From Christensenellales bacterium (lineage in GTDB: Bacteria; Bacillota; Clostridia; Christensenellales; CALWSW01): DNA of 60,671 nucleotides. Location of the stretch: positions 1 through 60,671 of the forward strand of contig JBMNTV010000003.1 in the NCBI GenBank assembly GCA_050945915.1, in the 5' to 3' direction. Positions 1-60,671 of the stretch are shown one piece after another (within the stretch, counting starts at the first letter, position 1; each line of letters begins with the position of its first letter). The notes beneath the pieces were generated by a model. The model worked only from the letters and a program-made list of their open reading frames with translations, made no database searches and was not told the origin of the DNA. The translations under genes and the position numbers were made by a program.

Positions 1-690
1 TGGCTTCAGATTGGTGGCATCGATGGCTTTTAGCACGGCGAGGTCCATCGTTGCGTCCGTTCCCACGATCTCCGCCTCGTATTCCACGCCTTCACAGGTG
101 ACGTAAACCTTATCCACCCCGGCGATGATGTGGTTGTTTGTGACGATATACCCGTCCGCGGTGAGCACGATCCCCGTACCCGCGGAGGTTTCTTCCTCGT
201 TATTGCGTTTCGTCACTTCGCTATAAACGTAGGTTCGGCCAGACACGCCGCAGACGGAGGGCGAGATCTGCTCAAAAATGGAAGCGATGAGCCGATCCCT
301 GTCAATCACCGGGGGCTCAGCGCTCCCAAGGACGGGAACGGGCAGCTCCTCCCGGGGGGCAGTGGGCGCAGCGGGGCTAGTCGGCCCGGGATCGGGCGTT
401 TCTTCCGGAACCTGCGCTGGTGTGGCAGAGGGCGCGGGTGTGATGACCGGCTCTTCGGTGATAACGTTGCCGAAAGTCGGTTTCGGGGTTGCGGCGCCTT
501 CAAACGCCGGCTTTGCCCCGACGGGGATCAGGCCGGTTGCCATCAATGTCACAACGCAGGCCAAAGCGCCCAGCACGAAGCACAAAAACCCTGTTGCGAA
601 TAGGGAACCCAGGCCAAAGCGCCTGACGGGTTCGCGGTAGTGATGCTCCTGCCGATCGGAAGGAAAGCTGGTAAAACGATTGTCCTGCAC
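1..690 (-). CDS. htrA: Trypsin-like serine protease, HtrA/DegP family (5' part only; continues beyond the left window edge)
   Basis: Absent from the ORF track because it is open at the edge. Minus-strand translation starts at GTG 690 (GGAGG 7 nt upstream) and stays in frame for 230 codons to position 1. It gives a membrane anchor (LGSLFATGFLCFVLGALACVVTLMATGLI), a Pro/Thr-rich linker, then GTGIVLTADGYIVTNNHII ... DLAVLKAI, the catalytic His and Asp regions of HtrA proteases. Confidence 0.75.
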   Translation of the reverse strand, partial: MQDNRFTSFPSDRQEHHYREPVRRFGLGSLFATGFLCFVLGALACVVTLMATGLIPVGAKPAFEGAATPKPTFGNVITEEPVITPAPSATPAQVPEETPDPGPTSPAAPTAPREELPVPVLGSAEPPVIDRDRLIASIFEQISPSVCGVSGRTYVYSEVTKRNNEEETSAGTGIVLTADGYIVTNNHIIAGVDKVYVTCEGVEYEAEIVGTDATMDLAVLKAIDATNLKP

Positions 691-728
691 GTTGATACCT
701 CCAAAGAGAATGAAGCCTTATTGCGCGC

Positions 729-2183
729 TCAGGCGTTTTCCCTGGCCCTGAGCAGTTTTCTTGACGCCAGCGGCAGGGTGAACGTGAACGTCGTTCCCTC
801 GCCGGGCGCGCTTTTTACCGTGATTTCTTCGCCGTGCTGTTCGATGATCTTTCGCACGATGGACAGGCCCAAGCCCGTTCCCTCGCTTCCGGGGGTATGG
901 GCTTTTTCGACCTTATAGAACCTCTCCCAGATCTGGAACAGGTCTTCTTCCGGTATGCCTTTGCCCGTATCCGAGACCAAGATCCACGCTTTTCCGTCCT
1001 TCGAGCGGGTGGACACGGCGATTGTTCCGCCTTCGGGGGTGAATTTGATGGCGTTATCCAGCAGATTCCTGAGGACCTGGCTGATGTGGTCAGGATCTGC
1101 GAAGACGGCGCAGGAATCCTCCTGAAAACCCGCCTCCACATTGAGGCCCTTGCCGTCGATCCTGGTTTCGAAGGTGATCAGCGTGCGCCGGATATGCTCG
1201 TTGATGTCAAACACCTTTTTCGTCATCGGGAAATTGCCGGACTCGATCTTGGAAAGATCCAAGAGGTTGGTGACGAGGTTGCTCAGCCGCTTGGTTTCGT
1301 CCAGCACGATGCTCAAATACTCCCGCTGTTCCCCTTCGGGTACAGAACCGTCCAGCACCGCTTCCAAAAACCCGCGCATTGACGCTAAGGGGGCCTTCAT
1401 TTCGTGGGAGGCGTTGGCCACAAAAGTGCGCCTAAGATCGTCCAGGCTTTTCAGTTCCAGCGCCATCTGGTTAAAGCTGCCGGCAAGCTGGCCGATCTCG
1501 TCGTTGGTCTTGACGGGCACTCGGGAGGAAAAATCGCCCTTTGCGTAGCTTTTTGCCACGTCGTTCATGATCACCAGGGGTTTTGTGAAGCTCCTGGCGG
1601 TGATGGGAACAAGTATAACCGCGAGCAATATGCCTATTATGGCACAAGTGAAAACATTTTGGTAGATGGTGGAGATACTTTCCTGGATGTCTCCCATTTT
1701 GGTGTGCAGGTAGATCGCGCCCCGGATCCTGCCCTGAAGATACAGCGGCCGGGCGATCGTCATGACGGGAACGCCGAAGGCGTCGCCAAAAAAGCCGGTG
1801 GTGCGGATCACCTTTCCTTTTTTGACCACATCCTCCCAACTGTCCTGCAGGTCAAAATCAGTGTTTTCCGCCCATTCGCTCTCTTCGCTGGGGTCGTTCA
1901 CCCGAAGGATGCCCGAAGAATCGTCGATGATCCACACATACGCCCCGTGCTTTCGTGCGATCACCTGGAGTTCCATGATCGCAAGGGCGCGATTTTCACC
2001 GGAGTAATACTTGCTCTGAACGATGGTGTTGATCTCTTCGGCTTCCCGGACCATGGTGGACACGAGATTGCTCTCGTACTGTCTGCGAAACAGCTCGCCG
2101 ACGAGCACGCCCAACACCAGCATGGCGGCAAGCACGATGACCAGATACGTCCACAGCATCCGGGAATAGACCGATTTGAACAT
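729..2183 (-). CDS. Sensor histidine kinase (2 TM, HAMP, HisKA, HATPase_c)
   Basis: 484-aa track ORF. It has TM1 (LWTYLVIVLAAMLVLGVLVG), a ~150-aa extracytoplasmic segment, TM2 and HAMP (DEIGQLAGSFNQMALEL). Kinase motifs are H-box ASHEMKAPL, N-box LLDNAIKFT, and G-boxes DTGKGI and GTGLGLSIV. Confidence 0.92.
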   Translation of the reverse strand: MFKSVYSRMLWTYLVIVLAAMLVLGVLVGELFRRQYESNLVSTMVREAEEINTIVQSKYYSGENRALAIMELQVIARKHGAYVWIIDDSSGILRVNDPSEESEWAENTDFDLQDSWEDVVKKGKVIRTTGFFGDAFGVPVMTIARPLYLQGRIRGAIYLHTKMGDIQESISTIYQNVFTCAIIGILLAVILVPITARSFTKPLVIMNDVAKSYAKGDFSSRVPVKTNDEIGQLAGSFNQMALELKSLDDLRRTFVANASHEMKAPLASMRGFLEAVLDGSVPEGEQREYLSIVLDETKRLSNLVTNLLDLSKIESGNFPMTKKVFDINEHIRRTLITFETRIDGKGLNVEAGFQEDSCAVFADPDHISQVLRNLLDNAIKFTPEGGTIAVSTRSKDGKAWILVSDTGKGIPEEDLFQIWERFYKVEKAHTPGSEGTGLGLSIVRKIIEQHGEEITVKSAPGEGTTFTFTLPLASRKLLRARENA

Positions 2184-2195
2184 CCCTTACTTTCC

Positions 2196-2882
2196 TTATT
2201 TAACCTCGAATTTGTAACCCACGCCCCAGACGGTTTTGACCTGCCAGGGAACGTTTTCGACGTTCAGCTTCTCGCGGATCCGCTTGATGTGAACGTCCAC
2301 CGTTCTGGAATCGCCGAAGTAATCAAAGCCCCAGACCTGCTCCAGGAGCTGTTCTCTGGTGAATACCTTGTTGGCATGGCTTGCAAGGAAGTACAGAAGT
2401 TCGATCTCTTTCGGGGGCATTTCGATCTCTTTTCCGTCGCAGACGACAGAGTAATTCGAAAGGTTGACGCTTAAACGGTCGAAGCTGACTTCGCCGGAAT
2501 CGTCCTCCTGCTTGATGCTCCTTCTGATCACCGCCTTGACGCGGGCTACCAGTTCCTTGGTATCAAAGGGTTTCGCAAGGTAATCGTCCGCCCCGAGTTC
2601 CAGGCCGAGTACCTTGTCAAACACTTCACCCTTGGCGGTGAGCATGATGATGGGCACTTCGCTTTCTTCCCGGATTTCACGGCAGATCTGCCAGCCGTCC
2701 ATCCCGGGGAGCATCACGTCTAGCAGCACCATCGCGGGGGAAAGTTCCCGAAAGCGCTTCAGCCCCTCCGTTCCGTGGTTGACGGTTTCGACCTTAAAGC
2801 CCTCCTTCTCAAGATAAAGTGTGACGATGCGACAAATGTTTTTGTCGTCGTCGATCATGAGAATGGTATTGTTATCCTTCAT
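2196..2882 (-). CDS. OmpR/PhoB-family response regulator
   Basis: 228 aa. The receiver domain shows MIDDD, VLLDVMLPGMDG and LAKPF. The winged-helix output domain shows TVDVHIKRIREKL and VWGVGYKF. AGGAGG SD. It lies immediately upstream of the kinase. Confidence 0.93.
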   Translation of the reverse strand: MKDNNTILMIDDDKNICRIVTLYLEKEGFKVETVNHGTEGLKRFRELSPAMVLLDVMLPGMDGWQICREIREESEVPIIMLTAKGEVFDKVLGLELGADDYLAKPFDTKELVARVKAVIRRSIKQEDDSGEVSFDRLSVNLSNYSVVCDGKEIEMPPKEIELLYFLASHANKVFTREQLLEQVWGFDYFGDSRTVDVHIKRIREKLNVENVPWQVKTVWGVGYKFEVK

Positions 2883-3324
2883 GGTATTCCTCCTCGCTCA
2901 GTACCTGAATGCCGTTGTTCCGAAGAAGGGCGGCAGTCACCCCGTCCCCTTCCCTCATTTTGCCGGAAAAGGTTCCGTCATAGATCAACCCGCAGCCGCA
3001 GGACGGACTATGCGCCTTGAGTACCGCTTTTTTTGCGCCGATCATGTTGCAAAGGCGCAGGGTTTCATGTGCGCCCTTTAAAAACTGCTCTGTAACGTCC
3101 TTTTTGTCCCTGGAAAGCACCTTCGCCTTGCCGAGCAGCACGTCCTCCCCGGAGCCGTTTACGATCTCGCTGGGGGGGCGCGGGGTGGAAAGCCCCCCGA
3201 GCTGTTCCGGGCAGACGGGAATCGCAAGCCCCCGGGAAACGAGGTCCTCAATCCGCAAATCCGCCTTGTGATCGCCGTCATACCGGCAGCGGCAGCCCGC
3301 TAAGCAGGCGGAAACGATGATCAT
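2872..3324 (-). CDS. DUF523 family protein (TudS-type thiouracil desulfidase family)
   Basis: 150-aa ORF beginning MIIVSACLAGCRCRYDG, the Cys-rich N-terminus I associate with DUF523. A G-rich SD lies upstream. Its end overlaps the response-regulator start by 11 nt. Confidence 0.7.
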   Translation of the reverse strand: MIIVSACLAGCRCRYDGDHKADLRIEDLVSRGLAIPVCPEQLGGLSTPRPPSEIVNGSGEDVLLGKAKVLSRDKKDVTEQFLKGAHETLRLCNMIGAKKAVLKAHSPSCGCGLIYDGTFSGKMREGDGVTAALLRNNGIQVLSEEEYHEG

Positions 3325-3339
3325 GGCATACCCCCTTGA

Positions 3340-5700
3340 CTATTTGAGACTGACCACCGTCACCCCGGCCTCGCCCTCGCCGTACTGGCCCAGGCGGAAG
3401 TTCGAAACGTGCTTGTGCCGTTTCAGGAAGGATTGAATCCCTGCGCGCAGCGCTCCGGTCCCCTTGCCGTGGATGACGTAAACTTCTTTTAAGCCGGAAA
3501 GAAATGCGCTGTCAATATACCGGTCCACCTCGAGAATCGCCTCATCCACCGTCATGCCGCGGACGTCAATCTCCAATGAGGCGGCGGTGCTTTCCCGCTT
3601 AACAGAGGCGGTGACGCGGTTTTTGACCTTCTCCTTGCCGATCAGCCGCACATCCGCCAGCTTGACGGCCAACTTGAGAATCCCGGCCTGAACGGTGATT
3701 TCGCCCTTGGAATCGGGGGGTGTGAGCACCGTGGCGTCATTGTCGGTGGAAAGCACACGCACCACATCCCCCGGCTGGACGGACTTAGGGGCAGGCGCCG
3801 CAAAAAGGGCGCTCTTTTCATTCCGGGGGGCGGATTCGTCCTGTAACTTGCTTTCGGAAGCTCGAAGTTCGTCCCGCGCTTTTTGGATCGCCCGGCTGCG
3901 ATCGGCTTCGGCGGCAGCGTTCAGAGCCTTCAGCTCCCGGATGATCCGCTCGGATTCCGCCTTGGTTCGCTGCACGATGGCCCGGGCCTCTTCCTTAGCC
4001 TTTTTGATGGCCTTGTCTCGCTGCTCGGCGATGCGCTTTTTTTCCTTTTCGGTTTCGTCCCGCAAGCGGTAAAGCTCCGCCCGGGCTTCCTCCGCCAGTC
4101 GCCTCTCCTGTTCGGCGATGCGCCTTTGGCTTTCTGCGCCAGAAATGGCGTCTTCGAAGGAGATGTCCTTCACCGTCAGGTGCTTGTGGGCGCATTCGAT
4201 GATGTGTTCGGGCAGGCCGAGTTTTCTGGAAATCTTGAAGGCGTTGCTCTTGCCGGGTATGCCGATGAACAGCCGGTAAGTCGGCCGAAGGGTGGTCACG
4301 TCAAACTCGACGGAGGCGTTTTCCATCCCCTCCCGGGTTAAGGCGAAGGCCTTCAGCTCGCTGTAATGGGTGGTGGCCAGGGTGCGCGCCTTCCGGCTGT
4401 GAAGCTCTTCCAGGATGGACATCGCCAAAGCGGCGCCCTCCACGGGGTCGGTTCCGCTGCCCAGTTCGTCCACCAGCACAAGGCTGCCGCCCTCTGCTTC
4501 CTTCAGGAGGTCGACGACGTTCTTCATGTGGGACGAAAAGGTGGAAAGGTTCTGGGCGATGCTCTGCTCGTCGCCGATGTCCGCGAACACGTTGTTAAAT
4601 ACCGGCATTTCGGTTCCGTCCATCGCGGGAAGGAACATGCCGCTTTGGGTCATCAGCGCAAAAAGACCGACGGTCTTCAAGGTCACGGTTTTTCCGCCGG
4701 TATTCGGACCGGTGATGATTAGCGTAGTGAAGTCTTTGCCCAGCCAAAGGTCGATGGGCACCACAACGGCGGGGTCGATCAGCGGATGCCGGCCGCCCAC
4801 GATGCGCATAAAACCCTTTGTATTCAGATTCGGACAGACGGCCCGCATATCCCGCCCGAGCTTTGCCTTGGCGAAGATGACGTCGATCTCGGCGAGCAGT
4901 TCAAAAGACTCCAGCAACGCCGGCGCTTCCGGCGCGATGGCAGCCGTCAGTTCCGAAAGGATGCGCTGGATTTCCTCGGCTTCTTCGGAAAGCAGTTTCT
5001 TCAGCTCGTTGCCGATCTCGACCACCGCCATCGGCTCGATGAACAAAGTGGCGCCGGAGCCGGACTGGTCGTGCAGCAATCCGGGGATCGCCAAGCGGTG
5101 TTCCTGCTTGACGGGCAGGACGTATCTTCCGTTTCGGATGGTGATGATGCTCTCCTGCAGGCAGTTCCTGTACGCCGGGGAATGAATCATGGCGTTCAGC
5201 TTGTCCCGTACCCGGTCGTTGCAGGCGCGGATGGATCTTCTCAACGAGGCAAGTTTGGGGGAGGCGGCGTCCGCCATCTCATCCTCGGTCAGGATGCAGC
5301 GGAAGATTTCCTCCTCGATCCCCCGCGCGGTGTGCAGGGAGATGGCCATGTGATAAAGCCCCGTGGAGCGTTCCTCGTTGGTCAGTGAAGACTTGGCAAA
5401 GCGCATTGCGCGCAGCGCTTTGGCAACGGCCAGCAGTTCCCCCATGCCAAGGGCCAACGTGGCACCGGAACGCTGCAAAGCATCCCGTACGTCCGGAAAG
5501 CTGTCCACGGGGGAACGGCCCAGTCTGGTCAGCTCATCGTCCGCCTCCTGCGTCAGTTGCAAGAGGTTGGCGACATCCGCATGCCCGTTGGCGGGGCGAA
5601 GCATTTTCGCGCGCTCCTTCCCCATCTCCGAGGAAGCGAGCTCCGTCAGCTTTTCGATGATTTTGTCGTACTCAAGTATTTTTAAAACCCTGTCGGTCAT
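3340..5700 (-). CDS. mutS2: Endonuclease MutS2 (MutS domain V ATPase + C-terminal Smr)
   Basis: 786 aa. Motifs are Walker A GPNTGGKT, DELGSGTDP and TTHY, a long charged coiled coil, and a C-terminal Smr domain (VIHGKGTGALR). Confidence 0.95.
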   Translation of the reverse strand: MTDRVLKILEYDKIIEKLTELASSEMGKERAKMLRPANGHADVANLLQLTQEADDELTRLGRSPVDSFPDVRDALQRSGATLALGMGELLAVAKALRAMRFAKSSLTNEERSTGLYHMAISLHTARGIEEEIFRCILTEDEMADAASPKLASLRRSIRACNDRVRDKLNAMIHSPAYRNCLQESIITIRNGRYVLPVKQEHRLAIPGLLHDQSGSGATLFIEPMAVVEIGNELKKLLSEEAEEIQRILSELTAAIAPEAPALLESFELLAEIDVIFAKAKLGRDMRAVCPNLNTKGFMRIVGGRHPLIDPAVVVPIDLWLGKDFTTLIITGPNTGGKTVTLKTVGLFALMTQSGMFLPAMDGTEMPVFNNVFADIGDEQSIAQNLSTFSSHMKNVVDLLKEAEGGSLVLVDELGSGTDPVEGAALAMSILEELHSRKARTLATTHYSELKAFALTREGMENASVEFDVTTLRPTYRLFIGIPGKSNAFKISRKLGLPEHIIECAHKHLTVKDISFEDAISGAESQRRIAEQERRLAEEARAELYRLRDETEKEKKRIAEQRDKAIKKAKEEARAIVQRTKAESERIIRELKALNAAAEADRSRAIQKARDELRASESKLQDESAPRNEKSALFAAPAPKSVQPGDVVRVLSTDNDATVLTPPDSKGEITVQAGILKLAVKLADVRLIGKEKVKNRVTASVKRESTAASLEIDVRGMTVDEAILEVDRYIDSAFLSGLKEVYVIHGKGTGALRAGIQSFLKRHKHVSNFRLGQYGEGEAGVTVVSLK

Positions 5701-8056
5701 GTCTTGTTCCTTTTTGAATGGTTTTCGCGACCCCGCGGGTAAAGTGGCCGGAAGTGGAGGGCTCTAAGGGCCTGACTGCACCGCCGCCCAGCGCTTCCCG
5801 ATAAGCTGCGATGCGCTCCGCCACCGCCTTTGCATCCTCTTGGTAAAAGCACAGCCGCCAAGCGGAGGCCCCGGCACGCTTCAGTTCGTCAAACACCCGC
5901 AGTCCATCCAGCGGCAGGGAGTTGAGCAGCATCACGTCGCAACTTCCCCTTTTCAGGGTGACGGGGTGCAACCCGAACACATAGTTTCGGCGGTCGGTCA
6001 TGCTGCGTCTCGCGCCGCCGAAGCAATCCTTCGCGCAACGCCCCAGCTGTTCCCTGGTGGGGCAATGCAGAAGATGCATCGTGGGGATGGTGCCGTATAC
6101 GATCAACTCGGCAGAAATATTGCTGTTTATTATATCACGTATCTGAGGAACTGTTAACTCCACAGAAAGTGTCACTTTTGACAATCCCATGTCCGCATGG
6201 GCGGTTGCCGAGGGCGTATTTGCGATATTCAGCGTATAGTCCCCGCGAACATCAGTGAAAACTTCACAAAGCAGCGCAATCTGCCCTATGTTAGACGCCA
6301 CAGCGCCCCAAAATGTTCCCGCCGGGAAAGAAGTCAGCAGGTCAATGGCTTTCTTGAGGTCGTCGTCCATGGTCAGCGGGGGCAGAACGGGGAACAGTTT
6401 TGCCCCATATTTTTGAGCTGCGTGAATAAAAGGCAATAAAGCTTGTTTTTCCCAAAGCAGGGGCTGGATGTAAAGGGTTTTGACGCCGCTTTTTTGCGCT
6501 TGTTCCGCCTGTTCCGGCATCGCCACCTGGGCAATCAGCTCCAGTGTTCCCTGTTCGGTCGCACGTTTCGCCATTGAAACGGCGGGCGGTTGGGATTTAG
6601 GCAGAGTCCTCCGCATTGCCTCCACAATCCGCCTTTCAAGGAGCTCCGCCGCCTCCCTGCGGAGCCGGTTCAGTTCGGACGAAGGGACAAAGGCGGGCCT
6701 CTCCCCAAGGAAGGTGGTGAATTCACCAAGCTCAAAGGGCGTGTCTCCCAATTTTGCCACCTGGGCGCGCAGCTTCGCCTCCTCTGCGGCGGCGGTCTTT
6801 GCCGCTGTGACCACATCGCCGGCAACAGTGACCGAATACCCCATGGCGGCAAGGGTGAGGGACAACGGCTCCCCCGCCACGGCGCGCAAGGTGGCGGAAA
6901 CCATCGTCCGCTTGCTTTGGGCGTCCACTCGCGCCAGAGCTTCTTTGCTCAGGCTTACATCCACCGTGCGAAACACGGTTAGCCCTTCCAAGCGGGGGCT
7001 GGACAGTTCACGGATCGCAACAGCCCCCATCGGATAATCCCTCTTCACGGCCACCGTCGTGTCCTGATCGGCTCCGGGCGCCCGCACCGCCAGTTCATCC
7101 CCTGCGGACAACGGCGAAGAAAGCTCCACCCTGCCTTTTTTGATCGTTCCTACGGGCACGCCCCAGTTCCCCGGCCGCTGTGGGGCTACGAGGCCGTCCC
7201 TTCCATCCGCATACCCTTCGGAAAACCCTCCCCGGTTGAAGGCGCGCAAAAGATTCCTGCGAAGTGCGGGCAGATGCACCTTTTCGCCGTCGATCGCCCT
7301 TCTGTAAGCTTCGGTGACCACGGCGACGTATTCCGGCCGCTTCATCCGGCCTTCGATCTTCAGGCTGCACACCCCTGCTTCGGCCAGTTCTCCCACGCGA
7401 TCCAGCATGCAGAGGTCCTTCATGGAAAGCAGGTACCCTTCTTTGCCGTTGAGTTTGTACTTCATTCTGCAAGGCTGTGCGCAGGCGCCGCGGTTGCCGC
7501 TCCTTCCGCCGATGAAGCTGGAAAGCAGGCATAACCCCGAAACAGAGGAACACATCGCGCCGCCGGCGAAAACCTCCAGCGGGAAATCGGTGGAAGATCG
7601 AATCCGCCGGATGCCTTCGATGGAGACCTCCCGCGCCAGCACCGCCCGGGCCATGCCGAGTTTTTGCACGGCTTTGACGCCGTTTTCGTCGTGAACCGCC
7701 ATCTGGGTACTGGCGTGCAGGGGGAAATCAGGCAGTTCCTTTTTGAGCAGGGAAATCAGCCCCACGTCCTGCACGATCAGCGCATCCACCCCGATGCAAT
7801 AAAGCTCCCGGGCGGTTTGCATGGCTTCATCCAGCTCTTTGTCCAACAGCAGGGTATTCATCGTCACATGGACGGATACCCCCCGCACATGGCAATAATC
7901 GACGGCACGTTTCAGCTCGTCGGCGGTGAAGTTTTTGGCGTATGCCCGGGCGTTGAAGGAGCCCGCGCCGAGATACACGGCGTCCGCCCCGCTCTGTACC
8001 GCGGCGATCATGGCTTCAAAGCTTCCCGCAGGAGAAAGGAGTTCCGGTTTTGGCAT
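5672..8056 (-). CDS. Peptidase U32 family protein (collagenase-like / RNA-hydroxylation type), long form
   Basis: 794 aa starting MPKPELLSPAGSFEAMIAAVQSGADAVYLGAGSFNAR, the U32 N-terminal signature. It has a long C-terminal extension. Its 3' end overlaps the mutS2 start by 29 nt. Confidence 0.85.
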   Translation of the reverse strand: MPKPELLSPAGSFEAMIAAVQSGADAVYLGAGSFNARAYAKNFTADELKRAVDYCHVRGVSVHVTMNTLLLDKELDEAMQTARELYCIGVDALIVQDVGLISLLKKELPDFPLHASTQMAVHDENGVKAVQKLGMARAVLAREVSIEGIRRIRSSTDFPLEVFAGGAMCSSVSGLCLLSSFIGGRSGNRGACAQPCRMKYKLNGKEGYLLSMKDLCMLDRVGELAEAGVCSLKIEGRMKRPEYVAVVTEAYRRAIDGEKVHLPALRRNLLRAFNRGGFSEGYADGRDGLVAPQRPGNWGVPVGTIKKGRVELSSPLSAGDELAVRAPGADQDTTVAVKRDYPMGAVAIRELSSPRLEGLTVFRTVDVSLSKEALARVDAQSKRTMVSATLRAVAGEPLSLTLAAMGYSVTVAGDVVTAAKTAAAEEAKLRAQVAKLGDTPFELGEFTTFLGERPAFVPSSELNRLRREAAELLERRIVEAMRRTLPKSQPPAVSMAKRATEQGTLELIAQVAMPEQAEQAQKSGVKTLYIQPLLWEKQALLPFIHAAQKYGAKLFPVLPPLTMDDDLKKAIDLLTSFPAGTFWGAVASNIGQIALLCEVFTDVRGDYTLNIANTPSATAHADMGLSKVTLSVELTVPQIRDIINSNISAELIVYGTIPTMHLLHCPTREQLGRCAKDCFGGARRSMTDRRNYVFGLHPVTLKRGSCDVMLLNSLPLDGLRVFDELKRAGASAWRLCFYQEDAKAVAERIAAYREALGGGAVRPLEPSTSGHFTRGVAKTIQKGTRHDRQGFKNT

Positions 8057-8084
8057 GTTTAGCCCCCGTTCATTCTAATTCTTC

Positions 8085-8192
8085 AAAAAAATTGCCCGAA
8101 ACCGGGTCGCCACCGGCAGCGCGCGCATTTTCATGCGCAAAGCCGGATCCAAGCCGCGGTTTCGGGCAAAGGGCGCGGATTACCCGCGCTTT
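8085..8192 (-). terminator. Compound hairpin terminator region downstream of zapA
   Basis: On the minus strand the GCGCGG-gtaat-CCGCGC hairpin (8172-8190) comes first. A long stem GCCCGAAACCG (8157-8167 pairing with 8094-8104) follows and encloses an inner GCGCAT/ATGCGC hairpin. A T7 run follows (A-run 8085-8091 on plus). Confidence 0.5.
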
Positions 8193-8200
8193 GTGATTGT

Positions 8201-8509
8201 TCAACGAGAAAGCTGGGGTAATCTGGGGAGCATGGCTTCTTTTGCGTCCACGTTTTCGCTGTTGATGATGCGGCTGATGTGCGCATCCAGTTCCGACCGC
8301 TCCTCCTTCAGCGAAGTCAGCTCATCGGCAAAGTTCAGCGCGACGAGAATCCCAATGTCCGTGGTGCTCATGGTCGGATAAGCTTCCGCGAGTTCCGCAA
8401 CCTTGCGGTCCACCAGCATGCTGACTTTATACAGATGCTCTTCGGACTTGTAGCCGGAGATCACATATGGCCTTCCGTTAATCTTAACGCTGATCCTATT
8501 CTTCTCCAT
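8201..8509 (-). CDS. zapA: Cell division protein ZapA
   Basis: The track ORF is 8201-8572. I prefer ATG 8509 (MEKNRISVKINGRPYVISGYKSEEHLYKV..., 102 aa). It is a small helical ZapA-like protein in the conserved pheT-zapA-...-mutS2 position known from Bacillus. Confidence 0.8.
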   Translation of the reverse strand: MEKNRISVKINGRPYVISGYKSEEHLYKVSMLVDRKVAELAEAYPTMSTTDIGILVALNFADELTSLKEERSELDAHISRIINSENVDAKEAMLPRLPQLSR

Positions 8510-8612
8510 ACCCGACGCCCCTATCTTGTGTATATTTTTGGTTATTGTACCACATATTGTTTTTTGGGACAAGCGAGAACTGTCGAATCACAGTCGAAAA
8601 ATCGCGTTATTT

Positions 8613-11018
8613 TCAGGAGCGGAGTTTGGCGCCCAGGGATTCGGAAAGCGCTTCAAGGATCCGGTTTGTGGCCTCGGCGACTTCGTCGTCCGTCAGCGTG
8701 CGCTCCGCCGCCCTGAACCGCAGGGAATAGGCCATGCTCTTTTTGCCCGATTCGATGTGAGCGCCCTGGTAAACGTCGAACAGGTCCGCGGCTTCCAGCA
8801 GTTCTCCGCCCGCTTTGGCGATCACGTCTTTGACCTGCTTTGCGGCGCAATCCTCGGAAAGCACGATGGCGATGTCACGTTCCACAGCGGGGAACTTGGG
8901 GAGGGGTTTGTACTTCTTCTGTTCCGTAGCGGCGGAAAAGAGCACATCCAGCTCCAACTCGGCCATATAGACCCGCCCGGAGATCTCGAAGGCAGCCGCG
9001 CAGTCCGGATGCACCTCTCCCAGCTGGCCGGCGTACGTTCCGTCGACGGCGAGTATCGCCTTCCTTCCAGGGTGGTAATACGCTTCGCCGCCAGCCGAGA
9101 AGTCCATTTTGGATTCCTCGATGCCCAGGGTGGCACACAGGGACTCCACCACGCCTTTTAAGGTGAAGAAATCCTCTCCTTCGCCGTGGAGGATGATGCA
9201 GACGTTCTGCCGTTCCTCCGGCAGGTCGTTTGCCGCTTTTGCGGGGGAATAGAGGTTGCTGATCTCATAAATCCTGAAATCCCCTGCTTTTTTGTTGATG
9301 TTCAGTGCGGCCACGGGCAGCAGCGAAACCGCGATGGTGGTGCGCATCAAGGCATTGTCCTCCCCGAAGGGGTTGAGGATGCGCACGCTGTTCCGCAAAG
9401 CTGAATCAGCGGAGAGCAGCAGTTTGTCATACGCCGACTGGCCGGTGAAGGAATAGGTATTGCATTCGAAAGCGCCCATGCCGCAAAGGGCATCCCGGAC
9501 GGTTTCCATCTGCTTTTGTGCCTTGGTCAGCCTGCCCCGGGAAAGGTCGCCCTGCATGAAGGTCAGGGGAATCTCGTCAAACCCGACGATTCTCGCGATT
9601 TCTTCGGAAATATCCGCTTCGCCCTCGATATCGTCCCTGAAATGCGGGATCTCGATCTGCAAAAGGCCGTCTTTCAGGGTGGTGGGGATGCAAAGGCCGT
9701 TCAGGATTTCCGCCATGCGTTCGGCGGGAACATCTAGCGCCACCAGAGCGTTGACGCGTTCCGGCCGGGCGGTGATCCTGCGGCGGGTCAGATCGCCTCC
9801 CACCACATCGATGACCCCTTCGTCCACCTTGCCTGCGCCCAAAAGCTCCACGAGCTGGCAGGCGCGCTCTAGGGCGTACGCGGCGCCCTCGATATCCACG
9901 CCCTTGACAAATCTCTGGGAGGCCTCGGTCATCATGCCCAGCTTTTTGGCGGTCAGCCGGATGCTGTATCCCTTGAACTTTGCGGACTCAAACAGGACGG
10001 TCTTGGTATGTTCGGTGATTTCTGAGTTCATGCCCCCCATGACGCCTGCGACGCCCACGGGTTTTTGCGCGTCGCAGATGCAAAGCATCTCTTCGTCCAG
10101 ATCCCGCTCTTTGCCGTCCAGGGTTTCCAGTTTTTCGCCTTTTTTGGCGCGGCGCACGACGATGTGGTTGTCCGCAACGCAGGCAAGATCAAAGGCGTGC
10201 ATGGGCTGGCCGGTTTCCAGCATCACGTAATTCGTGATGTCAACAATGTTGTTGATGGAACGCACACCTGCGGCGCGCAGGGCATCCCGCATCCACGCAG
10301 GAGACGGTTCGATGACAATATCCCGCACGGTCCGCGCCATATAGCGGGGGCAAAGCTCCGTATCCTCCACTTCTACTTTGACAAAGTCGTGGATATTCCT
10401 GCCACCTTCGGCTTTGACATGAGCATTTGGCAGAACCAGCGGGCGACCCAGGGCAAAGGCGACCTCCCTGGCGACGCCGATGATGGACTGCAGATCCGGC
10501 CTGTTGGGGGTGGGTTCCGCCTCCAGCACGGTGTCGTTCAGGCCGAGCACCTCCCGGATGTCTGTCCCGACGGCCCATTCATCCTTCAAAATCAGAATGC
10601 CGTTCTCCCCCGCTCCCGGGTAATCGTCTTCCGTCAGGCACAATTCTTCGCCGGAGCAGAGCATCCCCTCGGAAACGACGCCCCGCAGTTTACCCTTTTT
10701 GATGTGAAGCCCGTTGGGCAGTTTGGAACCGTGCAGCGCGACGGGCACAAGGTCCCCTGCGCTTATGTTATGCGCGCCGGTCACGATCTGGATGGGCTCG
10801 GCTTTGCCCACGTCCACCATGCAGATCAGCAGGTGGTCGGAATTCTCGTGTTTTTCGATGGTCGTGATCCTGCCCACCACGACGTTTTGAATATTTGCGC
10901 CCAGTTCTTCCACGCCGGCGATTTCCAGCCCACGGGCGGTCAGAAGCCCGGCAATCTCAACGGCGGTGGCGCCGGTGGTATCCACATACTGCGAAAGCCA
11001 TTTCATTGGCACTCTCAT
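8613..11018 (-). CDS. pheT: Phenylalanine--tRNA ligase beta subunit
   Basis: 801 aa. The N-terminus MRVPMKWLSQYVD is typical of PheT. The domain succession looks like OB/tRNA-binding, B3/4, B5 and FDX-ACB. A G-rich SD sits 8 nt upstream. It lies directly downstream of pheS. Confidence 0.97.
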   Translation of the reverse strand: MRVPMKWLSQYVDTTGATAVEIAGLLTARGLEIAGVEELGANIQNVVVGRITTIEKHENSDHLLICMVDVGKAEPIQIVTGAHNISAGDLVPVALHGSKLPNGLHIKKGKLRGVVSEGMLCSGEELCLTEDDYPGAGENGILILKDEWAVGTDIREVLGLNDTVLEAEPTPNRPDLQSIIGVAREVAFALGRPLVLPNAHVKAEGGRNIHDFVKVEVEDTELCPRYMARTVRDIVIEPSPAWMRDALRAAGVRSINNIVDITNYVMLETGQPMHAFDLACVADNHIVVRRAKKGEKLETLDGKERDLDEEMLCICDAQKPVGVAGVMGGMNSEITEHTKTVLFESAKFKGYSIRLTAKKLGMMTEASQRFVKGVDIEGAAYALERACQLVELLGAGKVDEGVIDVVGGDLTRRRITARPERVNALVALDVPAERMAEILNGLCIPTTLKDGLLQIEIPHFRDDIEGEADISEEIARIVGFDEIPLTFMQGDLSRGRLTKAQKQMETVRDALCGMGAFECNTYSFTGQSAYDKLLLSADSALRNSVRILNPFGEDNALMRTTIAVSLLPVAALNINKKAGDFRIYEISNLYSPAKAANDLPEERQNVCIILHGEGEDFFTLKGVVESLCATLGIEESKMDFSAGGEAYYHPGRKAILAVDGTYAGQLGEVHPDCAAAFEISGRVYMAELELDVLFSAATEQKKYKPLPKFPAVERDIAIVLSEDCAAKQVKDVIAKAGGELLEAADLFDVYQGAHIESGKKSMAYSLRFRAAERTLTDDEVAEATNRILEALSESLGAKLRS

Positions 11019-11037
11019 GTTTATTTTCCCCCTTTAA

Positions 11038-12072
11038 TCAGAACTGCGAAAGGAAGCGCAGGTCGTTCTCGTAATGCATGCGGATGTCCGAAATGCCGAA
11101 CTTGGCATTGGCGACGCGCTCGATGCCGATGCCGAAGGCAAATCCGGTGTACACTTCCGGGTCGATGCCGCACATGCGCAGCACGTTCGGGTTGACCATG
11201 CCGCTGCCCAGAATCTCAATCCAGCCGGTTCCCTTGCACACGCGGCATCCGCTGCCGCTGCACATATGGCAGGTGATGTCCACCTCCGCGGAAGGCTCCG
11301 TGAAGGGGAAATAGCTCGGGCGAAGGCGGGTTTTCGTGTGTTCGCCATAAAGCTCCTTGGCGAAAACCTCCAGTACCCCGCGCAAATCCGCCATGGTGAC
11401 GCCCTTGTCCACCACCAGCCCTTCGATCTGATGGAACACCGGGGAATGGGTGGCGTCCACGTCGTCCGAACGGTACACGCGCCCGGGGCAGACCACCCGG
11501 ATGGGCGGCTTTTTGTTCAGCATCGTTCGCACCTGCACCGGCGAGGTATGCGTCCTCAGCACGATGGAATCGCCGATGTAAAACGTGTCCTGCATATCCC
11601 TGGCGGGGTGCTCGGCGGGGATGTTCAGCATCTCGAAATTGTACTTGTCGTACTCGATTTCCGGGCCTTCGGCGACCTCGAATCCCATGCCCACGAAGAT
11701 GTCCCGGATCTGGCGCATGGTCTGGGTGAGGGGATGCAGTTTGCCGCGCTTTTGGACCTTTGCGGGCATGGTGACATCCAACGCCTCCGCGGCCAGTCGG
11801 GCGGCTTTTTCCGCTTCATTGCTCATTTGCAGCCTGCGCTCAATCTCCTGTTCGATGCGCTGCCGCGCGTCGTTCACCATCTGACCGACGGTTGGCCTGT
11901 CTTCGGCGCGCAACTTGCCCATGGACCGCAATAGCCCGGTCAATTCGCCCTTTTTGCCCAAAAAACGCACGCGAAGCTCGTTGAGCTGCTCAGTGCCTTC
12001 TGCAGAGGAAGCCGCATCGAGGGCGCTCTGCTCGATTTGTTCTAACTCTTTCTTGATTTCGTTGATGTCCAT
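11038..12072 (-). CDS. pheS: Phenylalanine--tRNA ligase alpha subunit
   Basis: ATG at 12072 is preceded by AGGAG 6 nt upstream (the track ORF starts 8 codons earlier). Class II synthetase motifs are present (RPSYFPFTEPS, GSGMVNPNV, GFAFGIGIERV). Confidence 0.97.
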   Translation of the reverse strand: MDINEIKKELEQIEQSALDAASSAEGTEQLNELRVRFLGKKGELTGLLRSMGKLRAEDRPTVGQMVNDARQRIEQEIERRLQMSNEAEKAARLAAEALDVTMPAKVQKRGKLHPLTQTMRQIRDIFVGMGFEVAEGPEIEYDKYNFEMLNIPAEHPARDMQDTFYIGDSIVLRTHTSPVQVRTMLNKKPPIRVVCPGRVYRSDDVDATHSPVFHQIEGLVVDKGVTMADLRGVLEVFAKELYGEHTKTRLRPSYFPFTEPSAEVDITCHMCSGSGCRVCKGTGWIEILGSGMVNPNVLRMCGIDPEVYTGFAFGIGIERVANAKFGISDIRMHYENDLRFLSQF

Positions 12073-12105
12073 GTTGCAACTCCTTGAATAATACATTCTG
12101 GAAAT

Positions 12106-12364
12106 TAAAAAAACAGCGTGTCCGACAGGACGAAACGCTGTTCCGTGGTACCACCCGCATTCGCCGCACGATGACGGCCTTTGCCCCGCTTTATCGGGCG
12201 GGTCCCGGCTCCCCTACACGGCCGCTCCAGCGGCTTTCAGTTCGCACGCTCGGGAGGGAACTTCGGCGATCCGCACCGCAAAGCGGCTTCCAGCCTTTGG
12301 CCGCTTCTCTCTTTTCGGTGACGATGAACGCGTACTTTTCTCCGTCATCGCGGTTCATTCAGTT
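12106..12364 (-). promoter_or_regulatory. T-box riboswitch leader (tRNA-Phe expected) controlling pheST
   Basis: The minus-strand RNA contains an AGAGAG box plus a distal hairpin (AAGCGGC...GCCGCUU). It contains a UUC triplet in GAAGUUCC (12258-12260). The T-box motif GGGUGGUACCACG lies at 12144-12156. This runs straight into a terminator hairpin ACAGCGUUUCGUCCUGUCGGACACGCUGU plus a U7 run (12106-12143). Confidence 0.85.
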
Positions 12365-12370
12365 ATGCGA

Positions 12371-12399
12371 AGTATACCACATTGGACTCCCGTTCGCAA
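12371..12399 (-). promoter_or_regulatory. Sigma-A-type promoter of the T-box-pheST unit
   Basis: On the minus strand: TTGCGA (12399-12394), a 17-nt spacer, then TGgTATACT (extended -10, 12376-12371). Confidence 0.6.
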
Positions 12400-12600
12400 G
12401 AGCCGGCTTCCTATTATCATGGGCGTTCACAGGCTTTGCATACATCATTTTTACTTTTTCGTCAAAATCTCGCAAAATTAAAAATTACAGGCCAAATGAT
12501 CGCGTTTATAGCCCGGAACCGTAACATATTTTTCCCCGTTGAGTATTATGAAATCAGCCGTAAAGCGTCGCTTTCGGACTTCGTATTATGGAGGTCACAC

Positions 12601-12852
12601 ATGAACTGCTTCGGAGATTGCAGCTCCCTCATCATCCTGCTGCTGCTGCTCAGTTGCTTCGGTTGCTGCGGAAACAATTGCGGTAACGTCGGCGGCATCG
12701 GTGGCTGCAACAACAACGGCATCTTCGGTGACAACAACTGCAGTTGCCAGCTCTTGATTATCCTGCTGCTCTTCTGCGGCGGGTTTGGCAACTTCGGTTG
12801 TGGCAACGTCCTCGGCACCGGTTGCGGTTGCAAGCCTAACCCCTGCTGCTAA
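12601..12852 (+). CDS. Small Cys/Gly/Leu-rich protein (83 aa) with an internal duplication
   Basis: ATG 12601 lies 6 nt after GGAGG (the track ORF 12382-12852 carries an unlikely N-terminal extension over the pheS promoter). By my count it has 15 Cys and 18 Gly in 83 residues. There are two similar halves, each a Leu/Ile run followed by a C/G-rich tail. A strong terminator follows. Confidence 0.6.
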   Translation: MNCFGDCSSLIILLLLLSCFGCCGNNCGNVGGIGGCNNNGIFGDNNCSCQLLIILLLFCGGFGNFGCGNVLGTGCGCKPNPCC

Positions 12853-12859
12853 ACGATTC

Positions 12860-12897
12860 GAACGGGCCGCTCTTCCTCGCGGCCCGTTCTCTTTTCC
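12860..12897 (+). terminator. Rho-independent terminator (probably serves both convergent genes)
   Basis: Stem GAACGGGCCGC (12860-12870) pairs with GCGGCCCGTTC (12879-12889), followed by TCTTTTCC. Confidence 0.8.
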
Positions 12898-12901
12898 ACA
12901 T

Positions 12902-13525
12902 TCAATCGTCCCCGATGCTTTTGTCGATGGAAAAGGATTGCTTCTCCTTATCATATACTACCACCACAGAACCCGCGGGCAGATAGTCGATGCGTATCCG
13001 CACCTTGTCCGCCGCTTCGTCCTGCTGCTCTTCTTCGTGTTCTTCGAAAGCGGACATGGCGTCGTTGGTCTGTTCGGTAATGTCCGTAAACCTCCATGCT
13101 AAAAGGGGTGCTGCATCCGAATACAGGCCCTTGAACTTGTCCACCGCCAGGGCCATGGCGTTACCCACCCCGGTTTCTTCAAAAAAGCACTGGATGGGAG
13201 CGACCGCGGACTTGATCAAAAACGAACCGATGAGCAGGATCGCGATGATCAGACAGGCAAAAAAACGGATCTGGTGAAAGATGAACTTCAACAGAAACTT
13301 GAGTACCCACGCGAGCAATACGCAGGCAAAAAAAGCCATGATTATGAAGATTGCATAAACCAGGATCGTCCTGTATGGTTCCGGCAGCGCTGTAAGGAAA
13401 GCGAGCTCCTGAATCTCCAGAATCCCTGTGTTGCCTATCAGTTCGGACAAGCCCTTCACCCCTTTCGTTTTTGGGATTATACCACGAAACGGGATGTTTG
13501 TTCCTTTTCTGCTCATCGAATTCAA
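12902..13525 (-). CDS. Hypothetical membrane protein
   Basis: 207-aa track ORF. It has two or three hydrophobic helices (ILVYAIFIIMAFFACVLLAWVL, FFACLIIAILLIGSFLI) and an acidic C-terminal part. No convincing SD is present (first ATG at 13516). I recognise no family. Confidence 0.45.
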   Translation of the reverse strand: MNSMSRKGTNIPFRGIIPKTKGVKGLSELIGNTGILEIQELAFLTALPEPYRTILVYAIFIIMAFFACVLLAWVLKFLLKFIFHQIRFFACLIIAILLIGSFLIKSAVAPIQCFFEETGVGNAMALAVDKFKGLYSDAAPLLAWRFTDITEQTNDAMSAFEEHEEEQQDEAADKVRIRIDYLPAGSVVVVYDKEKQSFSIDKSIGDD

Positions 13526-13531
13526 AAAAAC

Positions 13532-13560
13532 TTGACAATCGGCGATTGAAGGTGTATCCT
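13532..13560 (+). promoter_or_regulatory. Sigma-A-type promoter of ylxM-ffh
   Basis: TTGACA (13532-13537), a 17-nt spacer, then TATCCT (13555-13560). Confidence 0.6.
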
Positions 13561-13608
13561 TGCTTAGGTGTAAAGGGGAATGCCTTTACAGCGAAGGGGG
13601 TAAGGACT

Positions 13609-13950
13609 ATGCAAAAAGACCCTCATACCCATACCTCCCTGCTGCTGGATTTTTACGGACCGTTTTTGACGGACAGGCAGCGGGAGTACATGGACCTTTA
13701 CCTGAATTCGGATTATTCGCTGGGCGAGATTGCCGAGCATTACGGCGTCAGCCGCCAGGCCGTACGGGACAGCCTTGTCCGCGCCCAGGCCCAGCTTGCG
13801 GACGTCGATGCAAAGCTGGGGCTGATGAAGCGGTTCTATGTTCAGAAGGCTCTTTTGAACGAGATACTCAACTCTGCGGACGATCCGGTCAAGGTGCGGA
13901 ACTACGTCGAGCAAATCAACGCTTTATGGGAGGACGACCATGGCTTTTGA
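13609..13950 (+). CDS. ylxM: YlxM/UPF0122 putative DNA-binding protein (SRP-operon associated)
   Basis: ATG 13609 follows a G-rich SD. The 113-aa product contains LLLDFYGPFLTDRQREYMDLYLNSDYSLGEIAEHYGVSRQAVRDSL. Its conserved position is immediately upstream of, and overlapping, ffh. Confidence 0.85.
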   Translation: MQKDPHTHTSLLLDFYGPFLTDRQREYMDLYLNSDYSLGEIAEHYGVSRQAVRDSLVRAQAQLADVDAKLGLMKRFYVQKALLNEILNSADDPVKVRNYVEQINALWEDDHGF

Positions 13951-15265
13951 AGGCCTTTCCGAAAAACTTCAAGGCGTTTTTAAAAAACTGACCGGCCGCG
14001 GGAAGCTGAACGAAAAAGACATTAAAGAAGCCATGCGGGAGGTCCGGCTCGCCCTTTTGGAGGCCGACGTCAACTTTCTGGTGGTCAAGTCCTTCATCAA
14101 GTCCGTCTCTGACCGTTGCGTGGGGGCGGAGGTGCTGGAATCCCTGACCCCCGGCCAGCAGGTCATCAAAATCGTCAGCGAGGAGTTGACCGCCCTGATG
14201 GGCGGCGGCCAGAGCAAGCTGAACTTCGCGCCGAAACCGCCGACGATCATCATGCTCGTGGGCCTGCAGGGCGCGGGAAAGACCACGATGTGCGGCAAGC
14301 TCGGCGCCCATCTCAAAAAGCAATACGGCCGATCCCCCCTGCTCGTGGGGTGCGACATTTACCGCCCCGCCGCCATTAAGCAGCTGCAGGTGGTGGGCGA
14401 AAAGCTGGACCTGCCCGTTTTCGAACGCGGACAGTCCGACCCTGTGGAAACCGCCCTTCTTTCCATCCAAGAGGCGGAGCGCAAAGCCTGCGATCTCATC
14501 ATCGTGGACACCGCGGGAAGGCTGCACATTGACGAGGAAATGATGGACGAACTCGTCCGTTTGAAAGAAGCCATACTCCCCACAGAGATCCTGCTCACCG
14601 TGGACGCCATGACCGGTCAGGACGCCGTCAACGTCGCCAAAACCTTTGACGAGATGTTGGACATCACCGGCGTGATCCTCACCAAGCTGGACGGCGACAC
14701 CAGGGGCGGCGCGGCCCTTTCCGTCCGTTCCGTCACCGGCAAGCCCATCAAATTTACGGGCATCGGCGAAAAGCTGACGGATATTGAGCCCTTTTACCCG
14801 GACCGGATGGCTTCCCGCATTCTGGGCATGGGGGACGTGCTCTCCCTGATCGAAAAGGCCCAGGCCAGTTTCGACGAAAAGCAGGCCGCGGACCTTGCCA
14901 AAAAGATGGTCCAGAACCGCTTCACGCTGGACGATTTTTTGAGCCAGATGCAGCAGATGAAGAACATGGGCTCCATGCAGGATCTGCTTTCCATGATACC
15001 CGGCGGGAACAAACTCGCCAACGTCCAATTTGACGAAAAGGCCCTTGCCCGGACCGAGGCGATCATCCTCTCCATGACCAAGGAAGAGCGTGAAAATCCG
15101 GACATCATCAACGGCAGCCGCAGGAAGCGCATCGCCAAGGGCTGCGGCATGCAGATTCAGGACGTCAACCGCCTTTTGAACCAGTTTGACCAAACCAAAA
15201 AGTTGATGAAGCAGTTTTCCGGCTTTGGGAAAAAGGGCAAAAAAGGCTTCAGACTCCCCTTTTAA
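13940..15265 (+). CDS. ffh: Signal recognition particle protein Ffh
   Basis: 441 aa. It begins [17 protein letters not shown], has the NG-domain GTPase motifs ([19 protein letters not shown]) and a Met-rich M domain. Confidence 0.97.
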
Positions 15266-15333
15266 CGCTTGTGACGGCATCGCCGACACGATATATTCAT
15301 TCGATACTCGATCAATCAGGAGGAATACTCACC

Positions 15334-15582
15334 ATGGCCGTTAAGATCAGGCTGCGCCGCATGGGCGCAAAGAAAGCACCCTTTTATCGCATCGTCGTCG
15401 CGGATTCCCGCTTCCCCAGGGATGGCCGCTGCATCGAGGAGATCGGTTATTACAATCCCCTGACCGATCCCGCCACCGTCAAGGTGGATGTTGAGCGTGC
15501 CAAGGAATGGATGAAGAAGGGCGCGCAGCCTTCCGATACCGTCCGCGCTCTGCTCAAGCAAAACGGCGCATTCGAGGACTAA
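15334..15582 (+). CDS. rpsP: 30S ribosomal protein S16
   Basis: ATG 15334 follows AGGAGG. The product starts [26 protein letters not shown]. Confidence 0.95.
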
Positions 15583-15621
15583 CCCACAATGAGCGCCGAA
15601 CCTACGAAAGGGGGCGTTTCC

Positions 15622-15849
15622 ATGGAGGAACTGGTTCGTTTCATCGCCATGCACTTGGTGGACAAGCCAGACGAGATCAAGATCACCTCACGGCAAGGCG
15701 AACGCAGCATCATCCTTGAGCTTTCCGTCGCCCCGGAGGATATGGGCAAGGTCATCGGCAAGCAGGGCCGCATCGCCAAGGCAATCCGGCGGGTGCTGAA
15801 GGCTGCTTCCGCCAAGCAGGAACAGAATTACGTGCTGGAGATCATATGA
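15622..15849 (+). CDS. khpA: KH-domain RNA-binding protein (YlqC/KhpA type)
   Basis: ATG 15622 follows GGGGG. The product is 75 aa with the GxxG KH motif region MGKVIGKQGRIAKAIR. It holds the conserved slot between rpsP and rimM. Confidence 0.85.
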   Translation: MEELVRFIAMHLVDKPDEIKITSRQGERSIILELSVAPEDMGKVIGKQGRIAKAIRRVLKAASAKQEQNYVLEII

Positions 15850-16373
15850 CCAAGTACCTTCGAATCGGGCTCGTACTAAAGCCCCAGGGAATCAAGGGCG
15901 AACTGAAGGTTCTGCCCTTGACCGATGACCCCCGCCGCTTCACACAGCTCAAGGAGATCTATCTTGAAGGCGCAAAGGGCGGCTATGAAAAGCGCGCCCT
16001 TTTGTCCGCCAACGTCCGGGAGGACGCGGTTTACTGCGCAATTTCCGGGGTGGAGGACAGAAACGCCGCAGAAACCCTGCGAAACCGCTATCTTTGCGTA
16101 GACCGGGAGAACGCCGTCAAGCTCTCAAAGGACCGCTATTTTGTTTGCGATATCATCGGGTGCAGCGTTTGGGATTCTTCGGGAAATCCTTTGGGGATTT
16201 TGGAAGAGGTCCTTCAAACCGGCGCGAATGATGTTTATGCCATCCGGCAAGAAAACGGGAAGAGCGTTCTCGTTCCCGCCCTCAAAAAGCTTTTAGTCCT
16301 TGTGGATATTGACGAAAAGCGGATCGTGCTGGATGCAGAGGTTATGAAAGAGGTCGCCTTGTATGAGGATTGA
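15846..16373 (+). CDS. rimM: 16S rRNA processing protein RimM
   Basis: 175 aa. The start LRIGLVLKPQGIKGELKV is a typical RimM N-terminus, with a PRC-barrel C-terminus. It overlaps both neighbours. Confidence 0.93.
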   Translation: MTKYLRIGLVLKPQGIKGELKVLPLTDDPRRFTQLKEIYLEGAKGGYEKRALLSANVREDAVYCAISGVEDRNAAETLRNRYLCVDRENAVKLSKDRYFVCDIIGCSVWDSSGNPLGILEEVLQTGANDVYAIRQENGKSVLVPALKKLLVLVDIDEKRIVLDAEVMKEVALYED

Positions 16374-17100
16374 CATACTCACCCTGTTTCCGGAGATGTT
16401 CCCCCCGGTTTTAGGTTCCAGCATCCTCGGTCGGGCCCAAAGCGCTGGGGTACTTTCCTTTGGGCTGCACAACATCCGGGATTACGCAAACAACAAGCAT
16501 CGTCAGACGGACGACGCGCCTTTTGGCGGCGGCAACGGGATGGTCATGTCCCCCCAGCCGGTCTTTGACTGTATGGAGGCCGTGATCGGCGGCAAGCAGC
16601 CAAAGCCCAAGACCATTTACCTCTCCCCCCGGGGCAAAGTCCTGACCACAGAGCTTGCGCGAAGCCTTTCCGCAGAAGAACACCTCGTTCTGCTTTGCGG
16701 GCATTACGAGGGGATCGACGAGCGTATCCTCACCCTGATCGACGAGGAAGTTTCCATCGGCGACTATGTGTTGACCGGCGGCGAACTGCCGGCGATGGTG
16801 CTGATTGACTGCATCGCCCGCTTTATTCCCGGCGTTTTGGGTTGCATCGGCTCCGCCGAGGAGGAATCCTTCAACGACGGACTGCTGGAATACCCGCATT
16901 ACACCCGTCCTGCAGATTTCCGCGGGATGACGGTTCCGGAAGTTCTGCTGTCCGGGCACCACAAAAAAATCCAGGAATGGCGGCGCTTGCAGTCCCTTTT
17001 GATCACCAGGGAACGCCGTCCTGATCTGTTTGAACGCGCTGAGCTTTCCAGGGAGGATCTTCGTCTGCTGGCCCAACACGACCAGGAGCAGAAAAAGTAG
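16363..17100 (+). CDS. trmD: tRNA (guanine37-N1)-methyltransferase TrmD
   Basis: 245 aa. It starts MRIDILTLFPEMF and contains GHYEGIDERI and LTGGELPAMVLID. Confidence 0.95.
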   Translation: MRIDILTLFPEMFPPVLGSSILGRAQSAGVLSFGLHNIRDYANNKHRQTDDAPFGGGNGMVMSPQPVFDCMEAVIGGKQPKPKTIYLSPRGKVLTTELARSLSAEEHLVLLCGHYEGIDERILTLIDEEVSIGDYVLTGGELPAMVLIDCIARFIPGVLGCIGSAEEESFNDGLLEYPHYTRPADFRGMTVPEVLLSGHHKKIQEWRRLQSLLITRERRPDLFERAELSREDLRLLAQHDQEQKK

Positions 17101-17130
17101 CCTCAATTCAGTTTTTTAGCCAAGTTTGTC

Positions 17131-17237
17131 TTGCATCGGTTTGCCCATAATGGTATAATCGCAATCGTGATTACGGACGGTCCTCTGCTCGCCAAAATTC
17201 GAGTCATGAACGTCTATGAGGAAAGGAGGAACCACAC
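17131..17237 (+). promoter_or_regulatory. rplS promoter plus structured 5' leader (possible L19 autoregulatory leader)
   Basis: TTGCAT (17131-17136), a 17-nt spacer, then TGgTATAAT (17154-17159). The ~75-nt leader can form GACG/CGTC and CTCG/CGAG helices just before the SD. The L19-leader identity is a guess. Confidence 0.4.
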
Positions 17238-17588
17238 ATGTCCAACCTTATTCAGGCTCTTGAAAAGGAGCAGCTCCGTTCCGATCTGCCCAAACTCGAA
17301 GTTGGCGATACCGTTCGTGTTTTCGTCAAGGTCGTTGAAGGCAGCCGCGAAAGGCTTCAGGCTTTCGAGGGAACCGTGATTAAGATCCAGGGTGGCGGCA
17401 TCCGTCAGAACTTTACCGTTCGCCGCATTTCCTATGGCATCGGTGTCGAAAGGACCTTCCCCCTGCACAGCCCCCGCATCGGCAGCATCGAGGTTATTCG
17501 TCACGGCAAGGTTCGCAGGGCAAAGCTTTATTATCTGCGCGACCGCGTCGGTAAGGCTGCAAAGGTTCGCGAGCGCATCGGCAGGTAA
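17238..17588 (+). CDS. rplS: 50S ribosomal protein L19
   Basis: 116 aa, starting [28 protein letters not shown]. Confidence 0.97.
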
Positions 17589-17604
17589 GTCTTTGCAAAA
17601 AAAT

Positions 17605-17632
17605 GGGACGATTCTGATCGTCCTGTTTTTTA
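17605..17632 (+). terminator. Rho-independent terminator of rplS
   Basis: GGACGAT-tctg-ATCGTCC followed by TGTTTTTT. Confidence 0.85.
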
Positions 17633-17991
17633 TTTCACCTGCTCTTCTTTGATTGGATTATGAAAATTGTGGCAATGTTTAACTCTCTGGGGCCTGAGGA
17701 TCGGAAGTTTGCACTTGGCTTGCTTGATGCAATTCGTCAAGTACCAAATACAAACATATAAGTTGTCGGTCGGTGAGTTCTTGTAATAACACTTCCGTCA
17801 TATTACCGCACCTGCCCTTTCTCCATCTTGCGAACGTCTGTTTGCTGCCATCATAAGAAGGTGAGAGCGATTTGTCAACACTTGGAAGGGAAATTATTTG
17901 GACAGTAACAGATATTTCTTGTATGAAGCCAATTTATCACAAGTTGTGAATGAATTGTCGAATAGATGATGGCTAAAATGTAAAAAAGCGT

Positions 17992-18009
17992 AAAATGAAC
18001 ACAAATTTG
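17992..18009 (+). repeat. Direct repeat, left copy (candidate attL)
   Basis: AAAATGAaCACAAATTTG. It matches 19822-19839 at 17 of 18 positions. Confidence 0.5.
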
Positions 18010-18029
18010 GAGGGCGATTGGAGGCCGAA

Positions 18030-18440
18030 ATGGAAACGTTAAATGTAATAGCGAAGATAGGAATAACCGCTATATATGGCTCGATACTATATGTGATCGT
18101 ATATGCCCTCTTGAAAGGCTATATCATGTATTTGGAAGACCTTAATGTCGAAACAGTAACCAAACAGTTCAAAATTAAATGCGCAATTGCTGTTCCTTTC
18201 GTTGTAGGCGCGTTCGTTTTGGCGGTCTGGATAATCAGATCATTCATTAAGAGCGGCGTTTATGGAGAAAACGCAAGCGGCGCGCTAACCATTATCGCGG
18301 TCATCGTCGCCCTTTTCGGGGTGCTTATAATTCACACTTGCCTGATTACATCAAAAAGATTCTGGAAGGACGCCCAAACCAAAAGGGAAATTGAAGACTT
18401 GCAGTACAAAATTAAAAAGCTAGAAGAAAGCCGTGAATAA
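18030..18440 (+). CDS. Hypothetical 3-TM protein with a C-terminal charged helix
   Basis: ATG 18030 lies 5 nt after GGAGG (the track ORF starts at TTG 18018). It has three hydrophobic helices, then KREIEDLQYKIKKLEESRE. I recognise no family. Confidence 0.55.
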   Translation: METLNVIAKIGITAIYGSILYVIVYALLKGYIMYLEDLNVETVTKQFKIKCAIAVPFVVGAFVLAVWIIRSFIKSGVYGENASGALTIIAVIVALFGVLIIHTCLITSKRFWKDAQTKREIEDLQYKIKKLEESRE

Positions 18441-18532
18441 ATAACACAAGACAAAGGAGGTCATCCGAATGAAAGAAAACCCCGCCCCCTTCTGGCGCCC
18501 AGGAATGCGGGGATGAAAGGAGGTTTTGCTAT

Positions 18533-19732
18533 ATGAAAAGGCAAAAAGACGGGAGGTATAAAAGTAAGGTTGTGGTTGGATATAATGCTGTGGGGGAGCC
18601 AGTAATCAAGTTTATATCCGGTCGGAACCCAAAAAGAGTTTAAGCAGAAGAAAGAAGAAATTCAGCGCCTATACATCACAGGAAACACGGAGCCTACCAG
18701 GCGCGAAGTTCTGTTCGGGGCATATGCTTGGGAATGGTACGAATTGTATAAACTGCCTAAATTGAAAGCAGCCGGCGTTAGTTATTACAAAACGGCGCTC
18801 AATCATATCGTCCCCGTATTTGGAGAGCGGCAAGTACGTTCCATCACTTCGCTTGATTTGCAAAGGTACCTTAATGCACTCGCTGAAAAATACAGTAAAT
18901 CATCAGTCGAGAGAAACTACTCAACCTTGAAGCAGATTTTCAAGCTGGCCACCGCTCAGTACATCATTGACCGTGATCCAATGCTGACAGTGGTATGCCC
19001 TGATGCGCCCGAGGGAAAGCGACGAGCTTTGACAGAAGCCAAAACTGCTGCCGCGCTGTATGTCGCTCGTACGCATAAGTATGGACTTCTCTGGATGCTC
19101 TTGTATTACACTGGCGCCCGCCTGGGCGAAGTTCTGGGACTGCAATGGCAGGACATTAACTTCAAAACACGCGAGATCACTTTTAGACGGGATATTGACT
19201 ATAAAGTTAAGATCGGGAAAAGCAAAGTCGGTGAGGTAAAGTCAGAATACAGCGAACGGACGATACCGATCGCCAACGAACTATATGAGGCGCTCAAAGC
19301 CGCCAGGTGCATCAGCACGTATGTCATTCGGGCACCTAAGAGCGACAGCCATCTGCCGCAATCCACCGCTCAAGATCGTATTGATACCCTTCGCCGAGCC
19401 ATGTATGAGTATGACAACACAATTGAGCATACAGATTCGCCCATGTACTTAAAGCGGCATAAGGACTATGAAAGAAAAAAACGAAAAAAGGAGTAAAGAC
19501 AAGGAAGTTCAAAAAAGAAAGGCCGATTCCACAGGTGTCCGTCATCACCCCCCACTATTTCCGACACAACTTTGCGACCCTCTGCTACTACAACGGCGTG
19601 GATGTGCTGACAGCGGCGGCGTGGCTGGGGCATAAGGACCCGACGATGATCATGAAAGTTTATGCGCATCTGGATAAGACAAAAGCACGTGATCCCGAAA
19701 AAATCAACAACATCTTCCGGGCAACCAGATAG
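18533..19732 (+). pseudogene. Tyrosine recombinase/integrase (phage-integrase family), split into three frames
   Basis: Frame 1 (18533-18643, AGGAGG SD) encodes MKRQKDGRYKSKVVVGYNAVGEPVIKFISGRNPK, an AP2-like arm-binding N-terminus. Frame 2 (open from 18606, ending at 19496) carries the SAM-like core-binding and catalytic regions (YYTGARLGEVLGLQWQDI). Frame 3 (19472-19732) carries ITPHYFRHNFAT...LGHKDPTMIMKVYAH. The frame switches fall at an A5 run (18631-18635) and within the A-rich tract 19471-19520. Confidence 0.8.
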
Positions 19733-19821
19733 GACGGAAAGTTCCGATTTCCCCGTCTTCCTCGAGATGGGGAATTTTTGGGAAGTAGGCAAAAAGTAGG
19801 CGAAACCTCTCTTTTGGAGGC

Positions 19822-19839
19822 AAAATGAGCACAAATTTG
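19822..19839 (+). repeat. Direct repeat, right copy (candidate attR)
   Basis: AAAATGAgCACAAATTTG. It lies just beyond the tRNA-Pro terminator and 90 nt after the integrase stop. Confidence 0.5.
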
Positions 19840-19854
19840 TGTTGGTTTGCAATA

Positions 19855-19896
19855 TAAAAAAGCCCGCAAACCTAGATAACCAGAGCATTTGCGGGC
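19855..19896 (-). terminator. Rho-independent terminator of tRNA-Pro
   Basis: On the minus strand: GCCCGCAAA ... TTTGCGGGC followed by TTTTTT. Confidence 0.8.
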
Positions 19897-19897
19897 A

Positions 19898-19974
19898 TGG
19901 TCGAGGTGACAAGATTTGAACTTGCGACCTTCTGGTCCCGAACCAGACGCGCTACCAAGCTGCGCTACACCTCG
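19898..19974 (-). tRNA. tRNA-Pro (anticodon CGG)
   Basis: Hand-folded 77-nt cloverleaf. The acceptor is CGAGGTG/CACCTCG, the D arm GCGC-AGCTTGGTA-GCGC, and the anticodon arm TCTGG-TTCGGGA-CCAGA. The variable loop is AGGTC and the T arm GCAAG-TTCAAAT-CTTGT. The discriminator is A and CCA is encoded. Confidence 0.9.
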
Positions 19975-19986
19975 ACAACGCATACT

Positions 19987-20015
19987 ATTTTACCCTGAAA
20001 GGAAGGTCATGTCAA
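19987..20015 (-). promoter_or_regulatory. Sigma-A-type promoter of tRNA-Pro
   Basis: On the minus strand: TTGACA (20015-20010), a 17-nt spacer, then TAAAAT (19992-19987). It lies ~12 nt before the tRNA 5' end. Confidence 0.65.
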
Positions 20016-20164
20016 GTATGCGCGATGTGCTTTTTCGCTCATTGCTTTTTCCCTCCACAAACTACATCGCCGGTCCGCGCGGTTGCTCTTCGGGCTGTAT
20101 ACATACACTCCGCATACGTTGCACAGCATCTCGTAGATCTGCGTGTATCTAACAGTTATAACAC

Positions 20165-20196
20165 AACCCCGCACAGGAATATTCCTGCGCGGGGTT
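20165..20196. terminator. Long near-perfect palindrome/hairpin downstream of the flavoprotein gene
   Basis: AACCCCGCACAGGAAT|ATTCCTGCGCGGGGTT, with 16-nt arms and one mismatch. Flanking U-runs are weak, so terminator function is probable but not certain. Confidence 0.5.
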
Positions 20197-20276
20197 CATT
20201 ATTATCGTTGATTCTCCTAAGTAGGTTTTACGCGTGGTGACTTGCAGCGCCCCATTATGAGCTAACTAAAGGAGAC

Positions 20277-21779
20277 TCAGTTAACACCTGCGTTTTTCAC
20301 TGCGCTTTCAGCGGAAATCTTACCCCAGGTGATGCAGAGACCGTTACCGATACCGCCGATTGTGCTGTGTCCAGCAACGTTGGCAGAACCGATGATTTCA
20401 CCAGCAAGATATACGTTGCCAATCTTGGATCCGTCTTCGCGAACGAGCTGTCCGTCAGCGTCGATGCGGGGACCGCCCTGGGTCATGAGGATGTAGGGAA
20501 CCGTCTTCACGGCGTAGATCGTGCCTTCGAAGGGGATGAGTCCATCCGTACGACCGAACACGGTATCCTTGCCCGCCTTCGCGTCCTCGTTGTACTTGTT
20601 CATGGTAGCAACAAGGCCGGGGATGTTGAGCTGGTTGGCAAGGTCTTCGAAGGAGTCAGCCTTGAACGCAAGGCCCTTTTCGATGAGTTCGTTCATGGTG
20701 GGCATGTTCTCATAGGTAGCGTTCAAGCCCATCATCGGACGGAAGAAAGCGACGTCGTCCTTCAGCATGTTTTCGGACACAAGAACGTAAATGATGTTCT
20801 GGTCAGTCGTACGCCAAATTCTGTCTCTGTCACCAGAGTTTGCAATCGGCTCATTCATGACGCGTTCGCCGGCGGTGTTGAGCCAGACCACGCCCTCGTA
20901 AGCAACATTGGCGCTCAAAGCAGCCTGGAAACCCTGCACAGGAATCGAGCCTGCATATGCAGCGCAATAGTCCATGTTGTCAAAGATGCCTCCAGCTTTA
21001 CGCGCAAAGTCGTAACCGCTACCCGTTGCTGTGGTAATAGCGAAGGAAGTTACGTTTGTAAACGCAAACTCTTTCAGCCACTTTTCGCTGTAGCCATATC
21101 CGCCAGTTGCGATAATGATGGATGGTGCGTGGTACTCTTTTCCGTCTGCGATTACGCCGATTACATCACCTTTATCATCCAGTATGATGTCTTCTACTTC
21201 CGTTTCGAGCAAGATCTGAGCTGTACCCTTTTGTACATACTCATCAAGCTTGGCAGTAAGTCCTTCAACGAAATAGGAAGCGTTGCCGGCTGCGGATCCC
21301 CCTGCGGTATAGGTGACACGCATGGTGTTCATGGGCAGATAGCTGCCATGGTCAACCTTGTCGCTCATTTCCACATAATTCTGTATCCAGTCGATTGCCG
21401 GACCAGATTCCTGAGCATGCTTGCGGGCGATCTCTTCGTTCAGGTTTTCCAATCCGCCGCCCATGTCAATGAAGTCCTGGAAGAATTTTTCGGGGCTGTC
21501 TTCGATCCCGGCGGCTTTTTGAATCTCATAACCCGCGCCGCTTAAGGAGCCCCCTGCCATATAGCCGGTTCCGCCAAGTCTGAGCTTTTCAAATAGCACA
21601 ACTTTCGCACCAAGTTCGCTTGCGCGTACAGCAGCAGTCAGTCCTGCCATACCGCCACCAACAACGATAACATCAGGTTTTACAGCTAAGTCCGAATCGG
21701 TTGCAGCTGGCGCACATCCTGATGCTACAAACATCATGATGCTCAACAGAAGGCAAAGAACACTTGTGATTTTCTTCAT
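20277..21779 (-). CDS. Secreted lipoprotein FAD-dependent oxidoreductase (FAD_binding_2; fumarate/urocanate-reductase-like flavoenzyme)
   Basis: 500 aa. It has a lipoprotein signal peptide with lipobox (LLSIMMFVASGC) and a Rossmann FAD motif (DVIVVGGGMAGLTAAVRASELGAKVVLFEK). The C-terminus GEIIGSANVAGHSTIGGIGNGL is typical of flavocytochrome-c-type reductases. Confidence 0.85.
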   Translation of the reverse strand: MKKITSVLCLLLSIMMFVASGCAPAATDSDLAVKPDVIVVGGGMAGLTAAVRASELGAKVVLFEKLRLGGTGYMAGGSLSGAGYEIQKAAGIEDSPEKFFQDFIDMGGGLENLNEEIARKHAQESGPAIDWIQNYVEMSDKVDHGSYLPMNTMRVTYTAGGSAAGNASYFVEGLTAKLDEYVQKGTAQILLETEVEDIILDDKGDVIGVIADGKEYHAPSIIIATGGYGYSEKWLKEFAFTNVTSFAITTATGSGYDFARKAGGIFDNMDYCAAYAGSIPVQGFQAALSANVAYEGVVWLNTAGERVMNEPIANSGDRDRIWRTTDQNIIYVLVSENMLKDDVAFFRPMMGLNATYENMPTMNELIEKGLAFKADSFEDLANQLNIPGLVATMNKYNEDAKAGKDTVFGRTDGLIPFEGTIYAVKTVPYILMTQGGPRIDADGQLVREDGSKIGNVYLAGEIIGSANVAGHSTIGGIGNGLCITWGKISAESAVKNAGVN

Positions 21780-21859
21780 GGTTTTTGTCTCCCTTGGAAC
21801 ATTTTATATCATATGACATCTGTCAAATGTCAATATGACTCAATACAACATTACCGCAA

Positions 21860-21887
21860 AGGATATCACAAATCAAAAAATTGTCAA
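21860..21887 (-). promoter_or_regulatory. Candidate promoter of the flavoprotein gene
   Basis: On the minus strand: TTGACA (21887-21882), a 16-nt spacer, then TATCCT (21865-21860). This is the same -35/-10 pair seen at the ylxM and DUF134 promoters. Confidence 0.5.
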
Positions 21888-21985
21888 TGTTAAGTTAAAC
21901 ATAATTAACTATTCACAGCCCACGAACTCTGCTCTTTACCATTCTTTTTTCATCTCTCTGTGAGGGATGTGGCAGGTCGTTCAAT

Positions 21986-22020
21986 CAAAAAAAACAGGAG
22001 CCCATGCGTAAAGCTCCTGT
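21986..22020 (-). terminator. Rho-independent terminator of the orphan 550-aa gene
   Basis: On the minus strand: ACAGGAGC-tttacgcatgg-GCTCCTGT followed by TTTTTTTT. Confidence 0.85.
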
Positions 22021-22031
22021 CTTATCATTCT

Positions 22032-23684
22032 TTATTTTACTTTCCTGGTAGTGTAGTTTTCCATATGTTCACCGCAATGTCCGACGATGATTTTCTGATG
22101 CTTTTCAGAAAAGCCGAAATGGATGCTTTGCTTCAGTTTTGGATAGGTGATATGCGGTTCAATATCGATGATCTCTCCGTCATATTCTGTCTGGAATTGC
22201 CGCATGAGCCTCTTGTCCTTCCGGGTCATGGATCCTTCGCCGCGTTTGCATTCAATTCCGGTGCTGTTTTTAAACTCTTTATAAGGATCGCAATTTCCCA
22301 TGATAAACAGCTCCCGCATTTCCATAGCCAGTGCAAAAAAGACTCTCCATTGTTCGCAAGGATCGAGCTTACAGGTTTTCGCAGACTTATAGGCATCATC
22401 CGAAAAATCAAGCTTTTCCAAAAAGATGTCGCGGAAAAACCTCATCACCGACTCTGGATCATCCGGCAGGCGTTCCAGTCTGCCCCTGTTCTCCAAAGCT
22501 GTTTCCAGTTGCGCGCATTTCCTGGCAGCTGTTTGATAGCTTTGAACTTGCACATTCAGTTTGTAGTTTTCTTCTTTCAGCTCCCTTTTTTCCTCTTCTA
22601 ACGCTTCGATACAATCTTCCAGAAGCAATCGACGCTCTTCTTCTTCGCTCAATATTTCCAGCGCTTCATTCTCAATATGATCCTTTTCTTTTTCAAGCTC
22701 TGCAATGCGCTTCCGCCTTTTGTGATGCTCCTTTAACTTCCTGCATTCCTCGATTCGGAAAAAAGAATCATAAAAGTTGACGTTCTGTGCCAATGCTCTG
22801 CGAAGCATTTGAAGGACACATTCAGACCCCCATTCTTCAATGGAAACGGCTTTGATATACCGATGACGATACGGGTCAGTTTGACTGTCCAAATCAATTT
22901 CGGGATAATAAATTCTGATTGTCCCGCCGTAGCAAGAATACTCTTTGGGACACAGGTACTTCATTTCTTCGGCAAAATCCGGCGAATTTGAAAAGAATAC
23001 AATGGCGTTGCCACAAATAACATCCGCCAGCCTTTCCGGGCAAACAAGCAGACGCGCCTCCTGGGAATCGGGATCAATATACGGACTGACATAAATGTAT
23101 GGAAGCTCGCGGTCTTTATCAATCAACCTGTCCCAGAAGTGTGGCCAGTCCCCCGTTTTCAATTCCTGTGGCGTGCACTCTACTGTATCCCTGCCGCTAT
23201 GACAATGAAGGTTCCTATCTCGCAATATGTGTTTAATCAGATTCGGCGTTGAAAGGCTGGGCGCTTCCTGCAGCAATCCCACAAAACCCGGCGCATCACG
23301 ATAAAAAAGGACGCAGGACAACACGGCAGAAGTTGAATCCTTCTGCTCATACCCAACCTCTGTAACCCACTGGCGCGGCGTATAGCCGGGTAGAGCCGTT
23401 CTCTTCTCGGTGATGCTGCAGGCCCAATACTGTCCGCCCTCATCATTCTCAAAATACTCTGACTTTATAATGATAGAGTTGTCTTCCGAAACAATGGATC
23501 CTCCCTTTTTAAGTCCGGTCCAACTGCGATTTTCGGTTGGAAGAATGTCGTTTTCCCTGTTCCACTTTCTTGTTTGCCAATTTTTGATATGAAGGACGAT
23601 TCTCCAAAGCAGATCATCTTCAGGTTGAATCGCGGTGATCGTGAATTTCGCTTTATAGAACATATTTGCATTAAGATCGAGCAT
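22032..23684 (-). CDS. Hypothetical 550-aa protein (N-terminal globular region, central coiled coil, small C-terminal domain); no family recognised
   Basis: The track ORF is 22032-23705. ATG 23684 lies 6 nt after GGAGGAAAG. It has its own terminator and a long uninterrupted frame in an A+T-rich stretch. See the findings. Confidence 0.75.
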   Translation of the reverse strand: MLDLNANMFYKAKFTITAIQPEDDLLWRIVLHIKNWQTRKWNRENDILPTENRSWTGLKKGGSIVSEDNSIIIKSEYFENDEGGQYWACSITEKRTALPGYTPRQWVTEVGYEQKDSTSAVLSCVLFYRDAPGFVGLLQEAPSLSTPNLIKHILRDRNLHCHSGRDTVECTPQELKTGDWPHFWDRLIDKDRELPYIYVSPYIDPDSQEARLLVCPERLADVICGNAIVFFSNSPDFAEEMKYLCPKEYSCYGGTIRIYYPEIDLDSQTDPYRHRYIKAVSIEEWGSECVLQMLRRALAQNVNFYDSFFRIEECRKLKEHHKRRKRIAELEKEKDHIENEALEILSEEEERRLLLEDCIEALEEEKRELKEENYKLNVQVQSYQTAARKCAQLETALENRGRLERLPDDPESVMRFFRDIFLEKLDFSDDAYKSAKTCKLDPCEQWRVFFALAMEMRELFIMGNCDPYKEFKNSTGIECKRGEGSMTRKDKRLMRQFQTEYDGEIIDIEPHITYPKLKQSIHFGFSEKHQKIIVGHCGEHMENYTTRKVK

Positions 23685-23777
23685 TCTTATCTTTCCTCCA
23701 CCCAATAAAACTTACAAGAACTTCATGCTGCGTATAATAATTGCATATTTTGTCGTTTTCCGCAAATAAATTTAATA

Positions 23778-23799
23778 AGGGAGTCCAAACGGACTCCCT
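23778..23799 (-). terminator. Hairpin terminator downstream of the 7TMR-DISM GGDEF gene
   Basis: AGGGAGTCC-aaac-GGACTCCCT, followed on the minus strand by a T-rich tract (TATTAAATTTATTT). Confidence 0.6.
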
Positions 23800-23906
23800 C
23801 ATACTACTTTTTTATAATTTGTCGATCGATTGTGATTGCGTAAGAGGCGGGCTTAAGCAGCGACGCGCCTGGCGGAAAAGGCTGGTTTGCGCGCATCATC
23901 CGGCTC

Positions 23907-25874
23907 TCAGTGTTCTTCTTGTGCGACCTCGCAGCAGAACTTCACCTGATTCTTGCCCTCGCTCTTTGCTTCATACAGCGCTTTGTCCGTAAATCCGAAA
24001 AGATCCGCGTGGCCCAAATCTTGATTCGGAACCAACGAAGTAACCCCTATGGTTACGGTAACATAGTCGCTTACTGTCGAAGAAGCATGGGGAATACGAA
24101 GCGCTTCAACTTTTTGCCGTAACATTTCGGCTGTTCTCATGGCTTCTTCCTTCTCGGTCTCGGGCAGTAAGACGACGAACTCATCCCCGCCATAGCGGGC
24201 TACCATATCGGTGGAACGGTTTAAAGAATGATTCAGAACCTCTCCGATCTGAACCAGGCACGTATCCCCGGCCATGTGCCCATAGGAATCGTTGAACTCC
24301 TTAAAAAAGTCGATATCCACGAGCAAGATTGCGATGGGTCTTTGATGTCTTAAGCAGCGGCGCCATTCCTTTTCAATCATTTGATCATATTTCCTCCTGT
24401 TCCATACTCCGGACAATTGATCCTTATAGGAAAGTTTTTGCAAGGTCTGATTTGCAATTTCCAACTCTACTTTTTGCTGTTCTATCTGCTCATTTGATTT
24501 TTTCAAATCCTCGGTGCGTTGTAATACCAGTTCATCCAAGTGGGTGTTGATTTCGGTCAGCCTGGCTGTCAGTACTTCTTCCTGATCCAGTGCATCGGAA
24601 AAATTCTTTGCCAACAACAAAGAGTTCAAAAAAGCAAAGATCAGCTGTCCGATGGAGCTTAAACTTCCCGTTCGAATCAAATCCCTTAAAAATGTGGGCC
24701 CGGCATCATTCATCCAAATGCTAAGGAAAATGATATCGTTTGCACTGCTCAATAACAGGGCCGCTCCGCCAAGAAGGATAAACCAACTGCCTTTTTCCTT
24801 ATTGATGGATAATCTGATTAGGGCGACGGTGATATAGATGATTAACAACCCGCTCCAAATTTGATAGATGGGATTGAACAGCGTGAAGATTCTTGCAGGA
24901 GTAAGGAGAACCAACAGCCCGAAGACAGCGCCAACAACCTGAGCTATTCGTATGATCCGCGCGTGAAAATACCGCGGAAACACCGACCTGAAAAACATCA
25001 GGATCAATGGCACGCCGAGATAGTATGTCAGCGTTTGCAGCTTGTGGGCAACTTCCCAACTAAAATCGGGGAACAGATAGATGAAGAATCGTTCTCCTAC
25101 CAAGATCGTCCTGATTCCGATGGAAAGGCAAAACAACCCGAACCATAATGATGAAACATTCTTCTTCCTGAAAAAGAATAGCGCCAGATGATATGCTCCC
25201 AAGCAGATCAAACATGCAAATACGATCAGTTCTCTGGATAGGTCTTCGAACCGCAGCTTTTGCACATACTTTTCTCCCCCCAGATAGATGCTCTCCAACA
25301 TTCCTCCGCTGCGGTGATGGAAATTCGAAACCTGAATGATGATCTCATTCATCCCCGGCTGCGCGTCAATCAAAGCAACTCGGGGGAGATATTGGGGTAC
25401 CATGGATTCCCGCGTCTTGCCCACTTTTCCGGCCGTGGCAGCCAGTTCTCCATTCACCCAGAGTTCATACGCGGTAAACAGCCTTGGGATCTTCAACGCC
25501 AGCCTTGCTCTTTCCTCTATTTTAAACTGAATCCGAAAGGTTGCATAGCCATATCCCGACTGATTTTCGATTTCTGGGATTTTGTTCCAGGAACTGGGGA
25601 TTTGAATGTACCCGGTTAACGTCCCTGCGTCCGTTTCCCCGGGCGACAATATTTGATACCAGTAAAATTCCCACTCTCCGTCTAAAGCGACAGTGTCATT
25701 TTCAAGCCGCACTTGTGTTAAGTCAAGAACTCCCGATTCAGCCTTGGGTTTGATGTTTACTATTTGGCTGGAACAACCTCCTGATATGAACAGCACAAAT
25801 ACGAGCGCAATGATGATTTGCAGTGCATTTTTTTGTAGTTTCAAAATTGATTCTGCTTTCTGATACCGAAGCAT
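23907..25874 (-). CDS. Diguanylate cyclase with 7TMR-DISM extracellular and 7-TM sensor modules (GGDEF)
   Basis: 655 aa. It has a signal/anchor, a ~170-aa extracellular beta-rich domain, seven hydrophobic helices and a coiled coil. The GGDEF domain contains RYGGDEF. Confidence 0.9.
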   Translation of the reverse strand: MLRYQKAESILKLQKNALQIIIALVFVLFISGGCSSQIVNIKPKAESGVLDLTQVRLENDTVALDGEWEFYWYQILSPGETDAGTLTGYIQIPSSWNKIPEIENQSGYGYATFRIQFKIEERARLALKIPRLFTAYELWVNGELAATAGKVGKTRESMVPQYLPRVALIDAQPGMNEIIIQVSNFHHRSGGMLESIYLGGEKYVQKLRFEDLSRELIVFACLICLGAYHLALFFFRKKNVSSLWFGLFCLSIGIRTILVGERFFIYLFPDFSWEVAHKLQTLTYYLGVPLILMFFRSVFPRYFHARIIRIAQVVGAVFGLLVLLTPARIFTLFNPIYQIWSGLLIIYITVALIRLSINKEKGSWFILLGGAALLLSSANDIIFLSIWMNDAGPTFLRDLIRTGSLSSIGQLIFAFLNSLLLAKNFSDALDQEEVLTARLTEINTHLDELVLQRTEDLKKSNEQIEQQKVELEIANQTLQKLSYKDQLSGVWNRRKYDQMIEKEWRRCLRHQRPIAILLVDIDFFKEFNDSYGHMAGDTCLVQIGEVLNHSLNRSTDMVARYGGDEFVVLLPETEKEEAMRTAEMLRQKVEALRIPHASSTVSDYVTVTIGVTSLVPNQDLGHADLFGFTDKALYEAKSEGKNQVKFCCEVAQEEH

Positions 25875-26053
25875 CCATTTGCATCGTTAATACATAGGGT
25901 GTAATCCTTCCTTATCTATTAATTATCGGCCAAATCCTTCGCAACTTTAACTGCAAAGGCTTTTCCCTACAATAATCACGCAAAGCGATTTTTGAGGGGA
26001 GCCGGATTTGGGGCGAACTTCCCTTGCGAAGCGTACGTTCACAGACAAGACTA

Positions 26054-26106
26054 TTGACATATGCCAAAAACTATTGTATCCTAATCCTAATAAATGGCAT
26101 ATGCCA
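26054..26106 (+). promoter_or_regulatory. Promoter of the DUF134 gene with a palindromic operator candidate
   Basis: TTGACA (26054-26059), a 17-nt spacer, then TATCCT (26077-26082). A perfect 12-bp palindrome TGGCATATGCCA lies at 26095-26106. A related ACATATGCCA overlaps the -35 (26057-26066). Confidence 0.5.
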
Positions 26107-26131
26107 ATTATGATTTGAAAGGATGGTGAAC

Positions 26132-26506
26132 ATGGCAAGACCCAGAAAATGCCGGCGCGTCTGTTGCATGCCGGGGAATCGGCACTTCGGCCCACTGGAG
26201 GATCGCAACACGGAACGCATGAGCATCGTCATGACTGTGGATGAGTATGAGACCATCAGGCTGATTGATTTGGAGCGATTGACGCAGGAAGAATGCGCCG
26301 AACGCATGAATATCGCCCGGACGACCGCCCAGGCAATCTATAACAGCGCGCGCAGGAAACTGGCAGAGGCCCTGGTGCACGGGTTGAAGCTATCCATCCA
26401 TGGCGGCAATTACGTCCTTTGCAATGGAGAAACCTCCGGCTGCGGATTCTGCCACTGCCATCCAAGGAGACGCCGCTTTGGAAATGGCAAAAGCAGCGAA
26501 GAATGA
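26132..26506 (+). CDS. DUF134 (UPF0251) predicted DNA-binding protein
   Basis: ATG 26132. It starts MARPRKCRRVCCMPG, the DUF134 signature, followed by a sigma-70-region-4-like HTH (LTQEECAERMNIARTTAQAIYNSARRKL). Confidence 0.85.
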   Translation: MARPRKCRRVCCMPGNRHFGPLEDRNTERMSIVMTVDEYETIRLIDLERLTQEECAERMNIARTTAQAIYNSARRKLAEALVHGLKLSIHGGNYVLCNGETSGCGFCHCHPRRRRFGNGKSSEE

Positions 26507-26628
26507 ACCCAACCACTCCTCCTTGCAGGCGCAGTTTCGCAGAGGATACAGCTGCACGGCTTGCGAATAATCGGTGGGTTGGCGGAAACAACTCTGATGA
26601 ATCGTGAATGAAATGAAAGGAGTCGAGC

Positions 26629-27015
26629 ATGAGGATCGCGGTGGCTTTTGACAATGGCCAAGTGTTTCAACACTTTGGGCATACCAGAAGGTTTAAGGTT
26701 TATGACATCGAAAACGGCAAAATTGCCGTCATGACGACGATCAACACCAACGGCAGCGGGCATGGCGCCCTTGCCGATATTCTGAAAAAGATCGGCGTGG
26801 ATTCCCTCATCTGCGGCGGGATCGGCGCAGGCGCAAAGAGAGCGTTAGCCGAAACGGGAATCAAACTGTACGGGGGCGTATCCGGCGATGCCGACGAATG
26901 CGTAGAACAGTTGCTGGCGGGAAAACTCAAGTTCAATTCGAATGCTGCGTGTGAACATCAAGGCCGGCACCGCGGGGATGCCTGTGGCGGGCATGGATGC
27001 GGGGAACATCCATAA
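26629..27015 (+). CDS. NifB/NifX-family (dinitrogenase FeMo-cofactor-binding-like) protein
   Basis: 128 aa. It starts MRIAVAFDNGQVFQHFGHTRRFKVYDIENGKI, contains ICGGIGAGA, and has a Cys/His-rich tail. It is a common partner of DUF134 genes. Confidence 0.85.
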   Translation: MRIAVAFDNGQVFQHFGHTRRFKVYDIENGKIAVMTTINTNGSGHGALADILKKIGVDSLICGGIGAGAKRALAETGIKLYGGVSGDADECVEQLLAGKLKFNSNAACEHQGRHRGDACGGHGCGEHP

Positions 27016-27116
27016 GTTCTGCGATCCTTGCCCCCTGTTTGCGGACTCCGCCATCCCGTTGCCACCATCTTCGGTCGCACAGGATGAAAGTATCGCTCCT
27101 AATCCCTTCTTTCAGC

Positions 27117-27145
27117 AAAAACCCGCTTTCTAAGCGGGTTTTTTG
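27117..27145 (+). terminator. Rho-independent terminator
   Basis: ACCCGCTT-tct-AAGCGGGT followed by TTTTT. Confidence 0.85.
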
Positions 27146-27315
27146 CAGTTTTGAAAAAGTCCTTGCATCTGCTTTTAGCAAGTCCTCTGGAAGATCAAGC
27201 AACCACCAGATCCCATTCCATGTTTCAGCGGGCAAAGAGCCGCCGCCAGTTCATAAATTGCATCGCCCATACAGTGCGGGTTCGACCCGGCGCAGCAGTT
27301 TTCCCCGACGGGTGC

Positions 27316-28608
27316 TCATATGGTCGTAGAAAGCAGCAACATGTCGAGGTTTTTGGCGTAGATGGAATCAAACTGCGAAATGGGCAATGGATTGCGCCCG
27401 CGTCCTACCTCGATGGTATAACCCGGTCGACGCCAATCCTGGATAAACCAGTCCTTGTATCCGGCGTAGGAGGCGATCCCCTCCGGACTTGACAGCGTGT
27501 AGCCACTCACGCGCGCAAACTGCTCGCCGATGGCGCGCCCCTCGGGCGGAGCCAGCCCCATAAAGTCCCAGAAGATGACCTCGCCCTGGCTGTGGTAGGC
27601 CATGACCAGCCGGAAGTTGCGATTGCGCGTGAAATCCGCCACAGCCCGGGTTTCCGGCTCGGATTCCGGCGCTGGGCCGGAGTAGCGCGTCGGGCCCGGG
27701 CCGGTGATGCCAAGTTCGGCTTCCGCCCGCTTGGATTCTTCCCAGGCGGCGTTATAATTGTGATTCAGGTCCACACCGCGAATATTTGCCTGCCAGACGG
27801 TGGAAAAATCGCTGCTGCCCCCGTTCCACGCGATCAGCCGGTCGTAATACGGATTATCCGGCGACAAACCGTCAAGCACCAGATCCACCCCGTCTGGATT
27901 GACCATGGGGATGAAATACAGGGAGCTCTGCCGGTAAATTTCCACCGGACTAAAATTCGATCCCAGCGTTTGCCCCCGGGAAAAGGCGTGGGCGAAATCT
28001 TCGATAAACTTCATGAGCACGGGGGTCGTGATCCATTCCAGGGCGTGATGGGCCGCGTTATAGAACACTTCGTTCGGCCCTTCCCCCAACCGCAGATAAT
28101 ACAGGTTTTTGCCCAGCACGCTCCGCCCCGCCACGCCGACTTGAAGGAAGGGAAAGCGCGCCTTCAGGCCCTGGATGTCCCGTTCAAGGACAGCGTAGGT
28201 GTAATCGATATTGGTGTCCACCACCGGAATTTCATCGGGAATGATGAGCTGCTGACCCACAAAGATCCGGTCGGGATCGACATTCGGATTGGCGGTCAGA
28301 ATGGCCTCCACGCTGGTGCCGAAAGCCCGGGCGATACCCCAAACCGTGTTCCCCGGCCGCACCGTATACACGTCGTAACCCAGCAGGAAACGCTCCATGA
28401 CACGCCACGTCGCCGGCCCGACAATGCCGTCCGGGACGAGACCGAACCGTCGCTGAAAGCGCTGTACCGCGCTTTGTGTCTGGGCGCCGAAAATCCCGTC
28501 AATGGGCCCGGGATCGTGGCCGATCTTTCGTAACATCGCCTGCATTTCCATGACATCTGTGCCAGACATGCCATAGCGCAGCGTCCTCAAGCGCACCACC
28601 TCATTCAA
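27316..28608 (-). CDS. M14-family gamma-D-glutamyl-(L)-diamino acid peptidase-like enzyme with PG_binding_1 and LysM domains
   Basis: 430 aa. It has a PG-binding domain (IDGIFGAQTQSAVQRFQRRFGLVPDGIVG) and a LysM domain (YTVRPGNTVWGIARAFGTSVEAIL). The M14 zinc motif is HHALEW. Confidence 0.85.
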   Translation of the reverse strand: MNEVVRLRTLRYGMSGTDVMEMQAMLRKIGHDPGPIDGIFGAQTQSAVQRFQRRFGLVPDGIVGPATWRVMERFLLGYDVYTVRPGNTVWGIARAFGTSVEAILTANPNVDPDRIFVGQQLIIPDEIPVVDTNIDYTYAVLERDIQGLKARFPFLQVGVAGRSVLGKNLYYLRLGEGPNEVFYNAAHHALEWITTPVLMKFIEDFAHAFSRGQTLGSNFSPVEIYRQSSLYFIPMVNPDGVDLVLDGLSPDNPYYDRLIAWNGGSSDFSTVWQANIRGVDLNHNYNAAWEESKRAEAELGITGPGPTRYSGPAPESEPETRAVADFTRNRNFRLVMAYHSQGEVIFWDFMGLAPPEGRAIGEQFARVSGYTLSSPEGIASYAGYKDWFIQDWRRPGYTIEVGRGRNPLPISQFDSIYAKNLDMLLLSTTI

Positions 28609-28749
28609 AAGTCATTTCACGCCATTATATGTGCGGCCATACGCGCGGTTTACAAATCGCTCCCAAAGGATTCCTTTGGGACATGCAGAGACAAACCCGA
28701 CAGTTGCTGGTATACTTGGCTGGATCTTTGCTTTACACAGGAGGAGCCC

Positions 28750-29814
28750 TTGAAAAATACTGCGTGCGAACCGGTCCAAACCAACCCACTTGGCGATATG
28801 GTGTCACCCCTTCTGGCATGGTATGACGAAAACGCCAGGGTATTGCCCTGGCGAAGGGATTTGAACCCTTACCGCGTATGGGTGTCCGAAATCATGCTTC
28901 AGCAGACGCGGGTGGAAGCGGTCATTCCGTATTATCACCGCTTTCTCCGCCAGTTCCCGGACATCCAGAGCCTGGCAGAGGCGGACGAAGAAAAGCTCTT
29001 GAAACTCTGGGAAGGGCTGGGCTATTACCGCCGCGCGAAAAACTTGCATAAGGCCGCGCAAGAAATCATGGAAAACCATGGCGGCAGGTTCCCGAAAGAA
29101 TACAGGGACATTCGCGCCCTGCCGGGCATCGGGGACTATACGGCGGGGGCCATCGCCTCCATCTGCTTCGGACAGCCCGTTCCTGCGGTGGATGGAAATG
29201 TGCTGCGCGTCATCGCGCGGCTGACGGGATGCCGCCAGGACGTTTCCGCACAGAAAGTGAAAAGGAATGTCGCAAACCTGCTGGAAGCAATTTATCCGGC
29301 AACGCGTTGCGGCGATTTCACGCAGGCTTTGATGGAACTGGGCGCAGTGATCTGCCTTCCCAATGGCGTGCCCAAATGCGGCGACTGCCCGCTTCACTTT
29401 ATGTGCTACGCATGCCAGACCAATACGCAGATGTCGCTTCCCGTCAAATCCAAAAAGCCTCCCAGAAAGAAGGAGGAAAAAACCGTCTTCCTGCTTCGGT
29501 GCGGCGACAGGATTGCGATCCGGCAACGCGAGGCGGGCGCCCTTCTTGGCGGGCTTTGGGAGTTCCCCAACGCAGAAGGCAACCTGACCCCGGCTCAGGC
29601 GCAGGGCATACTCACACAATGGAAAATTGCGGTTGCCGCGATTGCCGAAGGGCTTCACAGGAAACACGTTTTTACCCATGTGGAATGGAGCATGGTGAGC
29701 TATGTCGTTTCTTGTGAGAACATGCCCGACGCGTTTTCCTGGGTGACGAAAGAAACACTTCTTGCGGAACGGACTTTGCCCTCCGCCTTCCGTCCCTTTT
29801 TGAGCCTTCTTTGA
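28750..29814 (+). CDS. mutY: A/G-specific adenine DNA glycosylase MutY
   Basis: TTG 28750 lies 5 nt after AGGAGG. It has the HhH-GPD region (VWVSEIMLQQTRVEAV, GLGYYRRAKNLH) and the 4Fe-4S Cys cluster (C-x6-C-x2-C-x5-C). The C-terminal domain is NUDIX-like. Confidence 0.93.
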   Translation: MKNTACEPVQTNPLGDMVSPLLAWYDENARVLPWRRDLNPYRVWVSEIMLQQTRVEAVIPYYHRFLRQFPDIQSLAEADEEKLLKLWEGLGYYRRAKNLHKAAQEIMENHGGRFPKEYRDIRALPGIGDYTAGAIASICFGQPVPAVDGNVLRVIARLTGCRQDVSAQKVKRNVANLLEAIYPATRCGDFTQALMELGAVICLPNGVPKCGDCPLHFMCYACQTNTQMSLPVKSKKPPRKKEEKTVFLLRCGDRIAIRQREAGALLGGLWEFPNAEGNLTPAQAQGILTQWKIAVAAIAEGLHRKHVFTHVEWSMVSYVVSCENMPDAFSWVTKETLLAERTLPSAFRPFLSLL

Positions 29815-30069
29815 GCGGGAAAGCAAAAAGGGTTCAAAAACCATCTTTCTGACGGAGCGCTGCTCCTTCGATTTGGTTGCATAAGGATCGCCGAGAATGC
29901 GCAAGTTGATATCGAGGTGATCCCATGCCAAAAGACAGCCAGCCCGATCCGAAAAATGTCCGGACGGAAAAGTGTAACGGGCAGATCCCACTGACCCGAG
30001 AAAACCAAAACCAGAACAAGAACGCAAAGAAGCAGTCCATCAAAAGAAACGACGTTTAAGGAGGAAGAA

Positions 30070-30231
30070 ATGGCAAAAGCGGGAATGCGACGCCCGGACC
30101 CCAGAGAACCCCACGGCACCGAGAGCAACCACAAAACCCATATGCCCAAAAACGACATGCCCCCTGTACCGGAAATCCAGGGAAAGGCCAAAACCACCAA
30201 GCAAAAAGCCAATCCCATCATCAAGCCGTAA
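30070..30231 (+). CDS. Candidate small hydrophilic protein (53 aa)
   Basis: ATG 30070 lies 6 nt after AAGGAGG. The product is MAKAGMRRPDPREPHGTESNHKTHMPKNDMPPVPEIQGKAKTTKQKANPIIKP. It competes with an antisense 204-aa ORF (29700-30314) in the shared-wobble frame. It is too short for the track. See the findings. Confidence 0.35.
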   Translation: MAKAGMRRPDPREPHGTESNHKTHMPKNDMPPVPEIQGKAKTTKQKANPIIKP

Positions 30232-30442
30232 GCCGTATCTCTTTTTTTATTGCCGATTCTTTGCCACTCCCTCCTTCTCCCCTGCAACTTTGATCGCATG
30301 CGCAACAGCAACAATCCGAACCAAGAAGCGACCGATGTGCTGCATATGCCCGTCGGCGCATTTTTATTGTGGCTGCAATCGATCTTCTCTCAAAGAACGG
30401 GGGCGGCAAAAATCGGCATGCAAGAAGGGATACTTGGCCGCA

Positions 30443-31021
30443 TCATCCATTCACCATCAGCTCAGGCAGTTCGCTGGTCAGCTTGATCAGCATTTCCGCC
30501 ATAAATCGCGGGGATTTTTTCATATCGTCGTTGAGCCATTTCTGGATGGCTCCGATACAGCCGGTGAGCGTAAAGGCATAGATGTATTCCGCATCCTCTT
30601 TGGAAATTTTGCCGCTTTTGGTGAGCTCAATGATGTTTTTTTCGTAGACGAGGGTCATCACGCGCTTTTGAAAGTTGATGTCCCCCCGTTCGCTGAGCAG
30701 CAGCCTGCAAAGCCGCGCGTTTTCCTGGATGTACTCGAAAATCCGCTCCACAATGTCCACCGGCACGACGGGCATTTCGTTCTTGGTATAGGCGGAAAGG
30801 TACATATCCACGTTGTCAAACAGTTCGTCCTGAATTTTGCGCATCAGATCGTACTGGTCGGTATAGTGCGCGTAAAAGGTCGCGCGGTTGATATCGGCGT
30901 TTTCACAGATCTCCTTGATGGTGATCTGCGAAATGTCTTTTTCCTCCAATAGCGCAATGAAGCTCTCCTTCAGGACCATTTTTGTATATTTGACCCGTCT
31001 GTCCTCCTTTCGGGCTCGCAT
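30443..31021 (-). CDS. TetR/AcrR-family transcriptional regulator
   Basis: ATG 31021 lies 5 nt after GGAGGGAA (the track ORF starts 5 codons earlier). The HTH is ITIKEICENADINRATFYAHY. It is divergent from the MMPL gene. Confidence 0.9.
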   Translation of the reverse strand: MRARKEDRRVKYTKMVLKESFIALLEEKDISQITIKEICENADINRATFYAHYTDQYDLMRKIQDELFDNVDMYLSAYTKNEMPVVPVDIVERIFEYIQENARLCRLLLSERGDINFQKRVMTLVYEKNIIELTKSGKISKEDAEYIYAFTLTGCIGAIQKWLNDDMKKSPRFMAEMLIKLTSELPELMVNG

Positions 31022-31234
31022 GGCGTTTCCCTCCATTTTCGTTTGATTTGTTGAATGCTAAACACGTCGCCCTCTGTATGTCGGGCAATCGTCATTTCGT
31101 AAATATCTGATTATTTTATCTTCAACACATTGACATTATACTATATTTTAGAACGTTTTTAAACACACTGTTAAATGAACGGCACACGTTGAGTAAAGGT
31201 GCCCAGCCTTTCATTGGAATAAGGAGGATCCTGC

Positions 31235-33310
31235 ATGGAAAGGTTTTCGCAGGTGGTCACAACGCATAAAAAAACCGTCATCATTATGTTCCTTGCCCTG
31301 GCTGCGGTCTGCGCTTTGCTTGCAGGGCTGATTTCGGTAAATTACAACATGGTGGATTATCTGCCCCAGGATGCGCAATCCACCAAAGCCATTTCCATCA
31401 TTCAGGAAGAGTTCAAAGAAGACACTCCCAACACAAGGGTGATGCTGACCGACGTGACCATACGCGAAGCCCTCGCGTTTAAGGATCAAATTGCCGCCAT
31501 TCCCGGCGTCAACTCGGTCAACTGGCTGGACGACGTGCTGGGCAGGGATGTCCTGTCCGTCACGCCGCCGGAGTTTTTGGACGCTTCCATTACGAAGAAT
31601 TACTACAAGGACGGCAATGCCCTGTTGAACGTATCCATCGAAAGCGGAATGGAATCGGCGGCGATTGGCGGGATCCGTAAAGCGATCGGGGAAGGCGGCG
31701 CCGTTGCGGGCGACGCGGCAAATGCCGCCACCATGCAGGAACTCGCGGTAACCGAAGTGGTAAACGCCATGGCGATCCTGATCCCGCTTGTGCTGATCAT
31801 CCTCACCCTCTCCTCCACGTCCTGGCTGGAGCCGCTTTTATTCGTATTTACCATTGGCGTTGCCGTAATGATCAACATGGGAACCTCTGCCTTCTTTGGC
31901 GAGTTTTCCTTCGTGACCCAAACCGTCAGTCCGGTTCTGCAGCTTGCGGTTTCGTTGGATTACGCCATCTTTCTGCTGCACAGTTTCAACGATTACCTTT
32001 CCTCCCATGAACCCGAAAAAGCAATGCGGCTTGCCATGAAGCGATCGCTGCCCACGGTGGCGGCCAGCGCGGCCACCACTGTGATCGGTTTTGTGGCTTT
32101 GCTGTTCATGCGGTTTGGCATCGGGTCGGATTTGGGCATCCACCTGGCCAAGGGTATCGTGCTGAGCTTCCTTTCCGTGATGATCTTCCTGCCCGCATTG
32201 ACCCTTGCGTCTTTCAAGCTGTTGGAAAAGACAAAGCACAAAAGCCTTGTCCCCAGCTTTGAAAAACCCGGCAAAGCCCTGATGAAAGCGCGAATTCCCT
32301 TCATGGCGTTGGCGCTTGTGGTGGTGGTTCCGTGTTTTCTCGCGCAGTCCAACACGGAGTTCATGTACGGCATGGGCAGTATGGCGGAAAGTACCCAGGC
32401 AGGAAAGGACGCCGTACGGATCGAAGCCGTGTTTGGGAAGGAAAATGCCTTGGTGTTGCTGATTCCAAAGGAAAACCAGGGGAAAGAAAGCACCCTTTGC
32501 GACGAGCTTTCCGCCATTCCCCATGTGACCAGCGTGGTTTCCTATACCACGGCTGTGGGCGCGGAGATTCCGCCGGATTACGTCCCCGAGGAGGTTGCCC
32601 ACCAGTTTTACTCCGAGCGATACGCCAGAATCATCCTGTATACGGATAACCCCGAAGAGGGCGAACAGACCTTTGACACCGTGCAATCGGTGCTCAATAC
32701 CGCCAAAAGGTATTACGATACCTATTACCTTACCGGTCAGAGCGCGACCCTTTTTGACATGAAAGGCGTGGTGGAGATGGATACGGGGATTGTCAATCTT
32801 GTGGCAGTCATCGGCATTTTCCTCGTGATCCTGTTGACCTTCCGCTCAATTTCTGTGCCGGTATTCCTTGTGTTTGCCATCGAAACCGCGATATGGATCA
32901 ACCTTTCCATCGCGTACTTCACGGACAGCTCCCTCAGCTTCATCGGGTATCTCATTGTCAGCACCGTGCAGCTGGGGGCGACGGTGGATTACGCCATCCT
33001 CCTGACCAACCACTATCTGACGAACAGAAAAGAGCTTCCAAAAAAAGAAGCCATGCACCAGACGCTTGCGGGCAATCTGTCTGCCATCCTGCTGTCTGCC
33101 AGCATCCTTTCGATTGCGGGGTTTACCCTTTCGGTGACCTCCAGCAACCCCATCGTGTCGGAGCTTGGCGTCCTTTTAGGCAGGGGCACGATCCTGTCCT
33201 TCGTGATGGTGGTTTGCGTACTGCCCGCGCTGCTTGTACTGTTTGACGGATTGATCAAAAAAACAACGCTGAAAAGCGGCTTCAGCCGTAAAAATGTCGA
33301 GTCCATCTAA
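31235..33310 (+). CDS. MMPL/RND-superfamily membrane transporter
   Basis: 691 aa with an AAGGAGG SD. It has two repeats of one TM, a large extracytoplasmic loop and five TM, the typical MMPL topology. Confidence 0.9.
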   Translation: MERFSQVVTTHKKTVIIMFLALAAVCALLAGLISVNYNMVDYLPQDAQSTKAISIIQEEFKEDTPNTRVMLTDVTIREALAFKDQIAAIPGVNSVNWLDDVLGRDVLSVTPPEFLDASITKNYYKDGNALLNVSIESGMESAAIGGIRKAIGEGGAVAGDAANAATMQELAVTEVVNAMAILIPLVLIILTLSSTSWLEPLLFVFTIGVAVMINMGTSAFFGEFSFVTQTVSPVLQLAVSLDYAIFLLHSFNDYLSSHEPEKAMRLAMKRSLPTVAASAATTVIGFVALLFMRFGIGSDLGIHLAKGIVLSFLSVMIFLPALTLASFKLLEKTKHKSLVPSFEKPGKALMKARIPFMALALVVVVPCFLAQSNTEFMYGMGSMAESTQAGKDAVRIEAVFGKENALVLLIPKENQGKESTLCDELSAIPHVTSVVSYTTAVGAEIPPDYVPEEVAHQFYSERYARIILYTDNPEEGEQTFDTVQSVLNTAKRYYDTYYLTGQSATLFDMKGVVEMDTGIVNLVAVIGIFLVILLTFRSISVPVFLVFAIETAIWINLSIAYFTDSSLSFIGYLIVSTVQLGATVDYAILLTNHYLTNRKELPKKEAMHQTLAGNLSAILLSASILSIAGFTLSVTSSNPIVSELGVLLGRGTILSFVMVVCVLPALLVLFDGLIKKTTLKSGFSRKNVESI

Positions 33311-33324
33311 AAGGAGTGTAAGAG

Positions 33325-35106
33325 ATGAAACGAATCCTTTCGATACTTTTTTCGGCAGCCATCCTTCTTTGTACAGCGGTGCCTGCCTTTGCAGCGGGTG
33401 CGTCCACGCCAAAGGAAGAAGTTGTCTACGGAATTTTGGATCATGACGGCAGCGTGCAAAGCATTTATGTCGTCAACAGTTTCCGCGGCGGAAAGATCAC
33501 CGATTACGGCGATTACAGCGCCGTGAGCAATATGACGTCCTCGGAGCAACTGACGCAAAACGGCGATGCCATCACCGTCGAGACCGCGGCCGATCACTTT
33601 TACTATCAGGGAACGCTGAAAGCAAGGCACCTGCCCTGGACGTTCGCCATCAAGTACAGCCTGAACGGGAAGGAAATTCCGCCTTCCGAACTGGCAGGCA
33701 AAAGCGGCGCCCTTGCCATCGCAATCTCGGTTGTCGCCAATCCGGCGGCGAATCCGGTGTTCTTTGAAAACTATATGCTTCAAATTTCCCTGACGCTGGA
33801 CACGCGGTACTGCGCGGATATCCAGTCCGAAAACGCCACCATCGCCAGCGCGGGAAGAAACAAGGTGGTCGCCCACACCGTCATGCCGAATACGAATGCT
33901 CAGATCACCATAACGGCCAATGTGCAGGATTTTTCCATGGGCGGCATCGAGATCACCGCAATGCCCTTTTCCATGCCCATCGAAGTGCCGGATACCGCCG
34001 GTTTGACGGGGGACATGACCCGCCTTGCAGACGCTGTGGATGAACTGAATGAAGGCGTTGCGAAATTGTCCGACGGCATTTCGCAAACCTATGCGGGGGC
34101 GCGCAGGCTGGCCGACGGCTCCGCGGATGTTGCGGGCGGCTTGTCGCAGCTTGGCGGCTACTCCACACAACTGCTGGAGGCTTCCTCGCAAATCCATGCG
34201 GCATTGGCGAGTATTGTCGGCGGGCTTGAAGGTCAAAGCGGCGAGGAAGGGTTCAATCCGGGAGACTTCGATGCGCTGCCCGGTGCCTTGCGGCAGCTGG
34301 CGGACGGGCTGAATCAAATCGCCGGCAACATCGAACCATTGAAAACCGGGTACGCTTCCGCCTATTCTGCCCTGGATGCGGCGATCATGGCCATACCCGC
34401 GTCAGATGTGGACCCCACCCCCCTCTATGCCCTCGTGTATGGCAACCAGGAACTGACGCATGCCCTGGACCAGCTCGTGGAGCATTACGCGGCATCCAAG
34501 GCCGTCAAAGCCACTTATGATGCGACGAAGCAGGCCTTTGCCACGGTGGAGAGCAGTCTGGACGCCATCTCCAGCTCCATTGGCACGGTGGCGGGCACGC
34601 TTTCCGAAATGGCAGACGCCATCGACCAGGCTTTGAACGGAATGGATTTGATGCTGCAGCTTCGGCAGTTGAAGCAGGGACTTTCCCAACTTTCCAACCG
34701 TTATTCCCAGTTTCACGACGGCCTTAACGAGTATATGAACGGAGTTCTCAGTCTGAGCAACGGCTACGGCGCTGTGCATCAGGGCATCCAGTCGCTCAAG
34801 GGCGGGCTTGGCCAGCTGAATTCCGGTGCGAAGGAATTATCCTCCGGCACCAGTGAGCTGAACGACGCGGTGGCCGGACTGCCCGACGAAGTGCAGGCCG
34901 AAATCGACGAGCTGACCAAGCGCTATGACAAGTCGGATTTCACCCCTGTTTCCTTTGTTTCCGAAAAAAACATAGTAGTTTCCGCCGTCCAGTTCGTGCT
35001 GAAAACTCCCCCCATCGAATTGCCCGAAGTGCAACCCGCCACTTCACCGCCGGTAAAACTGACCTTCTGGCAAAGGCTCCTGCGCCTTTTTGGGCTGTAT
35101 CCATAA
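33325..35106 (+). CDS. Secreted protein with YhgE/Pip-like helical repeats
   Basis: 593 aa. It has a signal peptide (ILLCTAVPAFAAG). The long Ala/Gly/Leu/Gln-rich repeats (LNEGVAKLSDGISQTYAGARRLADGSADVAGGLSQLGG...) resemble those in the YhgE/Pip extracellular region. No C-terminal multi-TM domain is present. Confidence 0.65.
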   Translation: MKRILSILFSAAILLCTAVPAFAAGASTPKEEVVYGILDHDGSVQSIYVVNSFRGGKITDYGDYSAVSNMTSSEQLTQNGDAITVETAADHFYYQGTLKARHLPWTFAIKYSLNGKEIPPSELAGKSGALAIAISVVANPAANPVFFENYMLQISLTLDTRYCADIQSENATIASAGRNKVVAHTVMPNTNAQITITANVQDFSMGGIEITAMPFSMPIEVPDTAGLTGDMTRLADAVDELNEGVAKLSDGISQTYAGARRLADGSADVAGGLSQLGGYSTQLLEASSQIHAALASIVGGLEGQSGEEGFNPGDFDALPGALRQLADGLNQIAGNIEPLKTGYASAYSALDAAIMAIPASDVDPTPLYALVYGNQELTHALDQLVEHYAASKAVKATYDATKQAFATVESSLDAISSSIGTVAGTLSEMADAIDQALNGMDLMLQLRQLKQGLSQLSNRYSQFHDGLNEYMNGVLSLSNGYGAVHQGIQSLKGGLGQLNSGAKELSSGTSELNDAVAGLPDEVQAEIDELTKRYDKSDFTPVSFVSEKNIVVSAVQFVLKTPPIELPEVQPATSPPVKLTFWQRLLRLFGLYP

Positions 35107-35227
35107 CGCATGTTCCCGCTTTGGTGCAGGAGCCTTCCCAAGGGAGGGAAAACCCATGTTAAGCATTGCAGGCAGCGTGGATGATTCATAACCATCCAAG
35201 CTGCCTGTTTGCTTATTGCTTTGACGT

Positions 35228-36253
35228 TCATTTTTGTGGAACCGACCCACCTTTTGCTTCTTGTTTTCTTTCCGCAATGGTGACTTTGATGGTATCGCCG
35301 GGCTGTTTGCCGATTTTCGCCCGGATGCTCTTGCGGATTCCCAGGATGTGACAGGGCGTTCCCATCTTTACCAAAATTCCGTCATAGGGTTCGCCGTCAA
35401 ACGTAGCGTGGACGGGTACGCGGCTTTTGCCGAACCTTTCTTTTACGTCAAAGGGAATCTCAATATAGGCGCCGTCCAGATCCGGAACCTTCTGGATGAC
35501 GGCTTCGAACTCGATGAGCTCACTTTTAGCGCCGCATTGGGTTCCGCGAGTGGCTTCGGCGACCCGAAACCGCGTGATTTCGGCAATCAAATCATAGGGT
35601 ATCGGCTGTGAAATCGGGAACTGAATCGTGCCCTTCGTGGTCTTGTAGCCTGCCAGCCTGTCCGAAAATGCGCGGACCCCGCTTTCACCGGGATAGAACC
35701 CCACATGGTTTTTCGCCGCTGCAAAATGAACTAAATTCTCGTTCTGCCAATACGTCGGCATCTGCCAGCTGATCTTTTCCTTCGCATTCGGAGCGGCTTG
35801 ACGGATGGTGTTGCGGATGGCGTGAAGGATTTCGCGCACGTCATCCGGGAATTGCGCGATGTATCCGTCCACTGTGGTGTGCACCTGTTTTTCCGCAGGA
35901 GGCTTGCGGACCCGGTTCGACCGGGTCAGGTCGTACGCCTTGGAGATTCGTTCGATCAGCTCCGCAAACCGGGTGCTGTCCCCTACTTTGAAATAGTGAA
36001 TGACGCGGTTTTTTGACGTTTGCAGAATTCTGGACGGCGCCCACTCTTCGTGAGCTTCATCGGAAGGAAAGGCAATGACCAAGCAGTCTCTATTCGCTCT
36101 GATTTCGGCAAACGTCGAGCTGTGCTTCCAAAGCACGACGTTGGAGACAACCCGCTCTTCAAATGCGCCGACACGTTCCATCGCCATGCCGCGAAACTGT
36201 TCGTACAGGGGTAGCCATTTGGACTTGACACCTTTGAACACCGATTCCTTCAT
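35228..36253 (-). CDS. Three-domain protein of unknown function (DUF5655-like + DUF1801/YdhG-like + DUF1905-like)
   Basis: ATG 36253 follows AAGGAGG (the track ORF starts 17 codons earlier). The middle segment is [41 protein letters not shown] (DUF1801-like). The C-terminus is [33 protein letters not shown] (DUF1905-like). Confidence 0.65.
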
Positions 36254-36610
36254 TGGAGCCTCCTTGTGTCTGTGGACGGTTGCTTTCCGCCCGGCTTGAT
36301 GCATACCTCTATTTGCGTTTTGTCACTGGCAGATTGCTGTGCTGACTTGATCCGAGTATTGCGCCAAAGAGCCTTTTTCAGACCGAATGCGGGCAGCAGA
36401 CGCCAGGCCGATGAATAACCGCCCTTTGCAGGGCGTACAGGCTCTCTTTTTCCGTCCAGAATGCTTTTTTAAGTTTGTTCCCTAGATCTGTCTTTTCTGA
36501 TAGTACGTTTACTGCACATGTTTTTCAACGATTTTCCTTCTGCCGCATCTCCTCCAGGCACTGATTTGCCTCAATCTGCCGCTGGCAACAGCTCTGCCAG
36601 GAACAAGCAA

Positions 36611-36628
36611 GGGAGCCTTTCGGCTCCC
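36611..36628 (-). terminator. Hairpin terminator downstream of the MCP gene
   Basis: GGGAGCC-tttc-GGCTCCC. A T-rich tail (CTTGCTTGTT) follows on the minus strand. Confidence 0.6.
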
Positions 36629-36650
36629 CTGGTTGCCTGTTCAACCGGTA

Positions 36651-38840
36651 TCAGTATTTTCCAAAGCCACTGTCCTTCGAGGAGGCTTTTTTCCCGAACG
36701 AGAACCCCTTCTTCTTGCCCTCACTGGCATCAGCAGCGCTAGAAGTGCTGGGGGCAGGCGCATCCAGCTTCGGCTGGTGAGCCATGGTTCCATTCTTCAG
36801 CTTGAACTTCTTGACCTGTTCCTGCAGCAGCGCAGCCTGGCTTGCCAGTTCTTCGCTGGCGGCCGCACTTTCTTCGGACGTCGCCGAGTTGGTCTGAACC
36901 ACTTGGGATACCTGCGTGAGGCCCTGATTGATCTGCGCGATTCCGGTCGCCTGTTCTCCGGAAGCGACGGCAATGTCGTTGACAAGATTCGCCACTTCTT
37001 CGACGTTCTCCACAATCTTGTTCAGCGCGCCGGCAGTTCCGTTCGCGATCTTCGTCCCTTCTTCGACGATGCTGATGGAGCCTTCGATCATTTCCGTGGT
37101 TTCTCTGGCTGCGTTTGCGGAACGCGCCGCAAGGTTGCGGACCTCTTCGGCGACCACGGCAAATCCCTTGCCGTGCTGACCCGCCCTTGCAGCCTCGACG
37201 GCGGCATTCAGGGCCAGGATGTTGGTCTGGAACGCAATCTCATCGATGACCTTGATGATCTTGGAGATGTTCGTCGACGAGTCGTTGATATCCTTCATCG
37301 CCCTGAGCATCTCCCTCATCTGCTCGTTGCCCTTCAGAGCGTTCTCTTTGGCGGTTTCTGCCAGCCTGCTGGCGTGATTTGCATTTTCGGCGTTCTTTTT
37401 GGTTTGAGCAGACACTTCCTCAATGGATGCCGTGAGCTCCTCAATGGCGCTGGCCTGTTCGGTTGCCCCCTGGGAGAGGGCAATGCTCGAATCGGAGATT
37501 TGCCTGGCGCCTGCCGCCACTTGCTCGGAGGCAGAGTTGATGTTGCTCAGCACTTCATTGTTCATCCGGATCATCTCGCTGAGTCTCTTGCCCAGAAGAT
37601 CCTGATCCGACCGAATTGTGACCTCTGCTGTCAGATCGCCGGCGGCGATTCTTTCTGTAACCTGGGCCTGTTCGCGGATGCTGTCAATCATCTTGCCAAA
37701 GGACTGCATCAGCTTGCCGATCTCGTCGTCCGACTTGACGTCCACGTCGACGTTAACATCGCCAATGGCAAGTTTGTTGGCGACTCCCACAAGATCGTTG
37801 ATCGGGCGCGTGATGCGGGTTACCAGCATCATGAGGACGAACCCGATGGCGATGGCTGCAAGCACACCGATCAAAATGCCGGAGAGCAAACTGCTGGTGA
37901 CCGGCCTGTTGATCTCGCTGATGGGAGCTGTTGAAGCGACCCACCAGGTGCTGTTCCCCACCGAGAGGGGTTCAAACACAAACCGCTTGTGGTTTTTCGT
38001 CAGCTTGGAATAGGAATCAAACGTAACCCCCGTTCCCGAGGCCACCGCCTTCTTCAGGCTGTCTGTCGCAGATGCATCCAAATAACCGTATACGGACTTT
38101 CCGATTGATTCCGGATGGGGATTGTAGATGATGTTTCCATTGGAGTCGCAGATCAACAGATAGCCCGTGTCAAAAAGCTGGGTATCCTTGACTTCTTGGA
38201 ACAGCGTGTCCACCAGAATATCATGCCCGACGATCCCCACAAACTTCCCATCGATAACGATCGGGACGACCATAGACGTCAGAGACACTCTTTCCCCGCC
38301 GACCTCATACTCGAAAGGATTCGTCACCCACTGCTGCCCCGTTTCCTTGGGAATCAGGTAATATTCGGCTGTTTGATATCCCGCAACGGGTTCGACAAAG
38401 ATGCCATTGCTGCCCCGGACAACGTTCGGAATGAATCTTCCGGTGTTGTCGTGTCCCGCTTTGCCGGAATAGGATTTGTCGTTGCCGTCAAAGGCATTGG
38501 GCTCCCATATGGTATAGGCGCTGAACACGTTTTCGTTTTCCTGAACGTCAGCTTTCAGGATTTCGATGATTCGTTCCCTGTTGTAGCTGCCTTTCTCGGC
38601 GAACTCTGCGACGAGCAGTTTGAGCGTATTCAAGCTTTCCAGCGAAGCGTTGATTTTCCCCTGAATATTGCTGGAGTAATGCAAGCTCATTTCCGCCATC
38701 AAGTCGCTGGACAGGTCGTTCATGCTATTTGAGGCAATGCTCAGGTTTATGAAAAGTACGAGCGCCATACATGCGATAAAAACAGCAACGACTGGCACCA
38801 ATATTTTTCCTTTTATGCTGCTATTGATCTTTTTTATCAT
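36651..38840 (-). CDS. Methyl-accepting chemotaxis protein (Cache-type sensor, HAMP, MCP signalling domain)
   Basis: 729 aa. It has TM1, a ~280-aa periplasmic Cache-like region, TM2 and HAMP. The conserved hairpin tip is [21 protein letters not shown]. Confidence 0.93.
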   Translation of the reverse strand: MIKKINSSIKGKILVPVVAVFIACMALVLFINLSIASNSMNDLSSDLMAEMSLHYSSNIQGKINASLESLNTLKLLVAEFAEKGSYNRERIIEILKADVQENENVFSAYTIWEPNAFDGNDKSYSGKAGHDNTGRFIPNVVRGSNGIFVEPVAGYQTAEYYLIPKETGQQWVTNPFEYEVGGERVSLTSMVVPIVIDGKFVGIVGHDILVDTLFQEVKDTQLFDTGYLLICDSNGNIIYNPHPESIGKSVYGYLDASATDSLKKAVASGTGVTFDSYSKLTKNHKRFVFEPLSVGNSTWWVASTAPISEINRPVTSSLLSGILIGVLAAIAIGFVLMMLVTRITRPINDLVGVANKLAIGDVNVDVDVKSDDEIGKLMQSFGKMIDSIREQAQVTERIAAGDLTAEVTIRSDQDLLGKRLSEMIRMNNEVLSNINSASEQVAAGARQISDSSIALSQGATEQASAIEELTASIEEVSAQTKKNAENANHASRLAETAKENALKGNEQMREMLRAMKDINDSSTNISKIIKVIDEIAFQTNILALNAAVEAARAGQHGKGFAVVAEEVRNLAARSANAARETTEMIEGSISIVEEGTKIANGTAGALNKIVENVEEVANLVNDIAVASGEQATGIAQINQGLTQVSQVVQTNSATSEESAAASEELASQAALLQEQVKKFKLKNGTMAHQPKLDAPAPSTSSAADASEGKKKGFSFGKKASSKDSGFGKY

Positions 38841-39251
38841 GTCTTTTCACTGTTCCTCCTCCTGCAAATTTTATGAAGCAGCAAGAGACCGGCCCTTCCT
38901 GTCATCCTGCGGCATTTCAAAATCGGGCTGCGGTTCTTCCCGCGGGCTGTGTTTTGTGGCTGATCGCATACCTCCCATTGCTGTTTGATCTATCCGGAGT
39001 GCCAATCATAATCGGAAAAGTGGGCGAAATACAGTCAAGGCATATACAGTTCGTGTATACGCCCTATCTGCACTGGTTGGATCGCATACCAATCCTTGGT
39101 TCGCACCGGTCATATTACTTAATATCGGTAATTCTATGGATGTCTTTATCCATTGACTGGCAATTCTCCGAAGAAAGATTCCCCGAACCGCAGAAAATGA
39201 GAATTCTGACCGCGCAAACCGAAAGCCTTGCCCAAGGATTCATCACGATCC

Positions 39252-39297
39252 TTATAAAGAGCCAGGCTCTTTTGCTGTGGCACAAAAGAACCTGGCT
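39252..39297 (-). terminator. Rho-independent terminator downstream of the flavodoxin gene
   Basis: On the minus strand: AGCCAGGTTCTTTTG-tgccac-AGCAAAAGAGCCTGGCT followed by CTTTAT. Confidence 0.7.
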
Positions 39298-39342
39298 TTC
39301 CTTGCATGAACGTATGAATCCGTATGAAGCAAAACCCACCAG

Positions 39343-39768
39343 CTAGATTTGCTGTTGCTTTAGCAGCTCAACTGCGAAATCCACCGCTTGCTGAACATCC
39401 TTTTTGTTTGGATGACCGAACCGAAAGAACAGAAAGCTGCCCGGACACAGATGTTCGTCCAGCACGTTGATCTCCTTTTCCATCAGAATCCTGCGAACGC
39501 TGTCCTGCCTGTTTTTCATCGATGCGCAGGAGGTCACCAGAGCTGCGTTTTTGATCTCGCTGCCATCCAGCCCTTTCATGTAATCCAGCATCTCGGGCAG
39601 GCTTTCCCCTCCATAGATCCCCCCAACGACAAACAGCAGATCAATGCCTTGAAGCACCGGATTTGTCGCGATGTTTTCGGCTTTGGTTTTTAGGGCAGCA
39701 CCAATGGCTTCTGCAAGCTTCTTTGAATGTTTCGTCTTGGTTGCATATACGACTCCCGTTTTGATCAT
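39343..39768 (-). CDS. Flavodoxin-like protein
   Basis: ATG 39768 (MIKTGVVYATKTKHSKKLAEAIG...), 141 aa. It has a flavodoxin-type beta-alpha N-terminus and a GGIYGG loop. The track ORF starts 19 codons earlier. Confidence 0.7.
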   Translation of the reverse strand: MIKTGVVYATKTKHSKKLAEAIGAALKTKAENIATNPVLQGIDLLFVVGGIYGGESLPEMLDYMKGLDGSEIKNAALVTSCASMKNRQDSVRRILMEKEINVLDEHLCPGSFLFFRFGHPNKKDVQQAVDFAVELLKQQQI

Positions 39769-40008
39769 GGTCAATCCCCTTTCATGCTTCTGTGGTACTT
39801 CTGAACTTAAGCGTGCGATGGTCAATGATTTGGATCAAATTTTCCTACTCAATGAATGTGTTTATCAAATTTCATTATATTCCATTTATCAGGATATTTG
39901 AATAGGTCTCATTTTTGTTAATGTTCAATCAAATAATCACGATACAATGATATATAGGGATATATAGGGTCGCATTGGCGACAATGCGATTTGCATGGAG
40001 GTTTACTG

Positions 40009-41724
40009 ATGAAAAGTATCAAAGCAAAGCTCATCATCATTACTCTGATGTTGGTTATCGCATCCTCAGCATTGACGATCACCATTGGGCTTATCGGGTG
40101 CAATACCATGGCGCAAAGCATTATTCAAACAACGATCGAAGATAAATTGTCCGGTGCGAGCCATATGCTCAAAAACTACCTTGCTGAGCAGTTCGGCGCA
40201 TTGCGTTTGGACGGCGATCAATTGGTCGATCAAAACGGGGTGCCCATCGATGGACAATTTGAATACATCGATCGCTTTTCCGAAAGCATGAACGCCGTTG
40301 CAACCGTTTTTGTAAAGGACGGGAATCAGTTTATCAGAGTGATCACAACTGTCACGGGCGAAACGGGCGAAAGGATCATCGGAACCGAGTTGGACCCCCA
40401 GGGCACCGCCTATCGGGAAGTGTCAAACGGCAACTCCTATTTGGGCGCTGCCGGCATACTCGGCGTTGAATACATGACCTCATACAGCCCTATGTTTGAT
40501 GAGAATAACGAAATCATTGGCGTTTATTTTGTCGGCGTACCCATGACGGCCGTTAACGGAATCCTCCAGGAAGGATCGTCGTCCATGATGCGGTCTGTTT
40601 TGCTCGCAACCTTTGCGATGCTGCTCGTTATCGCCGTGATAACCTTCTTTATCAGCAACAGAATTGCCAAACCGATCAAACAGGTAACGGCCGCGGCGCA
40701 GCAGATCGCAGACGGCCACTTCGACGTCCAGCTTTCTGTCAATTCAAAGGACGAAACGGGGCAGCTTGCAAAGGCGATGCAATTGACGATCGCAAAGCTG
40801 GTCAATTATCAGGGATATATCGACGAAGTATCCGACGCTTTGATGAACATCTCCAACGGCAACCTGCAATATGAAACCAAAATGGAGTATGTCGGCCAGT
40901 TTAAGAAGCTCAAGGATCATTTGCAGGCACTGCTGTCCAACCTGAACGCCATGCTGGTGCAGATCAGGCAGTCCACAGATCAGGTGGACAGCGGCGCAGA
41001 GCAGATCGCCATCAGCGCGCAGGCGCTTTCCCAGGGATCGACGGAGCAGGCAAGCTCCATTCAGCAGCTGTCCGCTTCCATTGCCGAAGTAACCGAGGAA
41101 ACCAGGAGAAATGCCGAAAACGCAAAAGCAGCCCGGGACAAGGCAGAGTCCGCCATCCAGGAGCTGCAAATCAGCAACGACCAAATGAAGGTTATGATGG
41201 ACGCTATGGACCAGATTAACCACAAGTCCTCCGAGATTTCTAAGATCATCCGAATGATTGACGATATCGCCTTCCAGACGAACATCCTTGCGCTGAATGC
41301 CGCAGTGGAGGCAGCCCGCGCCGGAGCCGCCGGAAAGGGCTTTGCGGTTGTTGCAGACGAAGTGAAGAACCTTGCGAAAAAATCGGCTGATGCGGCGAAG
41401 GATACCGCCGAACTGATCGAGGAAACGATCCGAGCGGTGACCAACGGCTCTGAAATCGCCAATAAGACCGCCCATGCTTTAGAAAAGACTTCCCAGGTAA
41501 CATCCGAAGCGGTGACCTTGATCGATAAGATCTCGGAAGCCTCCAACGGGCAAGCGACGGCGATTATGCAAATCAATCAGGGCGTGGAGCAAATCTCGAC
41601 GGTGGTTCAGACCAATGTCGCCACTGCCGAGGAAAGCGCGGCGGCCAGCGAAGAGCTGTCCGGTCAATCCCACTTCCTGAAGGAGCTGATCGGAAAACTC
41701 AAGCTCAACGAAAACGCGTTTTAA
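40009..41724 (+). CDS. Methyl-accepting chemotaxis protein (Cache-type sensor, HAMP, MCP signalling domain)
   Basis: ATG 40009 lies 7 nt after GGAGG. It has TM1, a ~170-aa sensor region, TM2 and HAMP. The conserved tip is [21 protein letters not shown]. Confidence 0.93.
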
Positions 41725-41933
41725 GCGAAAGTCCATCCGGTTCGGACGCAGACAAGCTGATCGCAGGAACTTCTCGAACGGTTTTTCGCGAGTCGGCGCG
41801 ATGACGCCCTTGTTGGCGTTGGTGCCGCTCGAAGCTCGCTGTTTAGGCCGTATCCGCCTCCTCCAGGGAGCATCCAGGCATCAGCTACTGCCCGCTTTTT
41901 CTGGTTACTAAAACAAATCTATCGCCAAATACT

Positions 41934-41967
41934 GAAGCTGGACAGCATCAAATCGCTGTCCAGCTTC
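41934..41967. terminator. Hairpin between the convergent MCP and GGDEF genes
   Basis: GAAGCTGGACAGC-atcaaatc-GCTGTCCAGCTTC, a 13-bp stem. Flanking U-runs are weak. Confidence 0.65.
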
Positions 41968-42025
41968 TCAATCTTCCATGGGTTGTTCCATGATCGATCC
42001 AAACGCCATGCCCGCATGAAGATTG

Positions 42026-43120
42026 CTAATCATGGCTCCGGACAGTCCGGGCCCGATGCAGCTTCTTGGACTGATACATCTTTGCATCTGCATCGTGAAA
42101 GGTTTTTCCGAAGTCTGAATCTTCACCTTGGCGATATATGCTATACCCGTAAGCAACGGAGGGTATCCGTTGATCGAGTTTGCGCTTTTGTGCAAGGGCA
42201 TGGTTCATTTTTTCGAGTTGGAGTTCGATGATTGCATGATCTGTTTCATCGCAGATAACGGCAAACTCATCTCCTCCAATGCGATAGCATTGGCAACACC
42301 GATCAAAGGATTCCCGGATCGTTGCGGCCACCTCTTTGATCACGATGTCTCCATAAAAGTGACCATAGGTATCGTTAATGTTCTTGAAATCGTTGATATC
42401 CAGAACAACGATGGACAACGAGCCTTTATGCGTCATCTGCTTGACCGCTTTATCAAAGGTATATCGGTTATATAGGCCCGACAGGGGGTCAAAGCTGCAA
42501 TCGAAGTCTGACATCAAGAGGAAGTACAGGATCAAGGATATCGTTACACAATGCCATGTGGAATAGGCCGCGGGATTCACAAGCTGAATGCTGGTGCAGA
42601 CGACAGTGAAAACCAGCAAGGCCGAAACCTTACCGATAATCGGATAACGATATTTTTGGGTGATATACAGCGTATAGACCAGGAGAAACAATAGATTAAT
42701 GCCATAAACCGCGACAAAGATCGAATAATGGCTGCCCCTGAAGTATCGATTGCTTGCGTCTATCATAAAAATCATTCCATTAAAGAGGGATGAAACAGTT
42801 AACGCAAGGTTAACCACTGTGGGCAACAGCAGCCATTTTCTCTTTCGGAGCAGTTTTGTATCAAATATCGCAATCAATGCCAGAGGGATCATTGGGGTAA
42901 GGGAAAAACCGATGACATTGCATGCCACATGCAAACTGCGAAGACCAGCCTGCCCCTCTGCTAAGAACGTGCCCACTTCGGATAAAACCGCGATGACAGC
43001 AAGAAAGATCGCAATCGCAAAGGGCTTTTTGCGATTGCTTTTTATCATCGTGCTGTTGCGCAACACTCCGCATAAGTAGCATAATGCGAAAATATCAATT
43101 AAATGTGTTGCCATATTCAT
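42026..43120 (-). CDS. Membrane-anchored diguanylate cyclase (6 TM + GGDEF)
   Basis: The track ORF is 42026-43162. I prefer ATG 43120, 9 nt after GGAAGAGG. It has six hydrophobic helices, then a GGDEF domain with RIGGDEF. Confidence 0.88.
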   Translation of the reverse strand: MNMATHLIDIFALCYLCGVLRNSTMIKSNRKKPFAIAIFLAVIAVLSEVGTFLAEGQAGLRSLHVACNVIGFSLTPMIPLALIAIFDTKLLRKRKWLLLPTVVNLALTVSSLFNGMIFMIDASNRYFRGSHYSIFVAVYGINLLFLLVYTLYITQKYRYPIIGKVSALLVFTVVCTSIQLVNPAAYSTWHCVTISLILYFLLMSDFDCSFDPLSGLYNRYTFDKAVKQMTHKGSLSIVVLDINDFKNINDTYGHFYGDIVIKEVAATIRESFDRCCQCYRIGGDEFAVICDETDHAIIELQLEKMNHALAQKRKLDQRIPSVAYGYSIYRQGEDSDFGKTFHDADAKMYQSKKLHRARTVRSHD

Positions 43121-43385
43121 ACGGCCTTGCCTCTTCCCCGAAAAACAGTTGTTGTCGCGCAATTGATCTCATAGCACCGAGCTATTACAAGTACACTACC
43201 ACAAACTCGTGCTACCGCCAAGCATAAAGTGTTATGGATATTAAGATTTTTTATTGTCGACTTTTGCCTTTTATTGAGGTTCATCGCATGTTGGCTCTGG
43301 CGCTTTTGGCCCTGTCATATGTCATATGGAACAAGCGCCCCGCAGGCTGCCCCAAAAAGCGAATTCCCAACTGCCATGTTATTGG

Positions 43386-43419
43386 GGAAAATCGGCAGTT
43401 TGAACATCAAACTGCCGAC
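43386..43419 (-). terminator. Rho-independent terminator of the Crp/Fnr gene
   Basis: On the minus strand: TCGGCAGTTTGA-tgt-TCAAACTGCCGA followed by TTTT. Confidence 0.75.
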
Positions 43420-43450
43420 GTTATGAATGCCCCTTGGCGCACTGACCCGA

Positions 43451-44140
43451 CTATTGCTCCAGACTGAGGACCTCCAGAGCAGCCTGGTCATTTATGATAA
43501 TGCTTCGATGCCCCTTTAGCCGGATCAGCCCCTCTTCCTGCAAGGCAGCCAGCTTGCGACTCAGGGTCTCCTGCGTCATGCCCAGTTGGGAAGCCAGATC
43601 CCCCTTGGTCATGGGCAAAAGAATCTCTTTCTTGCCGTTGGCAAGCTCCAATAGCGCCCTCGAAACACGGTGGGTTACCGATCTTAAGCTGATGTCCTCG
43701 ATCCGTTTTTCGGCCTTTTCCAGCCTTCGAGAAAGTTCATCCATCACTTTAAAGGCTATGGAAGGGTACTTTGCCATCAGCGCCTTGAGCCTGTCCCCTT
43801 GCAGAACGCACATGGTTGTCGCCTCTAACGCCTGGGCGTTATCCGTCAGGGGCAGAGAGGAAAAAAGGGACAGCTCTCCCATAAACTCCCCCGGCTCCAC
43901 CAGCCGGAGAACCTGTTCTTTCCCGCCGGCATTGAGACGGAAGAGCTTGATCCGGCCCGCATGAAGGACATAGAGGATGCCGCCCTCATCGCCTGCTCTG
44001 TATATGATTTCGCCCTTTTTATAGCTGCGGAAGGATGCGATCTCCATAATCTCCATTCTTTCCTCGCAGCTGAGATTGGCGAAAATGGGAACATGATCGA
44101 TACAACTGGTATGACATTGACAGCAATGATTGCAGGACAT
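43451..44140 (-). CDS. Crp/Fnr-family transcriptional regulator with a Cys-rich N-terminus
   Basis: ATG 44140 lies 9 nt after GGGAGG (the track ORF starts at GTG 44164). It begins MSCNHCCQCHTSCIDHVPIF. A cNMP-binding-like beta-barrel and a C-terminal HTH (TQETLSRKLAALQEEGLI) follow. Confidence 0.88.
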   Translation of the reverse strand: MSCNHCCQCHTSCIDHVPIFANLSCEERMEIMEIASFRSYKKGEIIYRAGDEGGILYVLHAGRIKLFRLNAGGKEQVLRLVEPGEFMGELSLFSSLPLTDNAQALEATTMCVLQGDRLKALMAKYPSIAFKVMDELSRRLEKAEKRIEDISLRSVTHRVSRALLELANGKKEILLPMTKGDLASQLGMTQETLSRKLAALQEEGLIRLKGHRSIIINDQAALEVLSLEQ

Positions 44141-44188
44141 GCGCAACTGCCTCCCTTCGTTCACCGGGCGCTCCCATCAGTTAGATTC

Positions 44189-44196
44189 ATTATACA
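44189..44196 (-). promoter_or_regulatory. Extended -10 element (TGTATAAT) of the Crp/Fnr gene
   Basis: The minus strand reads TGTATAAT ~45 nt upstream of the ATG. I saw no good -35. Confidence 0.45.
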
Positions 44197-44275
44197 GCCA
44201 TGGATATGCTTCGTAAAGCAAGGCCACTGACTCCTTTCTGCCTTCCATCCTGCGTTTCGCAGGATTTTTTTATTT

Positions 44276-44317
44276 TTGATTTCGGTCAAATCTTCTTTTG
44301 GGGGATCATGGTATACT
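44276..44317 (+). promoter_or_regulatory. FNR/CRP-type box plus extended -10 promoter of the metal-ATPase operon
   Basis: TTGAT-ttcg-GTCAA lies at 44276-44289 and TGgTATACT at 44309-44317. The box centre lies 29 nt upstream of the -10 hexamer, a class II-like geometry. Confidence 0.45.
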
Positions 44318-44353
44318 ACGCTCAAAGAGGAAAAAACGAAAAGGAGCGAAAAC

Positions 44354-44650
44354 ATGTCAATCAAACTGTTTAACGAGGCAAAGGCCAAATATATGAAAAC
44401 CTTGAAGATGTATGTGCCGGTGGTGGCGAGGGTGCATGGGCAGAGCCATCCCGAATTCCACGAAGTCCATGCGTTGTTTGATGCGCTGATCAAAAAAACG
44501 GAAGCGCAACCGGACCAGCCGGAGCTGGGCGAAGAATTTTCCAAGCTGCGGAAAATTACAAAGGACTACGCCGTTCCGGATGATGTGTGCGAAAGCTATG
44601 AAGCGGTTTACAGCATGCTGGCGGAGCTGGATCGGGCGTACCATGCATAA
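44354..44650 (+). CDS. Small helical protein of unknown function (98 aa), first gene of the ATPase operon
   Basis: ATG 44354 follows AAGGAG. It carries a His-containing motif (VARVHGQSHPEFHEVHALFDAL). I cannot name a family with confidence. Confidence 0.6.
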   Translation: MSIKLFNEAKAKYMKTLKMYVPVVARVHGQSHPEFHEVHALFDALIKKTEAQPDQPELGEEFSKLRKITKDYAVPDDVCESYEAVYSMLAELDRAYHA

Positions 44651-44656
44651 TGGAAG

Positions 44657-46543
44657 TTGTTTGGGAAAGAAGGTGATGAAGTGCAAAGATTCATCCTGAG
44701 TCGAAAAAACCACATAACCGCTCTCAGTGCCGTTCTAATCGTCATTGGGTTCGTCAGTGCGTTGGGCTTCAAAAACGAAACCGTGGCTGTTTGGGCGCTG
44801 GCCGCCGCTTCTGTCCTGGGTCTTGCGCCGATTGCCATCCAGGCATTCCAGGCATTGAGGGTCAAGGTCGTCAGCATCGATCTGCTGGTCACCATCGCCG
44901 TCGTGGGCGCTTTTTTCATCAAGAACTTCGAAGAATCTGCCATCGTCACCTTCCTGTTCCTGTTCGGCGCTTTTTTGGAACAGCGGACATTGAACAAGAC
45001 ACGCTCAGCCATCAAGGATCTGACAGAGATGGCGCCGGAAAGCGCGCTCAAGCAAATGGAAAATGGAGATTTCGAAGAAGTCGACATAGACGAAGTGGAC
45101 GTGGGCGACATTCTGCTGGTCAAAACCGGCGCAAAAATCCCCGTCGACGGCACCGTGTTATCCGGCGAAGGCAGCATCAACGAAGCCAGCATCACGGGGG
45201 AATCCCTTCCCGTTTCAAAGGAAACGGGGGCGAAAGTGTTCGCGGGCACCATTCTCGACAACGGAACCATCCAAATTGTCGCCGACCGCGTAGGCGAAGA
45301 CACCACCTTCGGGAAAATCATTGAGCTTGTCGAGGAAGCCCAGGACTCCAAATCGGAAGCGGAGCGCTTTATCGACCGCTTTGCAAAATACTACACCCCG
45401 GCTGTTCTTCTTCTGGGCATCCTCGTTTGGGCGTTCTCACAAAACATTGAGCTGGCCATCACCATCCTCGTGCTGGGATGCCCCGGCGCTTTGGTGATCG
45501 GCGTCCCGGTATCCAACGTGGCAGGTATCGGCAACGGCGCTCGCGACGGCATCCTGCTCAAAGGCAGCGAAGTCATCGGCGATTTCAGCAGACTGGATAC
45601 CATGGTGTTCGACAAAACAGGCACTTTGACCGCAGGAAACCCATCAGTGGCAGAGAAAGTGTATTATGGGGACCGCATTGATGATGCGCTGGGCTATCTG
45701 GCGAGTGTGGAACGCGAATCCGACCACCCGCTGGCAAAGGCGGTATTGGAGGACATCGGCGAAACGACGTTCTCGCCGGTGGAAAATACCGAAGTCATCA
45801 AAGGCGGCGGAATTGTCGCCACCGTCAATGGTCACAGGATCGCCGTTGGCAATGTGGCCTTGATGGAAAGGGAAGGCGTAGCCCTCGATGAGAAGGCGGA
45901 AGCCGACATCGCCCGCTTCGAAAAAAACGGCAACTCCCTCGTCCTGACTTCAGTGGACGGAGAGTTGAAAATTCTGATGGGAGTGCGCGATCCAATCCGC
46001 CCCGGTGTGAAGGAAGACCTGCGCAGGCTGAAAAAGCTGGGCGTCAAGAACCTCGTGATGCTCTCGGGAGACAACCAGGGAACGGTGGATACGGTGGGCA
46101 AAGAGCTTGGATTGACCGAAGCCCACGGAAACGTGCTGCCACAGGATAAATCGGCTTACATCAAAAAGCTGATTGAAGAAGGCCAAATCGTCGCTTTTGT
46201 CGGCGACGGCGTAAACGACGGTCCTTCCCTGGCGCTGGCGCATATCGGTATCGCCATGGGCAGCGGAACCGACGTCGCCATTGAGACCTCCGACGTTGTG
46301 CTCATGAATTCGGACTTCAGCCGTTTGCCCCATGCCCTGGGGCTCGCGAAGGCAACAGCACGAAACATGAAGCAGAATATCATCATCGCCGTGGGCGTAG
46401 TACTATTCCTGCTTGCCAGCGTGTTTTTTAGCGAATGGATGAACATGTCCATCGGCATGCTGGTGCACGAAGCGAGCATTCTGGTGGTCATCTTAAACGG
46501 AATGAGGCTGCTGCGCTATCAGTTGAGGAAGGGATTATCATAA
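44657..46543 (+). CDS. Heavy-metal-translocating P1B-type ATPase (no N-terminal metal-binding domain)
   Basis: Motifs are DKTGTLT, ITGESLPV and GDGVNDGPSLA. It has 4+2+2 TM helices. The TM6 motif reads CPG (45478-45486). The start is ambiguous, either TTG 44657 or GTG 44681 after GAAGGTGA. Confidence 0.92.
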   Translation: MFGKEGDEVQRFILSRKNHITALSAVLIVIGFVSALGFKNETVAVWALAAASVLGLAPIAIQAFQALRVKVVSIDLLVTIAVVGAFFIKNFEESAIVTFLFLFGAFLEQRTLNKTRSAIKDLTEMAPESALKQMENGDFEEVDIDEVDVGDILLVKTGAKIPVDGTVLSGEGSINEASITGESLPVSKETGAKVFAGTILDNGTIQIVADRVGEDTTFGKIIELVEEAQDSKSEAERFIDRFAKYYTPAVLLLGILVWAFSQNIELAITILVLGCPGALVIGVPVSNVAGIGNGARDGILLKGSEVIGDFSRLDTMVFDKTGTLTAGNPSVAEKVYYGDRIDDALGYLASVERESDHPLAKAVLEDIGETTFSPVENTEVIKGGGIVATVNGHRIAVGNVALMEREGVALDEKAEADIARFEKNGNSLVLTSVDGELKILMGVRDPIRPGVKEDLRRLKKLGVKNLVMLSGDNQGTVDTVGKELGLTEAHGNVLPQDKSAYIKKLIEEGQIVAFVGDGVNDGPSLALAHIGIAMGSGTDVAIETSDVVLMNSDFSRLPHALGLAKATARNMKQNIIIAVGVVLFLLASVFFSEWMNMSIGMLVHEASILVVILNGMRLLRYQLRKGLS

Positions 46544-46562
46544 CGAAAAAGGAGAACCGAAT

Positions 46563-46796
46563 ATGCAAAAAGCAACGATCCAGTTAGAAACTTTAACCTG
46601 TCCGTCTTGTGTCCTGAAGATCGAAAACGCCACAAAGTCCTTAGCCGGTGTGGATAAAGACAGCGTAAAGGTACTGTTCAACTCAAGCAAGCTCAAGTTT
46701 GACTTTGACGATCAAGAGCTGTCGGTTCAAGACGTGGAAAAGGCCATCACCGCCCTGGGATACGAAGTGAAAAAAACCCAAGTCAAGGCGAAATAA
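46563..46796 (+). CDS. Heavy-metal-associated (HMA, CopZ-like) domain protein
   Basis: 77 aa with a ferredoxin-like HMA pattern. The metal site is TCPSC (LETLTCPSCVLKIENA). Confidence 0.88.
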   Translation: MQKATIQLETLTCPSCVLKIENATKSLAGVDKDSVKVLFNSSKLKFDFDDQELSVQDVEKAITALGYEVKKTQVKAK

Positions 46797-46804
46797 CAGA
46801 AAAA

Positions 46805-46836
46805 TCCCCCGAGTTGGCAAAGCCCTGCTCGGGGGA
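46805..46836 (+). terminator. Hairpin downstream of the HMA gene
   Basis: TCCCCCGAG ... CTCGGGGGA, a 9-bp stem with a 14-nt loop and a poor U-run. Confidence 0.5.
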
Positions 46837-47159
46837 TCGCATGTTATCGAATCAATCACATGAGGATTCCGTTTTCAAAGGAACGCAAAATACTCGTTTG
46901 ATCGCAGAACCCGGGGCATTGCAAGCCACAAAACTAAGACAGCCTTCAAACTCGAAGGTCGCTATCCGTCCTATCCCCAGGCGAATAGAACGCGCCCTCT
47001 TGGCCTGTTCCCTTAAAGCAGTCTTCAAAAACAGCGGGAATGGTTCAACAGGCTTTCCACACGCTCATTCGTCCAGTCCGTAACTCTTATCGCGGAACAT
47101 GCCGAACAAGAATCGGTGACCGGTTTCGTTTCGGGTTTCAGATTCGCAAAAGAAAGCCC

Positions 47160-47861
47160 TCACGAACCTTTTACCGCATTTATGCCGATGGCATGATCCA
47201 CTGGCAAGGAGAAGCAGATGCCGGTTCCGGCGGTGTTCAGCCCCACTTCGTGCATGATGCTCTCCATGATGGCGGACTTTTTGTCCTTCGGCGTTAAGAT
47301 CAGGATCAGATCCTTTTCCGGCTGAATGGTGATGCCAAGGTATTTCATCGCTTCCTTGGATCCCAAACCACGGGCATGCACTACGGTACCTCCGTTCGCT
47401 CCCGCTTTTTTTGCCGCCGTCATAACCTGGTCAAAAAACCCGCTGTTTACGATGGTTACGATCAAATGATAAGGTTCTTTGGATGTTAAAGCCATATCCT
47501 CACTTCCTATCGTTACATTCTCGTCTGCCTGAACACAGACATTATAAAGGCCGCTGCTGACGCTGCTTAGATTGATGGCAAAAGCGATTCCCGTACCGGC
47601 TTTGAAAAAGTCAACACGATCGTTCAGTTGCTTGATGATCTGTTTCGTCAACGCTTTGGTTTGTATGCTGATGGAAACGGTTTTTTTCCGTCCTTCGTAT
47701 CCGAGAATTTCATATACGACGGACTTGGCAGTGCCTTTTCCATAGGTCAGCAATAGGATCGGAATGTTATTGCGCTTATACACATTCGTCAGAGCATGTT
47801 CCAAGCGATGATCTACGATTGTAATCAATGCGTACAGCCTGGCCCCAGCTTGGTTAACCAT
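47160..47861 (-). CDS. Tandem P-II-like (GlnB-fold) protein
   Basis: 233 aa made of two P-II-like halves (LYALITIVDHR...LTYGKGTA and YHLIVTIVNSGFFDQVMTAAKKAGANGGTVVHARGLG). GGAGGG SD. Its start overlaps the upstream DUF1538 gene by 8 nt. Confidence 0.8.
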   Translation of the reverse strand: MVNQAGARLYALITIVDHRLEHALTNVYKRNNIPILLLTYGKGTAKSVVYEILGYEGRKKTVSISIQTKALTKQIIKQLNDRVDFFKAGTGIAFAINLSSVSSGLYNVCVQADENVTIGSEDMALTSKEPYHLIVTIVNSGFFDQVMTAAKKAGANGGTVVHARGLGSKEAMKYLGITIQPEKDLILILTPKDKKSAIMESIMHEVGLNTAGTGICFSLPVDHAIGINAVKGS

Positions 47862-49476
47862 CTTTTCCCTCCATCGACACGGTATTGTCTACGCTGGCAT
47901 CGGGATTGCCGTCAACGATTTCTTCCGTACCATTTTCAGCATCATCATCTTCCTGTTCCGACGAATAATCCAACTCGATAATGGTATCATCCGTACTGGG
48001 GACAACCATTGCCCGTTGTGCCCGTTTGGACTTTATGGAATACACCAATCCGAAGATCTGGAGCGTAATAACCGGAGTCAAAGCTACCAGAGCAACAATC
48101 CCGAATGCATCGGTAAAGATATTCCCGCCCTTCGCTTCAGCAGCTCCGATGGCCAAAGGAAGCATAAATGTCGCCGCCAATGGTCCCGAGGCCACCGCAC
48201 CGGAGTCGAAAGCGATGGATGTAAAAAGATGCGGCACAACAAATGTAAGCAACAAGGCAAACACATATCCCGGAATAACGAAATACAGAAGGGACAACCC
48301 CGTAAGAACGCGCAACATGGCCAAACCCACCGATATCGCCACTCCTACGGACAATCCTATCCCCATCGCCTTTGCCGAGATTGCCCCGCTCGTAACCTCC
48401 TCCACCTGCCTCTTGAGCACGAAAACAGCGGGTTCCGCAGCAACGACAAAGTATCCGATCACCATACCCACCAAGATCAGTACGATGCCGCTGTTGTTTT
48501 CCAGCAGGACGCCTCCGAGTTGATACCCCACAGGCATAAAGCCCACGTTCACGCCAATCAAGAACAAAACGAGTCCCATATAAGTATAGATCGTTCCGAT
48601 GCTGATTTTCAGAATCTTTTTCATTTTAAGTCGAAGCGTAAAGATTTGAAAAACAGCAAACGTCAGAAGCATGGGAAGCAATGCGATCGCTACTTGCTTC
48701 AAATACTCCGGCAAATTGGAGGTGTAAAGCAAGGCGATGTCTGAGACGGAATCCAGGTTCGGAACCGTCATTGCGCTTCCCCCTGAAGGATTAAAGAACA
48801 TGCCCAGAATCAGGACAGTAATGATTGGACCGATCAAACAAAGGGAAGTTAGGCCAAAATTATCCTCTTCCGAAGTTTTATCAGCACGAACCGATGCCAA
48901 GCCAAGTCCCAGGGCCATGACGAAGGGCACCATGATGGGGCCCGTTGTCACCCCACCCGATTCCCAGGCAATGGAAAGAAAATCCTTTCCGGTGAAGAAG
49001 GAGAGGATAAAGGCCAGAACATAACAACCAATCAAGATGCGCGAAAGCGGAATCTGGTATAGGATCCTTAAAAAAGCGCCCACCAACGCCAGGCTCACAC
49101 CGATTGAAACACTCAGGATAATAATAGCGTCAGGCACGCCACTTATCTGCCCCGCCAACACGATCAAATCAGGTTCCGCCATGGTAATGAAGGCGCCAAT
49201 GAAGAATGTCAGAATGATGATCAATGGCAGCTTTCTGCTTTTTACCAATGCGGATCCGACGTGTTTCCCGATGGGGATCAGCGATGTATCCACCCCGAGG
49301 TTGAACATTGTTATCCCCAATATTATTATCACAGAGCTAACCAGAAAAAGTATCAGGTTCCATGCCGGGATTGGCGCTATGGTGTAAGACAGCAGCACAA
49401 CCAGAATCATGATTGGAAAAACCGAAAAGGATGATTCCTTTAGTTTCTCTAACAACAGCTTAAATATTGCGTTCAT
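47854..49476 (-). CDS. DUF1538-type polytopic membrane protein (duplicated) with an acidic C-terminal tail
   Basis: 540 aa with ~12 hydrophobic helices in two similar halves and a C-terminal acidic tail. The family call rests on my recollection of DUF1538 plus its characteristic P-II partner. The SD abuts the ATG, so the start is uncertain. Confidence 0.7.
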   Translation of the reverse strand: MNAIFKLLLEKLKESSFSVFPIMILVVLLSYTIAPIPAWNLILFLVSSVIIILGITMFNLGVDTSLIPIGKHVGSALVKSRKLPLIIILTFFIGAFITMAEPDLIVLAGQISGVPDAIIILSVSIGVSLALVGAFLRILYQIPLSRILIGCYVLAFILSFFTGKDFLSIAWESGGVTTGPIMVPFVMALGLGLASVRADKTSEEDNFGLTSLCLIGPIITVLILGMFFNPSGGSAMTVPNLDSVSDIALLYTSNLPEYLKQVAIALLPMLLTFAVFQIFTLRLKMKKILKISIGTIYTYMGLVLFLIGVNVGFMPVGYQLGGVLLENNSGIVLILVGMVIGYFVVAAEPAVFVLKRQVEEVTSGAISAKAMGIGLSVGVAISVGLAMLRVLTGLSLLYFVIPGYVFALLLTFVVPHLFTSIAFDSGAVASGPLAATFMLPLAIGAAEAKGGNIFTDAFGIVALVALTPVITLQIFGLVYSIKSKRAQRAMVVPSTDDTIIELDYSSEQEDDDAENGTEEIVDGNPDASVDNTVSMEGKDG

Positions 49477-49909
49477 CTCCTTTGTAACAAACTGATATAT
49501 TTTAAAAACATTATTGTTATCGTTGCCATGAAATAAAGGGCAATTCTTTTATATTATAACACATCCAGATGGCTTATAAAAGTAAAATGAGGCTGACTAT
49601 GCTCCCGCAGTCCACGCTTCACGGTCACATCAATACGCCTCCTCTCTCCAGCGAGTCTCTGCTTATTCTGCCACAAAAAATTCCCGCTATGTTCCCGAAG
49701 ACATCGAGGGCGGGTGATACAAGAAGCATTCCCTTTGGTGTTTTTTGGATATAAGCTTGGTATGCGATTGAGAAAAGGGTGTATGCAGTACCAAAAAATA
49801 CGGCATCCTAATCACAGAGGGACGATACGGAAACTCGCATCATCCCTCTCGTTCATAAAACCTTTCATGTGGTACGCACACATAAGGCTAATCAGATAGC
49901 CATCGGACC

Positions 49910-51232
49910 CTACCCTCTTATTGATTTCATCTTAATAAATCCTACAATATCTGCTAAAGCCCAGCCAATGGGTATTGCCCACCATATGCCTATCAGGCCT
50001 ATTGCGGGTGAAAGAGCGTGGGCTAAGATCACCCTTGTTCCAAGACTAATGATGGTGAGGATGATGGACACCCCCGGTTTTCCCATACCTCTGTACAGTC
50101 CATAAAACATAAACAAATATCCTATCAAACAATAAAAACTTGCGACGATGAGTAAGTACTGCATGCCTATTTGGAGAATTTCCGTTTCGTTCGCGTTGAT
50201 AAAAATGCTCATCAAAGGTTTGGCGAACAAGATGATCAGCGCCGAAGCCGCCAAACCATAAACGGTAATAATTTTTACAACTGAACGAATTCCGTTACGG
50301 ATACGCCTCCCCTCTTTTGCGCCATGGTTCTGGGCTATAAAGGTAGAAAAGGCGTTGCCCAACTCCTGTTCGGGCAAGTACGCGAAACTTTCGATCTTCA
50401 CGACTGCTGCGAATGCAGCCATAGCTGATACACCAAAGCTATTCACCAGTCCCTGTATCAGCAGGATTCCAAAATTCATGACAGATTGCTGAATGCTTGT
50501 GAGTATCGAATGACTGCCAATCATTTTCACGATGTTCACATCAAACCGAAAATGCTTGCGTTCCAGACGAAGGATGGGAACCTTTCTGATGCAATACACA
50601 GCCAGGGACACTGCAGAAACCCCTTGCGCAATGATGGTCGCATACGCGGCGCCACCGACGCCCATCTGCAACGGAACGATGAAAACGATATCCAATATAA
50701 TATTCAAGATGGCGGAAAATGCAAGAAACAGCAAAGGTATGATCGTGTTGCCCATACTGCGCAAGATAGCGGCAAAATAGTTGTATGCCGAAGTAAAGGC
50801 AATACCATAGAAAATGATTTGCAGATAAGTCCTTGTTTCCCCCCATACTTCCTGAGGTATCCTAATCAGAGTCAAAATACCATCAATTTGAAAGAGCGCC
50901 AGCAGATTAATCACCAATGTCAGCGATCCAACCAAACAGAAAGAAGCAAAGAAACTTCTTTTCAGTCGATCGATCTCTTTTGCGCCATATAAAATGGAAA
51001 ATACAGTGCTGCTGCCCATGCAAAACCCCAAAATGATGGAGTTCAACAATACCATAACAGAAAAAGAACTGCCAACGGCAGCAAGGGCATTCGGGCCAAT
51101 GAATTTGCCCACTATTATTGTGTCTGCAACATTATATAATTGCTGAACCAAATTCCCAATAATCATAGGTACCGCCAACTTTAGCAGTACCTTCATTTCA
51201 TTTCCCTTTGTCAAATCGTGCGTTATTGCCAT
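49910..51232 (-). CDS. MATE-family efflux transporter
   Basis: 440 aa with 12 TM. The N-terminus LLKLAVPMIIGNLVQQLYNVADTIIVGKFIGPNALAAVG is typical of MATE/NorM proteins. Confidence 0.93.
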   Translation of the reverse strand: MAITHDLTKGNEMKVLLKLAVPMIIGNLVQQLYNVADTIIVGKFIGPNALAAVGSSFSVMVLLNSIILGFCMGSSTVFSILYGAKEIDRLKRSFFASFCLVGSLTLVINLLALFQIDGILTLIRIPQEVWGETRTYLQIIFYGIAFTSAYNYFAAILRSMGNTIIPLLFLAFSAILNIILDIVFIVPLQMGVGGAAYATIIAQGVSAVSLAVYCIRKVPILRLERKHFRFDVNIVKMIGSHSILTSIQQSVMNFGILLIQGLVNSFGVSAMAAFAAVVKIESFAYLPEQELGNAFSTFIAQNHGAKEGRRIRNGIRSVVKIITVYGLAASALIILFAKPLMSIFINANETEILQIGMQYLLIVASFYCLIGYLFMFYGLYRGMGKPGVSIILTIISLGTRVILAHALSPAIGLIGIWWAIPIGWALADIVGFIKMKSIRG

Positions 51233-51289
51233 TCTTACCCGCCTATTGAATGATGCTGAACATAAGCTGTCAGCTTACGCAAGACTCAT

Positions 51290-51319
51290 ATGGTATCATC
51301 ACATGAGTGCATTGTCAAC
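51290..51319 (-). promoter_or_regulatory. Candidate promoter of the MATE gene
   Basis: On the minus strand: TTGACA (51319-51314), an 18-nt spacer, then TACCAT (51295-51290). Confidence 0.45.
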
Positions 51320-51414
51320 TTGGCGGTATTCTTGTGCTTTTTCGCCGCAGTGATGTGTCAGATGAACAAGTGCATCTCATTCCGACCTCTTACTTTCCTG
51401 TGTTCGCCCAAAAG

Positions 51415-51450
51415 GAATCCTCGATATGTTCGTGCAAGCATATCGAGGAT
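51415..51450. terminator. Bidirectional rho-independent terminator
   Basis: AATCCTCGATATG-(10 nt)-CATATCGAGGATT. TTTTC follows on the plus strand and CCTTTTGGG on the minus strand. Confidence 0.75.
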
Positions 51451-51526
51451 TTTTCGATTTACTTTATACAAACTCAGTAGTCGAACACTAAGAATTAATC
51501 AACGAAGCAAAATCTCAAACAGCACT

Positions 51527-51886
51527 TCATTTTCTTCGCAGAGCCCTGCCGCACATTCCGCAAAAACGCGCGCCGGGGAAGACGAGAGCGCCGCATTTGG
51601 GGCAGAAATTTATCTGCGGAGCGTCCTCATATGTCAGCGGTAAATCCTCATTCGGCGCAGCCTCAGAGAGAAACAGCCAATCGATCTCCCCGCTATCCTC
51701 GCAATAGCCGATCGCTCCACCGGGGGACACCACATAAAAGCAGTCCTCATCGGCGGGGTTTTCGCTGTCGCTTGTTTCGGCAAGAATTAGCAAGTCTTAT
51801 CTTTCATCGGAAGTGGCAAAGCGGAAGTTTCCGCTGCGGGTGGTGGCAAACTCCGCCGCCTCCATCAAGGTGTAAAATTTCTTCAT
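51527..51886 (-). pseudogene. Small zinc-ribbon protein gene interrupted by an in-frame TAA
   Basis: ATG 51886 (AAGGAGG SD) encodes MKKFYTLMEAAEFATTRSGNFRFATSDER. A TAA lies at 51799-51797. The same frame then continues D-LLILAETSDSENP...INFCPKCGALVFPGARFCGMCGRALRRK (track ORF 51527-51793). Confidence 0.55.
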
Positions 51887-51899
51887 TATGACATCCTCC

Positions 51900-53270
51900 T
51901 TATTTGAACAATAGATTATTGCACCGCTTACAGCGGTCATTTTGGATGGGGTTCATCATGGCGCAAACGTTGCAGTAGATGATGCGGTCTTTGGATTTGT
52001 CGTATTTCTCGTATGTGCCGAATCTTGGATGATACCGCACCCTGTCGCCAACGGAGAGATAGTCGTACATATGCCGCCTGCTGTCCCTTTCTACGATGGT
52101 TTTTTTCCTGCCCGCGTCGGTGTTGATGACCGTGGTGTATTCCGTATAGGTACTGTAACTGTCGTCGCTCGAATGATCGATTTTCTCCTTGCTGTATTTG
52201 TGGACGACCACCCCCTCCCACATGGGCTGCCTGGTCCTTCGCAAAGCCAGCAGATTCACGACCAGCATGATAAGGGCAATGCCAACGCCGATGATGAGGG
52301 ATTCTCCAAACGGGAAATCGTCCATCAGCAGACCGGCGACGGGAAAGCCTATCAGCGGCACGAAAACCAGCATCCACATACAGCCGATGGCGAGTTTTTT
52401 GTTTTTCTGCGCGGCGGCCAGGATTTCCGGCGAATGACACCTGTCGGAAAAGCCGACCAGCCCTGCCCTGGCCTGTGGAGACTCCGCATGGACTTGCTGT
52501 ATCGGCTTTTGCACTGCCTGATTCACTGCCTGATCCACCGCCTTGCCGCGGCCGATGCAAAATACGGCGCCCTCCGGCAGCTTTTCGCCGCAGGCCGTAC
52601 ACACGTCGGGAACGCTTGCCTGCATTTTCGCGCCGCAGCCCGAACAAAAAGTCGCGCCCTCTGGCAGCTTGTTTCCGCAGTTATGACAGAACATATCCGT
52701 ATCACTCCTGGTTTCGAATGGTTGAGACGGGGCGGGCTTCCTCACCACGGTTTTCGTCTTGCTCCTGCCTCTGTTCGTGCGTATAACAATTAGCAGCAAA
52801 ATAACGCATCCGACGGGGGCGAGGAGGTGATAGAGGATCGCCCTCTCTCCCATTTCGTCAAAATCGCACAGCGCTGACGGTTTGTTGATCTGGGGGAAAA
52901 TGGGAAGGTAGCGGATGCGCTCAGAGCGTGTTTCGCCCTCTTTCAGGCTCGGCCACGCCTCGTCACTTTGATAGATCACATAGCCCCGGTATTCCCTGCC
53001 GTTTACCAGAAACCAATAGCCCTTGGAAACGGTGCGGGAGCGATTTGGCTCCGCGTTGGTATCATCCAGCCGCGAGTGATAGCTGTCCACCGTGCCTATG
53101 ACGGACTCGCCCCATATCGCCAGCACCAGCGTGGAGAGGCTCACATACATGGCATACAGCAGCACGGCATAGATCATGATTTGAATGAGCAGGGGAGTGT
53201 TTCTGGGTTTTTTCATCTTTTTCTTCGCCGTGGCGCCCCCCTTTGTTCCATCCGCGTTTTCATTTCCCAA
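51900..53270 (-). CDS. Membrane protein with two DUF3592-like modules and three zinc ribbons
   Basis: 456 aa. The first module is TM, a beta region (RIRYLPIFP) and TM. Tandem zinc ribbons follow (FCHNCGNKLPEGATFCSGCG and VCTACGEKLPEGAVFCIGRG). The second module is two TM and a beta region (GDRVRYHP), with a terminal ribbon (YCNVCAMMNPIQNDRCKRCN). The start codon is uncertain (TTG 53270 has no SD). Confidence 0.7.
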   Translation of the reverse strand: MGNENADGTKGGATAKKKMKKPRNTPLLIQIMIYAVLLYAMYVSLSTLVLAIWGESVIGTVDSYHSRLDDTNAEPNRSRTVSKGYWFLVNGREYRGYVIYQSDEAWPSLKEGETRSERIRYLPIFPQINKPSALCDFDEMGERAILYHLLAPVGCVILLLIVIRTNRGRSKTKTVVRKPAPSQPFETRSDTDMFCHNCGNKLPEGATFCSGCGAKMQASVPDVCTACGEKLPEGAVFCIGRGKAVDQAVNQAVQKPIQQVHAESPQARAGLVGFSDRCHSPEILAAAQKNKKLAIGCMWMLVFVPLIGFPVAGLLMDDFPFGESLIIGVGIALIMLVVNLLALRRTRQPMWEGVVVHKYSKEKIDHSSDDSYSTYTEYTTVINTDAGRKKTIVERDSRRHMYDYLSVGDRVRYHPRFGTYEKYDKSKDRIIYCNVCAMMNPIQNDRCKRCNNLLFK

Positions 53271-53339
53271 ATCTGTGCCGTCTGAACAGAGCCTGTTTCA
53301 ATTGCCGTTAACCAATTGAACATCATGCCAATACCCATA

Positions 53340-54128
53340 CTATGGTTTCTTTCCCTCCCTTTCCCGTCGCAGCACTATGGCTATGCCCAGAAGAATTACT
53401 ATGACATACAGCAACGGATAAACGACGGTTTTGATGACGTCGGGATATGTCAGAGCGCGGAAGGGTAGCACGGCCAGTCTTACGGCTGAAAACCATACGG
53501 CGTAAAGAAGAAAAATTGCCCCCTGCTGCAAGCTCAGACGCCTGACCAGCCAAAACACCAACGGCAGGCCCAACGCAGCCCCGACCATCTCGTAGAGCTG
53601 CGTGGGATGAACGGCGCGGGATGCAAAGAGGAAGGGCATCCATTCGCTCAGCGCGTGCTGATAGCCGACCTTGGACGGAAACTCCACGCCCAGCGGGCCA
53701 AAGGTAGCCCGTCCTGCGCAGCAGCCGTTCAGGAAGCAGCCCACCCGGGCCAGACAGAGAGCAACACCGCCGGGAACTGTCATGGCGTCCAGACAGACCC
53801 ACGGGGATCGCCCCCATTGCCGTGCAGCGATGATCAGCGCCATCCCGGCGCCCAACACGCCTCCGTAAAAGGACAGTCCGGCCAAGCGTAGGCTGTACCA
53901 TTTCAGCTCACTTGAATAGTTGCCCGGATTGGCGGCCATGTTCCACAGCCGCGCGCCGATGAGAAAGGCGGCGGCCATGATCAGCAGCAGAGCCATGGAT
54001 TGCCCCCGCCCCAGCCCCGCCCGCCGGAGAGCGGGCAGAGCCAGTGCGCAGCCGGTTATCGCGGCCAGCAAGGCGCAAAGGTTATAGGCCGGAATCTGCC
54101 AGCCCCATATTTCAACAAGCGGGCACAT
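53340..54128 (-). CDS. lgt: Lgt-family (prolipoprotein diacylglyceryl transferase-like) membrane protein with a non-canonical active-site motif
   Basis: 262 aa. Lgt hallmarks are GLSFYGGVLG and HPTQLYE. The motif usually read as GR-x-GNF-x-N-x-E is ARVGCFLNGCC (53718-53747). Its ATG overlaps the upstream stop (TAATG). Confidence 0.8.
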   Translation of the reverse strand: MCPLVEIWGWQIPAYNLCALLAAITGCALALPALRRAGLGRGQSMALLLIMAAAFLIGARLWNMAANPGNYSSELKWYSLRLAGLSFYGGVLGAGMALIIAARQWGRSPWVCLDAMTVPGGVALCLARVGCFLNGCCAGRATFGPLGVEFPSKVGYQHALSEWMPFLFASRAVHPTQLYEMVGAALGLPLVFWLVRRLSLQQGAIFLLYAVWFSAVRLAVLPFRALTYPDVIKTVVYPLLYVIVILLGIAIVLRREREGKKP

Positions 54129-55288
54129 TATGGCGCAAGTGGCTTGGAGCCGTCCAGTTTCACCATAAAGTAGAAGTCGCTCTCCGGGAAGAAGGCGGTC
54201 ATCTTAAACTCGCCGGAGAGGACAACGCCGTCCTTATCCCCATTATATCTGGCAAGCAGTTCTCCCTTTGCGCTGGCATCTAGTTCAGCGCCGCTCATAT
54301 CAAAATTCAGTTTACCGGAAGTCGGGTCATAGACCACATTGCCTATGCTGTCGTCAAGAGTCAAAGTACCGGCATTTTCCTCAGTCTTACTGATAGTAAA
54401 AGGAGATGGGTTGGCTACGCCGATCTGTTCCTCTAACCCCAGTAGAGCGCCGGCTATATCGCAGCCAGCATATTCTTCATTGAGTCCATCAAGAACCGGG
54501 TCTCCGCTATCCTCCGATGAAGCGGGCTTCTCCAGTTCCGCACGGAGTGCATCGGAAATGAACACGCTGGTGATGGTCATGGTTCCATTCTCACAGCTGC
54601 CCACCAGCTCATCAAATGTAGGCGCGCCGCCAATCGTTACCTCCGTCACCGGCGCGGAGAGCTTGAAGCCCAATGTCAGCTTCGGCTCGTCGTGATCGGG
54701 GTCGTCGCCGGGTTTGAACAGCTGCAACTCCCTGGGGCAACCGGCCAGAATATAGCCCAGCAGGGTAAACTGAACGGAGGCCCCGGCCGCGCCCCTCATC
54801 GTACCGCTCCAGTTCTCCCTCACCGCGTTTTCGGAAAGCGGAGCGAAGCGCATGGCGTAGCCGTCATACTGCGACTTCTCGCCCTCGGGGGTATCTTCCA
54901 CGATGTTGAAGGTGATGACCTGATTAAAGAATTTCCTGACCTCGTCCAGCGCCTTGAGATACTCGGCCTCGGCCTTGCGCTGCATATAGACGCTGACGGA
55001 CTGTATGACAGGGTAGAGACGCTCATAAAGCTGCGCCTTGTAAGCACCGACAAGGTTTTCGATTTCCGCTTTGGTCGCGTTGGGGATTCTGACCGAGCCC
55101 GCATTGATCTTATCCTTAAGATTCTCGATGACCTCGGCCATTTGCTCATCATTAAGGGTCCAGAATACGCGGGCATAGCGGTCGATTTCCGCTTCGATGG
55201 CGACCTTGGCGTCGTCGGGAGCGGGGTTGGCTTCGGCTATATCAATCAGTACTTGTCGCCAATCCTTCAGGCCGCGCGGGCCTTCCAT
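54128..55288 (-). CDS. Hypothetical 386-aa acidic soluble protein
   Basis: Long ORF on the same strand as the operon, with 22-nt and 1-nt overlaps with its neighbours. It has no signal peptide, TM segment or recognisable motif. Confidence 0.7.
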   Translation of the reverse strand: MEGPRGLKDWRQVLIDIAEANPAPDDAKVAIEAEIDRYARVFWTLNDEQMAEVIENLKDKINAGSVRIPNATKAEIENLVGAYKAQLYERLYPVIQSVSVYMQRKAEAEYLKALDEVRKFFNQVITFNIVEDTPEGEKSQYDGYAMRFAPLSENAVRENWSGTMRGAAGASVQFTLLGYILAGCPRELQLFKPGDDPDHDEPKLTLGFKLSAPVTEVTIGGAPTFDELVGSCENGTMTITSVFISDALRAELEKPASSEDSGDPVLDGLNEEYAGCDIAGALLGLEEQIGVANPSPFTISKTEENAGTLTLDDSIGNVVYDPTSGKLNFDMSGAELDASAKGELLARYNGDKDGVVLSGEFKMTAFFPESDFYFMVKLDGSKPLAP

Positions 55289-57222
55289 TTAAGATTCCGG
55301 TCCCTGCTGATGTATTGATCATTGAAATAGACATAAACCTCGCCGATCTTGTCCATCTTCATCGCCAAGCCCTGCTCAAACAAGGTGGTAATTGCATAGT
55401 CAAAGAGGAACAGCCCGCTGGCGGCAAGCCCCCACGCGGCAGATTCGGCATAGGAAAGAGCCAGCATGGCCGTGTCCTTATATAAGCCAAGGGTATCGTC
55501 TGTTTTTTTCGTACTGAACATCACCGCGCCGATCTTCACCACCGCCGCCACCTTGCCCAGCTTGTTCATCTTTTTGTAGGCCGACGAGGCCAGCGCGGTA
55601 TCAAAAGTCGGGCTGCCAAGGGACGCGATGTTTAGAATCGTACCCGTGAGGTCGGTGGCAAAGCCCACTTCACCGGCCGCTCCGGCCACGCCACCCAAAA
55701 ATCCGTTATATCCGGTGAGGATCCGCGCCGCGAGGTTAGCCGCTTCCTCTCCGTCCGCGCCACCGCCCGCCACATATTCGCGGAGCGTTTTCATGGCCTG
55801 CTGTTGGTCGATGCCGGTGATACCCGAATAAACATCGGTGATATAGGCGTTGCGCCTGCCCTCGTTCCTGACATAGAACGCGCCAAAGGTGGAGAGATGG
55901 TCGGTGTAGATGATCAGCTCGTCAGCTGCCGCGTCCACCTCGAACAGCACATCTTCCCATTCGCCGGTGGTTTCATTTTTGTACTTTGCGCCCACGCATT
56001 TTGCCGGGTCCTGCCCTTCCTCGCAGTAGGATGTGTCATAGGGGATGCGCAGGGTGATGAAATCCGAAAACTCAGTCATTTCACCCAGCTTGAAGTCATA
56101 GGCTTCGATCTTGTATCCTTCTTCCTTATTTTCTAATACCACAGTAAGGGCTATCACCGCAATCTCCGCGCTGGCAAGCCTCATCGATGTTACGACCATG
56201 CCCAGGACGCCTCCGCAAAGGACGCCGAATACATTGGCAGAAAGTCCGATGCCAAAGGTTTGCGCCGGGTTGTCGCTATAATCCAGCATTTCTCCCAGAA
56301 TGCTCCACCAAAACAGGTCAAAAATACCGCATGCGCCGAGCATCAGCGTATCCACAATCAGATGATAATCGGAAGTCTTTCGCCCTAACAACATAAAGCT
56401 GATGAACGCTCCCATAATCATTGCCATTCCAATATACAGAATTCTGGAACGCTTCGCTTTCATAGGCAGGTTGCGCATAATCACAAGCGCCACGATATAA
56501 GGTACGGCCCAATACCAACTCACCAGCCCCGTCAGATGTTCAAAAGCAGGGTTGATGACCTGATACATCAGTCCGGAATTGATGGTGATGATAAAAACAA
56601 AAAGACACAGCAGTATTAGTTGGTTTTTGATGCCACCGCGCGTCTTTTCTTTCCATGCTTTGATCTGCTCATTCTCCTCCCCCACCGGCAACATCCAAAT
56701 GAAGGCCATACCGATTACAAGGCAAAGCATCGAAAGGCTGAGCCCGATAAACGGTGAGCAGTTCATGGCAACCACGTTGACTGCAATCATCAACAGGTTG
56801 GAATAAATCAGAACATCTGCGCAGGACTTCATTCGCTCGTTCTTGGGTGTAAAGGCTCTGAGAAAAAATCCCCATGCTGCCACCGCGCAGCCGCTAAAGT
56901 ATGCGCTGATCATCAATCCGCCCAACCATAGAGAGGATGGCGAAAAAAAGAAAGGGACGGTGGCAGCAAGGGATATGCTCATGCCGCTGAGCATGATGCT
57001 TTTGGCTGCCGCCCGGGACCTGACGAACAGACCGCAGGTAAGAAGGCCCATGAAATGTGCAATCATGGCAGTCAATATGTAAGCAGAGACATTTGCCCCA
57101 TGCATTTCAAGCAGGCCATACAGCACCTGTCCCTCAAACAGAAAAGAGAGCAGATACGCAAAGGAAAATGAAAATGCCGCAACAGAAAGCCTGCGGGCAT
57201 TGAAAGTCTTCAATCTGTTCAT
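55267..57222 (-). CDS. 12-TM MFS-like membrane domain fused to a ~290-aa C-terminal domain of unknown function
   Basis: 651 aa with an AGAGGG SD. By my count it has twelve hydrophobic helices split 6+6 by a central charged loop. Next comes a beta-rich region (IIYTDHLSTFGAFYV), then a Gly/Ala-rich amphipathic part (GFLGGVAGAAGEVGF, AWGLAASGLFLF). Confidence 0.7.
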   Translation of the reverse strand: MNRLKTFNARRLSVAAFSFSFAYLLSFLFEGQVLYGLLEMHGANVSAYILTAMIAHFMGLLTCGLFVRSRAAAKSIMLSGMSISLAATVPFFFSPSSLWLGGLMISAYFSGCAVAAWGFFLRAFTPKNERMKSCADVLIYSNLLMIAVNVVAMNCSPFIGLSLSMLCLVIGMAFIWMLPVGEENEQIKAWKEKTRGGIKNQLILLCLFVFIITINSGLMYQVINPAFEHLTGLVSWYWAVPYIVALVIMRNLPMKAKRSRILYIGMAMIMGAFISFMLLGRKTSDYHLIVDTLMLGACGIFDLFWWSILGEMLDYSDNPAQTFGIGLSANVFGVLCGGVLGMVVTSMRLASAEIAVIALTVVLENKEEGYKIEAYDFKLGEMTEFSDFITLRIPYDTSYCEEGQDPAKCVGAKYKNETTGEWEDVLFEVDAAADELIIYTDHLSTFGAFYVRNEGRRNAYITDVYSGITGIDQQQAMKTLREYVAGGGADGEEAANLAARILTGYNGFLGGVAGAAGEVGFATDLTGTILNIASLGSPTFDTALASSAYKKMNKLGKVAAVVKIGAVMFSTKKTDDTLGLYKDTAMLALSYAESAAWGLAASGLFLFDYAITTLFEQGLAMKMDKIGEVYVYFNDQYISRDRNLKWKARAA

Positions 57223-57409
57223 TTTGTACCCTCTAGCTCAGCAAAGATGCCGTCTATAATTATGCATTTGCAAAAGCCATTCGTCAACTTTTAAACCTCG
57301 TTGACTTTGGCAATGAATAACGTCCCGGTACCAAGAGTAGGATGACCGACAAACCGGGACGGAGCGGAATGATTCATATCAAGCGTATGGGCGCGGCTTT
57401 TGGACGATT

Positions 57410-58072
57410 CTATTTATTCCCTTCCTTTTTATCATTCTCTTCCTTTTTATCATTGCAAAGCAAAAACAATCTATTATATTGATCGTATTCGGGATAATGA
57501 ATTTCTTTATATTCCAGGATACTAAAATACTTTTTCAATAAATCGGTCCATTCTCCAGTCATCTGATTCCATAAATATAATCCATCATCCAAAAAGTTAT
57601 TCTCAATAATTTTTATATTCCATTCCTTGATTTCATGATCTGTAAGAAAAGGATTTAGTTTAATTAATACCTTGCCGCCTGTTTTAAGAATGCGCTTTAC
57701 TACTGCCAACACTTTCATAGCATCTTGCGGGTACAATTATCAATGATATTGGATAGAATCACTCCATCAAAGGCTCCATCGGCTATGGTCTCCAGCTCCT
57801 CCACTCCACCTGCAGAAAAAGCAAATTCCCCTTGATTGCTTAATTTTTGAATCTCTTTCGCAGCTTTAATCCCTTCTTCTGATTATACAACAACGAAACA
57901 ACATACTACCATTGCCGCAACCAAAATCCAGTATGGAATCAGAGTCATAACAAAGCCAATCCAATGCCTTATCCAAATCATTTTGACCCACACTTGCTTC
58001 TTTAACAGTATCTTTACTGGTCTCTCTGAATACCTTATCCCAATGTTTTTTTATTCTGTCATAGTTTATCAT
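57410..58072 (-). pseudogene. Class I SAM-dependent methyltransferase, disrupted
   Basis: The N-terminal frame (58072-57866) carries motif I LDFGCGNG. The middle frame (~57868-57722) reads SEEGIKAAKEIQKL...AFDGVILSNIIDN. The C-terminal frame (57736-57410) reads AMKVLAVVKRILKTGGKVLIK. There are at least two frame breaks. The segment normally between motif I and the next strand appears shortened. The region is very A+T-rich. Confidence 0.7.
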
Positions 58073-59574
58073 TCCAAATACCCCCGATTAGCGAAGTTAT
58101 GGGGCTTTCTTGGGCGTGCAGGCAGCAGGGAAAATAACAGCAACGCGATGGAGAACCCTAGCATCGCGCCCCCAAGCCATAGGGACAGAACCGGAAAAAC
58201 CGAAGTCACAAACAAGTACTCTTGAAAAACGCACCAAACCAGAACGCCCAGCAAAATAACTGCCGTCCCGGCTTGAAGCACTCTGAACACAACTCGTTTT
58301 TGCCGATGAGAGCCAACAATCAGCCTCAGGATCATCAACAAACTTGCAGAGATCAGCATACCGATGACCGCGCAAAGCCCATCATGCGCCCAGATGATCT
58401 TTCCCATGCCGACGGACGGAAACGCCCGCCACTGCGCCCAATCGCTGAGCACATGGGCGATGAGCGGCCAGCTTCTTTGGCTGTTTGTGAGAATAACGAT
58501 GGCATCGCCTGTTTCAGGCACAGATTGAAAATGCGTCATGATGCCGTTGCCCTGACCACCATGGGAAACGCTGCTCAAACCGTTCGGCAGCGTTTCAAGA
58601 TAATGCCCCAATCCATATGCCTCAAATACAAAACCGTATATTCCGATATTATCACTTTCGGGCTGATACATCTGCTCAACGCTTCCGGAATTTAAAACAG
58701 GGTTTTCTTTCAAGCCTGCTGCCGCAAAACGGGCAATATCATCTGCTGTGGCAAACAGGCCCCCCGAAGCCTTTGAGGGATAGAGATAGACCGGCACCGG
58801 CTTTCCGCTAAGATTATATCCCGTAGGAGGGTAAGGCGTGGCAGCTGTGTCTATCTCGAAGGTGGCGCTTTCCATGCCCAGCGGTAGAAATACCTCCGAC
58901 CGCAAGTATTCTGAATAGCTTTGCCCTGTGACATCCTCTATTAGAATTTCTAAAATATTGTAACCCACATTGGAGTAGGCAAATCCAGCCCCCGCTTCGC
59001 GTGTGGGCACCGCCTCCCCGGACATCACATCCCGGTTAGAGGGCATTGCCTCATCCGGGGCGTAAATATTGCTGAAATCGCCCAGCGGCATCCCCCCAGT
59101 GTGACTTAAAAGCTGACGAATTGTAATCCTTTCTGTCGGATAACCTGAATTCGGAAATTGCCAGCTTTTTAAATACTGCGATACCGGAGCGTCCAAGTCA
59201 ATCAAACCCTTTTCTGCAAGCCGCATAATTCCCCAGGCTGTAACGGGTTTTGTAATAGACTGTACGCTCATAGGCGTATCCACCGTCAACAACCTGCCGC
59301 TTTCCACATCCGCATAACCATACGCCTCAGTCCATACGATTTTCCCGTCCATTACAAGGGCGACGCTGCAACCCGGTATTTCATATTGCTTCATTAGGGC
59401 GGAAATACGCGCATCCATATGCACCTTAAATTCGTCTAACGGCATTCCGGCAGCTATAGTACGCTTGATTTGCAGACTGCCGGAGAACAAGGCAATCAGT
59501 AAACCGGTCACAATGGATAAAAGAATAAACCATGCCCATAATTTACGGCCTTCGAATAATACTGTGTTTTGCAT
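58069..59574 (-). CDS. Serine hydrolase of the beta-lactamase/PBP4* family with a C-terminal membrane anchor region
   Basis: I prefer ATG 59574, 5 nt after AGGTG. It has an N-terminal TM, an SxxK motif (SITKPVTA) and a YxN motif (YSNVGY). Three or four C-terminal hydrophobic helices follow. Confidence 0.85.
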   Translation of the reverse strand: MQNTVLFEGRKLWAWFILLSIVTGLLIALFSGSLQIKRTIAAGMPLDEFKVHMDARISALMKQYEIPGCSVALVMDGKIVWTEAYGYADVESGRLLTVDTPMSVQSITKPVTAWGIMRLAEKGLIDLDAPVSQYLKSWQFPNSGYPTERITIRQLLSHTGGMPLGDFSNIYAPDEAMPSNRDVMSGEAVPTREAGAGFAYSNVGYNILEILIEDVTGQSYSEYLRSEVFLPLGMESATFEIDTAATPYPPTGYNLSGKPVPVYLYPSKASGGLFATADDIARFAAAGLKENPVLNSGSVEQMYQPESDNIGIYGFVFEAYGLGHYLETLPNGLSSVSHGGQGNGIMTHFQSVPETGDAIVILTNSQRSWPLIAHVLSDWAQWRAFPSVGMGKIIWAHDGLCAVIGMLISASLLMILRLIVGSHRQKRVVFRVLQAGTAVILLGVLVWCVFQEYLFVTSVFPVLSLWLGGAMLGFSIALLLFSLLPARPRKPHNFANRGYLE

Positions 59575-59881
59575 ATCTGCACCTACTTCTGTCATGCAAT
59601 GTGCATCGCGGACATTCCACCCCATGCGTCTGAGCCTTGAGAAAGTCATCATGAATAACGGACAGCGGAAGAAATAAAGATGGAGCGACCGTTAGCTTTG
59701 GCGCTTCCACCAGCAAGCCTGAGGACGTCCAGCTCTGTTCAAACACTTCTACTCAATCTACTGGCTAAACATGTCTACACATTCGAGACCTAAACTCAAA
59801 ATCAATCTGTCTGCTTCTATTGCCATGATCCAAACTCCCTAGCCAGCACTTTGTAAATGACATTGTCTGGTGTGACTTAAT

Positions 59882-60271
59882 TCATCTTGCTTTAACCTCA
59901 AATATTGAACCCTCTCTGCGGCATCCCAGTTTTTCGTAATACGGATCGACATCGCTCATCACATAGACAGGCTGATCCGGAAAGTCCTGACATACCCGTT
60001 CCATGAGGCTTTTTCCAATTTGCCTTCCCCGATATGTTTTTCTTACGAGCAAATCATATATATAAACGCCAAAACCATCGTCTTCCCGACAGCGCGCATA
60101 ACCGCACACAAGAGTTTCATCGCAAGCTATATAAGTTATGCTCGATTCAAGTGCTTTAACGTACTTATCACGGCCGGCTGCCCCATGGTAATCACTCCAC
60201 TCATCTCCCGCATCGATGAGTAAGTCAAAAAGTAAAGATTCATCGGCTTTGCTGTATTGCCTAATTACCAT
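59882..60271 (-). CDS. GNAT-family N-acetyltransferase
   Basis: ~129 aa. The acetyl-CoA motif is YRGRQIGKSLMERV. ATG 60271 follows GAGGA (the track ORF starts at GTG 60286). Confidence 0.85.
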   Translation of the reverse strand: MVIRQYSKADESLLFDLLIDAGDEWSDYHGAAGRDKYVKALESSITYIACDETLVCGYARCREDDGFGVYIYDLLVRKTYRGRQIGKSLMERVCQDFPDQPVYVMSDVDPYYEKLGCRREGSIFEVKAR

Positions 60272-60522
60272 ACACTTCATCCTCACAAAAAATCGTCCTC
60301 AAATTATCCGAGTAGCAAAACATATTCTCACTATGGGTTTCATACCCATGTGCTAAATCCTTTTTGAAGCTTTGTCGATTCTAAGAAACAGGTCAACTAT
60401 GTCCGCCGCACATGGGAACAAGTCAAAGGATTTTGGAGTATTGGCCAACACGATCATTTAGAAAATGCATAATATAGTGAATATGGAACATCACTACTAC
60501 TTTGAAAAAATACTCCTCATAC

Positions 60523-60671
60523 TTATATTTCATCTACGCCGACCGATTTTAAATAGTTGTAAACACCTTCGTAATACTTAGTTAAACGAGTATTATCATA
60601 ATCGTTTCCTTTTGGAATAAAAATAACCATTCCTTGCCGCGCTCTTGTTAGTAACACCCGGTATGAATTTT
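60523..60671 (-). CDS. C-terminal fragment of a DUF2075-type (Schlafen-like ATPase/helicase-related) protein; the gene continues beyond the right edge
   Basis: The minus strand reads ...KFIPGVLLTRARQGMVIFIPKGNDYDNTRLTKYYEGVYNYLKSVGVDEI-stop (TAA 60525-60523). LLTRARQGMVIF followed by D-x-T is the C-terminal pattern I associate with DUF2075. Confidence 0.55.
   Translation of the reverse strand, partial: NSYRVLLTRARQGMVIFIPKGNDYDNTRLTKYYEGVYNYLKSVGVDEI

Follow-up and report, generated by a model that had tools for sequence, protein, structure and literature searches.

A divergent HEC-07-type candidate anti-phage gene with a predicted RelE-like RNase domain in a Christensenellales bacterium

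HEC-07 (Hma-embedded candidate 07) is a defence gene that was first found inside Hma systems (Payne et al. 2024, bioRxiv 10.1101/2024.01.29.577857). According to this preprint, the tested representative is a 549-aa protein of Pseudomonas aeruginosa NCTC13717 (WP_033943166.1), which was among the 7 of 9 candidates that, without other genes, made two or more phages plaque less well on E. coli; the test strain was one without restriction-modification (R-M) systems. In their account, HEC-07 works as a single gene, its product has a RelE-like C-terminus, in which the conserved H543 is singled out, and AdoMetDC-like and thioredoxin-like domains are reported as well; no mutational test of this histidine was found in the parts of the preprint covered here. 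In PADLOC-DB, HEC-07 is represented by the models PDLC04158-04161. A further described protein that is relevant here on account of its C-terminus is NsnC, the effector of the Menshen system, which is encoded by the third gene of the nsnA (ParB-DUF262) - nsnB (ABC ATPase) - nsnC operon. Besides an inactive PIN-like N-terminal domain, NsnC proteins possess C-terminal domains of the PB-BECR type, mostly BECR RNases, the archetype having an H-R-H triad (Li et al. 2025, PMC12065111).

The window analysed here (the whole stretch of 60,671 nt of a Christensenellales bacterium, assembly GCA_050945915.1, contig JBMNTV010000003.1) carries on its minus strand a HEC-07-like coding sequence for a protein of 550 aa (22032..23684, including the stop codon at 22032-22034), which was delimited from the ORF list and the sequence, the starts of homologues, and the PADLOC and hhalign matches. 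With its many full-length homologues, given below, the ORF is a genuine gene, far above chance. Two alternative start codons are available on the minus strand, TTG 23705 and ATG 23684; the latter is the likely start, because it is preceded by the Shine-Dalgarno sequence GGAGGAAAG (23691..23699, minus strand; its GGAGG core ends 10 nt 5' of the ATG) and because homologues start with MxDLN at the same place. An intrinsic-terminator-like hairpin with a T-run (21981..22023, minus strand; 13 pairs, a loop of 7 and a T-rich tail, according to a consensus scan, which places it at 22023-21991, and the sequence) begins 9 nt past the stop codon, and the upstream GGDEF gene ends in a terminator-like hairpin of its own (23775..23802, minus strand; consensus scan, 12 pairs, 6 of them G-C), which insulates the HEC-07-like gene from read-through. 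A preliminary description of the DNA had reported a minus-strand ORF with its own Shine-Dalgarno sequence and ATG 23684 and had taken it for an insulated monocistronic unit; both points stand, as the 550-aa frame starts where its homologues do and terminator-like hairpins (13-pair and 12-pair) flank it on both sides. A promoter scan of the gap at 23685-23775 returned zero sigma-70-like sites passing.

The gene had also been described as A+T-rich. With 45.3% GC and a GC3 of 0.50 (52.3% GC for the window), it is indeed so in comparison with typical core genes (GC3 0.64-0.79), but this property is not peculiar to it: similarly low values are seen in the adjoining GGDEF gene (46.1% GC, GC3 0.54) and in the integrase region, so that the low-GC patch covers about 17.6-26 kb and reaches beyond the HEC-07-like gene. 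We considered whether the gene is part of an integrase/tRNA-Pro element and rejected this; the integrase is located 3' of tRNA-Pro and the HEC-07-like gene 5' of it, and the gene was therefore not assigned to the element.

Contrary to the first impression of an orphan of no recognisable family, the protein belongs to a large family that is already modelled in PADLOC. Among the PADLOC profiles, the HEC-07 model PDLC04161 (553 positions) matched with E 1.5e-32, residues 81-546 of the protein being aligned to positions 86-553 of the model, and a second HEC-07 model, PDLC04160, matched with E 8e-11. An hhalign comparison of 54 relatives with the P. aeruginosa subfamily of the tested protein (33 members) resulted in 99.4% probability and E 3.5e-21, with 485 columns aligned collinearly between residues 21 and 546 and about 17% identity. 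Pairwise BLASTP against residues 1-399 of 549 of the tested HEC-07 was non-significant, which means that function is carried over a large distance here. A word-indexed search retrieved 91 full-length homologues, and an exhaustive search retrieved 635 clusters at E<=1e-30. On these profile comparisons the 550-aa protein is a distant, Bacillota/Actinomycetota-type (Clostridia-type) member of HEC-07. This kind of defence gene is already described, and the window gene adds a divergent member to it, no new kind. The membership supports the earlier proposal of a stand-alone defence protein composed of a sensor-like N-terminal part, a coiled coil and a RelE-like effector. A match to a housekeeping family, which had been named as the outcome that would speak against this proposal, did not appear: with the full protein, searches of Pfam, NCBIfam and PDB sequences yielded nothing beyond coiled-coil noise. 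PF28159 ('CEP89'), a precomputed Pfam label, is spurious, a weak coiled-coil artefact in the linker.

The AlphaFold (AF2) model of the full 550-aa protein has a pLDDT of 88.4. What had been regarded as one N-terminal module of ~330 aa is really two domains in this model, covering about residues 1-135 and 145-300. The N-terminal alpha+beta domain (residues 1-135; 23280..23684, minus strand; pLDDT about 90-96; order beta-alpha-alpha-beta5) contains the near-invariant residues W36, W87, R104, W106 and E109 (conservation counts, 207 relatives), which align with W48, W88, R102, W104 and E107, all invariant in the tested HEC-07 subfamily. A Foldseek search of the PDB with the full-length model yields for it only weak matches to helix-grip folds of the Bet v 1/START/PYR1 type (best E about 2e-3), and nothing meaningful was found among viral structures. 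The middle alpha/beta domain (residues 145-300; 22785..23252, minus strand; delimited by the AF2 model and by conservation in 207 relatives) possesses a set of basic and aromatic positions that are nearly invariant, R192, R257, Y259, H274 and R275, and positions of this domain align with the invariant R184 (paired with R192), R247, Y249 and H263 of the tested subfamily. A profile search of this domain against the PDB returned only L7Ae/Snu13/eL8, at the conserved PYIYIS motif and with a non-significant E of 0.2. Both N-terminal domains are well conserved and not hypervariable, unlike many phage-sensing domains.

The two domains are followed by a linker (residues 311-402; 22479..22754, minus strand; pLDDT 64-85), for which a central coiled coil had been proposed and which is indeed predicted as two long helices, 311-335 and 339-402. 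It is the least conserved segment of the protein (mean pairwise identity 27%), and its length varies in the family, the equivalent segment comprising 77-180 residues in relatives. Some relatives match as two stretches, which could be mistaken for effector swaps; these were rejected, because the proteins in question have longer coiled coils and the same C-terminal module.

The C-terminal part consists of a helical subdomain (residues 410-475; 22260..22457, minus strand; AF2 models), located within the region 362-541 that is matched by an NsnC C-terminal model, and of a RelE/BECR-like beta-sheet core, the predicted RNase effector (residues 476-550; 22035..22259, minus strand; pLDDT of the domain model 90.7). 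This segment, in which the sheet itself covers residues 485-540, is the most conserved one, with a mean pairwise identity of 53%. Two histidines in it are candidate catalytic residues, namely His511 (codon CAT, 22152..22154, minus strand; invariant across all 207 full-length relatives), which aligns with the invariant H509 of the tested subfamily, and His540 (codon CAT, 22065..22067, minus strand; likewise invariant in 207/207 relatives), which aligns with H543 of P. aeruginosa HEC-07 in the hhalign comparison and is also invariant in the 33-member proteobacterial alignment. T487 is invariant in 207/207 relatives, too. H511 is placed on a core strand and H540 just after the last strand, which we take to be the placement of the catalytic histidine in YafQ and YoeB. 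The hint of a RelE/ParE-like C-terminus, given in the preliminary description, has some support at the level of fold: RelE2, RelE, YoeB, HigB and HP0892 are on top of the Foldseek matches in the PDB, though these are weak (E 0.07-1, TM 0.45-0.52, target-normalised), and RelE/YoeB/HigB/HP0892 toxins, including ribosome-bound RelE, make up the majority of the 20 top-ranking entries. At the level of sequence, the RelE, ParE, YoeB, HigB and Gp49 families were not matched in Pfam, NCBIfam or the PDB, either with the full protein or with the C-terminal profile, and this profile gave nothing significant against the PDB and Pfam. Against a large protein collection, it retrieved only truncated fragments of the family and no other architecture.

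The window copy is solitary. It is located between the GGDEF gene and a flavoprotein gene, the remainder of the window is mainly housekeeping, and no defence genes were found near it in the window annotation. In three relatives (loci L007, L014 and L015), the gene is flanked by hsdR and hsdM, from which it is separated by about 12-20 nt, in a cassette of the form hsdR-X-hsdM-hsdS; in another one (L013), it immediately follows a different hsdR. In L005/L025 it is part of an island that also encodes a PLD-helicase, methyltransferases and AIPR, and the L003 copy adjoins an Abi_2 gene. Type I R-M components are the commonest neighbours among 15 genome loci. Other copies can be found between unrelated housekeeping genes, e.g. 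after thrS or between guaA and bacA. The expectation that homologues lie near known defence genes thus holds for several of them, which are in or beside type I R-M systems or defence islands, but not for the window copy and others. No genomic position is common to any two lineages among the relatives' loci; each lineage has a different one, and a conserved syntenic core position, which had been named as an argument against a defence gene, was accordingly not seen. A motif-limited genome scan detected the gene in only 15 species among 185,579, from two phyla, and a member of the family is also present on Klebsiella IncFIB plasmids. For the GGDEF neighbour, the relatives are only 76% and 65% identical and are on contigs that are non-syntenic or too short. 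In four metagenomes, sequencing depth was even over the gene and its flanks, with no deletion variant or joint. FAD_binding_2 flavoprotein genes are present near four Eggerthellaceae copies, but a functional link was rejected, because they are only 24-26% identical, 2-6 kb off and non-adjacent. Furthermore, the sole match in a phage collection, MT839861, was not counted as a phage copy, since this contig of 6.8 kb is unverified and the genes around the match (Lgt, polysaccharide deacetylase) are of bacterial type.

We consider it likely that the window gene encodes a HEC-07-type autoinhibited, phage-triggered RelE-like RNase that halts translation. The protein would be made from its own monocistronic unit and stay latent. 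The two conserved N-terminal domains (the helix-grip-like one and the alpha/beta one with its basic patch) may act as sensor and regulator, and the coiled coil of variable length may serve for spacing or oligomerisation; the endoribonuclease would be formed by the C-terminal helical subdomain and the RelE/BECR-like core, with His511 and His540 in its catalytic centre. Upon phage infection, the N-terminal part would free or activate the RNase, which could then cut ribosome-bound mRNA or another RNA of translation, so that protein synthesis would stop and phage production would be blocked, while the infected cell would cease to grow or die. While homology to HEC-07 is established by the profile comparisons, we infer the RNase activity, its RNA target, the autoinhibition and the trigger; abortive infection is a presumed outcome for the window protein and for HEC-07 alike.

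The copies between hsdR and hsdM (L007, L014, L015) and after hsdR (L013), the predominance of type I R-M components in the 15 loci, and the first discovery of HEC-07 as embedded in Hma systems, reported in the preprint, would also fit a PrrC-like guard, i.e., a latent RNase that is held by the type I R-M complex and freed when a phage anti-restriction protein disables this complex, instead of detecting the phage by itself. For the window gene, we regard this as distinctly unlikely: R-M genes are missing from the surroundings of the window copy and of the L001, L006 and L008 copies, terminators of its own flank the window gene, HEC-07 cloned alone protected E. coli without R-M according to the preprint, and an ABC-ATPase or P-loop as in PrrC/RloC is absent. 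A bolder proposal, which we put forward tentatively and consider rather unlikely, treats HEC-07 as a new class of immune RNases that sense RNA or the ribosome, with a PrrC-like guard function added in the copies embedded in R-M systems. The strongly conserved basic patch in the middle domain (R192, R257, H274, R275, and the weakly L7Ae-like PYIYIS) would then bind structured RNA or the ribosome, the ligand of the helix-grip-like N-terminal domain would be a small molecule or a phage protein, and the R-M-embedded copies would fire when restriction is inhibited. If true, one protein would unite direct sensing with the guarding of other immunity and combine both with a RelE-type effector that works without an antitoxin.

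Three further explanations do without phage defence or without catalysis. The patchy distribution across phyla, including a plasmid-borne member, the RelE-like effector fold (with its weak matches) and the solitary copy in a low-GC patch near a tRNA-Pro gene and an integrase are compatible with a selfish fused toxin-antitoxin, whose N-terminal part would neutralise the toxin in cis and which would have no defence role, being maintained through post-segregational killing or simply carried along as a mobile passenger. This is very unlikely, since one polypeptide cannot supply the differential stability that is needed for addiction; moreover, relatives are enriched beside R-M and Abi genes, and a member of the family reduces phage plaquing according to the preprint. 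Still harder to credit is a catalytically dead RelE-like domain that acts by binding, e.g. by a stoichiometric block of ribosomes or of a phage component. The classical RelE/YoeB catalytic residues are not recognisable, no RelE-family profile matches, and the proteobacterial subfamily does not conserve T487 and R488; against this, two histidines are invariant in both subfamilies, presumably at the places of the catalytic histidines of YafQ and YoeB. Finally, the protein could be a housekeeping or stress factor of RNA processing or the ribosome, with an L7Ae-like binder in the middle and a regulated C-terminal RNase serving normal physiology. The L7Ae/Snu13/eL8 match at PYIYIS, the strong conservation of all globular domains and the location of several copies between housekeeping genes would agree with it, but the E of 0.2 for that match is non-significant, only 15 species among 185,579 were found in the motif-limited scan, no position is common to two lineages, the composition is atypical for the host, and the homologous HEC-07 has defence activity as far as the preprint reports. 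We therefore judge it to be highly improbable, and a HEC-07-type defence RNase is the reading that we retain.

With the window gene and its relatives, HEC-07, so far tested only with the Pseudomonas gene, is extended to strictly anaerobic Clostridia and to Eggerthellaceae of digesters and guts, and the annotation of the contig can be changed from 'hypothetical protein' to a HEC-07-like candidate anti-phage RNase. The cross-phylum comparison narrows the residues that may be essential to the two core histidines and a Trp/Arg/His set in the two N-terminal domains. The conserved residues and the variable coiled coil are experimental handles on how HEC-07 is restrained without an antitoxin and on what triggers it.

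In CapRel(SJ46), a fused toxin-antitoxin, and in the CARF-RelE protein Cami1, a sensor part restrains a translation-targeting toxin until a phage cue or a signal arrives. The analogy to the window protein is conceptual only, as the sensor domains are unrelated: the window protein has no CARF domain, and the toxin of CapRel(SJ46) is a RelA/SpoT-like pyrophosphokinase, whereas the window protein has a RelE-like domain. The anticodon nucleases PrrC and RloC resemble several relatives in the nesting of a predicted latent RNase gene between hsd genes. However, there is no homology, the nuclease fold is different, the window copy is not linked to R-M, and the ABC-ATPase/P-loop part of PrrC/RloC is absent from the window protein (Pfam, NCBIfam, PADLOC and AF2 model). 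With RelE/ParE toxins, whose fold consists of one or more helices packed on an antiparallel sheet of 4-5 strands, the C-terminal core appears to share the layout of helix plus antiparallel sheet, the fold matches being weak, and H540 just past the last strand is presumably equivalent to the C-terminal histidine of YoeB and YafQ. Here, this core carries an extra helical subdomain, and other domains, about 400 residues in all, are fused to it; a RelE/ParE toxin is small, stands alone and is paired with an antitoxin gene, whereas no small partner ORF is present beside the 550-aa gene.

The similarity to Menshen NsnC is confined to the C-terminus, which is matched by the PADLOC NsnC models PDLC03912 (E 3.4e-8, residues 362-541), PDLC03914, PDLC03908 and PDLC03899. 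The H-R-H triad of NsnC corresponds to the conserved set R488, H511 and H540 of the window protein. The N-terminal part is different, consisting of two domains and a coiled coil in the window protein, and nsnA or nsnB was not matched by any of the window's other 47 ORFs, the neighbours being the GGDEF and flavoprotein genes.

The closest described system is HEC-07. The two subfamilies differ in their hosts (Pseudomonadota for HEC-07, anaerobic Clostridia and Eggerthellaceae for the window subfamily) and in the TRKD motif (T487, R488), which is invariant or nearly so in the window subfamily and absent from the proteobacterial one. The N-terminal domain appears helix-grip-like in our fold search versus AdoMetDC-like/thioredoxin-like according to the HEC-07 authors, both assignments being weak. 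Embedding in or beside other defence systems is seen for the L007, L014, L015, L013 and L005/L025 copies, whereas the window copy is solitary; embedding was the criterion of discovery for HEC-07 and is no requirement for its function. Both HEC-07 and the window protein are encoded by single genes with relatives embedded in other defence operons, and they have in common their length class and the collinear order of an N-terminal domain, an alpha/beta domain, a coiled coil and a RelE-like C-terminus.

The 550-aa protein encoded on the minus strand of the window (ATG at 23684, stop at 22032-22034) is a new, divergent member of the already described HEC-07 family. Searches of Pfam, NCBIfam and PDB sequences with this protein returned coiled-coil noise and nothing else, and the preliminary description assigned it to no recognisable family. 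That view has to be abandoned, as the protein matches the PADLOC defence-library model PDLC04161 for HEC-07 (Hma-embedded candidate 07) over nearly its full length (E 1.5e-32, residues 81-546 versus model positions 86-553 of 553). Another HEC-07 model in PADLOC is matched as well (E 8e-11), and the C-terminal part is recognised by four PADLOC models of NsnC, the Menshen effector (best 3.4e-8, residues 362-541).

HEC-07 was described as a single gene embedded in Hma systems (Payne et al. 2024, bioRxiv 10.1101/2024.01.29.577857); in its product, the N-domain is said to resemble AdoMetDC, the second domain thioredoxin and the C-terminal domain, where H543 is conserved, RelE (HP0892). The preprint also reports that seven of the nine candidates lowered plaquing in E. 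coli, the exceptions being HEC-01 and HEC-09; HEC-07 is therefore among the active ones, and its activity was seen in an E. coli strain free of restriction-modification (R-M) systems. The tested representative is WP_033943166.1 from P. aeruginosa NCTC13717 (549 aa). BLASTP of the window protein against the first 399 residues of this representative gave no significant match. Its (proteobacterial) subfamily was collected and 33 members were aligned; in hhalign the profile of this alignment paired with the profile of the window protein and its relatives at a probability of 99.4% (E 3.5e-21, 485 collinear columns, residues 21-546) and ~17% identity. At the level of sequence profiles, the window protein can thus be securely placed in the HEC-07 family as a distant relative, and profile, architecture and signature histidine make it a member.

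Conserved positions coincide between the two subfamilies. When 207 full-length representatives of the family are aligned to its HMM, all of them have T487, H511 and H540, position 488 is R, K or H, and W87, W106 and R192 are kept in at least 205. H511 pairs with the invariant H509 and H540 with the invariant H543 of the proteobacterial subfamily; further coinciding pairs (window/HEC-07) are W36/W48, W87/W88, R104/R102, W106/W104, E109/E107, R192/R184, R257/R247, Y259/Y249 and H274/H263. T487 and R488 are not shared by the proteobacterial subfamily.

A full-length AlphaFold2 model built from 54 homologues (mean pLDDT 88.4) shows an alpha+beta domain of the order beta-alpha-alpha-beta5 (residues 1-135), an alpha/beta domain (145-300), two long helices (311-335 and 339-402, pLDDT 64-85), a helical subdomain (410-475) and a five-stranded sheet (485-540). 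The long helices correspond to the coiled coil proposed earlier. Mean pairwise identity is highest in the sheet core (53%) and lowest in the coiled coil (27%), whose length varies from 77 to 180 residues among relatives. Some relatives appeared to carry a different C-terminus, which was rejected, as longer coils explain the appearance. In Foldseek, the full-length model gave weak matches (E ~2e-3) to helix-grip folds (for example Bet v 1, PYR1 and the catalytic domain of Rieske oxygenases), which we assume to fall on the N-terminal domain; a sub-threshold match of the middle domain to L7Ae/Snu13/eL8 (E 0.2) at a PYIYIS motif is a lead only. For the C-terminal domain modelled separately (pLDDT 90.7), nearly all of the best PDB fold matches come from the RelE superfamily of toxins: M. 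tuberculosis RelE2, E. coli RelE (including the ribosome-bound form), T. thermophilus and P. horikoshii RelE, S. aureus YoeB, H. pylori HP0892 and HigB. These matches are statistically weak (E 0.07-1, TM 0.45-0.52 normalised to target) and do not by themselves settle the fold; the consistent list of toxins, the NsnC matches and the published assignment jointly make a RelE/BECR fold likely for the modelled domain.

The family is large. With clusters formed at 50% identity, an exhaustive search yields 635 of them at E<=1e-30 and 2414 at E<=1e-10; among the 150 top-ranking ones listed, almost every protein is full-length (540-620 aa). For the subfamily of the window protein, a motif-limited scan, in which each GTDB species was represented by one genome, revealed at least 15 species in two phyla (Oscillospiraceae and other Clostridia, Acetatifactor, and the Eggerthellaceae Adlercreutzia and Enterorhabdus). 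The relatives clearly do not all share a syntenic place in the core genome, which would have spoken against a defence role according to the preliminary description: the position varies from lineage to lineage. The homologue follows thrS in locus L001, is flanked by guaA and bacA in L006, adjoins an Abi_2 gene and a RelB-family gene in L003, and follows a PLD-helicase in L005 (= L025), with methyltransferases and an AIPR gene in the vicinity. Immediately upstream of the homologues, L003 (10-9242) encodes a 2182-aa protein and then one of 816 aa, which has Spermine_synth and mad2-like methyltransferase matches, and L017 (3292-9881) encodes an AAA_22 protein of 1824 aa and then one of 373 aa; these large uncharacterised gene pairs could be further defence candidates. 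In the Eubacteriales MAG L023, the homologue (3325-4943) is broken into two overlapping ORFs (3325-4416 and 4383-4943), either as a pseudogene with a frameshift or through faulty assembly.

The commonest neighbours over 15 genome loci are type I R-M components, in PADLOC and Pfam scans alike. In the metagenome contig L007 the homologue is nested between hsdR and hsdM, and the same hsdR-X-hsdM-hsdS cassette is present in two different species-level genomes (L014, L015). HsdR and HsdM are 92-95% identical across the three, HsdS only 44-87%, so that specificity seems to be reshuffled while the embedded HEC-07-like gene stays constant. In L013, the homologue stands immediately after another, different hsdR. 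Furthermore, a 529-aa 'hypothetical protein' of a Klebsiella pneumoniae plasmid (NZ_CP097699.1, 49355-50944) is, by its match to the same HMM (5e-30), a HEC-07 family member. It occurs in nine Klebsiella records on ~111-kb IncFIB plasmids, whose phage-like genes next to it (dnaE, HNH endonuclease, 5'-3' exonuclease) suggest a phage-plasmid. The sole match in a phage collection is a 6.8-kb contig (MT839861.1, 'Bacteriophage sp.', unverified) that has the homologue as a read-through ORF of 797 aa; it is probably bacterial DNA, since its remaining ORFs encode Lgt, a polysaccharide deacetylase and an NAGPA-type glycosidase.

In the window, the minus-strand ORF exists as first claimed. Its longest reading starts with TTG at 23705, but ATG 23684 is the likely start, judging from GGAGGAAAG at 23699-23691 and the equivalent MxDLN start in all homologues. 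Consensus scans placed a terminator-like hairpin immediately past the stop (22023-21991, minus strand, 13 pairs and a T-run) and another hairpin (23802-23775, minus strand, 12 pairs) that separates it from the GGDEF gene upstream, so that the gene looks monocistronic; no sigma-70-like promoter passed the scan within the 90-nt gap upstream. The gene is A+T-rich, as noted before (GC 45.3%, GC3 0.50, versus 52.3% GC for the window and GC3 0.64-0.79 for typical core genes), but not alone in this: the GGDEF neighbour (46.1%) and the integrase region are likewise low in GC, which makes a low-GC patch of ~17.6-26 kb.

Four contigs carry the window copy in identical form, each time with the GGDEF gene, the HEC-07-like gene and the flavoprotein gene in this order. 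Its sources are metagenomes of anaerobic digesters and bioreactors, sampled in many studies. In four runs, depth stays even from one flank of the gene to the other, and none of the joints skips the gene. The flanking GGDEF gene has no closer relatives than two of 76% and 65% identity, neither of them syntenic. In one bioreactor metagenome (run X10), four joints skip 454-739 bases at 24913-26804, inside the GGDEF gene and across DUF134/NifB-like genes (one contig each, short side 21-31 letters); they may stem from related strains or assembly chimeras. On the plus strand, a tyrosine-integrase gene (18744-19732) by tRNA-Pro(CGG) (19898-19974, minus strand) is split into two frames (250 and 65 aa), with 7 A at ~19468-19474 versus 8 A in contig L010 and one contig of run X3, which encode an intact 329-aa integrase; the split is either a homopolymer assembly error or a genuine frameshift variant. 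The integrase gene and a 140-aa low-GC ORF (18018-18440) lie 3' of the tRNA gene, directly after the rpsP-rimM-trmD-rplS core block, and 17600-19974 looks like the remnant of a small integrative element. None of the other 47 ORFs of the window belongs to a recognisable defence system beside the HEC-07-like gene. A pooled PADLOC scan of these ORFs gave single matches to a type II nicking endonuclease (1.3e-31), PDC-M43B (8e-11), a TIR effector (7e-7) and SduA/DUF4263 (2e-6). None was traced to the ten low-GC ORFs scanned singly, so the matches sit in ORFs of core-like composition; they may be cross-hits.

The best-supported model is a latent immune RNase in a single polypeptide. Its RelE/BECR-like core, in which H511 and H540 are the putative catalytic residues, would cut ribosome-bound mRNA or another translation RNA and thereby halt protein synthesis. 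Detecting a phage cue, and holding the nuclease off beforehand, would be the task of the two conserved N-terminal domains, and the variable coiled coil may serve as spacer or oligomerisation element. We infer RNase activity, target, autoinhibition, trigger and abortive outcome from what is known of RelE-family toxins and by analogy with CapRel, a fused toxin-antitoxin defence, and CARF-RelE. As the main alternative, the protein would guard type I R-M in the manner of PrrC, which fits the embedded copies but neither the solitary window copy nor the activity reported for HEC-07 in the R-M-free strain.

The existence of a gene of this kind is no longer surprising, and the interest that remains lies in the mechanism of HEC-07. 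The window protein shares its C-terminal effector module with Menshen NsnC but is not NsnC, as nsnA and nsnB are absent from the locus. Nor is it a classical RelE/ParE toxin, from which it differs as a fusion protein without antitoxin and without a sequence-family match. Of the HEC-07 features compared, it lacks only the embedding in another system, which served to discover these genes and is not required for their function.

What the first reader, a model, noticed from the sequence alone, without database searches (positions are those of the whole stretch)
53340..54128. Lgt-family transferase with Cys substitutions in the canonical GNFxNxE motif
The 262-aa protein has Lgt hallmarks (GLSFYGGVLG, HPTQLYE, polytopic topology). 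E. coli Lgt and other Lgt sequences I recall carry G-R-x-G-N-F-x-N-x-E at the conserved motif. Here it reads A-R-V-G-C-F-L-N-G-C-C (53718-53747). Residues aligned by eye to E. coli N146 and E151, which I recall as functionally important, are both Cys, with a third Cys adjacent. The gene is also translationally coupled (TAATG) to unknown accessory genes rather than sitting in a housekeeping context. This suggests a diverged Lgt paralogue that may use a different acceptor or donor.
Basis: partly seen in the sequence, partly recalled or inferred. Interest (0 to 1): 0.65.

Follow-up and report, generated by a model that had tools for sequence, protein, structure and literature searches.

The report
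Partner-linked Lgt-like membrane enzyme paralogue
This gene is a divergent extra copy of the bacterial lipoprotein-lipidating enzyme Lgt; its cysteine motif is common, but across three phyla it sits directly after a large surface protein with one invariant cysteine, hinting at a dedicated, unstudied modification pair.

Summary
The 262-aa protein (53340-54128, minus strand) is an Lgt-family, 7-TM protein. HMMER and MAFFT put Cys at E. coli N146 and E151, with a third Cys at L152. A canonical lgt (GNFFNQE) lies on another contig.

The Cys triad does not mark this gene as unusual.
- R-x-G-C-[FY]-L-N-G-C-C is invariant in all 84 Cys-type sequences aligned, from about 20 phyla.
- It is the only Lgt-family gene in seven genomes checked, once directly beside lsp.
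- A 2025 preprint already notes the "CC" replacement.

What is distinctive is a long-branch clade of extra copies in Bacillota, Actinomycetota and Chloroflexota.
- It has also lost G27, G142, Y235 and E243, each intolerant to mutation in E. coli.
- In 18 of 19 loci it lies directly downstream of a 700-1000 aa membrane-anchored protein.
- That partner ends in a calycin-like beta-barrel whose only conserved Cys sits in a G-C-D motif.
- None of 71 other Lgt loci has this partner.

Partners anchored by a zinc ribbon plus TM helix lack a lipobox, so the N-terminal lipobox is not the link.

My best reading, an inference, is a partner-dedicated lipid transferase or lipid-handling enzyme. In this window the partner gene is split by a polymorphic 2-bp indel and apparently fused to a polytopic membrane domain.

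The parts
53340..54128 (-). Lgt-like paralogue, 262 aa. It has 7 TM helices and belongs to the partner-linked clade of Cys-type Lgt homologues that has lost E243.
   Evidence: PF01790 at 114.7 bits. TIGR00544 at 80.4 bits, below the 118.9 cut-off. AF2 model plus Foldseek match to 5AZB. Tree placement. dN/dS of 0.24 against the L008 orthologue.
53718..53750 (-). Signature motif A127-R-V-G-C131-F-L-N-G-C136-C137, equivalent to E. coli G142-L152. C131 is N146, C136 is E151 and C137 is L152.
54128..55288 (-). 386-aa ORF. It is the 3' part of the conserved partner gene. Its stop overlaps the Lgt-like start (TAATG).
   Evidence: It aligns with residues from about 340 to the end of P0123 and of the L008 722-aa partner.
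54131..54631 (-). C-terminal partner domain: a strand, a helix and an acidic linker, then G-C-D capping a helix, then an 8-stranded calycin-like beta-barrel.
   Evidence: Alignments A2 and A3. AF2 pLDDT 88. Weak Foldseek hits to lipocalin, avidin and CpeS barrels. 328 clusters in 1.84 billion representatives.
54458..54466 (-). G275-C276-D277 codons, holding the invariant Cys of the partner domain.
   Evidence: The Cys is invariant in A3. GC[DENST] occurs in 128 of the 146 representatives that cover the column, and is usually the only Cys in the domain.
55273..55278 (.). CGCGCG run. The window carries a 2-bp-longer allele that splits the partner gene into the 651-aa and 386-aa ORFs.
   Evidence: Frame analysis against L008. 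A variant with 2 letters left out at 55274 is present in runs X1 and X3.
55267..56135 (-). 5' part of the partner gene (Ig-like and helical region), read in frame with the upstream membrane domain inside the 651-aa ORF.
   Evidence: blastn against L008 and similarity to P0123 residues from about 75 onward.
56136..57222 (-). Polytopic (about 12-TM, MFS-like) membrane domain. In the L008 relative this is a separate gene. Here it replaces the partner's signal peptide and lipobox. The junction at about 56133-56138 is not verified by reads.
51900..53270 (-). Co-directional 456-aa membrane protein with tandem zinc ribbons. It recurs near the pair in L008. Its relation to the pair is unknown.
   Evidence: Pfam Zn_Ribbon_1 and DZR. 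Orthologue at L008 11413-12741.

Best explanation
The gene encodes a structurally intact Lgt-fold membrane protein from a divergent, sporadically distributed clade of extra copies found in Bacillota, Actinomycetota and Chloroflexota.

Shown:
- It is not the housekeeping Lgt; a canonical one is present elsewhere in the genome.
- It keeps the lipid-phosphate and glycerol binding core: Y26, D129, R143, G154, E202, R239, R246 and HPTQLYE.
- It has lost G27, G142, Y235-OH and E243, and has changed TM7 (Q264P, S267Y).
- It is almost always encoded directly after, and translationally coupled to, a large membrane-anchored extracytoplasmic protein.
- The constant feature of that partner is a C-terminal calycin-like beta-barrel domain with one invariant Cys in a G-C-D motif.

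Inferred: the protein works as a partner-dedicated lipid transferase. It binds a glycerophospholipid in its central cavity at the outer leaflet. It then transfers the lipid moiety to the partner rather than to general lipobox substrates. The most likely acceptor is the thiol of the invariant Cys in the C-terminal barrel. This would lipid-anchor or lipid-load that domain.

The Cys triad in the signature motif is inherited from the large 'CC-type' Lgt branch. It is not what makes this protein special.
For: - Lgt fold and family membership.
- Canonical lgt elsewhere in the genome.
- The clade sits on a long, well-supported branch (SH-aLRT 99, length 0.93) inside the Cys-type group.
- Clade-specific residue losses and gains.
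- In E. coli, G27L/Q/W, G142A/I/V, Y235F/L/S and E243A/Q/R all fail to complement (PMC4728403).
- A partner-domain gene lies immediately upstream in 18 of 19 clade loci and in 0 of 71 other Lgt loci.
- In a 151-genome sample of the same order, the partner domain occurs in only 3 genomes at convincing E-values (plus one weak hit). In each of those three it directly abuts the Lgt-family hit.
- There are one or two partner copies per genome.
- The partner Cys is invariant and usually the only Cys in the domain. N-terminal anchors vary between lipobox, zinc ribbon plus TM, GYF plus TM, and signal peptide.
- A zinc-ribbon/TM partner without a lipobox is still followed by a window-clade Lgt-like gene 2 nt downstream.
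- Both genes are under purifying selection (dN/dS about 0.24).
- The partner domain is a ligand-binding type of barrel.
Against: - No biochemical data exist for any member of the clade.
- The residues lost (Y235-OH, E243, G142) are needed for catalysis in E. coli Lgt, so the protein might not transfer anything.
- The G-C-D Cys sits at a helix N-cap of a soluble domain, preceded by acidic residues. That is unlike a lipobox presented from within the membrane.
- About 12% of partner-domain representatives (18 of 146) lack the GC motif.
- In one actinobacterial genome the partner genes lie 246 kb from the Lgt-like gene. One GYF/transglutaminase-type partner has no LGT gene on its 6.7-kb contig.
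- In this window the partner is frameshifted and apparently mis-anchored, so the pair may not work in this strain.
Confidence: 0.4

Rival explanations
1. It is a non-catalytic or lipid-binding-only Lgt derivative. On this reading the protein is a pseudoenzyme or membrane receptor that still binds a phospholipid. It docks or regulates the partner's C-terminal barrel, for example handing it a lipid ligand non-covalently or tethering the partner at the membrane.
For: - The clade has lost four positions whose mutation inactivates E. coli Lgt: G27, G142, Y235 and E243.
- It retains the binding arginines.
- The partner domain is a calycin-type barrel, a fold that usually binds small hydrophobic ligands non-covalently.
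- The 1:1 gene pairing and translational coupling fit a stoichiometric complex.
Against: - It does not explain the near-invariance of a single partner Cys.
- Y26, D129, R143, R239, R246, G154, E202 and the Cys triad are all invariant in the window's clade of 10 and in all but one of the 19 (R143 is Lys once). That is more constraint than a docking role would need.
Confidence: 0.25
2. It is an ordinary second Lgt isozyme. On this reading it performs normal phosphatidylglycerol-to-lipobox diacylglyceryl transfer. It might be tuned to the neighbouring lipoprotein's N-terminal lipobox or to particular conditions, like the extra lgt copies known in Streptomyces, mycobacteria and B. cereus-group plasmids.
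For: - CC-type Lgts are evidently functional housekeeping enzymes in many phyla.
- About half of the partners do carry an N-terminal lipobox.
- Multi-copy lgt, and plasmid lgt travelling with lipoprotein genes, are documented (10.1101/2025.03.27.645668).
Against: - Partners without any lipobox (zinc ribbon plus TM in L113 and L014) keep the pairing.
- The clade has lost Y235, E243, G142 and G27, which both canonical and sole CC-type Lgts keep.
- The protein scores below the TIGR00544 cut-off.
- The conserved feature of the partner is its C-terminal domain, not its N-terminus.
Confidence: 0.2
3. In this particular genome the locus is a decaying accessory remnant. The Lgt-like ORF is still open but has no working partner and no current function.
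For: - The partner is split by a 2-bp indel.
- Its signal peptide and lipobox are replaced by a polytopic domain that probably ends in the cytoplasm.
- Two blocks (1.2 kb and 3.7 kb) present in the closest relative L008 are missing here.
- The pair is absent from both same-genus genomes sampled.
Against: - The Lgt-like ORF keeps every residue that is invariant in its clade, and dN/dS is 0.24.
- An in-frame allele of the partner coexists in the same metagenomes.
- The fusion junction could be an assembly error.
- This rival concerns only this strain, not what the gene family does.
Confidence: 0.1

Closest known systems
E. coli phosphatidylglycerol-prolipoprotein diacylglyceryl transferase Lgt (PDB 5AZB/5AZC)
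   Same: - Same Pfam family and the same 7-TM fold (TM-score 0.72).
- Y26, D129, R143, G145, N149, G154, P197, E202, R239 and R246 are conserved.
- The HPxQLYE segment is conserved.
- The active-site side faces the outside of the membrane.
   Different: - Substitutions: N146C, E151C, L152C, G142A, Y235F, E243L, G27N, Q264P and S267Y.
- Shorter head domain.
- It is not the genome's housekeeping copy.
- It is coupled to a specific partner gene.
- It scores below the TIGR00544 cut-off.
'CC-type' Lgt branch. The N146/E151 to CC replacement is noted in bioRxiv 10.1101/2025.03.27.645668. This branch is the sole Lgt in Latescibacterota, Armatimonadota, Zixibacteria, Lentisphaerota and Dethiobacter genomes here.
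   Same: - Identical R-x-G-C-[FY]-L-N-G-C-C-x-G motif.
- The window's clade nests inside this branch in the tree.
   Different: - Most sole CC-type enzymes keep G27 and Y235, and nearly all keep an acidic residue at 243.
- They sit in housekeeping contexts, once directly beside lsp.
- They have no partner-domain gene next to them (0 of 65 loci).
Mycobacterium smegmatis second Lgt homologue MSMEG_5408
   Same: It is an extra Lgt copy in a Terrabacteria genome. It carries N146C and further changes in essential residues, and is presumed to have low or no classical Lgt activity (cited).
   Different: I did not fetch it. Its clade membership and gene neighbourhood were not tested here. It has Y26H, whereas the window protein keeps Y26.
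Plasmid-borne extra lgt copies of the B. cereus group, which travel with conjugation lipoprotein genes (10.1101/2025.03.27.645668)
   Same: An accessory lgt copy genetically linked to particular envelope protein genes.
   Different: The preprint links those copies to lipoprotein genes on the same plasmids. Whether they carry the canonical motif was not checked here. In the window's clade the linkage is to a C-terminal Cys-bearing barrel domain, and it persists when the partner has no lipobox.
Calycin barrels: lipocalins, avidins and the S-type phycobiliprotein lyase CpeS
   Same: The partner's C-terminal domain is predicted as an 8-stranded up-and-down barrel preceded by a helix. Its best fold matches, all weak, are to these families.
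   Different: - There is no sequence similarity. Foldseek E-values are only 0.006-0.05, with TM about 0.5 when normalised to the target.
- None of these families is known to pair with an Lgt-like enzyme.

Membership tests
Lgt superfamily (Pfam PF01790) | Match to the family HMM above the gathering score | tested here: met
   114.7 bits against a cut-off of 24.9, covering profile positions 4-238 of 240.
Lgt superfamily (Pfam PF01790) | Seven-TM Lgt fold with a small extracytoplasmic head between TM4 and TM5 | tested here: met
   AF2 pLDDT 89.6 with seven long helices. The only significant PDB fold match is 5AZB, with E 4e-10 and TM 0.72.
Lgt superfamily (Pfam PF01790) | Core substrate-binding residues Y26, D129, R143, G154, R239 and R246 | tested here: met
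   Y15, D114, R128, G139, R217 and R224 are present.
Bona fide phosphatidylglycerol-prolipoprotein diacylglyceryl transferase (NCBIfam TIGR00544 equivalog) | Score above the curated equivalog cut-off | tested here: not met
   80.4 bits against a cut-off of 118.9. This genome's other copy scores 243.5 bits on PF01790.
Bona fide phosphatidylglycerol-prolipoprotein diacylglyceryl transferase | The 13-residue Lgt motif Y26 H103 G104 G142 R143 G145 N146 E151 G154 Y235 R239 E243 R246 (10.1101/2025.03.27.645668) | tested here: not met
   Seven of the 13 are identical. H103Y is a tolerated variant. G142A, N146C, E151C, Y235F and E243L differ.
Bona fide phosphatidylglycerol-prolipoprotein diacylglyceryl transferase | Catalyses diacylglyceryl transfer to lipobox Cys, or complements an lgt mutant | not testable with these tools
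   This needs a complementation or in vitro assay.
CC-type Lgt branch | Cys at positions 146, 151 and 152 within R-x-G-C-[FY]-x-N-G-C-C | tested here: met
CC-type Lgt branch, housekeeping members | Retains G27 and Y235 (most members) and an acidic residue at 243 (nearly all), and is the sole or housekeeping copy | tested here: not met
   The window has N16, F213 and L221 at those positions. A canonical lgt is also present.
Partner-linked, E243-lacking Lgt-like clade (defined here) | Falls inside the 19-row long-branch clade and carries F235, P264, Y267 and no acid at 243 | tested here: met
   SH-aLRT 99 for the 19-row clade. Residues.
Partner-linked, E243-lacking Lgt-like clade (defined here) | Immediately preceded by a gene ending in the G-C-D barrel domain | tested here: met
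   The domain lies at 54131-54631 (163 bits), and its stop overlaps the Lgt-like start. In this window the partner is split and fused.

The most novel reading that the evidence does not exclude
An Lgt-derived enzyme family catalyses a second, unrecognised kind of bacterial protein lipidation. It would attach a glycerolipid moiety covalently to an internal Cys (the G-C-D motif) on a C-terminal calycin-like barrel of dedicated envelope proteins. The reaction would be independent of signal-peptide lipoboxes and would give proteins a C-terminal lipid anchor or a lipid-loaded domain.
Probability: 0.25. Interest if true: 0.8.

Novelty: new variant of a known kind. Interest (0 to 1): 0.55.

Why it matters
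Lgt is treated as a single-function, near-universal enzyme and as an antibiotic target.

Two points follow from this work. First, N146 and E151, called essential or catalytic on the basis of E. coli, are replaced by an invariant Cys triad in the only Lgt of many phyla. Mechanistic models built on E. coli do not cover a large part of bacterial diversity. This point is partly known already.

Second, within that branch a clade has shed further 'essential' residues and become genetically locked to one partner protein carrying a single invariant Cys on a barrel domain. That gives a concrete, easily testable candidate for a new substrate class or a new role of the Lgt fold. It also explains some of the roughly 1300 genomes reported to carry two lgt genes.

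It also warns against annotating such genes as 'prolipoprotein diacylglyceryl transferase'.

Tried and rejected
- **Dedicated Lgt for the neighbour's N-terminal lipobox.** Rejected as the general rule. Partners in L113 (P0126) and L014 have a zinc ribbon plus TM anchor and no lipobox, yet they keep the pairing.
- **C-terminal domain as a sorting tag shared by many cargo proteins, like sortase or exosortase systems.** Rejected. There are only one or two copies per genome.
- **Three enzyme Cys plus one partner Cys forming a shared metal site.** Set aside. The same triad occurs in partner-less sole Lgts.
- **H103Y as a sign of inactivity.** Rejected. This genome's canonical Lgt and most Lgts aligned have Tyr there. 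The literature accepts Y/W/F at this position.
- **Word-based homologue search with the partner C-domain.** It found only the query. The exhaustive profile search was needed.
- **Pfam, NCBIfam and PDB sequence searches of partner proteins.** They gave nothing above threshold, only sub-threshold M1, M48 and DUF2268 hits at an HExxH-18-E motif in one partner class.
- **Verifying the MFS-like::partner fusion junction.** Logan contigs of the best runs do not cover 56018-56290 at 98% likeness or better, so the junction could be neither confirmed nor refuted.
- **Cys-Cys distances in the AF2 model.** Model coordinates are not exposed to the Python box. Whether C131 pairs with C136 or C137 could not be measured.
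- **Archaeal AliA/AliB.** They were read for context only and are not relevant homologues.

Full report
**Observation.** The ORF at 53340-54128 (minus strand) encodes 262 aa. It matches Pfam LGT over nearly the whole profile (114.7 bits against a cut-off of 24.9). It falls short of the NCBIfam lgt equivalog TIGR00544 (80.4 against 118.9 bits). An AlphaFold2 model built on 39 homologues is confident (pLDDT 89.6, pTM 0.86) and has seven long helices. Its only significant PDB fold match is E. coli Lgt 5AZB (E 4e-10, TM 0.72).

Two independent alignments give the same residue correspondence. One is phmmer against 5AZB. The other is a 92-sequence MAFFT alignment containing E. coli Lgt taken from NC_000913. 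Both give R128=R143, C131=N146, C136=E151, C137=L152 and G139=G154.

The motif lies at 53718-53750. The TAATG stop/start overlap with the upstream ORF is real. The genome (G000, 1.98 Mb, 104 contigs) has a second, canonical lgt on contig 7. It scores 243.5 bits, carries GRWGNFFNQEAYG, and sits between housekeeping genes.

**The Cys triad is not the unusual part.**
- All 120 nearest homologues (42-100% identity) carry R-x-G-C-[FY]-x-x-G-C-C.
- A scan of one genome per species found at least 600 motif matches, of which 573 encode relatives. They come from Omnitrophota, Eisenbacteria, Latescibacterota, Armatimonadota, Zixibacteria, Planctomycetota, Lentisphaerota, WOR-3, Synergistota, Actinomycetota, Chloroflexota, Bacillota and others.
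- In the alignment, C146, C151 and C152 are invariant in all 84 Cys-type sequences.
- In seven genomes the Cys-type gene is the only PF01790 match, at 143-221 bits. Four of these are single-chromosome assemblies: Latescibacterota CP070763, OZ241920, Armatimonadetes OY969415 and Zixibacteria OY970208.
- Six of the seven also have lsp. In the Armatimonadetes genome, lsp lies directly beside the Cys-type lgt.
- These enzymes must therefore be working Lgts.
[quoted passage not shown] The same source reports that M. smegmatis MSMEG_5408 has N146C (bioRxiv 10.1101/2025.03.27.645668).
- H103Y, which might look suspicious, is normal outside Proteobacteria.

**What does distinguish this gene.** A profile of the window's subfamily separates its own clade (at least 280 bits) sharply from all other Lgts (at most 174 bits).

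In a maximum-likelihood tree the Cys-type sequences form one group against the N/E type. Inside that group, a 19-row clade from Bacillota, Actinomycetota and Chloroflexota sits on a long branch (length 0.93, SH-aLRT 99). The window's Clostridia clade of 10 rows is nested in it.

Relative to both canonical and sole Cys-type Lgts, this clade shows the following changes:
- It has lost G27.
- It has lost G142 (A, M or L instead).
- It has lost the Y235 hydroxyl (mostly F).
- It has lost the acidic residue at 243. This is L in all 10 rows of the window clade and varies in the other 9.
- It has gained P264 and an invariant Y267 on TM7.
- It keeps E202 strictly.

In E. coli, G27L/Q/W, G142A/I/V, Y235F/L/S and E243A/Q/R all fail to complement. 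Y235 hydrogen-bonds the C3 hydroxyl of the diacylglycerol at the reaction centre. TM3/TM7 form the proposed entry cleft for the peptide substrate (PMC4728403).

All five clade-bearing genomes checked also hold another Lgt-family gene.

The clade is patchy. In 151 genomes of the same order, clade-level matches occur only in this genome and one other. Both sampled genomes of the same genus lack it. One homologue lies next to serine recombinases.

**The partner.** The gene immediately upstream of the Lgt-like gene encodes a 700-1000 aa protein without Pfam hits. It usually overlaps the Lgt-like gene by 1 nt or lies 0-2 nt away.

These proteins share a C-terminal domain of about 150 aa. With a profile of that domain:
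- 18 of 19 clade loci have it directly upstream.
- None of 71 other Lgt loci does.
- The one exception (L017) has two such genes 246 kb away on the same contig.
- In the 151-genome sample the domain occurs at convincing E-values in only three genomes. Each time it abuts the Lgt-family hit.
- Genomes hold one or two copies.

Against 1.84 billion representative proteins the domain has 328 clusters at E of 1e-3 or better. It is nearly always at the extreme C-terminus.

Its only invariant Cys lies in a G-C-D motif. GC[DENST] is present in 128 of the 146 representatives covering that column, and it is usually the only Cys in the domain.

N-terminal anchors vary:
- a lipobox, in about half;
- a cytoplasmic zinc ribbon plus a TM helix;
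- a GYF domain plus a TM helix;
- a plain signal sequence.

A zinc-ribbon/TM partner with no lipobox (P0126) is followed 2 nt later by a window-clade Lgt-like gene. The link is therefore to the C-terminal domain, not to an N-terminal lipobox.

The middle parts of the partners also vary. One class has an HExxH-18-E metalloprotease-like motif (sub-threshold M1/M48 hits). Another has a transglutaminase core. The window's class has an Ig-like plus helical region.

AF2 models the C-domain confidently (pLDDT 88) as follows:
- a strand and a helix;
- a low-confidence acidic linker;
- G-C-D capping a helix;
- an eight-stranded up-and-down barrel.

The best fold matches, all weak, are lipocalin, avidin and CpeS-lyase barrels (E 0.006-0.05).

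**State of the locus in this window.** The 651-aa and 386-aa ORFs are two pieces of one partner gene.

The break is a 2-bp difference in a CGCGCG run at 55273-55278. Removing one CG gives ...NLKWKARGLKDWRQVL..., which matches the L008 orthologue's ...GWNARSLKDWRQVL.... Contigs of two public bioreactor runs carry the 2-bp-shorter, in-frame allele at roughly 40-55% of local depth. The split is therefore polymorphic in the population.

Compared with L008 (83% identical Lgt-like protein), the window lacks two blocks:
- 1.2 kb, which fuses a polytopic MFS-like membrane domain in frame to the partner and removes the partner's signal peptide and lipobox;
- 3.7 kb downstream of the Lgt-like gene.

No contig at 98% likeness or better covers the fusion junction (56018-56290) in the best runs. 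The fusion may therefore be a real deletion or a mis-join.

The Lgt-like ORF itself keeps every residue invariant in its clade. Its dN/dS against L008 is 0.24, as for the partner.

**Mechanism.**

Shown:
- an Lgt fold with an intact lipid-binding core;
- an altered reaction centre and altered TM7;
- an obligatory genetic pairing with an extracytoplasmic, membrane-anchored protein;
- the constant feature of that protein is a barrel with one invariant Cys.

Inferred (confidence about 0.4): the enzyme acts on its partner, most likely transferring a glycerolipid moiety to that Cys at the outer face of the membrane.

Rivals:
- a lipid-binding pseudoenzyme or docking subunit (0.25);
- an ordinary second Lgt isozyme (0.2), weakened by the lipobox-less partners and by the lost residues;
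- for this strain only, a decaying remnant (0.1).

**Comparison and novelty.** The protein is a member of the Lgt superfamily and of its CC-type branch. It fails the tests for a bona fide lgt equivalog: the TIGR00544 cut-off, the 13-residue motif and housekeeping status.

Extra lgt copies and the CC replacement are known. I found no description of the partner-linked clade lacking E243, or of its Cys-bearing barrel partner, in the searched literature.

I rate it a new variant of a known kind, with interest about 0.55. The conserved enzyme-partner pair gives a directly testable lead to a possible new lipidation substrate.

Noticed in passing
window 55273-55278: A polymorphic 2-bp (CG) length difference in a CGCGCG run decides whether the partner gene is one ORF or two. 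The in-frame and frameshifted alleles coexist in two public bioreactor metagenomes. Whether this is slippage-type on/off variation or just strain heterogeneity is open.
   Followed up: partly
window 56018-56290 (junction about 56133-56138): An in-frame fusion joins an MFS-like polytopic domain to the partner protein. In the relative L008 these are separate genes, and the membrane protein ends in a LuxR-type HTH-like tail. The junction is not covered by any near-identical public contig. The membrane-domain part (56250-57300) attracts thousand-fold summed depth at 90% likeness, so many related copies exist in these communities.
   Followed up: partly
G000 contig C48:10755-11817: The window's genome carries two tandem signal peptidase II (lsp, PF01252) genes, at 134.9 and 84.6 bits.
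   Followed up: no
G003 (Armatimonadetes OY969415) 3965039-3966200: A Cys-type lgt and lsp are directly adjacent. This is good circumstantial evidence that the CC-type enzyme is the working housekeeping Lgt there.
   Followed up: partly
L003 5905-8001, L005 5759-7999, L011 3339-5456: One class of partner proteins carries HEFFH followed 18 residues later by Glu, a gluzincin-like zinc-protease motif. Only sub-threshold Pfam hits to Peptidase_M1, M48 and DUF2268 support it.
   Followed up: partly
P0213: A 1954-aa protein matches the partner barrel profile in 12 separate stretches. This is a tandem array of the domain, unlike the single C-terminal copy seen elsewhere.
   Followed up: no
L114 1793-3922 (P0195): This partner-domain protein has an N-terminal GYF_2 domain and a transglutaminase core, and no LGT gene on its 6.7-kb contig. 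Similar GYF-type N-termini recur among the representatives. The pairing may therefore be unlinked in some lineages.
   Followed up: partly
G005 (genome of L008), C1:575220-575948: The closest relative's genome has three Lgt-family genes: a canonical one (239 bits), the window's orthologue (107 bits), and a third Cys-type copy (143 bits) with GCFAGCC, N at D129, and Y235 and E243 retained.
   Followed up: no
L008 6896-7001 and G005:C1:55476-55999: The orthologous partner gene in the closest relative is also frameshifted, near its 3' end. That genome is a 2.3-Mb single-contig MAG, so a long-read homopolymer error is possible.
   Followed up: no
window 51900-53270; L008 8538-10967 and 11413-12741; L009 1301-2047; L014 about 5300-5700; L080 4122-5297: Membrane proteins with N-terminal or internal zinc ribbons recur just downstream of the Lgt-like gene in several unrelated loci. 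A DUF3592 protein lies just upstream of the partner in L003. Their relation to the pair is unknown.
   Followed up: no
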